From the NCBI RefSeq assembly GCF_009914755.1, contig NC_060926.1: 64,000 nt of DNA; one strand, written 5' to 3'. This stretch comes from the human T2T-CHM13v2.0 reference genome, Homo sapiens. Positions 1 through 64,000 of this stretch are shown here, in pieces (the first letter of the stretch is position 1; every line of letters begins with the position of its first letter). The notes below the pieces were generated by a model. That model worked only from the letters and a program-made list of their open reading frames with translations, was not told the DNA's origin and did not search any database. Made by a program: the position numbers and the translations under genes.

Positions 1-1489
1 ATTACACTCAGTGACAAAGGACTGAAGTGCATTTTCTTGAAGGCTTGACAATTGGGATCCAGGAAGAAAAAAGAGGCATGACAGAGAACCCAGAGCTTTT
101 GTCGAAGGTAAAACACGGATATGAAAAGAGGGGGGTGTGGTTGGGTGGCTTTCAGTGAATTTGTCTTCATGTTGCTTGGTGTTAAAAACTGCTTCCCCCC
201 ACCCTCCACCCAAGCTACAAACATCTCACAGATCCCAGAAATTGCAAGATTGTTGATTTTTAAAAGGAACACTGTTCATTTTGGCACAGGCTGAATCAGA
301 CAAGCTGGGGCACAGCCTCCTCCCGCAGGGCCCCCAGGTTCTCTTTCCAGCCTCCCATGCCAGGGAAGCCTCCTCTGAGAGGTCACTTACCAAGATCCAG
401 TGCCCTCCATACTGCTCACTTCAGTCTGTCCAGCCAGCTTCTCCTTAGGGGTACAGTTGGGACAGGAATGGGGTGGGCTTCTCCCTGCCATTCAAAGTTC
501 TGTCCTGCACTTGAACTCCGAGGGTTGCTAGATGGAGAAGAATGGACTCTGGGGGCAGGTTTGGCCTGGAAGCAGAGCACACAGGGGCCCTGGACTGTTT
601 ATCTCAGAGGTTCGCATTCTTTGGGAGCAGAAGGGAAGCCAACAACCTAAGTGACCAGCCTCAGGTGCAGAAGGCTAAGAGGAAAAATATCCCCTTATCT
701 AGAGCTTGGAGACGATACCTGAAGCAAGTCCACCCTGCCTGCTGTTCCCAGCTGGCTTTTGTTCATAAGCCCACCACAGGCAGACCAGCCAACTAACCAG
801 GAGCCTCGCCCAGAGACCTCAGAGAGCAGAGTCAACCTGAGAATCTAGTTGGCAGAGCTCTCCATTCCCAAGTCCAAAATGCTACCAAATCACTTCCTCT
901 CGCCTGAGGCTGAGACTCCTGCCCACCGCCTCTCAGGAGATGGAGAGGCAGAGCAGAGAGGCTGGGTGGTGGCCTGCCTGAATATCTACCTTTCTTCTCA
1001 TGCCTACAGCCCAGCTCCAAGCTCACAGGGGCCCTGCTGCTGGAGCTTTAGCTAGTTTCTTCTCCAGACACTGGTGTGGCGGCTGGAGCATAAGAGAACA
1101 ATTTCCGGCGAGACTCCCACTCCCCATCTCCACTGTTCTGACAGCCAAGGTTATTCTGGCACATGCCTGTGAAGATTTCACCTGGTCCCCCACTGCCTGG
1201 GCCTGACCACTCTGCCCAAGAAGTTCTTGGAAGAACTGTTGCCTTTCTAGTACATTGTGTCCATCAGCATCCCCACCAAAGCTCTATGCTTTCTGTCAAA
1301 CCCAGCTTCAATACAAGCTCCTTGGTGCCACACCCCCAGCAACCAGATGGCAGCTCTGATATCCTTTCTGTATGGAAAATCCGGAGCACCTCTGAGTCTC
1401 TCTTCTAATTTTCCCTCCATTGGTTTCATTCTTTCCTCACTATCCTGCTATTCCAAATGTATTAATTCTTCATGCTTCCAAACAGGCAG

Positions 1490-2450
1490 AGTGGCTTAGT
1501 AGCTAAGAACAAGGGTTCTGGAGTCAGTTAGAAGTAGGCTTAAAATCTGCTCTGCCACTTACTGGCTTGAGCAATATACTTTACCTATCTAGGCCTCAGG
1601 TGCTTCTCCAGTGTGGAGAATGGGTTAGAACAGAGTGGGAGTTGAGGCAGGGAGACCAGTTAGGAGACTATGGTGATAACTCAGGTAATAACAGTAAAAG
1701 TGATAATAATAACAAAGTAATAAAAACTAACACTTATTTAGCACCTTCCTACCTGCCAGGCAGTTTAAAAAGCACTTCACTTATTTCAGCTGGCCCTCAC
1801 AGCAACCCCAGGAGGTGGACAGGTAGATACTATTATCCTTGCTTTACAGAGGAAGACTCTGAGATACTAAGTGGTTCAGTAGCTTGCCCAAGTTCATCCA
1901 TCTGTACTTTTGAGGTTAAATTTAATCTCCTCTAAAATTCAAATCCAGGGAATGTGGATTAGAATCTGAGCTGTTAGCTGGCATACTAAAGACTAAATGA
2001 AGCTAGTAGCAGTGATGATGAAGAGAAGTGTACAGATTTTAGAAATATTCAGAGTTAGAATTAAAAAGTGGACAGATTTGGCAACTGATTAGGGGTGGGG
2101 GCAGGTGGTAGGGAGCGAGGCCAGGATTCCAGGCTGGGGAACTGGGTGTGTGGTGATGATATGTACTGAGGTGGGGAACTCGGGAGAAAGAGAAGACTTG
2201 GGGAACAAGATGTTGAGTTTGGTTTGGGACAGAGTAGGCTCCAGGTGGTGAAGGGATATGCCAATGGAACTGTCTGCTAGCTGTTGGACATAGAGGTCTG
2301 GAGTGCAGAAGACAGATCTGGACAGGACAGAGACTTGGACATCATCTGCATTCACATGCTAATGGGGGACACAGGAGTAGAGAAGCCTACACCGAGAGGA
2401 GAGAGCCCCAGAAACACCAGCATTGAAGATACAAAGAGAGGAAAGGAGTC
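1490..2450. mobile_element. MIR and L2 fragments
   Basis: MIR-like text (ctggagtcag...ctctgccacttactggc; ttacagaggaagactctgag) interleaved with L2-like text (gaggcagggagaccagttaggagac; gatgttgagtttggtttggga). Confidence 0.6.
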
Positions 2451-2541
2451 TGGGAAACAGCAACCTCTTTCCTTTGCCCACACATCCCGTTTAGCCTCAC
2501 TTGAAAGTGATTATTTCTTTTGTTTGTTTCCCCTTAGTACT

Positions 2542-2836
<295 letters not shown>

Positions 2837-3884
2837 TTTTTCCCCTTAATACTTAGAATCTCAGGGTTATCAAGGAACTCGGAAGCTGGCAATTTCAGCC
2901 TCCACCTGAAATTTGCATTTAGAGGCTAGTGAGGACAGAAGGGCAGGTGATAGGTGAGGGAGAGGGAGGAGGATGGAGGTGCTTGGGCAAGGTCTTCACA
3001 TGATAATGCTAGTTATTAAAGCACCAGCTCAGACAGCCCTGGGCTAGGTATAGCCTCTGATAGGGATGAGGCATTGCTCTGAGCAACTGTGGGGAAGCTC
3101 CCTGGCAAGACCACCAAATGGAGACCAAAGGAGCGGAGGAAAGCTGGCAAAGCTTCCTCTGCTGGGTGGATGCACACATTTTTGCTCTCACAGATGCTCC
3201 TGCCCCTGCTCCCAGAAATCCACATGATCTCTGCCCAGGACACATGCCCAGCCCCTCCCCATTCTCCATGAGTTGGTTCAGGGGCTGAGCTTCATGGCTC
3301 TGAGACTCTTGCCTGGCAGGAGGAGGGCCATCCACCACTCTCAGGACCTTCCTACCCAGAGAAGCTTGGCTGCTTTGTGAGGGACCCCACACTAGAGCAC
3401 ATGTGGAGAGGAAAAAGGAAGTCATGCTAGAATGGATGTGGGCGTGGTGTGGGGCAGCCTTCTCAGAAGTCCACACCAATAGGAAAAGACCCTGCATGGC
3501 CTTCTGTCTGGCCCCCAGATGTGGGATGTGGGCTTCCCCCTCTGCTTAGCCTCTGAGCTCTCCCCACCAGGACCCAGTTCCCGTGGGCCCATGGTCAGTC
3601 TGGGGGAGGCAAGCTTGACTATTATGGTGGAAGGGCAGCCCCAGGCTTAGAGCACTCATCCACTGATCCCTGCGGTCCTGTTACAAGGCTTTCTCCCACC
3701 CTTCCTGTCCCTGTTTCTGCGTCTGCCTGATCGCTCTCCACCCCCACTCCAGGGCAGCCGCAGCACTGGTTATAGAGCAACTGTGGAGACGGGGGACATT
3801 TGGGCCAGAGGCTCCTCCCAGCCCACCACATAACTAAGCAACTCAACTCAGGCCAAGGACCAGAGGAGTGAGCAGAGCTCATTC

Positions 3885-4090
3885 AACAGTGGAATGTGGA
3901 GTTGAATGGACCTAGTTCTGTCACTTACCAGTTGTACAGTCTTGGCCAAGTCACTTCACCTCTCTGAGGCACAATTTTCTTATAAAACTGGAGAGAATAA
4001 GTCTTGCCTTACTGGACAAGTGATAGTTGTGAGGGTCATGCACAAAGATAATGCATGCCAAGCACTTGGCAGGGTGTCAGGCACACAGCC
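3885..4090 (+). mobile_element. MIR
   Basis: tcacttaccagttgt...ttggccaagtcacttcacctctctgagg...gttgtgagg MIR core. Confidence 0.7.
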
Positions 4091-5959
4091 AGTACAGATT
4101 CATGGCAAAGCCAAGGAAGCTGAAGCTTTAGGGACCCTCATATGTACAGGCTCCTTTCAAAGCCCTAGAATAATAATTTTATGTTATTTTCTTAAGGAAG
4201 TTTCCTCAAATCATACAAGCCTCAGGCTCCACAAATCCAGGGACCTGAAAGGTAGTTGTTGCCCCTCTTGTCCCACCCCATTCTCAATCCACTCAATGTG
4301 TTCCCCATCCACTGAGGGAGAGTCGCTCAGTTTGGCCAGGGAGAGTTAAAACGAGCCCAGAGCAAGGCCTCGGCCCAGATGGAAAGCTGGGGTGAAGTCA
4401 CCCTTCCATGTGAAGGTTGTCCTAGGCCTGGCCTCATTACTAAACTGAGCTTGGTGCCTACTCCTCCCCACACTCTTTGCAGCAGTCAAACCAACCCAGA
4501 AACCCATTGAAGACATGCTCTGGAACTCTCCAAAGTTGTGGCCCACTCCGAGCACTGTGTCCCGATCCTGGCAGAGGCTTTGCTCCGAAAATTATGACCT
4601 CCTAGAGGAGCCAGTTCTAGGGCTGTGCTAGGCAACACGGAGGCTCAAGAATGGGCCTTAAGGAAAACAAAGGCAACTTGGCTGCTTTCTCGATTAGCAC
4701 CCGTTCCCTAAGGAGGCTTGGAGGGAGTGGAGACACAGGGCTCCCTCCTCAGTGTCTGAGAGATGGATGGGGCTGATTTTTTCCACGATCCCTCCCCATA
4801 AATCTGATTTGGCCCCTCATCTGTCTAGGCCAGTCTCCATGGAGGTGTGCGGTAGTGATGAATGGGCTGCCTGACTAATGTGACTGTGGTGGCAGGGACT
4901 GGGGAGGGGCTGTGCCCTGATGGATGGTCCTCATGAGGGCATATTGCATTAGACACCCATAATGCAATCAGCAGGGCCATTACGATACCAATTTGTTGCT
5001 CCTCCTTACCAAGGTGGGGCAGTGGATCTGGAAGATTAAGGAGGATGTCAGGACTTTGGAGACACTTGGGGGGATTTTGAGAGGGGGCAAGATTTCCCTG
5101 TTGGGGGCTATTACTAGGGGAATAATATGGAGCCAACGAAAGTGTAAGCTGAAAAGGGAAAACAAGGGAAGTGAGGCCCAGAGAGGTGTGACCTGTCTAA
5201 GGTCACTTCTGGAACCAGAAGGAAGAAGTGGAATTAGAACTTGAGTCTTCTGCTTTCTGTGCCAGCGTAGCCAGGGATGGAGGAGGGAATGGGCTAGGAG
5301 GGGAGAGACAACCTCACTCTGGCCTCGCTGCTGCTGGAGGCCTTCCCACCCCTCAAGAGGTTTACTGAGATGGGTGACACCAATGACTGCTTCTCTTCCA
5401 AAAGAAGGTAGTACACTGTGGGTCCCTGTGGAGGGCACCCCACCGAGGGCACCATTCCAGACTACCCACCGCTGTGCTGCCCCTCCTACCTACACTCGTT
5501 CTGATCTCTGTATTTTTCTCCTGTAATTTTAAAGTAGGTGTCTAAACATTACACTGTCCAAGTCTTTCCTTATCCTTTTTAAAACAAAATGTTCTTTCCT
5601 GCTTAAAAGCTGTTAGCAGCTGCCTGTTGCCTTTCAGGATTGGGGGCCATCACCCGGGCCGCACTCTGACTGCAGCCTCTGTCCCAGCCTCAGCTCTGGG
5701 CTCCCTTGGCCTCACCCAGCTTCTTCTGTGAAGAAAGCATACCATGCAGCTTATACTCATAGGGCCTTCATTTAGACCGGATGGGTAGGAAGGTGATCAT
5801 CATACTACTCAGTTTAACATTTCAGCCAGTGCAGGCTTTACTCTAGTTTCCTTTTCCTCTTCAATTGCCAGCCCCACTCTTGATCCTCAGCTTCTGCCCC
5901 TAGATACACACTCCATTGTGTTGATGTATGGCCCTGGTGGTGGATATGTATCCTTAAAA

Positions 5960-6380
5960 ACAGTGCTGTCTTATGTATGGATGCCTTTTTAACTTTCATC
6001 AATGATCTTGCACTATACAGCTCTCTTGTTTGGATCTTTAAAGACATTTAACACTGTTTTGAGATTTTTTCATGTTGCCTCATGTACTTCTAGTTTATTA
6101 CTTCTGACTGCTGCAAAATATTCTCAAATATGAGTGACAGACACCTAGATTGCCTCCAACTGCTCATTTCTACAGTGGCAGTGAATTCATTTTCTCCACG
6201 TGTTTAACCAGGAGGGAACTTACCAGGTCCTTGGGGACGTGTGTACAAGTTCTGCCGGGTGACTCTCCAGAGGGCTGCTCTAGTCCAACACTTCAGCAGC
6301 TCACAAAGGTGCCGCCTCCCTCATCCTCAACTTGCATGATTCCACTGTCTGATTTGTCAGTCTGACAGGTGTAAAGTGCC
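5960..6380 (-). mobile_element. Old L1 (L1ME-like) fragment
   Basis: Degenerate L1 3' text (tttgagatttttcatgttg...ttacttctgactgctg). Confidence 0.45.
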
Positions 6381-6789
6381 CTAAGCCTTTACACATAGCA
6401 GTTACCGCTGCTCTGAACATCTTTCCTTTTAATATCATTCTGCTTTAAACATCCTCCTTTCACTGCCTGGTAAACTCCTACTTATCTTTCAAAATCCAAA
6501 TCTAGTATCATATTCTTTGTGAAGTTTTCCAGTTTGCCATTCCTTCCTTGGTGCTACAGAACATCCTGTGCAGACCATCCTAGTAATTATATCACTGTAA
6601 GCCTTTCCTTCTTTCTCATTTATACAACCGCCACCGCCCCCCCCACCACCCCGCCCCCGTCAACCTTGTCAATTAAGGCAGAAATGGTTCCTGCCTCAGG
6701 AAACCATGGGGTAGGGGGAGAGAGGAGGTGAGGAAGGAGTGAGGTAGATTGTATAGGTAGGAGCTGGGAAGTCAAGCAGTTAATTATAT

Positions 6790-7350
6790 AAGCCTTTCTC
6801 TTGATGGATTCAAAGGACTTTAAATACTGAAATTGTGCATTCTTCTTCATGGTTCCAGTGTCTATGCTGTCAATAAGTGTTTCTCTGAATAAATTATCTC
6901 TTAGGTACTTCAGGATCTCACTCAATTCTATCTCAAACAGCTTTATCTTAGCTATTTCTAAATGTTTCTCCCCTTCTGTCTATAACCAAGCCAATATCTC
7001 TCTTAGCCTAGAAAGACTTTCTCTTAATGCCAATGAACTCCAGGCTGACATTTCACAAAGGATGGGATGCAAAGGAAAGAGCATGGTAATTAGAATTAAA
7101 AGACTCTGGGGAGTTCATGTACCCTTTCTTACACAATGGAGCTAGGTTTGTTGTTTTACACAACCATGCGACAGCACTGTGCATCCATTCTCTTTCCTTC
7201 ACCAAGCTTCCAAAAAATATCTTCACACATGTCCAAAATTGAATTCCCCATCTTCCTTCAAACCAATCCTCCTCTGGAATATTTTGCTTTAGCAACTCTA
7301 TCATTTTCCCACCTCCCTGGCTACTTAGTGAACTAGAAGTGCATTAATTC
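6790..7350 (-). mobile_element. Possible ancient L1/HAL1 ORF1-region relic
   Basis: A/G-rich on the minus strand, with K/E/L-rich short ORF remnants. Recognition is tentative. Confidence 0.3.
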
Positions 7351-7639
7351 ATTAATTCACCTTTCCAGTTGATACTTAAATATGCTCCTCATCTCCATCC
7401 TCATTTGCACTGTTCTCAGAGTAGAAGAATCTTCAGATTGGGTATGAGTTTGTTTAGAGACAATGTGTACAATTTAAGTCGTCTGGTAACCTGTTTTGGT
7501 AGGTTACATCCCACCCTAACTGCTTCTCCATCTACAGACTCGTCTGACATGTTATAGGAATTGCAAATCATCAATGACCAGCACTCTAGCTATCTTCCCC
7601 TGCTCCAGATGAAGTTAGTTTTACAAGTTTTGTCAAGAA

Positions 7640-9599
<1,960 letters not shown>

Positions 9600-9600
<1 letters not shown>

Positions 9601-10285
9601 AGTGGGAAGTATGGGTTAATAATTATGAAACTGTATGCAAGGGTTGAATAACTAAGTAAATGGCTAGTATATGGCAGGAGACAGGATCTCACTCTTGGAG
9701 AGAGATAAGCAATAAGGAAAGACTAGAATGATCCCTGGGGTACTGGATTACATTTGGAGACATCAGTATGAATTCAAGTTTTATATATATATATATAGAG
9801 AGAGAGACAGAGAGAGAGAGAGAGAAAGAGAGAGAGAGTATGCCTCATAACACAAACACACACAGAGATGTACAGATACAGAAACAACTAGAAATATTGT
9901 ATATACATGCATTATCTTACATAATACAGTATCTAGCTGTCTGCTGAGAGCATAAAAGCAATGACACCCCAGGAGCAATGAGCATACCCAGCACCCAGAT
10001 CTTGATTTTAAAATACCCCTCTTCAATAAAAGGAACCAGTGCTCCATGAAGAACTGGTTAATGCTAGGGCTAGGACAGGGAAAGTACAAGATAATCTTGC
10101 AGCATCTTGAGTATCATAGAGCAAGGAAATCATCAAAAAACAAAAGGATAAGGGTATGTCAAAGGCACACAAGAGCCAGTCTGAAAGAGTTCCCAGTGAC
10201 CAAACCTGGAATAATTTAAGTAACAAAATAGGTAAGTAACATGGAATTGGATTATAACCCAAAGGATAGAATAAATACGTAAGGC
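9600..10285 (+). mobile_element. L1MC/MD-type 3' region, left part; includes (TA)n(GA)n at 9782-9838
   Basis: agcaatgagcatacccagcacccagatcttg...aaaggaaccag...aaagtacaagat, typical of L1MC/MD 3' ends. Confidence 0.6.
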
Positions 10286-10289
10286 AAAG

Positions 10290-11670
10290 GATAGCTACAT
10301 AGATCAATGGGAGAGAACTGAGATTCCAGATATAAAGCCATACATCTACAATTAATTGATTCTTAGCATGGATGCCAAGACCATTCAGTGGGAAAGAATA
10401 GTCTTTTCAACAATAGTGTTTGGAAAACTAATATAATTTGAATTGTTCATATACAAAAATCAGTTCAAAGTGGATCAAAGACCTAACTGTAAGAGCTAAA
10501 ACCATAAAACTCTTAGAAGGAAACAAAGGCATAAATCTTCTTGACTTTGGATTAAGCAGTTCTTTCTTAGATTCTTAGATATTATACCAAAAGCACAAGC
10601 AACAACAAGAAAAAAATGGATAAATTTGGACCTCATCAAAATTTAAAACCTTTTGCATCAAGGATACTGTCAAAAAGTGAAAAGACCCATAGAATAGGTT
10701 AAAATAGTTGCAAATCATATATCTGATAAGGATCTAAAATCCAGACTATCTGAAGAACTCTTACAAGTCAACAATTAAAAAACAAATTGCCCAATTTAAA
10801 AAGAATTTGAATACGATATAAAAATGGTCATCATCATGACCATTTTTATATCACATATATTGTATATATTGACCATTTGTATATCAAATGGTCATGGAAA
10901 AATTCTCAACATCATTAGTCATTAGGGAAACTCAAGTCAAAACTACAGTGAGGTGCCTCTTCACACCCACTAGGATGACTATTACTTAAAAACATAAACA
11001 AAAAAATGGAAAATAGGAAGTGTTAGCAAGAATGTGGAGAAATTGGAACCCTCATATATTGCTGATGGGAATAGAAAATGAAGCAACTGCCTTAGAAAAC
11101 ATTTTGGCAGTTTCTCAACAAGTTAAACATAGTTACCGTATGACACAGCAATTTCACTCCCAGGTATATACCCAAGAGAATTGAAAACACATGTTCAAAC
11201 AAAAACTTGTATACCGATGTTCATAGTGGCATTATCAGTAATGGCCAAAAAGTGGAAACAACCCACGGGCTCATCAATGGATGAATGGATAAACAAAACA
11301 TATACAACGAAATATTATTCAGCCATAACAGATATGAAGTACTGAGTATGCTACAACATAGATGAACCTTGAAAACGTTATGCTAAGTGACAGAAGCCAG
11401 GCACAAAAGGTTGGATATTATATGATTCCACTTATATGAGATGTCCAGAATAGGCAAATTCATAGAGAGAGAAAATAGATTAGGGAGAGGGGAAGAGGGG
11501 AATTGGGAGTGATTACTAATAGGTATAGAATTTCCTTTTGGGAGGATGGACATCTTCTGAAGTTAGACGACGTTGGTTGCATAACATTGTGAATATACTG
11601 TAAACCACTGAACTGTATGCTTTGAAATGGTGAGTTTTATGTTGTGAGTTACGTCTCAATAAATACAAAA
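10290..11670 (+). mobile_element. L1MB-type ORF2 end plus 3'UTR
   Basis: gccaagaccattcagtggga...atgaaccttgaaaacgttatgctaagtga...tgtgagttacgtctcaataaa. Confidence 0.85.
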
Positions 11671-11699
11671 AGAAAGCCCAAAATAAGTGCCAAAAATCC

Positions 11700-12470
11700 A
11701 TATAAGTTCATACTAATATAAATAAGTGACTTAAATTATTGGTCAAATAAATAAACAGTATTGAAGAGACAATTCTTTCTTACAGAAGAATTCCAAATAA
11801 TTTATTGAGAGAGTCTTTGTGGGAGGTAAAGCTTAACCCTCCTGCCCTTCCCTGCCCCTTCAGTATAGGCTGCAGTTAGTGATTTGCTTCTAATAAATAG
11901 AATCTGGAAAGGGAAAAGTAGTAATTTTATAGTGGAGAAACCTGGCAAATGCTGCCTTAACTAGTGATGAAGGTTAACATTACCAGTGATGTCATGTGAA
12001 TGTCATGTATACACTGATATATGATAAGGAAGTCACTTTGCCTTTGGTGTATTCTTTCAAAAAATCCATAGGCCCAATCTAATCAAGAGAAAAACTTCAA
12101 CACAAAGTGAGGGACATTCTACAAAATACCTATCACTCCTAAAAACTGTTAAGGTCATGGGAAAGAAAGAAAGACTGAGAAACTGTCACAGACCAGAAGA
12201 CACTAAGGAGATATGACAGCTAAATGCAATATAGTATCCTACACTGAATCCTGGAACACAAAAAAAACATTACTGGAAAAGCTGGTGAAATCTGAATGAA
12301 GTCCTAGTTAATACTATGTGCCAATGTGGTATAAAAAGTTTTCACAAGTGTACATTGTAATGTAAGACGTTAAAATAGGGCTTACTGAGTGAGTAATATC
12401 TGGAAACTCTCTACCACTTTGCAACTTATCTCTAAACCTAAAATTAGTCCAAAATAAAAAGTTTATTTAA
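11700..12470 (+). mobile_element. L1MC/MD-type 3' end, right part
   Basis: acagaagaattccaaataa...agactgagaaactgtcacagacc...ctaaaattagtccaaaataaaaagttt. Confidence 0.7.
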
Positions 12471-12819
12471 AAGGAAGTGGAAGACTAGGAGAAAATATTT
12501 GCTCATATGTACTGAACAAGTATGTAATTATCATCAAGAGGATCAATGGGTCAAGGATCTTGTGACAGACCCCATCTCTTGACAACATTCATTTCCCCCT
12601 CATCTCCCTGCAGAAAGCATTCAGACTGGCTCAAATAGTGGTGAAGATACCTTGATATCATGCCCCTATTCTATCCATTTATCTTTCCATTCATGCATAC
12701 AGTCAGTTCATTCAACAAAATTTCTTAAGCATATTTTATGTGGCAGAAACTCTTCTAGATACTGCGGATAAAGCTATGAATAAAACATCCTGCTTACAGC
12801 TGCAGGAACTTACAGGGTA

Positions 12820-13345
12820 TGAACCATGACTGGTATTAACCAGACGTGATGATCTTACTCCTTCTGGTCATGACTGGTTTGGGGGTGCCCATGTGATCCA
12901 GTTCTGGCCAAAAAGATGTAAGAGGAAGTAATATGAAGAGATAATTTTAAATAATAATTTACATTCTGGAGGCTGAGGTGGGAGGATCACTTGAGCCCAG
13001 GAGTTTGAGGCTGCAGAGAGTTATGATTATGACACTGCACTTCAGCCTGGGTGACAGAGCAAGACTCCAGCTCTAAAAATAAATATAAATAAATAATTTT
13101 GAGAATACTTACATAATTTTAGGGTAAAAAGTAAATCTGTAAGCCTAAGTAAAGATGGAAATCATAGGCTTTTAAGAAAGGGATTCAGCCTGCGTGGCTC
13201 TTTATCTCTTTGCTTTTCTTCCTTCTTCCTGCCTGGAAAGTGAATGTGATGTCTGGAGGTGAAGCAGCTTTTCTGTGCCTATTAAAGGATAAACATACTA
13301 AGGATGACAGAACAGAAAGACAGAGAGTGTCTAGGTCTCTGCTGC
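12820..13345. mobile_element. MLT1 (ERVL-MaLR) LTR interrupted by an Alu monomer at ~12968-13095
   Basis: catgtgatccagttctggcca...gatgtaagaggaagt and cttcctgcctggaa...gatgtctggaggtgaagcagc; FLAM/AluJ-like piece with A-rich tail. Confidence 0.65.
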
Positions 13346-14406
13346 TCCAGTCCTGTATTGTTTATGCTTAAACCTCCAGAATTCCTCAAACTTCAAAAAA
13401 CAAAAACAAAACAAAACAATTCCAAAAGCCCCCAAACCAGAAAAAGCCCTACCCATTTCTTCACTGCACTCATATGACATTTTGAATGAGTAGCTGAACA
13501 CACTTCTAATTGATGAAGTTATCAACAGGCAATTTATTGATAATAACTAAAAATGGCTGAGATGTGGAAAGATGATTCAGCCCAACAGAAACTGGCAATT
13601 GAAAATTAATATGCCATTTTTCCTCACTCCAGTTTCCTCACGACAGTCTTATTGAGGGTGTGGGGAAGTGGACCCTCTCCCATGTTGTTGGTAAGGGTAT
13701 AAACTGGTACAGCCTTTTTTTTTTTTTTTTTTAAAGACAACTGACATTACTGATCTACAGAATGTTTGTATATATGCAAAAAGATATCAAAGATGTTTGC
13801 TTCAGTAGTTCTTGTAATGATTAGCAAGTGAAAGAAAGTTAAATAATGAGGAAATGGCTAAACAAATTAAGATACAGTCATACTGAGGAATACTATGCAG
13901 CCACTAAAAAGACCGAGAACGTTATGTGGAATACAAATCTATTTGTGAAAACATTTCAACATTTTGCTATATTCATTTAATTTTTAAAAAAGAAACTAGA
14001 CTTTATAAAGTTAAAAAGCCTACTTTGTACCCCCATGTCCCTCATTTTTTTCTCCCTCTGCAGGGATAACTACTATACCAAATTTGGTGTTTATCATCTT
14101 CATGCACGTTTTAAAGTTTAAATTGTATTGTATTGTTATCTATAATTTAACTTACTTTTTTAAAAAAGTCAATAACTTTAAAAAATGTTTATTCATGTTG
14201 ACCCATGTAGGTATAGTTCATTTTAACTGCTGTGTAGTATTCTATTAGATTAATAGAATATCTATTTTCCCACTGATGAACATTTAGGTTATTTCTAATT
14301 ATTCATCATTATAAACAGTGCTGTAATAAACATTCTTGTACATGTCTCCTTGTGCACATGTGGATAGATTTCTCTAGGATATGCACATGTTTAATTCTAC
14401 TAGATA

Positions 14407-14704
14407 CAGGTCCACAATATGTTGTTCAAAACCTCTGGGGCCAGTTATGTTTCAGGATAAGACTTATTGAATTTTAGGAAGGCAATATGGCATATGTGCC
14501 ATATATAACACCCTCAGCAGGGTTTGGGAAATAGACATAATCAAATATATTACTTTTTCTGTGTTGAAAAGTATAAATATCCACATTAAGTGGGATAAAT
14601 ACAGATGATAAATAACTTCCCATTAGGTCAGATTTTGCACCAAATCAGTAAAGAAAGAATGAGCTTTTTCAATTTCTGAATTGCCAGTAAGGGATTTGGA
14701 TCTG
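14407..14704. mobile_element. TcMar-Tigger MITE (MER46-like) inserted in an old L1
   Basis: TA|CAGGTCCA...TGGATCTG|TA: imperfect terminal inverted repeats with TA target duplication. Confidence 0.65.
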
Positions 14705-15600
14705 TAACACCAAGCTTCTCTGTAAAGTAGGTGTATTCATTTATCTTCCCACCTTTATGAGATCTTGTTTCTACATATCCTCATCAATAATTGGTAATAT
14801 CAGACTTTAAGATTTTTGCCAATCTGATAGATGAGTACATACTACTTTCGTAATTAAAACAAAAAAGAACACATAGAACACGAATGAAGAGATCTCATTT
14901 TTAACAGTACTGAAAACATAAAACATTCATGATTGTACTAAGTAAGACATGTGAAGAATCCAAATGCAGAAAATGTTAAACTGTTTGAGGAATGTGAATA
15001 TGACGAGTAAATGGACAGGGCCTTTGTGTTACAAATATGTCCTTAACCTATAAATTATTTTATAAATTCAATGCAACTCCAATGAAATCACAATAGAACA
15101 CTGGAAATGAAAAAAATTATAAAATTAACCTGGAAGAATAAATATCTGGGAACATTCTGAAAGAGGAAAGTATGGTGTATTTCCTCTAATAGGAATGGGC
15201 TATTAGATATTAAAACAGACTACAAAGATATGGTAATTAAAACAATTTGGTAATGGCTCAGAAACAGAATGATCATGACACCATAAAGAAAATCCAGAAA
15301 TAGACCAAAGATAAATATGAATTAAATATATGATAAAGATGACATTTTAAAATTAATCAATGATGTTGCAGACAACTAGTTAGCCATTTGGAAAAAAGAA
15401 AAGGCTGGATCCCTATCATGCTCCTCACATCAAAGGAAATTTCAAATTGATAAATGATTAATATATTAAAAATGAAATATCAGAAGAATACATGGTACAA
15501 TATTTTTATAATTTTGAAGTGGGGAAATCTAAGTATCACATGAAATCTAAACATCATAAAGGAAAAGCCTTGTAATTTGACATTTCAAGAATGAAAAACC

Positions 15601-15910
15601 GGCCAGGTGTGATGGGTCACGCTTGTAATCCCCAGCACATTGGGAGGCTGAGGTGGGAGGATCGCTTGAGTCTAGGAGTTTGAGACCAGCCTGGGCAACA
15701 AAGTGAGACCCCTATCTCTACAAAAAATAAAAAAAATTAGGTGGGCATGGTGGTACATGCCTGTAGCATCAGCTACTCAGAAGGCTGAGGTGGGAGGATT
15801 TGCTTGAGCCAGGGAGGTCAAGGCTGCAGTAAGCCTTGATCATGCCACCACACTCTAGTCTGGGTGACAGAGTGAGACCTTGTCTCAAAAAAAAAAAAAA
15901 AAAAAAAAAG
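15601..15910 (+). mobile_element. AluJ element
   Basis: ggaggatcgcttgag...ggtcaaggctgcagt; long poly-A tail. Confidence 0.93.
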
Positions 15911-16932
15911 AAGAAGAAGAAAACAAAAACATTCTATACAGCAAAAAACACCACATAGTGAATATTGTGGCTGTCTCCTCCACATTCTTTCCACCGTCTT
16001 CCCCATTGTGTGGCTGCTATGCAGTTTGTTTGGGGGTAGGTATCCATACCTCCTTACTCTAAATTCCAAGGGTGAGACTTGATTGTTTTAACCTATGGAG
16101 GTAATCTTCTTGCCCTTGCCACAGTGATTGGTTCAAGTAACCCTGATAAAAGCAGTAAATTCATGGCATGCTCCTGATAAAAAAGAATGACATATAATCC
16201 AATTTAGGGTTCTCAATATTGGAGGCTTATTGGATTAAAAATTCCTTGTTCTTTTAAGAGAGCCACTGGAAGTTTCTGCACAATGTAGTGCGGGGATGTG
16301 AAATCTAGAAAAATGGCAGCCATTTAGGCACCATGAGGGAAGTAAGATTTAGGATGGTCTTCTTACCATAAAAGGCAGAGTAGAGGGGAGGAAAGGAAAC
16401 AGACTTCACATTTTTTTAGTCATTGAATCATACTAACCCTGAATCACCTCTGGATTTTCAGCCAGTAAATATTTTCTGAGTTGGGTTTTTGTTACCTGCA
16501 AAATAAAGGGTTCTAACTAATATGAACCAATGAACAAACTCAAAAGACAAACTGGGAAAATATGTGCAATGCAAATGACAAATAGCTAAAATCCCTAAAA
16601 CAAAGAACTACAAATCAATATGAAAAGAAAATAACCTAATTTTTTAAAAGGCAGACTATCTCAATAGTTCATACAAAAGGAAATACAAATAACAACCAAA
16701 CAATATCAATAGATGCTTAAGTTCACTATAAATTAAAGAAAAGTAAATAAGAACAAAGGAAAATGATTTTTCACTTGAAAGGCTGACAAAAATGGAAAGA
16801 AAACATTAATATTACTTAGGGCTGAGAATTCATAGGGAGACAGATTCTCTCATAACCTATTGGAGAAAGTGTAAATTGGTGATTTTCAAAAGAGTAATTA
16901 TATACTTTCTATTAACATTTAAATACTCATAG

Positions 16933-17460
<528 letters not shown>

Positions 17461-19729
17461 TAAAGGATGAAGAAATTCTGTATGTTGCCAATGAAATATA
17501 TTTAAGATAAATTAAGTAAAAAGTAAAACTGTAATATAATACACTATGATTATAATTTTTTGTGACGGTATATACAGATTAAAATAATTAGATAGAATAT
17601 CATCACACTAACTGTTACTAGTGTGATCACTGTTATGATCAGATGTGGGAAATGGGATTAGGGTTCAGTGGGGAAAGCCCTAATTCTGTCGGATACCCAC
17701 ATACTCATACACAATACTCATCTACACACACATTTATCACTACCACCAGGACCACATCCTGCCCATCAGGAATTAAACTGCTACTTTGGTTTCTCACCTG
17801 ACTCTTAACCTGTTGTCAACCTGCTCCCTACTCTGTGGCATGACAAGGGTAGGATGGTACATGTTTGTTGAAAAATTTAAAACCACAATAAAGCAGACTA
17901 AAAGTTGGCTTGCTTTTTTATTATCTACTCTATGTTGGCAATTCTAAACAATGCCAATGGCAAAATAGCCCTCCCAGCAAGGGTACTGCTCTCACAACCC
18001 CCACGTTTGCACATGACTGCCCTTCTGAAAATCTCATTCATTTGACCATGAGTGCCCATGTGCCATTTGCTGGGCTAGGTGCTGCCCATCTTTGCCTCCG
18101 TCTCCAGTGTCCAGACCACCAATGAATTCCCACTTAGCTCCTGAGACGGTTACATGAAAATGCCTTCCCTAAAATCTTGGGAAAAAGCCTAATGGTTGCT
18201 TAAAACTGGCTATCTGAAAAGCCTTTGGCTTGTCAGTCATAGGCCCCTTACAAGTACCCACGGAAAAGATGTTTCCCCAGCAGGCTTCTCTGGAAAAGGG
18301 GATCACTGGAGAGGGCAGGGCCTTACTCCATCAGCTTTAAGAATAAGCACCCCATGGAATAAAAAGAAAGCCATCTACCCAGCATAACCTGAGCCTTGTA
18401 ACAGAGAGGGGAGTGTGTGGGAAGAACAAGAGGCAGATCCAATTAATTACCCTTAGAAGCAAAGGTAAAAGTTGAAGATTACGAGACCCATTTACAGGAG
18501 GAAATAGACCCATCATTGAGCCTAGAGAATGGGAGGATTGTTTAGGGCCAGAAAAGCGTCTCAATGTTCAGATTCCATTCCTTTTCTGGAGCTTTGGAAA
18601 GAGGAAGGTCATAGCTTGGGCTTGGAAGTTACACTTAGCAGTGGGTTCAGACTGGTAGGAGGGGGGTGCTGCTGTCTTGGGTCCGATTCTGGGCCCCCAG
18701 CCGGCCCCCACCCTGAGGAGATAGAAGCTTCTATCTTCTCTAGGGGCTGGCCAAGGAGGGGGTACCCCCTGCAAGAGGCCCATCCATTACCATCACAACA
18801 GCTGATGTCACAGACCCTACAAAGCAGCTGGGGCCCCAAATGCAGAGTAACCCTAACCCCACCAGCGATTGAAACAGATAGAGGGGTAGCTCTCCCACAC
18901 AATGCCTGGCCCTCACTCCTCTCCTCCTCCTCCTTGCACTTCCTCAAGAGCCTTTGTCTTCTGGTCCCTAGGGCCTGTAGCCTCTCTCATTCCCGGCAAA
19001 CTCTGTCCATTAAATTCAAAATGAGGCCTCTGGGGAAAGGGTTTGGCACTTTCTTTCCCTGCCTCCTCTTATCTCCCACCAGCTATTCCCCATCCGCATC
19101 TGCCTGGCAGGCAGATAAGAAGCCCAGCTGTGAGAAAAGGGGCAAGGTGGTGACTGCTTCACATCCTTGCCTGGGCTGTTTTGATTTGCTTTGTTTTTCT
19201 GCCTCAGAGCACCCCACAGGGTTGCTGGTCCCTCTCTGGACAAGGCCTTGGGCCGGAAGTCATAACAGTCAGTGCTGAGGCTGCGGGAAATGTTCTGGGG
19301 TGAGTCAGGTTGTTTGACTGTGACGGCCCAAGTCTCTGTACTGAACTCTGTCATCTCCCCAACGAGTTGGCAGCCTCCGTATTTTCAGGAGTGCAGAGTC
19401 CTCCCGTCCCCACTCAGGACCCCACCATGCTGAGAGAAAGCCAGGAGTAGCGGTTTCACCGATCTTTAGGTGTGACATGGGGTTCAGGGGGAGGCTCCTG
19501 GAGAAGGTGGGTGGCAGACCAGCAGGGCTTGAAAAATCTGTCAGAGCTCTATGAGGCAGGGAGAAGAGTCACTGCTTAGAGCTTCTGGCTTTCCCCCATG
19601 GGGAGAGCTACATGTCCGAAGGGATTTGGTTATTATTCAGTACTTTAGTCATGAATCTTTCATAGACATTGATGAAAGCCATGAACCTTCTTTCCAGAAA
19701 AAAATGGATGGCATGCACACATGCATGCA

Positions 19730-19753
19730 AACACACACACACACACACACACA
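19730..19753. repeat. (CA)n microsatellite
   Basis: About 12 CA units. Confidence 0.9.
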
Positions 19754-21098
19754 TCTGCAAGGGTTCTTGGACACCTGGTTAAGAACTCCCAATAGAAGAA
19801 GGTGTAAGTTTTGGCACCAAAGTAAGAGTAGAGAAGATTCCATGTAGTGTTAAGGATAGGCTGTCCTCAGAGCCAGGCGGCTGGCTGATTTGAAAGGCGT
19901 GTCCCTCTGTTTCATATACAGGTGCTTGGCGGGGATGGCTATCACCAATCCTGAAGTGGACTTGGGGAGAGGATGTCAGGAGGCAGAGAAGCCCTGGACA
20001 CTTTTGTCCAGCGCTCAGCCATGAGGCATGTTGTGGAATTGGAAGGTAGGGAGGAAAAGGCCTTAAATATTGCATGTGCTATTGCTCAGTTTGATACTGG
20101 CTAAGCATTTTGACCTTCCACAGCTCATTTACACTTCACAACAAACCTGTAAATTGGAGACTACCAGTCTGCTTTCATGGATGAGGATGATGATATTTAG
20201 GGAGCTCGTTTAGTAATTGTCAAGGTCAGGGGCTAGTAAGTGGCATTGCAGAGATCAAAGCCCCGGTCTCGGGCATGAAAGCCCAGTTGCAGTAGTCAGA
20301 TTTCTTACTGGAGAAAATTGTTTCTAGTCTATTCCCATTGCTTGTGTGCTAGCCTGGAGGGCAAGCAGGCTGGGTGTTGCTACACTGGCATTGCTGGTCT
20401 TACTTACCATGGTTCCAGATGTGCCTAGGAGGTTCTTCATTACATCCCAGAACATACCAGGCTCATGCCAACATTGTACTCTAATATGGTCTGCACCAAA
20501 AATACTCATTCCTATGACTTAACAAAATTTGACTTGCATTCCTTCAAGGCCCAGCTAATTAACATTCTGCTTCTTCTGAGCTGTCTTTCCTAACCAGACC
20601 CTTTCCTTCACTAGGCCAGGATGACTGTACCCCTCCTGCACTGAGTCTAAAATAGGCTCATCTCTCCCTTTTCTCCAGCCTGGCTTTGTTCTGGATAATC
20701 CTACAACACTCCATCTTGACTGGGAGCCTTTCCTTGGCAGGGCTAGTGTTCAACATTGCGTTCCAAGTTGCCTAGCCCAGTGTTCCACATAACTCAAGCA
20801 TTTCAAAAAGTTCTTCTTGATGATGATGCCAGTGTTAGCTGCATAAGCAGGAAAAAACGTAACCCAGGGGTTAGGGATGTTTCCAAGGCCACAGTACGGC
20901 TCCTTGCCTTGTGTGGAAGGTAGGCTTTCTCTTCCCCACTAGGCTCTCGCCTGCTCTAGTCCTCAGTCCAGCTGAGTGGGGATGCAATGTCAGCCATCCA
21001 GTTCACCAACCACAGCTGCACTGTGCAAAAAGGATGGAAGAACAAAATACCCATGAGACAACACCGTGGCTTTTGAAACAGGTATGTAGGCTTTCTTG

Positions 21099-21104
21099 TT
21101 TAAT
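21099..21104 (-). terminator. Polyadenylation signal ATTAAA of EXOC6B
   Basis: Plus-strand tttaat = ATTAAA on minus. Upstream UGUA (tgtaca 21124-21129) and downstream GU/U-rich element (GGTGTTGTCTCATGGGTATTTTGTT, ~21041-21065). Confidence 0.7.
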
Positions 21105-21341
21105 AGCAGTTAAAAGAGGAAAATGTACAAGAGGAATAAACATGCTCTTTTCACAGAGGAGCTTTCCCCTAACCATGCGGCCCATCTGTATCAGTAGCTT
21201 TACAAGTAAGTTTTAGAGAAAAAAGTTCCCTTTAGAGTTAAAAATGGACTTTCCTAATTTTCTCTATATATGTGCAACTATCTGTGTAAAATAAAAATGC
21301 CATTTCCAACACCTTTGTGAAAAGTAATTGTGAATGCAGGC

Positions 21342-21385
21342 AAAAAAAAAAAAAACAAAAAGGAAGAAGAAGAAGAAGAAGAAGA
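21342..21385. repeat. Poly-A/(GAA)n tract inside the 3'UTR (UUC repeat and U run in mRNA)
   Basis: aaaaaaaaaaaaaacaaaaaggaagaagaagaagaagaagaagag. Confidence 0.85.
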
Positions 21386-24300
21386 GGCAATTGCAGTCAA
21401 GAGAGGAGTCCTGGGAGAAGGGAGGCTAAGGTAGGGGAATTTCTGCAGCAGTTCCTAGAGAGTGTGCTCAGAGGCCTGATGAGGAAGGTCATGGCCAAAG
21501 CCAGTCTTGGGAGATAAAAGGCCGTGGGTCTGGGACTTGCTGAGTAAGCACTTGTCAAGTGTACAGTAAGGCTAGACTGACTTGGAGGACTGGTATGCAA
21601 TGAGAACAGTGGGCAATGCACCCTGGAAGCTCTACATTCCCTTTGCCAACAGGATCTCACTTCCTGGTTCCCATTTTCAGGTCCTGTTCTTCCCTACCTG
21701 CAACAGCTTCATTTATAGCCTGCTCAAAGAGATTTTCCCTATGAATGTTAAAATGATGCAAGCAGCCTATATTACTACTGAAACCTAATAGAGTCCCAAA
21801 CTGAACTGTCCCTTCAGGAATATAGACCTGGTTTCCTCAAGAACTTGGCCAAGGGTTCATCCTGACCAGAAGCCATACAGGCTTCTAGCCATCTGTGTGC
21901 TTGCCCTCTTATTGAGGCCCTCCACGGTACTTCTACATCTCTAGGTATTTGAGGCCATATCTGAGGAGTCTGATGGGTCTGGGCACACATGCTTTGCACA
22001 AGTCCTCTCAAGGGTTGGCCCAGCTACAGGTTATAGACAAAACTAAAAACATCCCACTTTTCTAGTTCAAAAACTTGACATTGCTGGTCCCTGTTTTTAC
22101 CTTCCCTGGCCCACCAAGAGTATGTCTCTACATACAACTCAGTAGCTGCATGTTGTTTTTTGTTAGATAAGGTGAAGGCAGACTAAGAATGGAGAGAAGA
22201 TATATCAAAGGGTCCATCTTTATGTCTTGAGCTTGAATAAGCTTTTCCTTTCATGGGACTTCTGTGCAGAATAACCCCTATTCCTCCACCTTGTTCACTT
22301 TTTCCTGTATAGCACAGTTCTTCCAAGGCAGAGGTTTGAGACCAGACCAGCAATGATGATCCTCTAAAAAGACAAACACTGTGCCATGCTTACACATCTC
22401 TCCATTTCCACTTCAAAGTCTCTCAGCACTTAAAGCTGAAGAGATCTTGCTGCAAACTGGGTACTAGCAAAGAGAAGTGTTTTGAACTCTTCTCAAGCAA
22501 TAGAACTTCAGATTAATATAATCGTTTCTCACTTGTTTCAACAAAGATGAGAGCTTGGCGATGCCATTTTGGCTCCTGCCTTCTCTTGGCTTATCAAGTT
22601 CTGGGTGGCAGTGCTCATCCCTTACCCTCATTCTGAAACCCTGGCCAACCATCCAGCCCTCAGGATGAGCCTCAGCAGCATCTATGAGCTCACATGTAGC
22701 CTGGTCTCTCCAGCTTTGAGGAAATTTGTATGTCTGTGTGCACATCCTCTTCCCCATGACTATCAAGATATGATAGGATATGGTGAGGTAGGGGGGTTGG
22801 GGAGGGGCAAGGAAGTACTTCCCTCCCCAGAAGCAACTCAGTAGCTGACAAAGGTAGTGAAGAATTCTGTTTGATGAGTCTCTCCTCCCATCAATCCAAG
22901 CTGGAAATGCCTGTGTGGCTTATTTGTCATTGTTTGGTGATGCACAATTATACTCTTGCCACTAGCCATCTTTCTGCTACTAGCCAGTAGCATCTTTCTG
23001 AAGTGTCTTAAAGTACAGTTTCCCCCGACTGACCTCATAGCAAAGCCCTTGCGTTAAGTCTCAGGAGTCCATCTGGGTCAATGAGTGCAGCCTCCACGCT
23101 AAGCTGCTCCAGGCTTTAGAGTTTGGAGGACAGGATTATAGGCAATCTTTCTTAGACAAGGCCAAAGATGGCTTTGGGGATCTCAAAAGAGGGTGGGAAC
23201 CTTGGGCTTGAGCAACAAAATAATATCTAGGATATTATTTAGTGAAGGACAGTTGGGCCAGAGGCAACAAGCCACAAGCCATGGTTGGCTCTGTCGACTT
23301 TATGGTAACAATGTCTCCATCCCTAGAGGCATCCAGTCCAGGCATGGCTGCCCCCACAGTGCAGAGCTGGTGACATTTCCTTAAAGATGATAACCAAAAA
23401 GCTGGTTTTAAAACATAAAGGAACAATCCCAACTAATCCTCAGGTTACACCTAAGGGTAAGGTAAAGGCCATTTTTAGGCTTCCGAAATCTGAACTATTT
23501 CAATGGCATTACTGGAGGAGGCTAAGTCTGAAACGCCCTGTGAAGGCCTATGGAAGTAACTGTTGATTTATGTCCTGAACCAAGTGCTCTGACTGTATAA
23601 GTGAAGGAAATGAGATGAACGGGGAAGGGATTGGGTCTCTGATTCCATGAAAACTGGCTTTCAAGATCCAGAAAAACTCTTCGAGTTGAGACTCAACACT
23701 CCTAGAGCTGGGGCAATATGCAGTTAAACATGGGATCCAATTATTACTGCTGTCTACTTAGCTGTATCCTGCCCTAGAAAAATTTGCAGTAAAAGCCTGG
23801 GGTTAGATCAGGCTAAAGAAACCGCCATTCTTGGGGGATTGGAATGAAGCTGTCATCTTGCCATATGCCATGCTTGTTCACAAGCCAGTGAAAGTCAGCA
23901 GACTGAGGAGATGACCCTCCAGAGCTGCCCTTAGTGTACTAAATAGTAATGTTTGCCATGCCCTTTCCTTGTATTGAGAAGAATCAGCCTCATCTATGTG
24001 GTGAATGGGCATCCAAGAGTGAACAGGACATATTTTAGTATCCTTTTGCTTACTCACTCTACCTCCCAGCGCCAGATACCCACTTTTTATGGTTCCTAAG
24101 CCCCAGACCTAAGCTTTAGAGCCATGGATGAAAGGTGGTTCATCACTGTGGAATTGATGATACCACCACCTCTAAGATAACACAGATAGTGTAGTAATAA
24201 CTTCCCCTGAGTCCCAGCCTAGCAACATCTCATGTACTTGCTTATTCTTGTGCCTCTTTTACTATAGGGAAATGTTATGTGAATACTGCACAGGGGTTAA

Positions 24301-24419
24301 TAAAAAAATACATATGCTCTCTTTGAAGAAGAATGCACAAATGCAGGGTCAGCTGGGGCTGGACCCCAGACTGACACAGAGGCTGCAGCAGGTCGCCTCT
24401 GTGGGTCCGGGGTCACCCT

Positions 24420-24546
24420 TCATGAGTGGTGGCTGCTGATGAGTCCTCGGAGCTGCTTGGCCACGGTGTCAATGAGTTTCTGCTTGTCTCGCTCATTTTT
24501 CCGAAACTGTGCAAACATGTTGTTCTTGCGGCTAGTATCCTTCATC
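24420..24546 (-). CDS. EXOC6B: EXOC6B (exocyst complex component 6B / Sec15B) last coding exon
   Basis: Minus strand reads ...ttctctgtttag|G ATG AAG GAT... = (K)MKDTSRKNNMFAQFRKNERDKQKLIDTVAKQLRGLISSHHS-TGA, recognised as the Sec15B C-terminus. Polypyrimidine tract and AG at 24547-24548. 127 nt = 1 nt + 42 codons, in phase with the upstream exon. Confidence 0.96.
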
Positions 24547-25276
24547 CTAAACAGAGAAGGAAAGAAAGAGGGCAACATGTTTGAGGAAACAATGGTGGAA
24601 GGAGAACCTGCAGGAAGCAGGATGGCAATGCATCTTAACCACTACCCAGAGTAATGAGAGAGTCCAGAATATCTCCACTGTCAGGCCCACACTCACCTAC
24701 TCATCAGGAAGCTGGCATTCTGGCACCTATAGCCCTCCCAACTTCAGTCACCTTTGGAAACTGGTCAAGACCCAGTTTTGGAGGGGTCAATCTCCCTACC
24801 CCTTATACCTGCTCCACCTAATTCATTCTCTTCTCTCAGCAGGTATGTACCTGCTGTAGGTGTCTGGGACAGGGAACAGCTCTGCTGGTCAATAAGCCCT
24901 TATAGAATGTCTAGGATCCACTCATTACCTCATGAACCTACTAAATCCTGATAGGACCTTTGAGATAATATTTGAAAGGTAAAGCAGGAAAAGTGTTCTT
25001 AACTAGCAATTCCAACAGAACATGAATAACTGAAGGCCACTGTATATTTCTAAACCTCACTCTAGCTGGCTACTCTATCCTATCCCCAACAAAACTAAGG
25101 GCTTGACTGACCTTTTTCCTTTCGTCTCAGGGTAAAGGCACATAGGTGGTGTGGTGGCTAAGAGAGTAGAGTGCTGAGGAAAGCATGGGCCAAATGGCTG
25201 GGCCATCCTCTCACTCCACAAACCAGAGCTTTTTACATGAGAAGCCTTTGAGTTCTCAATGGCTGTCTGTACCCCT

Positions 25277-25297
25277 GGACCTTTGACCTTTGGGTCA
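25277..25297 (-). promoter_or_regulatory. DR1 nuclear receptor element with a third half-site
   Basis: GGACCT-T-TGACCT (AGGTCA-A-AGGTCC on minus) followed by TT-GGGTCA. Confidence 0.35.
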
Positions 25298-26012
25298 TGC
25301 TAAAGCTTCATAGATGGCATATTCCTAGAACACAAACCATGGGTAATTCTGGCCAGTGGTTCTTTCAGACAGACAGCCCTAACTGGGAAACATGGACAAG
25401 AAAGTCAAGACTAGGCTGAGATGGTCACAGAACCCCCAAGTCTGACTAAGCAACTGTGACAGAATTCAGGAATCTGCTATTCCCTGCAGAGGGCCCACAA
25501 CCTCTGACATCTATTGGTGGCCACTAACTCTTGTCCTAGCTGCTGCACACCAGACCCATATCCCACAGCTAGTTCCAGTGTTAGACAATTGAGAACATGC
25601 CAAGACAGATTTCTCTCTGGGATAGGGGCAGGCCAGTCTTCACCAGAGTTGGGCCAGCCCTCTGACTTCACTGCTCCCTGGGCTGTATGGAGACAGGCTA
25701 GAAGAGAGGAGGGAAGGAACATGGCACCGGGCTATAAATTGCCCCCAGGCTATTTCCCAGGGGACTTTGGGCCAATCCTGCACCATTTTCTCCCCCACTG
25801 TGGGTGGCCCTTTGCAGAGGAGCAGATTAGAGGCCAGTGAGTCAAAAAGCCAGAGATTCCCACAGGGGCATTTATGTTTGGTATATATGATATAAATTTA
25901 CAATATATATATTCCATAAGGGCATTATATATGGCAAAAAGGTTCTAATGAGCACCACAGCTGTATGGCTCTGGCTAACAGTGATAGCCACAAACTAATT
26001 AAGAATTCTTTC

Positions 26013-26316
<304 letters not shown>

Positions 26317-27780
26317 TTATCTCACTAATCTAAGCTCAAGAGCCTTCAGGCTGGAATTACTCATCAAGCAAACTCAGAACATTGAATATAAGGTACGACC
26401 ACCCACATGTGGAGGCCTGTGCTTGGAAGGGAAGAAGAAGGGGAAGTGACTGCGCTAGTTGAAGAGAAAGCACGAGGGTCCTTAAGACTCTGATAATTAC
26501 TGTATTTGTTCCCTAACACACTAGTTGCACAATTACATTTGTAGAACTGGCCTAGTTTTAGATAGTTCCAAAGAAAGATTCCCTTTCCTCCGCTGAGTAT
26601 ACAATATATCTAAACATTAACAACAACAGAAAACAAACAAAAAGAAATGAAGAAAACCACTTCCTATATTCATAGGACATTTAGTTTAATATCCTACATT
26701 ATCATTAATTTCATGACTCCTGGAAGCAGCTGAGAGACAGGCAGCCCGCTGGCTTTTGGCTCCCACAGGGAAGCTCCTGTAATTATCTAGGAGAAAGAGG
26801 GTAGTCTTTGGCCACAAAGGCTAGAATTTCTTGGCCATTAAGACCTGGAGTTGGAACTAGGCACTGTAAAGATAAACTCAAGTACCCTGAGGGCTAGTGG
26901 TGGCCTGCTGGTTTCTACTCAGGAATGCTCCAAAAACAAAAGTCAGCCCTCCCACCTTCCATCCCATTCTGAAAGCCCAATATCCTGTTCTACTTTATTA
27001 ACAGCTATGGCCACCTCTCAATGATGCAGGGGCAACTTCTTTTCCCTCAATGTCTTTAGCAGGTCTTTTGTCTTTCTCTTTCGCCCTGCTAAGAAGGGCC
27101 AGGTTGAAAAGGAGAGTCAAGATCTGATGGTAGAACTGGCTGTGGAAAAGCAGGAATAGGTCAGGTAAAGGGGTCAATTCCTATGAGGCTGGGAGATACG
27201 GATTGTAGTGATCTGGATGCCCTTTGCTCTGCTGTGTTTGGAAGGAAGCTTTTAAACTCTTCTGATTGCTAGGGCTAAGCACATAGTTTCTTTACTGGCC
27301 AACGCTCCAGAATGGTAGGGAGAGGCTAATTATTTTAGACTATTGTTGAGCCATAGGGAGTGGATAAGCCAGTATTTCCTAGATCCAGAGATTCTTGGGA
27401 ACGGAGGAGTAAAGGACTGCTGAGAGATGTAAATAACTGAAGGGAATCCCAGAGCCCATTTGAAGGACACATATGACCATTAAATATGACCATTTAAGCA
27501 CCACCTCAAAGGTCAAAATGTTCCCTTCTTTCAGCTTGGCACCAAGAACTGTGGGATTAAGCCTTGCCTCTAATAAAGGGTCTTCTATAAGAGATGCAGG
27601 TTCTAGATTTTAAAGCCACCAAGAGGTAGGGGAGGCTGCTGAGGAGCTCCCTTCGGTCAGGGCTTTATTTCAGGCCCCACACTAGCAAGAGTATTGAGTG
27701 TGCCAAGAAGCTGAATGGGAACAACCCTTTACCTGGCACAATGGGAGAAAATCCCTGCCGCCACTCCCAGCCCCAAAGGA

Positions 27781-27916
27781 ATTAGTAAGCCAAGGGTCAC
27801 TGTAAGGGCCAAGGATAGAGAAGGCAGCCAGCCAGTTGGCACCAGGCTGGTTTAGTAGATTAGTATGTCAGGGCGGGGACAACTCAGAGGCTAGGGATTT
27901 TAGTGTAGTCATTAGT
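27781..27916 (-). promoter_or_regulatory. QKI-type ACUAAU intronic splicing elements downstream of the microexon
   Basis: Plus-strand attagt at 27781-27786, 27859-27864 and 27911-27916 (ACUAAU in pre-mRNA), plus ACUAAA at 27851-27856 and 27899-27904. Confidence 0.55.
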
Positions 27917-27984
27917 GTCAATGAGGAAACCAGAAGGACTTGCCTCAAAGTGATGGAAAAGGCCCAAGTGAATAATATACTTAC

Positions 27985-27996
27985 TCTCTAGATATC
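27985..27996 (-). CDS. EXOC6B: Candidate 12-nt alternative microexon of EXOC6B (inserts ISRE)
   Basis: ttctctctcccactgaccttccgccctag|GATATCTAGAGA|gtaagt: pyrimidine-rich acceptor and consensus GTAAGT donor. Frame-preserving in phase 2: AA+G ATA TCT AGA GA+G gives LLEK-ISRE-MKDT with no stop. Confidence 0.72.
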
Positions 27997-29165
27997 CTAG
28001 GGCGGAAGGTCAGTGGGAGAGAGAACCATGGGAAACAAAGTTAAAATGGAAACATCAATCTCTGACGTGGTCAGGAGAAAACTGCAGTCTGAGTTTTTAG
28101 TCTCTTGGCTCCAAATACATACACCTGCATCATGCTCTTGCCTACCCTTCATCTCTTCCCCTTTTCTCCCCCTTTCATATTACATAGTAAGAAGGATAGA
28201 CTTTGACCTCTCCTTCTGCTTAAGGCTCCACTCTGACTTCCTGGACTCTGAGCCTTGTCTTCCTAGGATTTGAGACATGGTTGACTGGCCATATATGTAG
28301 ACTTCCTACACTGCCTAGATGCAGGGCATTCTTCCAAGTAGCTGGGGCTTAACTAGTTTCTCAGATTTCAAGAGAAACCTGCCTTTTTATATGGGTCTTG
28401 GTCTCTGACCTGCCAGCTCTCTAATAGATTAGCAAAGCCAGAGCCAGGCTGTAATACATAGCATTTCCCAGCTTCTGGGTGACATATTTGTTAGCCCTGA
28501 GATTTCCTGGAGCTGCCTAACTTACTTTCAGTGGTAGCACCTCTGCTTCAGAGAGGCTACAGCTCTGTGGCAGGGAACCCTCTGCAGGCTAGTGACTGCT
28601 TAAGGCAAGAATTAGACACCTTCTCCAACACAGCTTTGTTGGGATAGTCAGCACAATAAAGCTCAGTCTGGCAGGGGGTGGGAGCTGGGAACAGATGAAG
28701 GTTTCAATAATTCTAAATAATTTCCAGGGATTCTCTACTAGGAACCAGAGAAACCATCTGTTCTGTGGAGTTGCACTATCCATCATCATACCCCAGGTGA
28801 CTAGGGCAGCCTCATTCTGTTCACCAGGCTGGCCTGAGCCCCAAACCGAGCCATTTTTTTTTCTCTTGCCATATCTAGTAAGAGACGCTAGTAAGAGACC
28901 CATTAAACTAGAAGGTAATGTCAGAATCCAATTCTGATCCATACTTGGCCTGGCTTGTTGGGGGCTCAGGAATTAATAAGCCACAGGAGGAAGACTGGCC
29001 TGCCAAGTCCAGTGACTGAGATTGCTGACAGCACCCAGGGCCTATGGCAACTTCCAGAACAAGGCTATCTTTCAAGGTATTGGCAGTGGCAAAATTATCT
29101 TCTACGCCAACCCCCAATCCCTGTCTCCCCACCTCCCAACACAGACCATTGGACAAGGTACTCAC

Positions 29166-29278
29166 TTCTCAAGCAGGGTCAGAGCAGTCACTGGGTTTAC
29201 CCGGAGGTACTTGCAGTTGGGCTGACCATAGTCAGCAAGGTAGGTTGACCAATCCCACTGGATGAAAAGATCCAAAAG
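29166..29278 (-). CDS. EXOC6B: EXOC6B penultimate coding exon (113 nt)
   Basis: ttttacag|CTTTTGGAT...CTTGAGAA|gtgagt translates LLDLFIQWDWSTYLADYGQPNCKYLRVNPVTALTLLE+AA, the conserved Sec15 C-terminal motif. Canonical splice sites; the phase-2 end joins the G of the last exon to give Lys. Confidence 0.96.
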
Positions 29279-30828
29279 CTGTAAAATATCCAAACCCCAC
29301 CCCAGGGATTAGTCAGACAGACAAGACAAACCAAGATTCCAGAAACTTCATCATCCTTCACTACCAGCTAATAAATTGGATATATAAAAATTAAAATATA
29401 ATAAGAAAAAGAACAGCTGCAGACTATTCTTTCAACCAAGAAAATAAGTGAGTAAACATTAGATGGCAGACTTATCTCTGCCATAAGCAGTATGGAAACA
29501 TTGCTAAGACTATATGCCAGCAGTCAGCTCTCAGAGGCAACCCTGTAAAGAAACTAACACGGGACTGAATCAAATATGATAATAATATCATAATAATTAT
29601 TCACTTACTCATTTAATAAATACTTATCAAATGCCTTCAACATGCCAAGAACCATTCTCAGTATTCAACAAAGAACAAATAAAGGTGGATGTAGTCCAGT
29701 GCCACATATACAATTGTTTGAACTTCAAGGTTAAAAGGTCTGGGTTCAAGTATCAGTTCTGTGACTTGCTGTACTGACTTAGCCCAAGTGACTTAGGTAA
29801 TACAGACATATACACATGCCTATATACAAATAGGACACACAGATAACACAGAAACACTGAAACAAGGCATAAATGGATCATGTAGCATTTATAAGAGGCA
29901 ATATGTGTTACGTCTATGCAGACACAGGCTAAGAAGATGAAATCAGGGCCATAGTAGATTAGCCCATGATTGAGGACACAGAGTCTAGCTAGAATTGGGT
30001 TATGAGTGTTAAAGAGAAGTGCCAAGAGCTAGATGTGTGAAAAGACAATGAGAGCTTTCTGAGGGTGAGCTGAGTTCTGACACGGGAGATTTTGACTGAG
30101 AGAAACTAAACTTTTGTCAAAGGCTTTCCTTCCCAGTCAGTTTTAGCCTCAGACATCACACTAACAAATATTCAAAAATTGTAACTAAGTAAAACAAACA
30201 AATAAAAGCTTCTAGAAGGGGCACAGTCCCAGACTCATATCACTGCATAGAGGGAGAACCCTCACAGTACTTTTTGACTCAAGACATTCTCCATTTCTCC
30301 CTTTCCAGGAGATAGGTAAGTGCTGATGAGGACAAGTAGATGGCTGGTTGTGCAGAACAAAGGCAGAGGGCCAAGAGTGCAGTCATATCCAATGCCAGAG
30401 CCTGGGCTCTAGGCACACCTTCCTCCATGTCTGTCTTCACTGTGCAGCTGGGCAAACAGGCAGTATGGGCCTTGCCCTGTTTGGCCAAGTCTCCACTTCA
30501 TCCAGTTTCTTAGAATAGCTGTTATGAACTTCCTGAAGCAGGATGGGAATTGGCTGAAGTCCCAAACCTAAAACTTAGAAAAGTCCCTATACCCTCAGCC
30601 AAGAAAGGGATTTTAGAGATGAGAGAAGGAGTGGGGGAGAGACAGGCACACTGGTTGGTCTGGGCCAGGATGGTCCCAAACGGCCCCTCAGGCCATTTTC
30701 AGGTCATGCCTATTTTCATTAGCAAGTTAAAAGGCTTCTACCACTTCCTTCTGTTGACCCAAGGCCTCAGAGAGTTATCCTTTAGAAGAGAATTTCCCTT
30801 GACTTTCTACTCTAGTATCAGTATTTCT

Positions 30829-31414
30829 TTCTTTTTTTTTTTTTTTTATTATACTTTAAGTTCTAGGGTACATGTGCACAACGTGCAGGTTTGTTACATA
30901 TGTATACATGTGCCATGTTGGTGTGCTGCACCCATTAACTCGTCATTTACATTATGTATATCTCCTAATGCTATCCCTCCCCCTCCCCCCAACCCCACGA
31001 CAGGCCCCGGTGTGTGATGTTCCCCTTCCTGTGTCCATGTGTTCTCATTGTTCAATTCCCACCTATGAGTGAGAACATGAGGTGTTTGGTTTTTGTCCTT
31101 GCGATAGATAGTTTGCTGAGAATGATGGTTTCCAGCTTCATCCATGTCCTTACAAAGTACATGAACTCATCCTTTTTTATGGCTGCATAGTATTCCATGG
31201 TGTATATGTGCCACATTTTCTTAATCCAGTCTATCACTGTTGGACATTTGGGTTGGTTCCAAGTCTTTGCTATTGTGAATAGTGCCACAATAAACATGTG
31301 TGCATGTGTCTTTATAGCAGCATGATTTATAATCCTTTGGGTATATACCCAGTAATGGGATGGCTGGGTCAAATGGTATTTCTATTCCTAGATCCTTGAG
31401 GAATTGCCACACTG
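30829..31414 (-). mobile_element. 5'-truncated young L1PA 3' end (~590 bp)
   Basis: Poly-T then attatactttaagttctagggtacatgtgcacaacgtgcagg; TSD tag(t/c)atcag(t/c)atttct at 30813-30828 and 31415-31430. Confidence 0.95.
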
Positions 31415-31944
31415 TAGCATCAGCATTTCTGTCCTGTAGTCTTCAAAGACCACTCAAGACAGCTCCACTTTACTTGCTTCCTGGGACCACGACAGGTACT
31501 GAGAGTACCCCTTGTTCTAAAGTTCTTTCAGTACTGTGCTTTACACATTTCACTATATTTTCCTGCAACTCCTAGGGAAAGAACTATGAAAAAGGATAGC
31601 GTTTTTTCAATTAAAATTTTTTTCACAAATAAAAAAAAAAACCCTAGGAAGCCTTTTACTATTTGCCTATTGAGGAGCTGATAAGAAAAGTGAATGAAAA
31701 TCAGAAAAGTCTAGTTGGAAAACCATTTCTTAAAGCTATTTTAGATATTACTTTTTCAGCATATATGGACATATACATGCATGTAATAAAACTACCTTCT
31801 TTTTAAATGAATTCCTAATTTCTGTGATGGAATTAATGTATTAGTATTTCAGATTTATTGCTAATACTACCATGTATTTCTGGTTAATGACACATGGGAA
31901 GTCACTAGTGGACAGTGGAGAGAAGTTCATGGCTTAGCTGTAAG

Positions 31945-33359
31945 TTATGGGATCTTTGGGGTGTCGCTTTTCTGGCCGGAAACCTGTGGCCAGTGGCACC
32001 TTTGCCTGAGTTTTGCTCTGGCCCACTGGGTTTGTTCCACCCACTTGGCCTGGGAGGCTGAGCTCATGCCTGCCAGGGACACTGGAGTCAGGTGTGGAGC
32101 AGCAAGGGGTGTGTGTGAGTAAGTGTGGAGTCCGGCCACTGAACAGTCAGACATGCTGGGTGCTGCCATGGGGTGGGCAGCTCCAGGTGCCGGCATGGGC
32201 ACCAATTCTCTGTGAGAATGCAGCTGGACCAGGTGCACTGCATGCAGCTTTCCTGGATGGCACCAGGGAATGTGGCAGCACCCAGAAGCTTGGAGATGCC
32301 AGGAACCACAGGGCCCCAAAGAGGGAGTCACAGCCCTGGCTCAGGGAGCTCCCAGGTCTGGGCTCTACAAAGGGCTGCAGCTCTTCTCTCCTTCTCTTCA
32401 CCCATAATGTGGCAAGCAGGGGGCATATTTCAGCCATGTTTGTGTTACCCCAGCTCTTTTAGCCTTACCATTCAGTGGGTCTCAAGTTCTTTTCCTGCGA
32501 CCAGGAAGAATGAGGTACACAGACAAGCAGAGGATGAGAAAAATGAAGAGATTTATTGAGCAATAGAACAGCTCAGAGATGACCCACAGTGGGAAGCTCC
32601 TCTCAGTAGCCAGGGTGTCCCGGCAAGTATTCAGCTTCTAGCAGAAAGGGTTGCTCCTCTCTGCAGGCAGGTTGTCTCGATAAGTGTTCAGCTATCAGCA
32701 GAGAGAGTGGCTCCTCTCTGCAGCTGGTCGTCCTGTTGTCTCTCTGTCCTCTCCTCTGCTCTGGCTGAGCCCAGGGCTTTTATGGGCCTCAGAGGGGAGG
32801 AAGTGCATGCCAACTGGTCCACAGGCAGCCAAGTCCCTACTCTGGTCCGTGGGACTGGCAGCCTGGTCACAAGCCTTCAGGCCTTCTGTGGCCTGAAGGT
32901 CAGGCCTCACTGGGGACCTGCCCCATTCTGCCCAGGAACCTGTCTGCTTTCTGCTCCCATTCATGGCACCTGGGGTTGGCCCCAACTTTGCTCCGAGATT
33001 GGAGCAGCACTGACAACAGGGAGAAACCATGTAGTGGGAGCAGGCACTTCCAAGCCTACAAGGGCAGGGAGGGCCTTCCCAGGCCCCCAAGAGTGAAGGG
33101 ATGCCTGGGTCTGCAGCCACAGTTTGGGTGGCTGCAGCTGTGCTGGGGGTGGAGGACCGGGTTCCTGCCTGCTCCATGGAGCAGGAGGCCCAGGTCTGCA
33201 GCTGTGGTTTGGGTGGCTGCAGTTGTGCCCAGGAGGGTAGGGCTCTTGCCTGCTCCCCAGCTCCCACCAGCTCCATGGAGTCTGCAGCCCCAGTCTTGCC
33301 TCCCTGCTGCAGCCAGCATGATGGCAGTGGTGGGCCATTTAGGGCAGCCACTATCATCA
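31945..33359 (-). mobile_element. ERV1-class solo LTR (MER52-like), ~1.4 kb
   Basis: GC-rich block starting TGA(TGA)TAGTGGC and ending CCCCAAAGATCCCATAA on minus. 4-bp TSD taag (31941-31944 and 33360-33363), TATA-like CATAAAA (32778-32784) and AATAAA (32552-32557). Confidence 0.8.
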
Positions 33360-33849
33360 TAAGGATTTCCATTTTTGTCTTCCTGCCAAAGTCAATGCCA
33401 ATGGTGAGCCTAAGAGCTCTGGAATGACAAGCTATCTAATTTATTCCCCTACAGTCATGGAAGCTACATAACTCTATTAAGTTCAACCACCATGAGCCTA
33501 TAGATCACACTCTGGGTCCATGTTGCTTCCCACAGTCTTTTAGGGTGGCCTGAAGCTAGGTCATATGGCCTTCTCTGAGACAGATGGACAGAGAGTGAAC
33601 TCTGAGGGTACTTAACTAAGTTAGCTGCTTGGAGGCACACTTCTACTGGATTCCATAAAACAGTGTTAGAATGAACGGCCAAGAAAACCAGCAGGTCTAT
33701 TTATCCGTATAGTACTTTGATTTCCAGACTGACTTTCAAGGTCAATCAGACCCTCCCAGCCTGATTATCCACATACAACAACCTTGTTAGATTGCTATAA
33801 ATTCTCCTGCAAGGACACTCAATCATCATTAGTGACCACTAATATTCCT

Positions 33850-34951
33850 TTTTTATTTTTAAATCTTTCATTTGGAAATATTTCAAATTTATCAGAAAGT
33901 TGAAGGAATAAGCATAGTATAAAGAGCAACATATTGCTTCCATCCAGATCCATCCACTGTCAATATTCTACCCCACATGCTCCAGCACTTGAATTCTCTT
34001 TCTCTTCACACACATACACCCATGCATGTACACATATGCTATTTCTTTTCTTGAGTTTCTTCAAAGTAAACTGAGACTTTATTCCCAAATACTTCAGTGT
34101 TCCTAAGGATTAGGAATATTTTCTTATATAATCACAGTATAATTTTCAACTTCAGTTAATTTAATGTTGATATGATCCATATTCAATTTTGTAAGTTGAC
34201 CCAGTAATGTCCTTTATAGCCTCTTTTATTTTTGTTCCACTACATGATATAATTTTAGGATTGAGTATTATGTTTAGCTGTCATGTCTCTTTAGTTTCCT
34301 TTAATCTGGAATATTTATACAACCTTTCTTTTTCTTATATGATATTGATATTTTTGAAGAATATAGTTCCCCTGCCTCCATTTTTTCCCAGTTTGGTTTT
34401 GTCTAGTGGCTTCTTGTAAGATTCAAGACTGAATTCTTTAGCAGAACACTATCTAAGTGATGCTATGTCCTCCTCAGGGTATCACCTCTGGAGGCATACA
34501 AATGCTCATTTTTCCCTCATTGGTGATATTAATTTTGATCACCTGATTAAGATGTTGTCTGATTTCTTCCAACATCTGGTTATTATGTTTTCCTTTGGAA
34601 CTGTGAAGATTTAAGACATTCAAATATCTGTTATCCAGTGAGGATTCTTGCCTAACCCAATCTTTACTATGACGGTTGAAAACTGCTGATATCTCAACAC
34701 CATCCTTCCTTGCACATTTATGAGTTGTCACTCATTCTACTGTAAGCAAGTACTCTCTCTTCCCTGCTATTAATCTATCTATCCATTTGTTATTGGCACA
34801 AACTCGCCACCGTGCCCCTCCCCTCCCCTCCCCTTCCTTCCTTTCTTTCTTCCTTCCCCTTTCTTTTCTCCTTTCCTTTCCTTTCCTTCCTTCTTTCTCT
34901 TTCTCTTTCCTTCATTCTCTCTGTCTCTCTCTCTCTCTTTCTCCTTCTTCT

Positions 34952-34982
<31 letters not shown>

Positions 34983-35880
34983 GAGGCAGAGTCTCGCTCT
35001 GTCATCCAGGCTGTCACTGGGCTCACTGCAAGCTCTGCCTCCTGGGTTCACGCCATTCTCCTGCCTCAGCCTCCCGAGTAGCTGGGACTACATCTTTTCC
35101 TTCTTTCCCTCCCTCCCTCCCTTCCTTCCTTCTTCTCTCTTTTTTCCTAAGAGACCAGTTCTTGCTCTGTTGCCCAGGCTGGAGTGCAGTGGTGCAATCA
35201 TAGCTCACTGCAGCCTAGAACTCCTGGGCTCAAGTAATCCTCCCACCTTCACCTCCCTGAGTAGCTAGGACTACAGGCACACACCACTATGACCAGGTTA
35301 ACTTTTAAATTTTTATTTTTGTAGAGATGAGGTCTTGCTATGTTGCCCAGGCTGGTCTGGAACTCCTGGGCTCCAGTGATACTCCTGCCCCAGAAAGTAC
35401 TGATTTCTAAAGTTACTTAGGTTAGTATTTTCTTTGTCATTACTTTCAATATGGTTGTGTTTTTCTTCTATAATTCAGCTATGTTCATTTTTCACTGCTT
35501 GTGTTCCATTTTTGATTCCCCCACATTCCAGTTGATTTTCATTATTAATTTTGGGGTATGTGAAACAATACTATAGTTCTGAGAGTAACAGCAATATAAA
35601 AAAGTGTTCTCAGAGAAGTATTACTCCCTCCTCATCCCAACCTGTTCCCATTCTCCCCACTTCTTTCTACATATTTCCTATTCATTCCTGTAGATAACCA
35701 ATCTAGTTTCTCGTTTATCCTTCTTTTATTTATTTTACGCCAATGAGCAGAAACATATGTATTTTCTTATATCTTCCTCTTTCTCTCTTGAAGGGTAGCA
35801 CATCACAGCTACTCTTTTATGCTTTGTTTTGTCATGTAATGGTGTATCCTAGAACTCACTCCCCAGAAGCTCATTCCTCA
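33850..35880 (-). mobile_element. L1MC-type fragments interrupted by a CT-rich tract and Alu pieces
   Basis: ttttcaaatttatcagaaagttg...tttagctgtcatgtctctttagt...ttttgatcacctgattaag. Confidence 0.65.
34815..35400 (-). mobile_element. CT-rich low-complexity tract, truncated AluY right arm (~34955-35091) and AluJ (~35140-35400)
   Basis: gcaagctctgcctcctgggttcacgccattc (AluY) and ctcctgggctcaagtaatcctccc (AluJ). Confidence 0.85.
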
Positions 35881-36589
35881 TTAATGATTATATTCTTGAT
35901 TTATTCATGAAAATGCGGTTTTTGTAAACTAGGTAAGTAAAGTCATTTTCAAGGGACAGACCAGACATTACATTTTGGAGCATTTCATGTTAACTTGGTA
36001 GAATAGGAGAGTGTTAGATTTTTAGAGTAGGAAATTCTGATAAATGTTAAGGCTAATTCAATCAAAAGCAAACTCAACCCATCATTAATGATGCTTTGAT
36101 TTCAAACACAGAGTTATCTGTTTGTGGTATTTAATAGAACAGGGGAACTAAACTAGTGTAGTGGTTGATGTAATACTTTATAAGCTATATAGGTTAATTA
36201 AAATGGTAAATTATGTGATTACTGGTTATTATACAAAAATGTGTGTAAGTGGAAAAAGATATGACAAGGGGAGACATTTGTAATCAGTTTATATATTCAA
36301 CAGGCCACTATGATAGGATACTTTTTTTTCTTCCTATATAACTTTTATCTGTGTGACTCTTAACTAGGGCTTTGGCAAAGTTCTAAAGCTGCCTCTGCTA
36401 TATTTCCTTGTTTTTTTCAGAAAATTCCCTTAGCTTAGAAAGACTCAAATTGTAATTCTGATTTCATGGAGGGTGGGAACAGTGGAGAGGACCAAGAACT
36501 AGAAAGCATAAGCAACTTGCTAAAAATCACAAAGTAGACAAGTGGTAGAGACAGTTTGTTGGCTCACACTCCCCAAGATGCCACAGCTG

Positions 36590-36628
36590 GTTGTTTGTTG
36601 TTGTTGTTGTTGTTTTGTTTTGTTTTGA
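36590..36628. repeat. (TTG)n/(TTTTG)n simple repeat
   Basis: Direct reading. Confidence 0.85.
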
Positions 36629-38969
36629 TTTTTTAATCCTGATTGATTCTGTCTGAGTTAGATACTCATCTGAGACTAGGCCAAATTTCTGAACAGACTT
36701 TCTTTTTTGCCAGAGTAGCTGGGAAAGACTAGAAAAATCCAAACAAGCCAAAGTGGAAACCAGTCCAAGGCCATACAGTGAGTTAACTGGACAGAGAACA
36801 GACAGCATTATAATAGTAGAACAAATGCAAAGTTCCAGGAATGACCTTAGGAATGCGATTATTATTAGGATAAAGCAGGACTCTGTTGATCCTTGTTAGT
36901 GCACACAAATATACATGTCTCCAGCAGCAAGTCTAGAAATAATTCAGATGGATGAGTTGCTCATGGCTAAAGGATTAGAAGGAAATCGTCAAATAAAAAT
37001 TAAGGGCAATATTCAAGCAAACCATCCTGGGGGTACTTAAGTTTTCTTTGGCAGAAAGGATTACCCAAAAAAACTCAGAAAATAGAAATATGGAGCCTGG
37101 TGGAGAATGGCCTGCTTGTTCCTCCTCCTGGACTGTCTGTTACCAAATCAATTCATATCATGCCTATTCATGAGTGAAGAGAATTGTTGGACGTACCCTA
37201 CCTTCGTTGCCAATTCTTGGGATATGAGCCTCATCTCCCACGTAGACAGGAGCTCCCCAAGGATGGGGATTATGTTTTTTCCTTCTGACTCCTCAACAGC
37301 ATAGACTATCAAATGGCTAGATTCTCAGCAGGTAGTCAGCAAAGACATGGCACATGGAATTAAATAGGTCAGCTAACATTTTGTAGCAATGATACTGGCC
37401 AGATGGTGGGAGAGACTTATACTTTGTGCTTCTCATATCAAACATTCAAATGGACCAAACCTAAGCTCCTCTTGCCCAGCACTAGAAGAAAAGTTGTATA
37501 AGGAAGAAGGAAGCATCAAACAGGAGATGTGATACCTATGACAGGTGAGTGGGAATCCAGTCCCAGACATTTGAATTCAAGGTTCCAATGGAAGACACCT
37601 ATGACTAGTGACTGGGAACACAGCAGATGTTTGGTGACATGTGGGCTGGGTCTTAGTAGGCAGCATGGGGCCTACCTCATGTTAGAGAAAGCCTCCTCTT
37701 TCCAGAAAACCTGCAAAGATTCCATGGGAAGCAAAGGGTAGTATGAGCTAAGGTAGGCATGCAGACAGACACAGATGCTAAGACACACTGACAGTGACCA
37801 TACCCCTCTTCCCCAGGGGTGATTTTCTTTACATGCATGTTTTCGCTTGAACAGGAACACTGAGTCCTGTAGAGAACTGCGCTCCCAAAGCAGGTGCATC
37901 CTTGAAGTAAATTTGATGTAGGAAAACCTGAATTTGCACTTTATATACATTCCAGAAGAATTCTTCATGTTAAACAGGATAGACTACAAAATGATTTCAA
38001 ATAACATGCTTTTCTGGGACACTTAACATATAATCCAAGAAAAATTCTAAAAATTCTACCTCTTCAGAGCATGGCCACTGTATAAAGTGCAGTCCACTTT
38101 CACTAACATACAGAACACTAACCCCAGAGCAGCTTCATTTGTCCACTCCCTGCCTTTGACAGGATGAAACTAATTATATCATTATAAAGTATTTTCATAA
38201 TCACTGATCCACATCTGCCTTTTTTTGGAGGCAGTAGAGCACAGCAAAAAGAGTTCCAAGGCTGAGGGTCCTCTGACTGATAGTGTGACCCCAGGCATGA
38301 CACCAAATCTGTTTTTCTGGTTCAGATGTGGAATCATAATAGCTTCTATCAGCAGCTGAGAGCAGATTAAGAGAACAATTGTAAAGTCTACTAAAAAGCA
38401 TAGAATTGACCAATGACCCATTTGTGTTTATTGCCCAAGATTTCCTCCAACTCCCTGTCTCTGGTGCTGGGCCTCTGTGATTCAAAGAAGGGCATCCTGA
38501 GTCTGCCTCCTGTGTCTCCTCAGGAGCACTTCCTGACACAGAAATCTGGGCAAATGTAGAAAATGCAAAGCAGGGCTTATTTCGACAAACATAAATTGAG
38601 TACCAACAATGTCTCAGTCACTCTTCTAGGTACTGCATATGAAATGATGTTAAGACGTTATCTCTAGTCTTGAGGAAATCAGTCTGGTAAATAAATTGAT
38701 ACAGAATGATGTGAATACCCTAACAGGTACTCTAACAGGTTACAAAGAAAGTTCAAAAGAAGGGCATCTAAGCCTGAGCCAGGTAGGTGGTGACTGGTAG
38801 GATGGGGTGGGGGTGTCAAGCAAGGAATCTGACATGGCTAGATCTCTCAGGAGTGCTTTGGGAATAACCAAGACAAATGAGGCCTCATATGCTAAGCTAA
38901 GGAGATTGATTTTAGCCTAGAGACTTCTCTGCTTGTTCTCATCACTGCTGCTACCTGCTTTTTTCTAGA

Positions 38970-39170
38970 TCAGAAGATGGAAAACTAAAGTCACCACCTG
39001 TTGTAAATAAAGTTTTGTTGAAACATAGCCATGTTCATTGATTTACATAATTATCTATGCTGCTTTTATGCTATAATAGCTGAGGTAAGTAGTTGTGACA
39101 GAGACCATATGACATGGGAAGCTTAAAATATCCACTATCCAGTCTTTTACAGAAAAGGTTTGCCTGTAGA
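38970..39170. mobile_element. MER58A-like hAT-Charlie element
   Basis: ttgtaaataaagttttgttgaaacatagccatg...gagtagttgtgacagagacc...tttacagaaaaggtttgcc. Confidence 0.75.
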
Positions 39171-39666
39171 TCCAAGGCAGGGAGGGCAGTATGCTCTGAA
39201 ATTCTCTCAGATGTAAGGCATTTAATACCTAGTAAAGAAAGAAGAAAAAAATGGCTTTAGAGAGACCCTTCCCATTATAATGAGATGGCATAAAATTCAT
39301 TATCTTAACAACTGGCGTAAGAATTATTTTATGGGAGAAAAACATGTTTGGGGAAATATCCTGCTTGGTGAGACCCCCAAGGTGCCAAGACATCTAGTAG
39401 AGAAGGTAGAAGGAATTTGGTATTCTGGTTCTTGAGAGGCAGAATGTGAAGAGAGGAGATTAACTAACATGTGTGAGAAGGGCTAAGAAGAAAATCCTTC
39501 ATGGTATTGTGGTTCCAGACAACTTTGGAGACCTGGGGAATCTAGTAAGTGACTTTTCAAAACTGTTTGCTGTGCAATTCATGACACAATCAACCTTCTT
39601 TACAAACCCAACCCCTCAATCCCGGTCTTTAGACAAATCCACTCTGCTCCCAATTGCTTGGGTGAA

Positions 39667-39672
<6 letters not shown>

Positions 39673-39721
<49 letters not shown>

Positions 39722-39735
39722 CATATGTGTGTGTG
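39673..39735. repeat. Compound (CT)n(GT)n microsatellite
   Basis: Direct reading. Confidence 0.9.
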
Positions 39736-42224
39736 CACAACTCAGAGCAGAAGCTGTTTCACACCTAGAAAGCTGCAGAACTGCCCTATGGAACTGGGAG
39801 TGCAGGAAGCAAGAAGGCTGGAGGTGTCTACGGATTCACAGAAATCTGGAGGAGGCCTTTGGATTTTCCATAGGCTATGGAACTGTGGTAGAGAGAGGTT
39901 CCAAATTTTTCTGATCTCTGTAGATTAAGGGGGTCAAGCTTATACCTGAGCTTTGCAACAACGGCCAGTAACAGGTTGGTTCCTGGCCCTACGTCTGAAC
40001 TCCTCTTCTTTTCCCTAGTTGAGTGAAGGCAGAAGAAGAGGTAGGGGAAGGCACAAAGAGTGGCTGTGCAGCTCCCTGCTTTCCCTGCAGCCCAGCTCCA
40101 GGTGGATGGAAGCTTCATTAAGTTCTTTATCAGTGACCAACTGCCTATCAGCAGCTTCCTCTGAAAGGGAACATCACCCTGAGAAATATTTATTTGCCGC
40201 ATAAATGTGGATTTATAGGTTTTCTGTCTAAAATTTTCACCTTTTCTCTCTTGGTAAAGAGAAAAAAAGAAAGATAGGGAGGCTTCAGATTCTCCTGTTG
40301 TTACCAGCTGGTGCCTAGAGGAAGACTCCCAAATAAAAATGCCAACACCAAGTATTCCTTTGAGTCAGAGACTGTCCTGTAGGGCCATTTCTCACTGATG
40401 ACAGCATCTATCCTGCTGCAGGGACCAGAAGGAAAACCTATTATCACACTGGCTGATAATAACCATGTACACATACATGTTCAAGGGGAGGATGGGAGGC
40501 CCCTGTCATGGGCTGACTCAGTTGTCCCTTGTTGGGGTGGCAGAAGCAGGCAGGTGTGAATTTTCAATGGAACTGCTGCCACAGATGTTGTAGGAGAAGA
40601 AGGTAGGAGCCATGGACCAGTGTTTATTTTCTTGCAGTATAGTGTGACTTGTTAAAGGTTCCTAGGTGGGTGAATTAGGGACTATATTATTGAGTTGTTA
40701 ACTAAACTACCCTCCCTCTCTGGACAAAATGACTAAGTGGCTTAAATAAAATCCCTGCAAAGAGACCACAGAGTGAAGACAATACTAACAATGTAAGTGT
40801 AAGCAAATATCGAGAAAATGGCAGAGCTCAAAAATCTCCTAATCATAATACAAGCTCTTTATCAGCCACATTATAAAATAATAATAGTAATAAGCTAATC
40901 AGATTTGATAAGTCAGTCCCCCAAATCTGAAATTATCAAAAAAGCTATTTATATTATTTGTATTCATTATTATGAAAAATGAAATTTACTTAACCTGAGT
41001 ACATATTGTGCCTTGAATTATTAATATTAGTATGTGTGTATGTACAAGCAGACTTTCAAAGGTAATGATAATGTTCTGTCTATTAAACTGCAGTGGGAAG
41101 AAAGTTATATGTGGGAATAACCTTTTGCAGCTACTCAATGTCTAATTATAATTTATTAGTAAATTTTTATACACACAACTATATTAGGGGTCAGCCCTTA
41201 AAATGTCTTTTACCAACAGTGAATTTCAATCAAAAAACTTTGGAGACACTGGGTGATAACCTGCAGGGAAAACTACTGCAAATTCATAATGAAAATGATT
41301 CAAGTTATTTTTTATAAATGGATAAATTAAGAAACATAGTTGTAGAAAATTACATCTTGCCTTATATGAGTCATTATTACAAATTACAACCCAGGCATCC
41401 TATGATAGGCAGAAGAAAAAATACCTAACATTAAGGGATCGTAAAGCAGGTAATGTCCTTATACCCTGGGTAAATTTAGAATAAGCTAGGCTCTCTGTGG
41501 CCTATGAAATATGCTTGAGTCTGGTAGAAAGACTCAGCACTAGACAAATTAACTTCTTAAGATCTTTAGCCCAACTAGATATGCATTTAAAATCAATTTT
41601 GTTTACTTGGATTTGAAGGCTAGAGACTGAGTAAAATTGCAACTCAGAATTTCATTGCCAAATTTTGGAACTAATCAATAGTTTCAGCAAAGAAGCATTA
41701 GATAAGTGGTTCTTGACCACCAAGGGATCATTTTTGTTTGTTTGTTTTCCATCCATAAACTTCAAATTTCAAAAGGGTTCTGCCTCCCAAACATTTTGTT
41801 AAGTAAACACTAGTTCCCAGGAAGACGATAGTTTCAGACCTATAGTGGTGGTATATTTGTTACTTCCTTTGTCATTAAGTTCATTTTCCTCCTTTCAATT
41901 CTATTTACTAATTAGTTTTTATGTAAAAATTTAACGAGCCACTTCAAGTCTACTTTGGACATAAGTGGGATTAAATAAATAGATAAAAAGTGTTCACCAG
42001 CATGCTATCTGTCCTTGAGGGTCAAAGGAGGGGCCCAGGCATTGAGTACCATATGCATTCAGATCAAGGGAAAATCAGGCCCAAAATATTTTAAGTTCCA
42101 GTCTGCCAAAAAGTTGGGCATGATTTAGGTAAACAGAAGAGAATGAAGGGAATTTCAAGCAAAGAGACTAGTGGAAGCAAAGGAGCAGAAATAGGAGTAG
42201 CTGAGATGTATTCAAAGGAAGAAG

Positions 42225-42860
42225 AAAATAGACATTTCTTGAATACCTATTATGTGCCATACTGGGCTAGTTATCTTACTTACCCATTTCATTTGATCCC
42301 GAGGAAAATCAACAGCAGAAGAGGTAGGTACCTCCATTTTATAGATACAGAAAAGAAATCCCAAAAAGGTTAAAAGAATGGGCCAAAAGGAACATATGCA
42401 GTAAGTGACAGAGTCAGGACTTGGACCCATGACAATCTGACTCCCAAGCCTGATCTTTTCCTCCATTCCCTTTCGAGCCTCTGTCAAGGGCTAATTGGAT
42501 GAAAGCAGAGGGCATATAAAGGAATAGCAGTGAAGAGGCTGAAGAGGAAGTGGTGGGGTTAGACTATGCAGAGTACTGGAGTACTGACTCTCAGTCTAAG
42601 GACTTAAAAATAATCTATATTCCACGGGGAGTGGTAACATTTCAGTAGCAATTTATTTAGTGGGATAAATTTGGCAGTAGCATACAAGATGGACTAGAGG
42701 AGAAAATTTCTAATCAGGAAGATCTGAGACAATGAGGATCTGGATTGGGATGGCAACAACAGGATGACAGAGGAATGGCCACTGTCTCAGGTCGGACTGA
42801 AGGATTTGAAGGCTGACTGAATGTTGGAGGAGACAAGGAAGACTAAAACGTGATCACAAG
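42225..42860. mobile_element. MIR (minus) followed by an L2 fragment
   Basis: ctccattttatagatacagaaa...gtaagtgacagagtcaggac...tctgactcc; then L2-like purine-rich text. Confidence 0.6.
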
Positions 42861-45002
42861 GCAGGTTTTTCAAAATCAGTTGCCTTTAGAGACCAGGCAC
42901 ACAATATAAATGAATGAATCAGGCAGATGAAATATGATAGTGGGTAGTGGGGGCTATGGAAAACTAGAGTACATAATCCTCCTAAAGGCATTCACATTTA
43001 GATGTTTTAAAAACATTATGCCAATCACTCATTGGGCCATCAGTCTGAAACTTTTGTATAGGGTTTTGAAGCTGGATAGGACACAGGACAGAGCAAAGAG
43101 GAGAATGTTGGATATTGCCCCATGATCTACATGCCTCTCACATTCCCAGAGCGTTCTCTCATTGGCAGGGTATACCACATTAATTAGGGTCATTACCAGT
43201 CCTAACTTTTGCCCACCAGCTGAGCTGACATATATGTCCCACAAAGAGGACATAGGGCCAATATGAAAAGAAGCATATTTCAGGTTCAAGCCAGTGTTGT
43301 CAAGCCTGCTTAGAACACCATGTTTTCAGATGAGCTAAACAAATGGCCTTCAGAACAGATCCCAAAAGAACTCTTGCCTCCAAGGAAAACCAACAAAGCA
43401 TTAAGGGCCTGCTCTCTCAGAGAGCAGGCTGCCTCCTCCTTTTCCCCTTTCTCTACTAGCTGGGTCCATTTTGAAAAGGACTTTTCAGATCAGGCCAAGT
43501 AAAATTATAAGGCAGAGAAAAAGAAATTTATAGATATTTACTGAGAACCAAGTGTTGGCTAAGTGACATATGTTTAACTTAGATAACGTTATTGGATCCT
43601 TTACATAATTCTGTGAGATAGGTTATTATTTTGCTAGATGTGAATAAGAAAGTAAATAAATAGCAAAGTAGTAGTAAGTACAAAGTAAGTAGTAAGTACA
43701 AAGAAAGTAGTAAATAGCAGGCCTTAGATATGAATTTAAGTCTCTTTAACTCCAAAGCTACTAGATTTGAAGTTAAGTCTCTTTAACATCCTTCTACTAT
43801 GCCAAGAGCTCAGGTCTGCACTGTTCCCCATAACTGTTCTCATTCCAAACAAAAGCAGATGAACCAATACATCTCTGAGTTCTTTTGTATGTGTCTTTTG
43901 CTTAAGCTATGCCAGTACTTACACAATTCAACAGGAAACAACACTGAAATCAGATGACTACTAATCTGGGGTGCATGGGTCAGGAAAGTCCAAAGTGGGG
44001 ACCATATTTAAATCCTGGTATGAGGCAACTATGACTGTGTGACAAGGGCTGGTTGAATCATTGCCTGGCTTTCCTAGCCTTTATTCATGTTTAAAGCTGG
44101 AAAGAACCTCCAAGAAGAGCAGAGCAGAAACTCAATGAGATTCCAGGAAGCAACAGAATTCACTAAGGGAACCACATGAAGAGAGAGTGGTGCAGTAAGT
44201 GTGAATATCAGACGAAAGAACAGAGTCCCACCCAGAGCTGGCTAGTGAGTCACTGTGATTTCTGACAACCACTAGGCTGTAATATTGAGCCACACACCAC
44301 GGAAGATTGGAAATTCTATTTAGATTTTCAAGGTGATTTTATTAGACAGCTGACTTAAAGGGTAAGGCTACCTTACAGTTCAGCACCACACTCAATTCCA
44401 GGATCCTCAAAGGCAATGCATACAAGCAGGCCCAGTAGGTAAGTGCTTGCTAAAAATCTTGGCCAAGTCTAAGAAGCAAAACTTGCTGAAGACTATTCAG
44501 AAATACGTGTTTGTATTTGGGAGGATGGGGAAAGTGAAGAGATATGTCTTAATTTTTCTCTTTGTCTTTGCTCACTATGAATTTTTATAGGCAGAGGGTA
44601 AGGCTGGCTACGGGCCTCTGGCAGGTTTCAATGACCAAGGGCAGTTAATGCTCAAAGAAACAGTGAAGTTTTAAATTACCTAAACCCTAGTAGGACAAAT
44701 AGCTTCCTCTCCACCGCCATTCCCCATCACCATGAATACCCTTCCTTTTCTATCAGAATCTCCTTTCTGTCCTCATGCCAGAAACTGTCACAATATTACT
44801 TCTCAGAATTCTCATCTAAGGGATCAAGCATCCTACATGAAACAATTTTTGCCCGAATTCTGCCTGGCATTTTCAAAACATCCTGAAACCCTAGACCTTT
44901 TAGTTTGTTCCATATTATCTGTCTTTTGGTTAACAAACATACCATTAGTCATCCTGCTTTCCTTTGGTAGCTGCAGACATATTCTTTCGGCTTTTGGGAG
45001 GT

Positions 45003-45325
<323 letters not shown>

Positions 45326-45484
45326 TGAAATAGAAGAGAGAAGACCAGTACTGTAGCCCTGGATTTGTCATTAGTAGCCTTGCAACTCAGGATTCCTTCT
45401 AAAACTCACATTTACTGATGACCAGATATCTAATGTCCCTCCAGCTCTAAGATTCTAAATATAATGAATTTCTTTTTAAAATAA

Positions 45485-45615
45485 TTTTTATTTATTTATT
45501 TTTGGTAGAGACAGGGTTTTGCTATATTGCCAAAGCTGGTCTCAAACTTTTGTTCTCCCACTATCTTGGCCTTCCAAAGTGCTGGGATTACAGGCACAAG
45601 CCACTGTGCCAGGCC
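45485..45615 (-). mobile_element. Alu left monomer / FLAM
   Basis: gtagagacagggttttgc...caaagtgctgggattacagg...gccactgtgccaggcc. Confidence 0.85.
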
Positions 45616-45929
45616 AGTGAAGCTATGGTATAGAGAGTAGTTCTTAGCATTTAGCAGAAATGGGACTGATAAAATGATAGACCGTGAGGAATTGTAGAGA
45701 ACTGTACTATTATTTCATCTTGCACAGGAGGAAACTGAGGTCTGGAAAGATTCATTACAGCAAAGCTACCATGAATGGGGCTGTGGTTGGAATACAGGCC
45801 CCTGATTTGAATCCACTTTTCTTTCTAATATATGATGCAATTTAATCAGCTAGAGGAGAACAAAAATCTTTGAGAATAGTACACACGTCAGGTGCCTAGA
45901 GAGGTGAAGGAGAAGGAAAGGGAGTTTCG

Positions 45930-46420
45930 TTTTTTAATTAAAAAATAAAAATAAAAGAGAATGTAAAATCCATCTTACCTCAGTGAACAAATGTTAATGA
46001 TTTGTCCAGTTTACTTCAGATCCTCCCTTTGTTTTAAAAAATAAAACATCATAAATAAAGATGAAATCCCCCTGCCTTCTCTCCATTCTTTCACCTTCCT
46101 GATGAAGGCTGCTATCATGATTTTGTTATGTATCTGCTATATGTTTTTATGCTTTTAATAGATAAATAATATATGGTAATGTTCTGTTTTTTAGTTTATA
46201 TATATATATACACACACACACATACTAGGCATACATATGTGACATTATACATAATATTCTGCAACTTGCTTTTTTCATTCAATCTTATGTTTTCAAGATC
46301 CATCCATGTTGATCCATCTAAATCTAGTTCATTTAACTGCCAAATAGTGTTTTCCACCGTAGAAGTATACTTAAATATACTACAATGTATTCATCAATTT
46401 TTTCATGATGGAAATTTGTA
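45930..46420 (-). mobile_element. L1ME-like 3' fragment
   Basis: ttctgcaacttgcttttttcattcaa...atccatgttgat...ctagttcatttaactgc. Confidence 0.6.
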
Positions 46421-49400
46421 CAGTTGTGTTTCCAGATGATAGAAGAATGGGGTGTTGCTTGTGCCCAGGAAGCAGGCAGCCTGCTAGGTGAGTATGGTGA
46501 GAAGGGGTTATCATCCTTTATCACTATATATGTGAAATGATGTAAAAAAAAAATAGCAGGCCATTTAGTGAACCAGCTTAAATACTCCCTGAATTTGATC
46601 CCACAGCAAGTGGCAGAGAAAACTCAGATGATTAGTTCAGGAAGGACTCTTAATGAGATAACTGAAAGGAAATTCATCTCTCCTTGGAAGAGAACATGGA
46701 GAGGAATAAAGAAAGCACAGTAAAGCTGACATCACTATGCCTACCCTGACCAGAATTAAGATAAACACAAACTATTTCTTCTCTGAATTGTAATGTTAGG
46801 GAGTTACATCCCCATTTCTAAGTCTTTGGGAATGGATCAGCAAGTCTCTATAAGATTTTCAAAAGTATTTGAGGCTGACCCAGGATGGTAGAGAGGAACA
46901 GGCTCTGCTTCCATAGTTATTGTGTGAGGTTGCAAGTTATTGAATTGAGAGTCCAAGTTTACATTTTCCTTGAACTTCAATAAATTACTGAATTTATTGA
47001 ATTCAGCTAAGTGCCCACTACCAGTGTTTGGGTTGGATGGGAAGAAGATACTAGGAGAAAAAAGAAACCTCCTTGTTGTGGGAAAGCTTGGTATCATTCT
47101 CAAAGATGCTAGGATGGAAAGACTTCTTGCCTTATTCTACATGGACAAGCTTAATCTTCTAATTTCTTGTGTGGCTAAGCAATAAGGTCTTAGTCTCTGA
47201 TGGCAAGGAAGCCTTGATCCAACATTAGATCTATGTATTTATCATTTCTGGTCTATATATGGCTTGTTGTGCAGCAGTTTCTCAATCAGGTGAATTTTTA
47301 AAAACCTGCTCCAATTTCTTGAATAAGGATATGAGAGGAGACACAGTAAGTGAAAGCACTTGAAAACTTCATCTTGTTATTATAGTTAACAACACCATTA
47401 CCACAGGGTATCCTTATTATTCAAGGAGATTTTTAAAAAGCAACTAAAAACTGCCCTTTGTGAACTTTAAAACAACAGGAGTTGTTCTGACTTTTGCTTC
47501 AATGTAATATAGACAGCAGCCCCTGGCTTTCATCCAAGTTACAATTCCCTTCTCCCAACCCCAGAACCATCATGTCCATATTCTGTGTGAGCCCAGGACA
47601 GACAGGTATTCTCCAGATTAGCATTTATCCACATGGCTTGTTCTGTGGAAGCAGAGTTCCCTCTAGGACCTTACCAAGGGCCAGATCATAAGCAGTGATT
47701 ATTTGAAGGGGAACACCCACAGTTTATACCATGAGCAAGCTGTGGGAGAAAAAAACCTATTTTTTTTACCTGAGATCTCTCCCATGTCTACAAGAAAATC
47801 ATTCAGAAGTAGATACTAAGGTGACACTGAAAAATCACCTTGTTTTAGCCAGTCTCCTTGACTAGTCCTTCTCATCTAGTGACGAGTCACATTCCTGACT
47901 TGAAGATCTCTTTAGCAGCTAAATATTCCCCAAACTTTCCCACCTCCTGTCCCCTTTATGGATTTCACAAACATTTTATAGCACTGAGCCGGGGACAGAG
48001 GGTAGGGAGTTTAGGAATCCTGAAAGTCACACTGAGGAGGGTGGTGAGGCAAATCCAGACCATTCTGCCTAAGAGCCGGCCAGTTCACGACGTTCATCGT
48101 TTCTTACTTTTGTGCCTTTGGGCAAATTACTAACCTCTCTCTAAAATGAAAATAATATTTGCCTTGGTAGAGTATTCAGCATAGTGCCTGGCACAAACGT
48201 TCAGCAAATACTGGCGATGATGATGATAATGACAATGAAGATGGCAAACTTATTCCTGCCTTCACTTCTTCACACTTGCTCTTCTGATTTACAATGCCTC
48301 TTCTTTTCTCTTTGTCCTATCTAAATCCTTCCCATTCTAAGAGAACCTTAAGAAGTCCTTTTCAATCAGTCCCAGGCACAATATTTCAATTGGTAGTATC
48401 ATAGCCTATCTTAAATTATGAATTATTTCTTTTGTCTTGTCTCCCCAGGGAGATTATATGCTCTTTAAGAACAAGGATCTTTTTCTGTGCTTCTACCTGA
48501 CACATGTCTGAGCCCATGGTATGCGTGATATACTTAGCATCGAGTATAGTCAAGGGAATTTCTATTTGCTGGTCACAGAGTGGTACTAAGCACAGTACAA
48601 AGGGAATTTCACAGCTAAAGGCTGTGTCTTTCTGGCTGCTCAACTGGACTTCCATTATCAATTCATACAACTAAAATGGTCCTATATTGGCTACAGGAAT
48701 AAAAAGTCTATATTCCCTGAATGAGCCTCAAATGAGTAAGAGATTATAGAAGCTAGTTCGAGATTTAATACTTAACCACCAAGAATTCACTAAGCAATTA
48801 TTCCTGCTCCTGATATTGGAGAATGAATTGTATTCCCACATTCCCAAGAGGGCTGCTGAGGTACAACAGGGGTATTTCCCCCATGCATGTCTGTACTGGC
48901 CCAGAGGCTCTGGACCATCAAGATATTGAGATTATGGCAAATAAGAGTTGGTAAGAAATCATCAAGTGGCCACTGCTCTTCTGTAAGTTGTTGACGCTCA
49001 GGCTGTGGGCCTTCAAGGTATTATACACTGCATCTCTAAGCTTCTGGAATTCTCTGGCCTGGAGGCCTTTCTGCAAATGGGCTGGAAACTATAGCATAGC
49101 CCTACAATGGGAAGGAACTTCCAACGGAGTTCTATCTTGATGCTGTCTTCTGCTTTCTCTGGATACCAGCAAAGTCCCTGTCCTTCTTCCTCCTATCTCT
49201 AAGGTCAGATAATAGACACTCTCCCCTTTCAGCCTGTGAGCAGCTTAAGGCCTTGTCCATTTTTGTCTTATTAGTGTTCAGCACTGTGTGGTAGAGTAGA
49301 GAAGGATCTCAAAAAAATGTGTTCTGCCTGATAATTATGAGAAAGTATTGTAGGAGGCCACCGTTGTGGCAAGGCCCTGAATGTATCAGAGCAAACACCT

Positions 49401-49680
49401 CTCCCTGAGCTCCCCGCCCTCTGGCTCCTTGAGGTTCTCTGGGGTCCCGGGGTCTGGCTCCACAAGGTTCTAGTCTCTGCTTTCTGTTGCTGTTTCTTCA
49501 CATTCTCCAAAAGGCAGAGAATGGGTGGAAAGGCTCAGCCACAGGATACTGGACTGTTTACAGTTGGCCAGGCCAAGATTAGCGTGAGCACAACATATGC
49601 CAAGTTCATTGGAAGTTACATTTTCTCTTTGTTTACACATTAAAGGGGAGAAGACCAGAAGAAAAAAAAAAAAAAGCAGG

Positions 49681-49779
49681 TGACCTCCTGTTAACCTCAG
49701 CCGTCTGCAAAAGGCTGCTGCCCTCACCTCTGAATGAACTTTCAGATTATCTCAGACAAGATTCACCTTGCGCTGAACT
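49681..49779 (-). promoter_or_regulatory. Cluster of three DR5 retinoic acid response elements
   Basis: Minus strand: AGTTCA-gcgca-AGGTGA (49763-49779), AGTTCA-ttcag-AGGTGA (49724-49740), AGGTTA-acagg-AGGTCA (49681-49697). Two are exact RGKTSA-N5-RGKTSA and one has a single mismatch. Confidence 0.75.
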
Positions 49780-51939
49780 TGTACGCCTGCTCTGAAGCCC
49801 CCAGTCACGTAGCTGTGATTAAACATTACAGAGTGGCCATAAATTTACAGAAGTATTATTGTGCCTTGCTTTCCTCTTCTTCTTTGGGAGAGGAAGAGGG
49901 CAATGGGTTTGGGGTGGGGGGAGTTAAAAAAGGGAAACACACAGTCAAACAAACAGTTCCTTTTCACAGCTCTGAACAAAAGAGAAAACATTGCATAGGT
50001 GTCCCAGAAAGAAGGAGAAAGAAATTTGGCCATGTGAGAGAAATTAAAGCTCTAGAAGCCTGCAAAGCCTAAAACTCAACGGAATAGCTGAGGTGCTCCT
50101 GGTCCCATTTCCAGACAGTCTGCAAGTCTACAGATGAAACACAAACCTGCTCTGGTCCTTGCTCCTGGCTTCTCATGAAGGGTATCCCTGAAATAATACT
50201 TTTGCCAGAGAGAGAGAGAATGGAAGAGAGAGGGCATGAGGCAACTGACAGAGCAGCAGGCAGGGGAAAGAAGGCTGCAAGACAACACAGTTCATTTTGT
50301 TCTTTGAGCTGCTATGAGAGATGAGGAAGCCCCAACATCTGGGACATTTAAACAGAGACTGGATAAAGACTAGACCGTGTTCTAAAGGAAACACCCTGTA
50401 GCTGTACCCAGGAGACTGACCAGATGACCTAAGAACATTTATTTCTATGATTCACTATTTTATGCTTAAAGTAGAAAAAAAAAAAAAGGATATTCCACTG
50501 AAGTAAAATTTGTTAAACCCTCTAGGATTCCAAAGCCAAGATACGCCTGCAAAAGGCCTGTGCTGACCATGAAACAATGAGACCTCTATAACCAGAAAAG
50601 GCCAGGGAATGCTCTATTTAATCCAAAACAATTGTAAAAAGTGGTCAGGAAGCCCAGACTGAGGTGATAGGCGCTGGCCAGCAAAGCCACCTTTGGAAAG
50701 GAGTCGCTCTGTCTCTGGTTACCCTATGGCAGTGACAGGGGTGCTAAAGAGGCTCATTGTTTCTATAGTTGGCAAGGCCTTGCCCATAAAAGCAGCAAAG
50801 TCCAGGGTCCATCCACATGAGGAAGGCGGTTGATGGCTTAGCTTAGCTCTGACTCTCAGCAAGATCTCTTGCTGCTTTTAAGAATCAGCCAGGAGTCAAA
50901 AAACAGCCCTGTGGAAATTCTCAGGCATTGCCTCTGACACACAGAGATGAGCCAGGAAGTGAAATGGCCAGTGTCAGGGCAATATTGGGGATATTGAAGT
51001 TTTGCGTGGGAGTTCTGAAGTCAATCTCTGGTCCCCAGGGGCAACCTGTGTTCAAAACTCTGGCCTGGACTTGGAGAAGAAACAGAATGGATTCCTGCCT
51101 CTCAGTGTGAGTTCTGTGAGAGACGAGACTATTGGGTAGAAACACAGGGGAAAAAGGATAATAAAATGTACATTCATTGCGAGCCAGATGGGCCAGGTAT
51201 ATATTAAATGCATTATTGGTACAGTCTCAATTAGTGTGATTCTAAGAGGAAGATACTATTTCTCAGGCCTATTTTACCGATAAGGTAATTGAGGCACAGG
51301 ACAATTTAAGCAACTGCTCAGAATCACACTGCTATTAAGCAAGGAAGTCAGAATCGGAAACCAGGTCTATCTGATTCAATGCATCTTTAAATATGAGAGT
51401 AAAATCTTAGAAACATAGAATCAAGGAAATCTACCAAAGTTCATGCTAGGCAGACTGAATAAAGTGTCCTCCTCCTTTTCCCACCATCCTTCAAGACCCT
51501 TCTTAAGTACCCATCTCCTTTAGGAAACCTCCTTGAACACTACTATCAGTTCCTTAGATTTATCCCTTCTCTGAACTCCATTTGTACCTATTGTTCATGG
51601 TGCACAGGAAGCACTATATCACATATTTTTCTATTCTTCCAGTGTTTGTGCCTCACAGTTGAACTGTTGATTATGTCAGTAAACCAGATGTTGATATACA
51701 GAGAAACCCAAGTGTTTTATGCTTATATCTCCCAGAATAGAATGTCAACTCTTTGAGCAAGGGACACACAGTAGAACCTCAACATACTGTGACTAAACTC
51801 CACAGAGACTAACAAAAAGCTCTTGATGTATTAAATAAGGATACACTTTATAATAAAGAGAGTTGTTCATTAGTGGAATGTGCTGGAACAGAATGAGTGA
51901 AATGTGTGAATGTGTGAAAGTAGAATAAGTTCTACTTCT

Positions 51940-52800
51940 TTAGTATTTTTCCTCAAGATAATGTAGTTTTATTGTGTATTTCTTTATAAAAACAACATAT
52001 GCTTTTTGCAAAAAAAATTCAGAAAAAACTTATTTAATTCAGAAAAGCATAATGGGAAACCATCATCCATAAACCTCATTCCCTAGGCATAATGACTGTC
52101 AACAATTTGGTATCTAGCCTTTAACACTTTTTTTTCTCACCAAAATAGAGCAAATTATAGATACTGTCAAAAGCAGATTTTTCCCACGAATTCAGAATAG
52201 ACATCTTTTACATGTAAATACATATAGATAAATGTAACCAATTTTAAAGACTTCACAGAATCTATTTTTAACAGCTATATACCGTACTAACTTGAACAAA
52301 TCCCTTATTGATGGGTATTTTGAGATTTTTCCCCAATCTTTTTCTACATTACCCAATGTCTTGATGAAAATACTTGAATATACATCTTTGTACATTTCTT
52401 CAAGTGTTTCCTTAGGGAATAGTGTGAGTTACAATACAGCACAGTGGTTAAAAGTGTCAACTCTGGATCTAGATAGCAACTCATCAGCTTTGTGAACTTG
52501 GGCAAATCATCTAACCTCTATAATCCAGTCTGATCATTTATATAATGCAGATAATAGTACATATATAATTAGGTAGGCATGCATATTGAAATAGTTAATT
52601 CACGCAAAAGCACTCAGGACAGTGCCTTTTATGGAGTAAATGCTGAACAAATGTTAGCAATGATGGTGATAATTGATGATAAGGATGATAATGGTAAATT
52701 CCTGGAAGCAGAATTCTAGGTCAAAGCTTTTGATATCCATCAATAAACTGCTTTCCAGAATAGTGTAACGATTTACATTCCCATTAGCAGGTATCACAGT
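51940..52800. mobile_element. Old L1 (minus) interrupted by MIR (~52430-52680)
   Basis: The L1 text ...gtgtttccttagg resumes as taaattcctggaag after the MIR core (gtgaacttgggcaaatcatctaacctct). Confidence 0.65.
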
Positions 52801-53187
52801 GTTTTTGAATGGAAGTATTAGATGTTTTGATGTACATTTGTCAAAACACTAGAGGGACTATCTCACTAAACAACAAGCTTTAGGTTTATCATCTCAATGA
52901 TCCCTTTCTATCATAAAATACCATGCTTCCTTGCCCTATTCCTAAATCATATAAATGTAATGAAAATAATAAAAACAAGTTGAAAATCCCTGGAACACCT
53001 TAGAAGGAGAGTGCTAACTTGCACTTAGAAAGTGCTTTATAGTTCACAAAATGTTTTCAAATATATTCTCATTTTTCGGTTCAAACACCACCTAACTTAT
53101 TGGCTATGCAAATTTATACTCTCTAACTGGGACAAGTGAGTGATGATTAGATTACAAAATAACCAAAGGGATGTCAGGTTTCATCTT

Positions 53188-53754
53188 TTTAAAAAAAATT
53201 TCAGTTTTTATTTTAGATACAGGGGGTATATGTGCAGATTTGTTACGTGGGTATATTACACAATGCTGAGGTTTGGGGTACAGATCCCATCACCCAGGTA
53301 GTGAGCACAGTACCCAATAGGTAGTTTTTCCACCCATGTTTCCCTCCCTCCCTTCCCCATCTAGTAGTCTGCAGTGTCTGTTGTTCCCATCTTTATGCCC
53401 ATGTGAGCTCAATGTTTTGTTCCCACTTATAATTGAGAACATGCAGTGTTTGGCTTTCTGTTCCTGCATTAATTTGCTTAGGGTATGGCCTCTAGCTGCA
53501 TCCATGTTGCTGCAAAGGGCATAATTTAATTCCTTTTTATGGTTGCATAGTATTCCATGGTGTATATGTACCACATTTTCTTTATCCAATCCACTACTGA
53601 TGGGCACCTAGGATGATTCCATGTCTTTGCTATTGTGAATAGCATGGCAATGAACAAACAAATGCGTGTGCCTTTTTGGTAGAATGATTTATTTTCCTTT
53701 AGGTATATACCCAGTAAAGGGATTGCTGGGTCAAATGGGAGCTCTGTTTTAAGT
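53188..53754 (-). mobile_element. 5'-truncated older L1PA 3' end
   Basis: ttttagatacagggggtatatgtgcagatttgttac...; TSD tcaggt(t/c)tcatctt at 53174-53187 and 53755-53768. Confidence 0.92.
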
Positions 53755-54048
53755 TCAGGTCTCATCTTAACCCTTTTCTAGAACCTAAGATCCAGCCCTC
53801 TGCCTCAGAATGAAACCCAGGGTACCTGCACCCTTTACCTCAAAAACACCAGTTCCAAAGAGCTCTCTTGTATTCTCTTACTAGAAATCTTCCAATGTCA
53901 CTAAGCATTAAGAAACTCCTTTTCTGTGGATTTTAACCTTACAATACAGCTTTTTCTCTCTACTTTCTAGAAACTCTTACATCAAATGAATACATAGGCA
54001 AGGAGTTACAGATACAATCTTGTTACCATAAGTAGTTTGAAATATTTA

Positions 54049-54414
<366 letters not shown>

Positions 54415-54514
54415 TCATTAACTGTGAGCATTTACCAGGACTGAACAAGTAAAAGTCCCTTAGCTGTTTCTATCCTGCTCCAATAAAATCTTCTTTCTTA
54501 AATTTTCAGGTTTC

Positions 54515-54626
54515 TGAGGCTGAGGTGGGAGGATGGCTCGAGCCCGGGAAGCAGAGATTGCAGTGAGCCAAGATTGTGCCACTGTACTCCAGCCTGGGCA
54601 ACAGATCCAGACCTTGTCTCCAAAAA
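54515..54626 (+). mobile_element. 5'-truncated Alu right arm
   Basis: gaggctgaggtgggagg...ccagcctgggcaacaga, flanked by aaat(n)caggtttct direct repeats. Confidence 0.85.
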
Positions 54627-57600
54627 TTTTTTTTTCAGGTTTCTAAAGAAGCAAAGCTCAGACTTCCCTAAAATTCTTTATCTTAGCACCCTCCTCTGCT
54701 AATAGGAAGTGTGAGCATCTCATTCTATTAGAAACTACATGTGTTTCAGCCAAACACCCAGTGCAGACCTATGCTTATAGCAGAAAAAAACAAATGGCTC
54801 CTTTAAAAACTGGGCTTTTGTTACATTTCTGATCACTATAGCATTTTTTGCTTAAGTAAAGGCTTACAGCTACATCAGAGAATTAGTGTTGTAACTCATC
54901 CTGCGTGTGTCAAAATCAAGGCTAGGGTGCTGAAAATACAACTGTGCATATTTGAATACACTCTTACTTACCAAGGACAATCATCAAGGCAGACTCTTTC
55001 TTAAAATTAATGGTATTTAAATTTGGTCCTCAGTGATAAGATTTTTATGTTGTTGCTTTTCACATTCAAATATGATGCACCTAATGATGCTGCTACACAT
55101 GGATTATGCAGGCATAATTTTTAAAAAAGAATTATAAATACTAAGACTTTCTTTTGGTGGGTATCTGTAGCTGCCATGTGTAGGGTGTGCTGATCTTTTG
55201 GGTCCTAAACCTTTGCTTGCTCTCAGCCTCCTCCCTAGTCTCCCCTGATTTGTCTCCAAACACTGTTTTTTAGGCATCTACTCAATCAACCTTCATTGAG
55301 TATTTTCTCTGATTTACTGTCATGCAAAACGCTGTGAGGACTCTTAAGAAAGGAGAAAATACAACCTCTTCCCTCAAGGAATTTACAATTAATTAAGGAG
55401 CCAGATCCACATATTTAAGTCAATCGAAATGCATTTTTATGGACGGCATATTGCTAACTTTCCATTAATCCTAAACAAAATGAACACGTCAATGTGAAGT
55501 ACGGTAGGGATCACCACAGAAAGTTTAGAAGGAAGAGCAGCAGACAATAATATTTTGTTCATACTGGATAGCTGGATACCCATTTCCCAGCACAGTACCA
55601 GACACAACAGATACTCAATAAATGTAATGAACTGCCCCCTCTCCTGACCTGCCATCTATTTCAAAGCTAAGGGACTAGGTGTTTTCCAGGATACCTACCT
55701 TCCCCAAAGGGCCCCTGAGTCATTACAATCTCCAGAAGGTTGTACAGTTTTCTGGCAGCTATCCCAAAGGGGGCTGTGCCTCATCTTACAAGTCAGTGTG
55801 TCTACTTCTCCAGGCACAGTGCCCGTGGAAGCTTGGTTTGCACTTTGTTTTTCTTGTGGGCAGCAGCAAGGTGGGATTACAGGTCTTCAGTGGTGAGGTG
55901 GAAACTTTGGAATCCTTGCCCTTGTTTCCTCAGCAAAGCACACATACATCCCAAAAGGTCAGTCGGCTGTGGACTCTTGGATATTATGGCTGAGTTACAA
56001 GAGAACAACCCTTGTTTACAAAGGCATTTCTTCAAAATGTTTTTGCTTGGCACTTATTTTAGGGTGCTGATTAGCCTGAGTTAAATGTTATCTGTAGAAG
56101 GTGAAGCACCACCTCCGGTTCCCTCCAGGCAGCCACAGCTTTCTCCAGCTGGGGTTGATTCAGGAAAGTATTAGCAATTTTACCCTCTTCCCTCTCAACC
56201 TGAAATGCATCCTATCTTCACTAACTGCCTGGGCGCCTGCAACCTGTAAGACTCATTCCTCAGTGGACCAGTTTCCATGTGCCCTTGCAGAGACTCAGTT
56301 AGTGACGTACTGACAGGTGATCCTAGAAAGTCATATTTCTGGACACAATTTCTCCAAAAAAATGAAGTTTTTGGACTAATTGATTTCCAAGGGCCCTTTT
56401 CCAGTTCTGAAACTTACTTTCTATTAATAAATGTTCCATATTCTCCAATGAGAGACTGAGGTGAGAAAATGGGCCCTCCTCTTCTGCTAGAGCTGTACTG
56501 TCAGGCAAAGGAAAGCCTTGGGAGAAGTCTGGTATAAGCTCAGGACTAAGGCTGGGCCCTGTTTTTTCTGCACATGCACCTTTACTCACTCACCATTTAA
56601 TGAATGCCTCCATGTACCCAAGACAACGTGAAGCCATAACAGAAACAAAAACTTTGTCCTTGCTTAAGATGGAACTTTATGCCACACCCACCATAAGCTG
56701 GGTTTTATGGTGATTTCACATGAATCACCATGCATAATGAGGTTGCTAGAAGGTGATACGTAGAGTTCTGAATGATTTTTAACATACATCTCCCTAATTC
56801 CCATGGTAAATTTGATATGTGGTCAGGTAGCATAATCTTAGATTGCTATGAAACCAATGTTATTTTAGATAAAAGTATATTTGTTTTTGTCAATCTTAGA
56901 AACTATATGAAGGATTTAGGAGGTTGTATATCAATTTGGTTTACCTGTTGCTTTGGTTTGACTTTTTCTGTTACCCAGTGTTATCTTATGCTGCTTAAAG
57001 TTTATCCCAGTGATTCTCAATGGTGGACTTTTTCCAAACCACATAGCTCTCCCAAAGACTCACTGCTCTAATGAGCCATGAGCCTCTGACACAGATGGGA
57101 GTGTGTGGAATCCCTTAAGTGTGCCGAAGTGGAAAAAAAAAAAGAGGCTCCATTGCTTTGGAATATGCAGAGGGCATTTCTCCCTTTGCCCCAAGAATGG
57201 TGTATCAAAATGAGTGCTGTTTCTAAAGGTGGTTGACAGGGTCTGCCCTAGGCCTAGTTGGTGCCTGTCTCTGTAGGAAGGTATAATTTTGCCCTTGGGG
57301 GATGTCTAGATGTAAGGAGCAAAAACATTGTTTTCAAAGGGTGTAATGGTATCCACCAGCTACCAACAGCCTGATTCAGCTCTTAATTCACTCCACAATT
57401 CTAGTTTCTTGGGGCAGGGCAGGCTGTTTTATGACTTGTAGAGATTTGCGTTAATTACTAACATATCATAGAGATAAATCTGAGTTTCCAACACACATAG
57501 GAACAGAATAGCCCTAGAAAATAATAGCCCTATAAAAGAGGACTTGGAGTTGCTGGTACTGAGAAGGGATAAAAGAAGAAAGCAATAAAAAAAATTAAAT

Positions 57601-57961
57601 GTCAGTATCAAGCATATTAACTGAACTGAAAATCCCTGAGTGCATAATAAAACGCCTTTAACTTAATAAAAATGCATTTGACTTAGACAATAATGGAGGA
57701 AATGGACCAAGAATTTGCAACTTGTATCCTTCCAGGTTTTTCCTCACAACTTCTATCTTATGTAAGAGAAGCAGAGCTCAAGCCAAGGATAATCAGCCTT
57801 TCAGGAATGTATGGAGAGTGACAACTCTTATGTTCTCTATCTCCACTATAAAGTGAACAAAAAAACTTGAATACCAATTGTAGTACATGATGCTTAGGTT
57901 AAATACAAAACAGTTCTTACTATAGCAGGATAAGAGGCACTTGAAGGAGAACCTTAAGTGG

Positions 57962-58505
57962 TGTAGTAGAGTGTGTTTCCAAAGATGGCTGCAACAGTAA
58001 CTCCCATCCCATATGCTGTTTTGCAAAATAACACTGTCACTTTCCCATCAAGAGGTAGAGCCTATTACCATCCCTCTGAATCTGGGCTAGCTTTAGGACT
58101 TGATTTCCTCAAGAGAATATGACAAAAGTGATGCTATAGACCTTCTGAGGCTGGGCCTTAACAGATACTACTAGCTTCTGCTTCACCATTTGGAATGCTG
58201 ACTCCTGAAATCCAGTTGCCAAATAAAGAAGGTTAAGCTAGCCATCTGGAGAGGTAAAGAGAGGTCTCAGCCTCCCAGCCAACCCTGCCAAGGCACCAGA
58301 CTTGTGAGTGAAGCCATCCTGGTATTTAAGCCCCAGCAACCATCCGATTGCAACCTCATGAGAGATGCTAGCTAATACCACGTAAAACTGCCTAGCTGAG
58401 CCCTGGCCAAATTCCTGACCCACAGAATAATGAACAAATAAAATGGTTGTTACTTAAAGTCACTAAGTTTGGGGTTATCTTGTTAATGTAATAAAAAATA
58501 AACAG
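57962..58505. mobile_element. MLT1 (E/F-like) MaLR LTR
   Basis: ccaaagatggctgcaac...cccatcaagaggtagag...aaattcctgacccacagaa...aaatggttgtt...cactaagtttgggg. Confidence 0.85.
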
Positions 58506-58723
58506 GTGGAAATATTCCTCCTAGAGAAATTCTAGGAAAAGGAGAGACAGCCATCTGTTTTGTAAACTTAGGCAGAGGCAATCTGTGGTATCAACTTCAC
58601 CTTTCTGGATTTAACAATCCACTGGACATGGAGAAAATGGAGGAATGAATTGCCTTAGAATCTCTACAGTGACTCTTGTTAGAACTTCAGGATGGGACTT
58701 CCTGATAGGGAGCCTTCAAGGTG

Positions 58724-59069
58724 TGCTATGATCTAAATGAGTGCATCTCCCCAAAATCCTTATGATGAAATCCTAGCTCCAAGGTGATAGTATTAGGACA
58801 TGGGACCTTTGAGAAGTGATTAGGTCATGAGGGCAGAACCCTCATCAATGGAATTAGTGCCCCCATAAAAGAGACCTGAGAGAAACCTCTTACCCCTTCC
58901 ATCATGCGAGGACACAGCAAGAAGTTTCCATGCCAGAAAGTGTACCCTCACTGGACACGGAATCTGCCTTGATCCTGGACTTCTCACAACTGTGAGAAGT
59001 AAATTTCTGTTGTTTCTAGGCTACCCAGTTTATGATATTTTGTTATAGCAGCCCGAATGGACTAAAACA
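58724..59069 (+). mobile_element. MLT1A-like MaLR LTR
   Basis: tgctatg...ttaggtcatgagggcagaaccctcat...ttgttatagcagcccgaatggactaaaaca. Confidence 0.88.
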
Positions 59070-59312
59070 ACGGAAAATTGGTTTTTCCTCTGTAGGCTGG
59101 TAGCTCTTGGAACAGAAACTCTTCTTGTTTAAGAAGGTGCTCCACTGATGCTGTTCTGCCCACCACCCCATAAAGCCCATTCCTGCTGTGGAAAACTAAA
59201 GTCAAGAATACATCATTTCTGTTCATATTGTCATCTGATATTATTGAAAACTGTGACTGGTGCCTGGAGCACAGGATGTGCTAAGTATCCTCCCTTAAGA
59301 TTACTTCTTATC

Positions 59313-59677
<365 letters not shown>

Positions 59678-61339
59678 TCACCAGCCAATCTACCACGTTT
59701 CTGTGGAATCATTTCTTCTATTTCCTTTGTGCTGCCCATACTTTCCACTTATCAGCTGATCTGCAGTTAGAATGAATCAGGTATGTGAGGAGATGGCCAC
59801 TTGCAGGCTTCTTTCTTTAAGACCAGATCAATGCCATTGATGGGAGATTCCCACCTACCATAAAAAGATTAATTTGATTTTATGAACAGAAACAAAAGCT
59901 GAGAACTCAGGGGAAGCTTTTCCAAAAGGTTGATGCTATGTTTTTGCATGCGAAAATTTTGCTTTGGGGTTGTGAACTCTTTAAAACAAACAGTTGAGGT
60001 CATTGTTAATGGGAGACAGGATGACTTGCATAGTTTCTGTCAAGACTGACTGCTTTTAGGGAGGAAATGCAGCAAAGAGGGTTGGGCTCTTTCACAATGA
60101 TCCATCTTTCAAAAGCACAAGTGAATGCCCTCTCTCATTAATCATAAGAGTCTGGCTTATATTGGAAATGGGGAGCAAGAGCTACTCGTGGGGACATCAC
60201 ATCTCTTCTCTTGCTGAATGGTGAGAGGGCCAAATAATCCCATCTTTCCACTTGCCTACTTAAGGGACACTTCTCTTGGCAGGCTGAACACCAGAAGAAG
60301 GGATGGATATCCAAATCAGTAAGTCTTACTGTTTCATGGTTCTCCTTTGAGGTAGGATGTTATGGAGGAGAAATTATGTTTCATTCTGGGATTGCCCTGG
60401 ACCAGGCACAAGTTTCATGGCATCTCTTTAATTTATCACTCTAGCGTCACCCAGTAACCAAAAGGCCAAAGCAGATGGATCTTCTCCTTCACATTATCTC
60501 ACCAAACTGTCTCACTCCCTTATTTCACACAACGCTTATTACCTAAACCTAATTTCCAAGAAAGAAATCGTTATGATCACCACCCTCAAATGACCAAGGA
60601 AATCAGAGTAAAAACTTCATAGGAAGTTGATTGCAGAACCAACTAGACTGAAATCTAAAGAAAGACAGGCACCTTCAAACAGACAGGGGACATGAGCTTT
60701 TGCTTACCTGGGACAGATGATGGGTGCCAAGCAAGCTGAAAGAAGGCAGCTAAAATTGTTAACAACTAAAAGCTGAGCGCGTACCATGAGTACAGAACCT
60801 TTGGGATCAATATACATGAGAAATTTGCACCTGTTAGGAGACTTCTTTATAGACTTCATTGTTCATAAGAGATTGGAAACAGGGGAGGAGACCAGAAAAG
60901 GCCTCCTTCTGGAGGCCTTGAGGAGATGTATAGTAGTCACTGCAGGAAAGGAAAAAAGCTTAGCCTTAGGTGCTTCTGTCCTTTCTCCATTGCAAAAGCT
61001 GTAGGCTGCTGAGGAAAGAAAGGGCAGCAAACCCTATTGCCTTCAGGGCACAAGGGAAGACCCAGTGCAGCTGTGGTGAATGGAATAAAAAACAAACCAA
61101 AACAAAAAACCCTTGTATCTATGGGAGAAAGACAGAAAAAGGAACTGGGTCCAGATCCTTAGAGGTCCCTTACTGCTTAGGTAGGAAAACGATCACCGAG
61201 AATGGAAAATATGAACACTTCTACCCCTCAAAACCAAGCTAGCAAGCAATGAATAATCAATGCCAACACTAAACTTCTGGGGTAGAGACACTGTAAGATG
61301 AAGCACAAAGGGAAGACTTAAAACAAGAATGTCTACTTT

Positions 61340-62211
<872 letters not shown>

Positions 62212-63769
62212 CTATTTTGTAGCCCAATTTTGTGAACTAAAGGTTTACACTGTGTGTTTCCCATAGAATACCACTATTATTCCTTACTTTCCCATTGCAG
62301 GCCAGCCCTGATAATACCAATATTCACAGGTCAGGAGAAGTTGGAGGTTAAAAAACATCATGCAATTCTGGTACCTAAACCTCACAATCCCTCCCTCTTA
62401 GCTACTTTCTCTCCATTTTACTTGAAAAAGGAGGGTCAAGAAACAGGATATTCTGAGTTGGTAGAGCACAGATACCCAAGTCAGACTTCTAAACTCAGTG
62501 GCACAGAATCAGGGTATTAACTACCTCTGCTACACAGAGTCCCTCAGCTACAAAAAGGAGCTAGTATTTAAAAAAAGGTACATTCAGAGCACTCACTGTG
62601 TGCAAGACTTTTTATGTGCCAAGTGCCTGCCAACAAAGTAAGAAAGAAAAACTCCCCCATTGGGGAGTTTCTGGTCTAATGGCCAAGACATGGTCTTACA
62701 AAACAGGGGCCCTCCTTGTTCAAGGTAGAAGAGGATGAATTTACCTTCAGAGGGCCAGACACAAGAGTGGAGGTCAGGGAAAATGATAAAAGACAATCAC
62801 AGCATGAATATGGATGACTGAGGGCTTCCTTCTTGGGGTCTGCTTCAAAGGACTGATATCTGGCATTTTTAGTTAGGAACTTCCAGGAATTGAAAAGATG
62901 ATGAGCATCTTGAAGTCTCCTTGATTATGCTTTATTTTCTTTATGCCTCAACTTGGACAGGACCTAGCATATAAGCATTTAGTAAGTAATAGCACTAATA
63001 TGGTCATTATGTACCAGACACTATGCTAAGCATTTTTATATATTATTTTAATTATATTCAAACAAGATAATTAAAGGTGGCAGGGTTTATTAGTAAACCC
63101 ACTTTACAGATGAAAAGAATAAGGCCACAGAAGTTAAGTAACTTGTTCCAGATCACTGAAGGGCTCTTTGGAAAAAGGAGAACCCATGCTATTAGGGGAG
63201 ATGAAGGGAGGAGGTTTTGCCGGTTTATAAGTCAATGCCCAGTCAGAGGAAAACAATTTACATACTTGCCTTTTGTCAACTATACCTCATAAACGCATTT
63301 GTGGATGTGCACAGTAAGGCTGCAAAGTGGCAACTTAGCGTTCAAGTCATCAGCAAGGTGAATGTTTCAGGTTGCTTCCTATTCTAGTAGCTACAAAACT
63401 TTAATCCTAAGCATAAAGTCATTTACAGTTTAGCATTTATGCATATTCATGAATTCTTTGATCCTGTCTTAATTTCTAGGGACTCAACCTAGAATAAAGA
63501 GGCCACTCAATAAGGGTCCCAGAACATAATATGTGTGTGTGTGCATGTGTGCATATGTATATGTATGTATTTATAACAATTACTAATCACTTTAATTAAC
63601 CAACTTAACCTGATTAGTAATGATTTATTTCTTCACTGTCTTCTGACACTGTTCCTTACATTGATAAGTTTTCATTTGTTCCCAGAACCTCTTCTTTGCA
63701 TTTATCCCTCATTGCTTGCTCCAGTTTTTATATTGCCTTGATCCGTCAGCTCTACTCTTAATATGCCAT

Positions 63770-64000
63770 TTCTTTTTTTGTTTGTTTTTTGAGATGGAGT
63801 CTCGTTCTGTCACCAGGCTGGAGTGCAGTGGCGATCTAGGCTCACTGCAACCTCCGACTCCCTGGTTCAAGCAATTCTCCTGCCTCAGCCTCCTGAGTAG
63901 CTGGGATTACAGGCACGTGCCACCATGCCCAACTAATTTTTGTATTTTTAGTAGAGACAGGGTTTCATCACATTGGCCATGATGAAACTCGTGATCTGCC
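63770..64000 (-). mobile_element. Alu (AluSc-like), runs off the window end
   Basis: gagatggagtctcgttctgtcaccaggctggagtgcagtgg... Confidence 0.92.

What the first reader, a model, noticed from the sequence alone, without database searches (positions are those of the whole stretch)
27985..27996. Hidden 12-nt in-frame microexon inserting ISRE near the Sec15B C-terminus
Seen: a strong acceptor (pyrimidine tract, CTGAC and TTTAAC branch-like motifs, TAG) and a perfect GTAAGT donor enclose exactly 12 nt. In the phase-2 frame of the last intron this changes LLEK|MKDTS to LLEK-ISRE-MKDTS. It is invisible to the ORF track. Inference: four residues add about one helical turn and a possible phospho-serine in the C-terminal helical domain, the region of Sec15 proteins implicated in Rab binding. 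I recall EXOC6B isoforms differing by four residues, so it may already be annotated.
Basis: partly seen in the sequence, partly recalled or inferred. Interest (0 to 1): 0.7.

Follow-up and report, generated by a model that had tools for sequence, protein, structure and literature searches.

The report
Annotated four-residue microexon in exocyst EXOC6B
A real, already annotated 12-letter optional exon adds four amino acids near the end of the vesicle-docking protein EXOC6B; a matching mini-exon sits at the same spot in the sister gene EXOC6, and the two are likely switched on by different splicing factors in different cell types.

Summary
The exon is real and not hidden: RefSeq lists 27985-27996, and human EXOC6B isoforms 3 and 5 differ only by ISRE. 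A four-residue insert at this site occurs in placental mammals and an opossum (ISRE), chicken and crow (ISRV) and a teleost-clade EXOC6B (LSRP). The paralog EXOC6 has one too (VYRG/VHRG in fish and snake), and human EXOC6 has a 12-nt counterpart in the same intron and phase that likely is the published retina-enriched, MSI1-responsive microexon HsaEX0023471. The exon therefore likely predates the EXOC6/EXOC6B duplication. Regulation appears to differ: EXOC6 has a downstream UAG cluster, while EXOC6B has three downstream ACUAAY (QKI-type) motifs and no nearby UGC. QKI control is inferred only. A paper reports an oligodendrocyte-specific Exoc6b exon, but I could not confirm it is this one. AlphaFold predicts that ISRE lengthens the penultimate helix from 17 to 21 residues. 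The site lies beyond the crystallised Sec15 C-terminal fragment, so the Rab-binding link is weak. Verdict: already known exon; the paralog link and likely regulatory split are the modest new part.

The parts
27985..27996 (-). 12-nt frame-preserving cassette microexon, encodes ISRE after K770 (771-774 of an 815-aa form, numbering derived from P0023/P0107)
   Evidence: RefSeq table in the finding
27997..28059 (-). Acceptor: TAG, pyrimidine tract (16 of 20), AG-free stretch back to -63; branch-like TTAAC 28044-28040 (the likelier branch point, inferred) and CTGAC 28013-28009; no TGC within -30..-3
27977..27984 (-). Donor GTAAGTAT (intron side matches consensus; its TAA is the stop of the 53-nt variant)
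27781..27916 (-). Downstream QKI-type motif cluster: ACTAAY at +69 (27916), +121 (27864), +199 (27786); further ACTAA at +81 and +129
   Evidence: function inferred
27944..27996 (-). 53-nt extended form of the same exon using a GC donor (GCAAGT at 27943-27938); protein would end at ISRE, stop 37 nt before the last junction
   Evidence: RefSeq table
29166..29278 (-). Upstream constitutive exon (end of Pfam Sec15_C, profile positions 312-347 of 348)
21067..24546 (-). Last exon (coding 24420-24546, 41 residues: end of penultimate helix, loop, final helix)

Best explanation
This is an annotated, vertebrate-conserved 12-nt cassette exon of EXOC6B that adds ISRE in frame, is predicted to lengthen the second-to-last helix of Sec15B by one turn, likely descends from an exon older than the EXOC6/EXOC6B duplication, and is likely switched on by QKI bound downstream. 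Shown: exon, frame, both isoforms annotated, four-residue inserts at this site in both paralogs. Predicted: Ile takes the hydrophobic position normally held by Met771, so the helix face is kept and the last loop and helix are pushed one turn outward. Inferred: inclusion is high in QKI-rich cells (oligodendrocytes, perhaps muscle), while the EXOC6 copy is driven by MSI1 in photoreceptors. Inferred and weakest: the longer helix changes an exposed partner-binding surface at the tip of the Sec15 C-terminal region rather than the Rab11-binding fragment itself.
For: Human isoform pair differing only by ISRE. Of 420 stored proteins 206 matched the junction pattern: 170 no insert, 30 ISRE, 2 ISRV, 1 LSRP, 2 VHRG, 1 VYRG, so all 36 inserts are four residues, start with I/L/V and have R third. 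Tree without the insert puts the unnamed LSRP protein in the teleost EXOC6B clade (99/96) and the unnamed VHRG protein beside bird EXOC6 (96/95). Human EXOC6 last intron, same phase, holds a 12-nt exon-like stretch giving VYTG with a tandem TAG-CAG acceptor, fitting the published 12-nt (PMC9303857 supplement rows) and 15-nt (PMC6952364 supplement row) forms that share a 3' end. AlphaFold: helix 429-449 with insert, 760-776 without. Three ACTAAY within 204 nt downstream, the only such cluster in 42.9 kb of sense strand; 2 wholly inside 200 nt against 0.11 in shuffles, P 0.004. QKI motif downstream goes with inclusion (PMC9122611 passages). An Exoc6b exon is oligodendrocyte-selective in mouse (PMC6952364 passages).
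Against: No RNA-seq, CLIP or knockdown data for this exon were seen. Exoc6b does not occur in the 2 supplementary files of the qkI-deficient oligodendrocyte study (PMC5548867). The oligodendrocyte exon's coordinates were not found in text or tables, so it may be another exon. One 3-motif ACTAAY cluster also occurs on the antisense strand of the window, so such clusters arise by chance. In a Snap23 minigene, deleting QKI motifs alone did not change splicing (PMC12064062). No insert in the EXOC6B proteins sampled from 6 afrotherians, 5 amphibians, 11 squamates and 2 cartilaginous fish (isoform samples, so weak). The two microexons share only 6 of 12 nt, and human EXOC6 has Thr in place of the conserved Arg. 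Annotated orthologous isoforms may partly be projected from each other. The two folds used different-length queries and an alignment mostly without the insert.
Confidence: 0.55

Rival explanations
1. Real, conserved exon but regulated otherwise: a neural (SRRM3/4, PTBP1-repressed) or broadly low-level microexon; the ACTAAY cluster is incidental.
For: Long pyrimidine tract with a CTCTCT element at -27 could bind PTBP1 (motif recalled). Exoc6b absent from the qkI-deficient brain tables. The zebrafish exoc6 12-nt exon falls from PSI 73 to 41 in srrm3 mutant eyes, so the ancestral exon may be SRRM-dependent.
Against: No TGC within -30..-3, nearest at -90; strong rather than weak acceptor; EXOC6B has 0 occurrences in all 18 supplementary files of the retina/srrm3 study; no TGCATG within 400 nt either side.
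Confidence: 0.27
2. The inserts in EXOC6 and EXOC6B arose independently in the same intron; they look alike only because four residues starting with a hydrophobic one is what the helix tolerates.
For: Only 6 of 12 nt identical between the human copies; no insert seen in sampled sharks, amphibians or non-vertebrates.
Against: Same intron, same phase, same length, Arg third in all 36 protein inserts, present in fish and amniotes for both paralogs.
Confidence: 0.1
3. One reading: the insert directly remodels the Rab11/Rab8/Rab10-binding surface or adds a regulatory phospho-serine.
For: It lies in the helical C-terminal region that protrudes from the exocyst and binds partners such as myosin V in fungi (PMC13546919 passages). 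Ser is invariant in EXOC6B inserts.
Against: Site is 32 residues past the last aligned residue of the crystallised fragment 2A2F and outside Pfam Sec15_C; Ser is not kept in EXOC6; no phosphorylation data seen.
Confidence: 0.15
4. Splicing noise or a near-neutral exon kept only because it is frame-preserving.
For: Loose splice-site patterns are no commoner than chance (14 vs 17.2); no functional study found.
Against: ISRE unchanged in 30 proteins from human to opossum and ISR kept in birds; paralogous exon is tightly retina-enriched.
Confidence: 0.04

Closest known systems
RefSeq EXOC6B isoforms with the 12-nt exon (e.g. human isoform 3, P0028; isoform X3, P0107)
   Same: The same exon and the same ISRE insert.
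   Different: Nothing; this is the annotated feature. No functional or tissue study of it turned up in 10 searches.
EXOC6 retina-enriched microexon HsaEX0023471 (hg38 chr10:93057906-93057917; Ciampi 2022, PMC9303857; 15-nt form in Ling 2020, PMC6952364)
   Same: 12 nt; likely the stretch I find in the same intron and phase of the paralog; four-residue insert after LLEK.
   Different: Retina PSI 39 vs 1.7 elsewhere, MSI1-responsive; 9 TAG in 200 nt downstream vs 1 for EXOC6B; TGC at -21 and weak tract (10 of 20 pyrimidines) vs none and 16 of 20. Match to the published coordinates rests on length, tandem acceptor and orthologous peptides; no liftover was run.
QKI-activated microexons in trafficking genes, e.g. 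Snap23 (PMC12064062)
   Same: Frame-preserving microexon in an exocytosis protein with ACUAA(C) motifs in the downstream intron.
   Different: QKI dependence was tested for Snap23 and is only inferred here; no RBFOX motif nearby here.
Neural SRRM3/SRRM4 microexons
   Same: Length, frame, conservation, vesicle-transport gene.
   Different: No UGC near the acceptor; not in the retina or srrm3-mutant lists.

Membership tests
Cassette microexon (3-27 nt) | Length 3-27 nt between canonical AG and GT | tested here: met
   12 nt, TAG / GTAAGTAT
Cassette microexon (3-27 nt) | Both inclusion and skipping isoforms exist | tested here: met
   P0028 minus ISRE equals P0023; by annotation, not by reads
Cassette microexon (3-27 nt) | Frame-preserving and conserved | tested here: met
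Cassette microexon (3-27 nt) | Junction reads and tissue PSI | not testable with these tools
   No RNA-seq access; not found in the supplements searched
Neural SRRM3/4-dependent microexon | UGC motif just upstream of the acceptor | tested here: not met
   None in -30..-3; nearest at -90
Neural SRRM3/4-dependent microexon | Inclusion responds to SRRM3/4 | tested here: inconclusive
   exoc6b absent from srrm3-mutant tables where exoc6 is present; absence only
Retina-enriched MSI1-responsive microexon (RetMIC) | UAG cluster downstream | tested here: not met
   1 TAG in 200 nt (shuffle mean 2.3); the EXOC6 copy has 9 (mean 3.7, P 0.006)
Retina-enriched MSI1-responsive microexon (RetMIC) | Listed as retina-enriched | tested here: not met
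   0 occurrences of EXOC6B in 18 of 18 supplementary files
QKI-activated exon | ACUAAY motifs in the downstream intron | tested here: met
   +69, +121, +199
QKI-activated exon | Skipping after QKI loss or a QKI CLIP peak | tested here: inconclusive
   Not in PMC5548867 supplements; PMC9122611 supplement unreadable
QKI-activated exon | Motifs conserved in orthologous introns | not testable with these tools
   No other vertebrate genome held
Sec15 C-terminal crystal fragment (2A2F; Rab11 binding recalled) | Insert lies inside the solved fragment | tested here: not met
   Alignment ends at P0107 residue 406 (chain has 8 more residues); insert at 439-442

The most novel reading that the evidence does not exclude
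One ancestral 12-nt exon was kept in both Sec15 ohnologs and rewired to two different cell-type splicing programs: MSI1 in photoreceptors for EXOC6 and QKI in myelinating oligodendrocytes for EXOC6B. Two cell types that must deliver huge amounts of membrane (outer segments, myelin) would then use the same one-turn extension of the Sec15 tail helix to make a specialised exocyst.
Probability: 0.3. Interest if true: 0.55.

Novelty: already known. Interest (0 to 1): 0.27.

Why it matters
The exon itself is catalogued, so finding it changes nothing. What may be useful: it marks the last two helices of Sec15, a part with no solved metazoan structure among the PDB hits, as a site tuned by splicing in both vertebrate paralogs for hundreds of millions of years. 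If the QKI/oligodendrocyte reading holds, it gives a clean test of how paralogous microexons change regulators and a candidate exocyst variant for myelin membrane delivery. EXOC6B is a disease gene (SEMDJL3; PMC12089063 passages), and cDNA rescue work should state which isoform it uses.

Tried and rejected
Paper searches (10 of 10 used) found no study of this exon. The one EXOC6B+microexon hit (PMC7017197) uses the word only as an aligner option; PMC10231643 concerns circRNAs; bioRxiv 2025.06.16.659513 names an Exoc6b splicing event without saying which. Supplement searches for Exoc6b were empty in PMC5548867, PMC12064062, PMC13059442, PMC7821500 (whose tables may not carry gene names) and PMC9303857. 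The EXOC6B row in PMC6952364 Supplementary Data 2 is another exon (63 nt, testis-high), and none of the 10 chr6 rows of its mouse table is Exoc6b. One recalled paper id was not held. Last exon alone has no PDB match; its Pfam YaaD hit (E 0.12) is noise. My first scan of the EXOC6 intron missed the paralogous exon because its donor filter excluded GTATGT; the wider scan found it. The tandem-acceptor pattern is not unique (14 sites in 20 kb of EXOC6), so it supports but does not prove the match to the published exon. Two odd gene models (P0009, P0166) have other residues at the junction and did not fit the counting pattern. No complex prediction was run.

Full report
Observation. On the minus strand, 27996-27985 is a 12-nt stretch after a TAG acceptor and before GTAAGTAT. 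Joined by coordinates to exon 29166-29278 and the last exon, it inserts ISRE in frame between LLEK and MKDTS; the flanking introns are 1,169 and 3,438 nt. The tract has 16 pyrimidines in 20, the next AG upstream is at -65, and branch-like motifs sit at -48 and -17. By sequence alone the case is modest: the loose pattern is no commoner than in shuffles (14 vs 17.2 in 42,934 nt) and the strict, after-the-fact pattern occurs once vs 0.11. Of 25 AG-12nt-GT stretches in this intron only this one has both a GTAAGT donor and a pyrimidine tract.

It is annotated. The RefSeq table lists the exon. Among the 120 best of 647 hits to the last exon, 28 carry ISRE (27, plus P0116), including human isoform 3 (P0028), which equals isoform 5 (P0023) plus ISRE. 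RefSeq also lists a 53-nt form with the same acceptor. It reads through the GT donor to a GC donor; the TAA of the first donor stops the protein right after ISRE, 37 nt before the last junction. By the recalled 50-55-nt rule it would escape decay and lose the last 41 residues. None of 420 stored proteins ends that way, but the searches were keyed mostly on the last exon.

Conservation. Three protein searches and one representative search (each listing only its best 120 or 150 hits) left 420 proteins; 206 matched the junction pattern: 170 without insert, 30 ISRE (placentals including sloth, and the opossum Gracilinanus), 2 ISRV (chicken, Hawaiian crow), 1 LSRP, 2 VHRG, 1 VYRG. A tree built after removing the insert places the unnamed LSRP protein in the teleost EXOC6B clade and the unnamed VHRG protein beside bird EXOC6; the named VYRG (Characodon) and VHRG (Notechis) proteins group with EXOC6, a clade with only 80/82 support. 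No insert was seen in the sampled EXOC6B proteins of 6 afrotherians, 5 amphibians, 11 squamates and 2 cartilaginous fish, nor in the non-vertebrate proteins printed; these are isoform samples and say little about the genomes. Predicted isoforms may partly be projected between species.

The paralog. Human EXOC6 has its last intron at the same place and phase. One of its 5 AG-12nt-GT stretches gives K-VYTG-M, next to VYRG/VHRG in other vertebrates, and has a tandem TAG-CAG acceptor that also allows a 15-nt form. Supplement rows of PMC9303857 list a 12-nt EXOC6 microexon, HsaEX0023471, with PSI 39.08 in retina, 1.67 in other tissues and 3.65 in neural samples, dPSI 82 on MSI1 expression in HepG2 and 0 to 10.6 on SRRM3/4; a 12-nt zebrafish exoc6 exon drops from 73 to 41 in srrm3 mutant eyes. 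A supplement row of PMC6952364 lists the 15-nt form with the same 3' end, 0 in control and 61 with MSI1; the two MSI1 results probably come from one dataset. I identify these with the stretch found here from length, tandem acceptor and peptide; no liftover was run. Same intron, phase, length and a shared hydrophobic-x-Arg-x pattern in both paralogs from fish to amniotes make one origin before the duplication the simplest reading (inference, about 0.85).

Regulation. The flanks differ. EXOC6: TGC at -21, weak tract, 9 TAG in 200 nt downstream (shuffle mean 3.7, P 0.006). EXOC6B: no TGC within -30, strong tract, 1 TAG, and ACTAAY at +69, +121, +199 plus ACTAA at +81, +129. That is the only 200-nt window with three ACTAAY in the 42.9-kb sense strand, though one such cluster also lies on the antisense strand of the window. 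Passages of PMC9122611 and PMC12064062 give ACUAA(C) as the QKI motif and link downstream position to inclusion; the latter also reports that deleting such motifs alone left a minigene unchanged. Passages of PMC6952364 and its preprint report an Exoc6b exon used selectively in myelinating oligodendrocytes, cells known for high QKI (recalled), but the coordinates are only in a figure I could not see. Against: Exoc6b is absent from the supplements of the qkI-deficient oligodendrocyte study, although a 12-nt exon is easily missed. I put QKI activation at about 0.55 and identity with the oligodendrocyte exon at about 0.45. Supplements I could not read (PMC9122611, file 7 of PMC6952364, all bioRxiv supplements) may bear on this.

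Protein. AlphaFold2 on human P0107 (with insert; mean pLDDT 91.9) gives one helix 429-449 through ISRE at 439-442, a short loop, then a final helix 454-482. Walrus P0103 (no insert; pLDDT 87.0) gives the matching helix as 760-776, four residues shorter. The residue after the LLEK-like motif is L, V, I or M in 60 of 72 relatives, and all 36 inserts begin with I, L or V, so the insert likely keeps the helix face and moves the tail one turn out. The fold matches the Drosophila Sec15 C-terminal crystal structure 2A2F, but sequence alignment to it ends at residue 406, and Pfam Sec15_C ends with the upstream exon. That 2A2F is the Rab11-binding fragment is recalled, not read. Direct remodelling of the Rab site is therefore unlikely; an effect on another partner of the protruding C-terminal region, which binds myosin V in fungi (PMC13546919 passages), is the better guess and is untested.

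Verdict. A real, annotated, deeply conserved microexon. The link to the EXOC6 retina microexon and the likely MSI1-versus-QKI split did not appear in my 10 searches, which cover only open full texts; VastDB may already record both exons. Novelty: already known. Interest 0.27.

Noticed in passing
window 27944-27996 (-), donor 27943-27938: RefSeq's 53-nt form of the exon uses a GC donor; the TAA inside the first donor ends the protein at ISRE, 37 nt before the last junction, so a tail-less EXOC6B lacking the final helix may escape decay.
   Followed up: partly
L006, G000:C10:93937797-93937811 (+): Human EXOC6 paralogous microexon encodes VYTG, with Thr where fish, snake and bird-type EXOC6 have Arg; tandem TAG-CAG acceptor gives 12- and 15-nt forms; downstream intron is rich in TAG.
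   Followed up: yes
proteins P0184 and P0198 (also P0179, P0187 vs P0200): Unnamed non-vertebrate Sec15 fragments identical on both sides but differing wholly in 5-6 residues of the loop between the last two helices, a few residues past the vertebrate microexon site. Looks like an independent pair of mutually exclusive short exons; no DNA seen.
   Followed up: partly
proteins P0023, P0028 vs P0107: Human EXOC6B isoforms 3 and 5 lack a 45-residue stretch inside the Sec15 C-terminal domain that P0107 has; a second alternative exon outside the annotated part of this window.
   Followed up: no
window 62626 (30 nt) and 57085 (22 nt), minus strand: Two further acceptor + GTGAGT patterns with pyrimidine tracts in the large EXOC6B intron; unannotated and within chance expectation.
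   Followed up: no
PMC6952364 Supplementary Data 2, hg38 chr2:72438766-72438828: A different, 63-nt EXOC6B exon with PSI about 22 in testis and under 5 elsewhere; outside this window.
   Followed up: no
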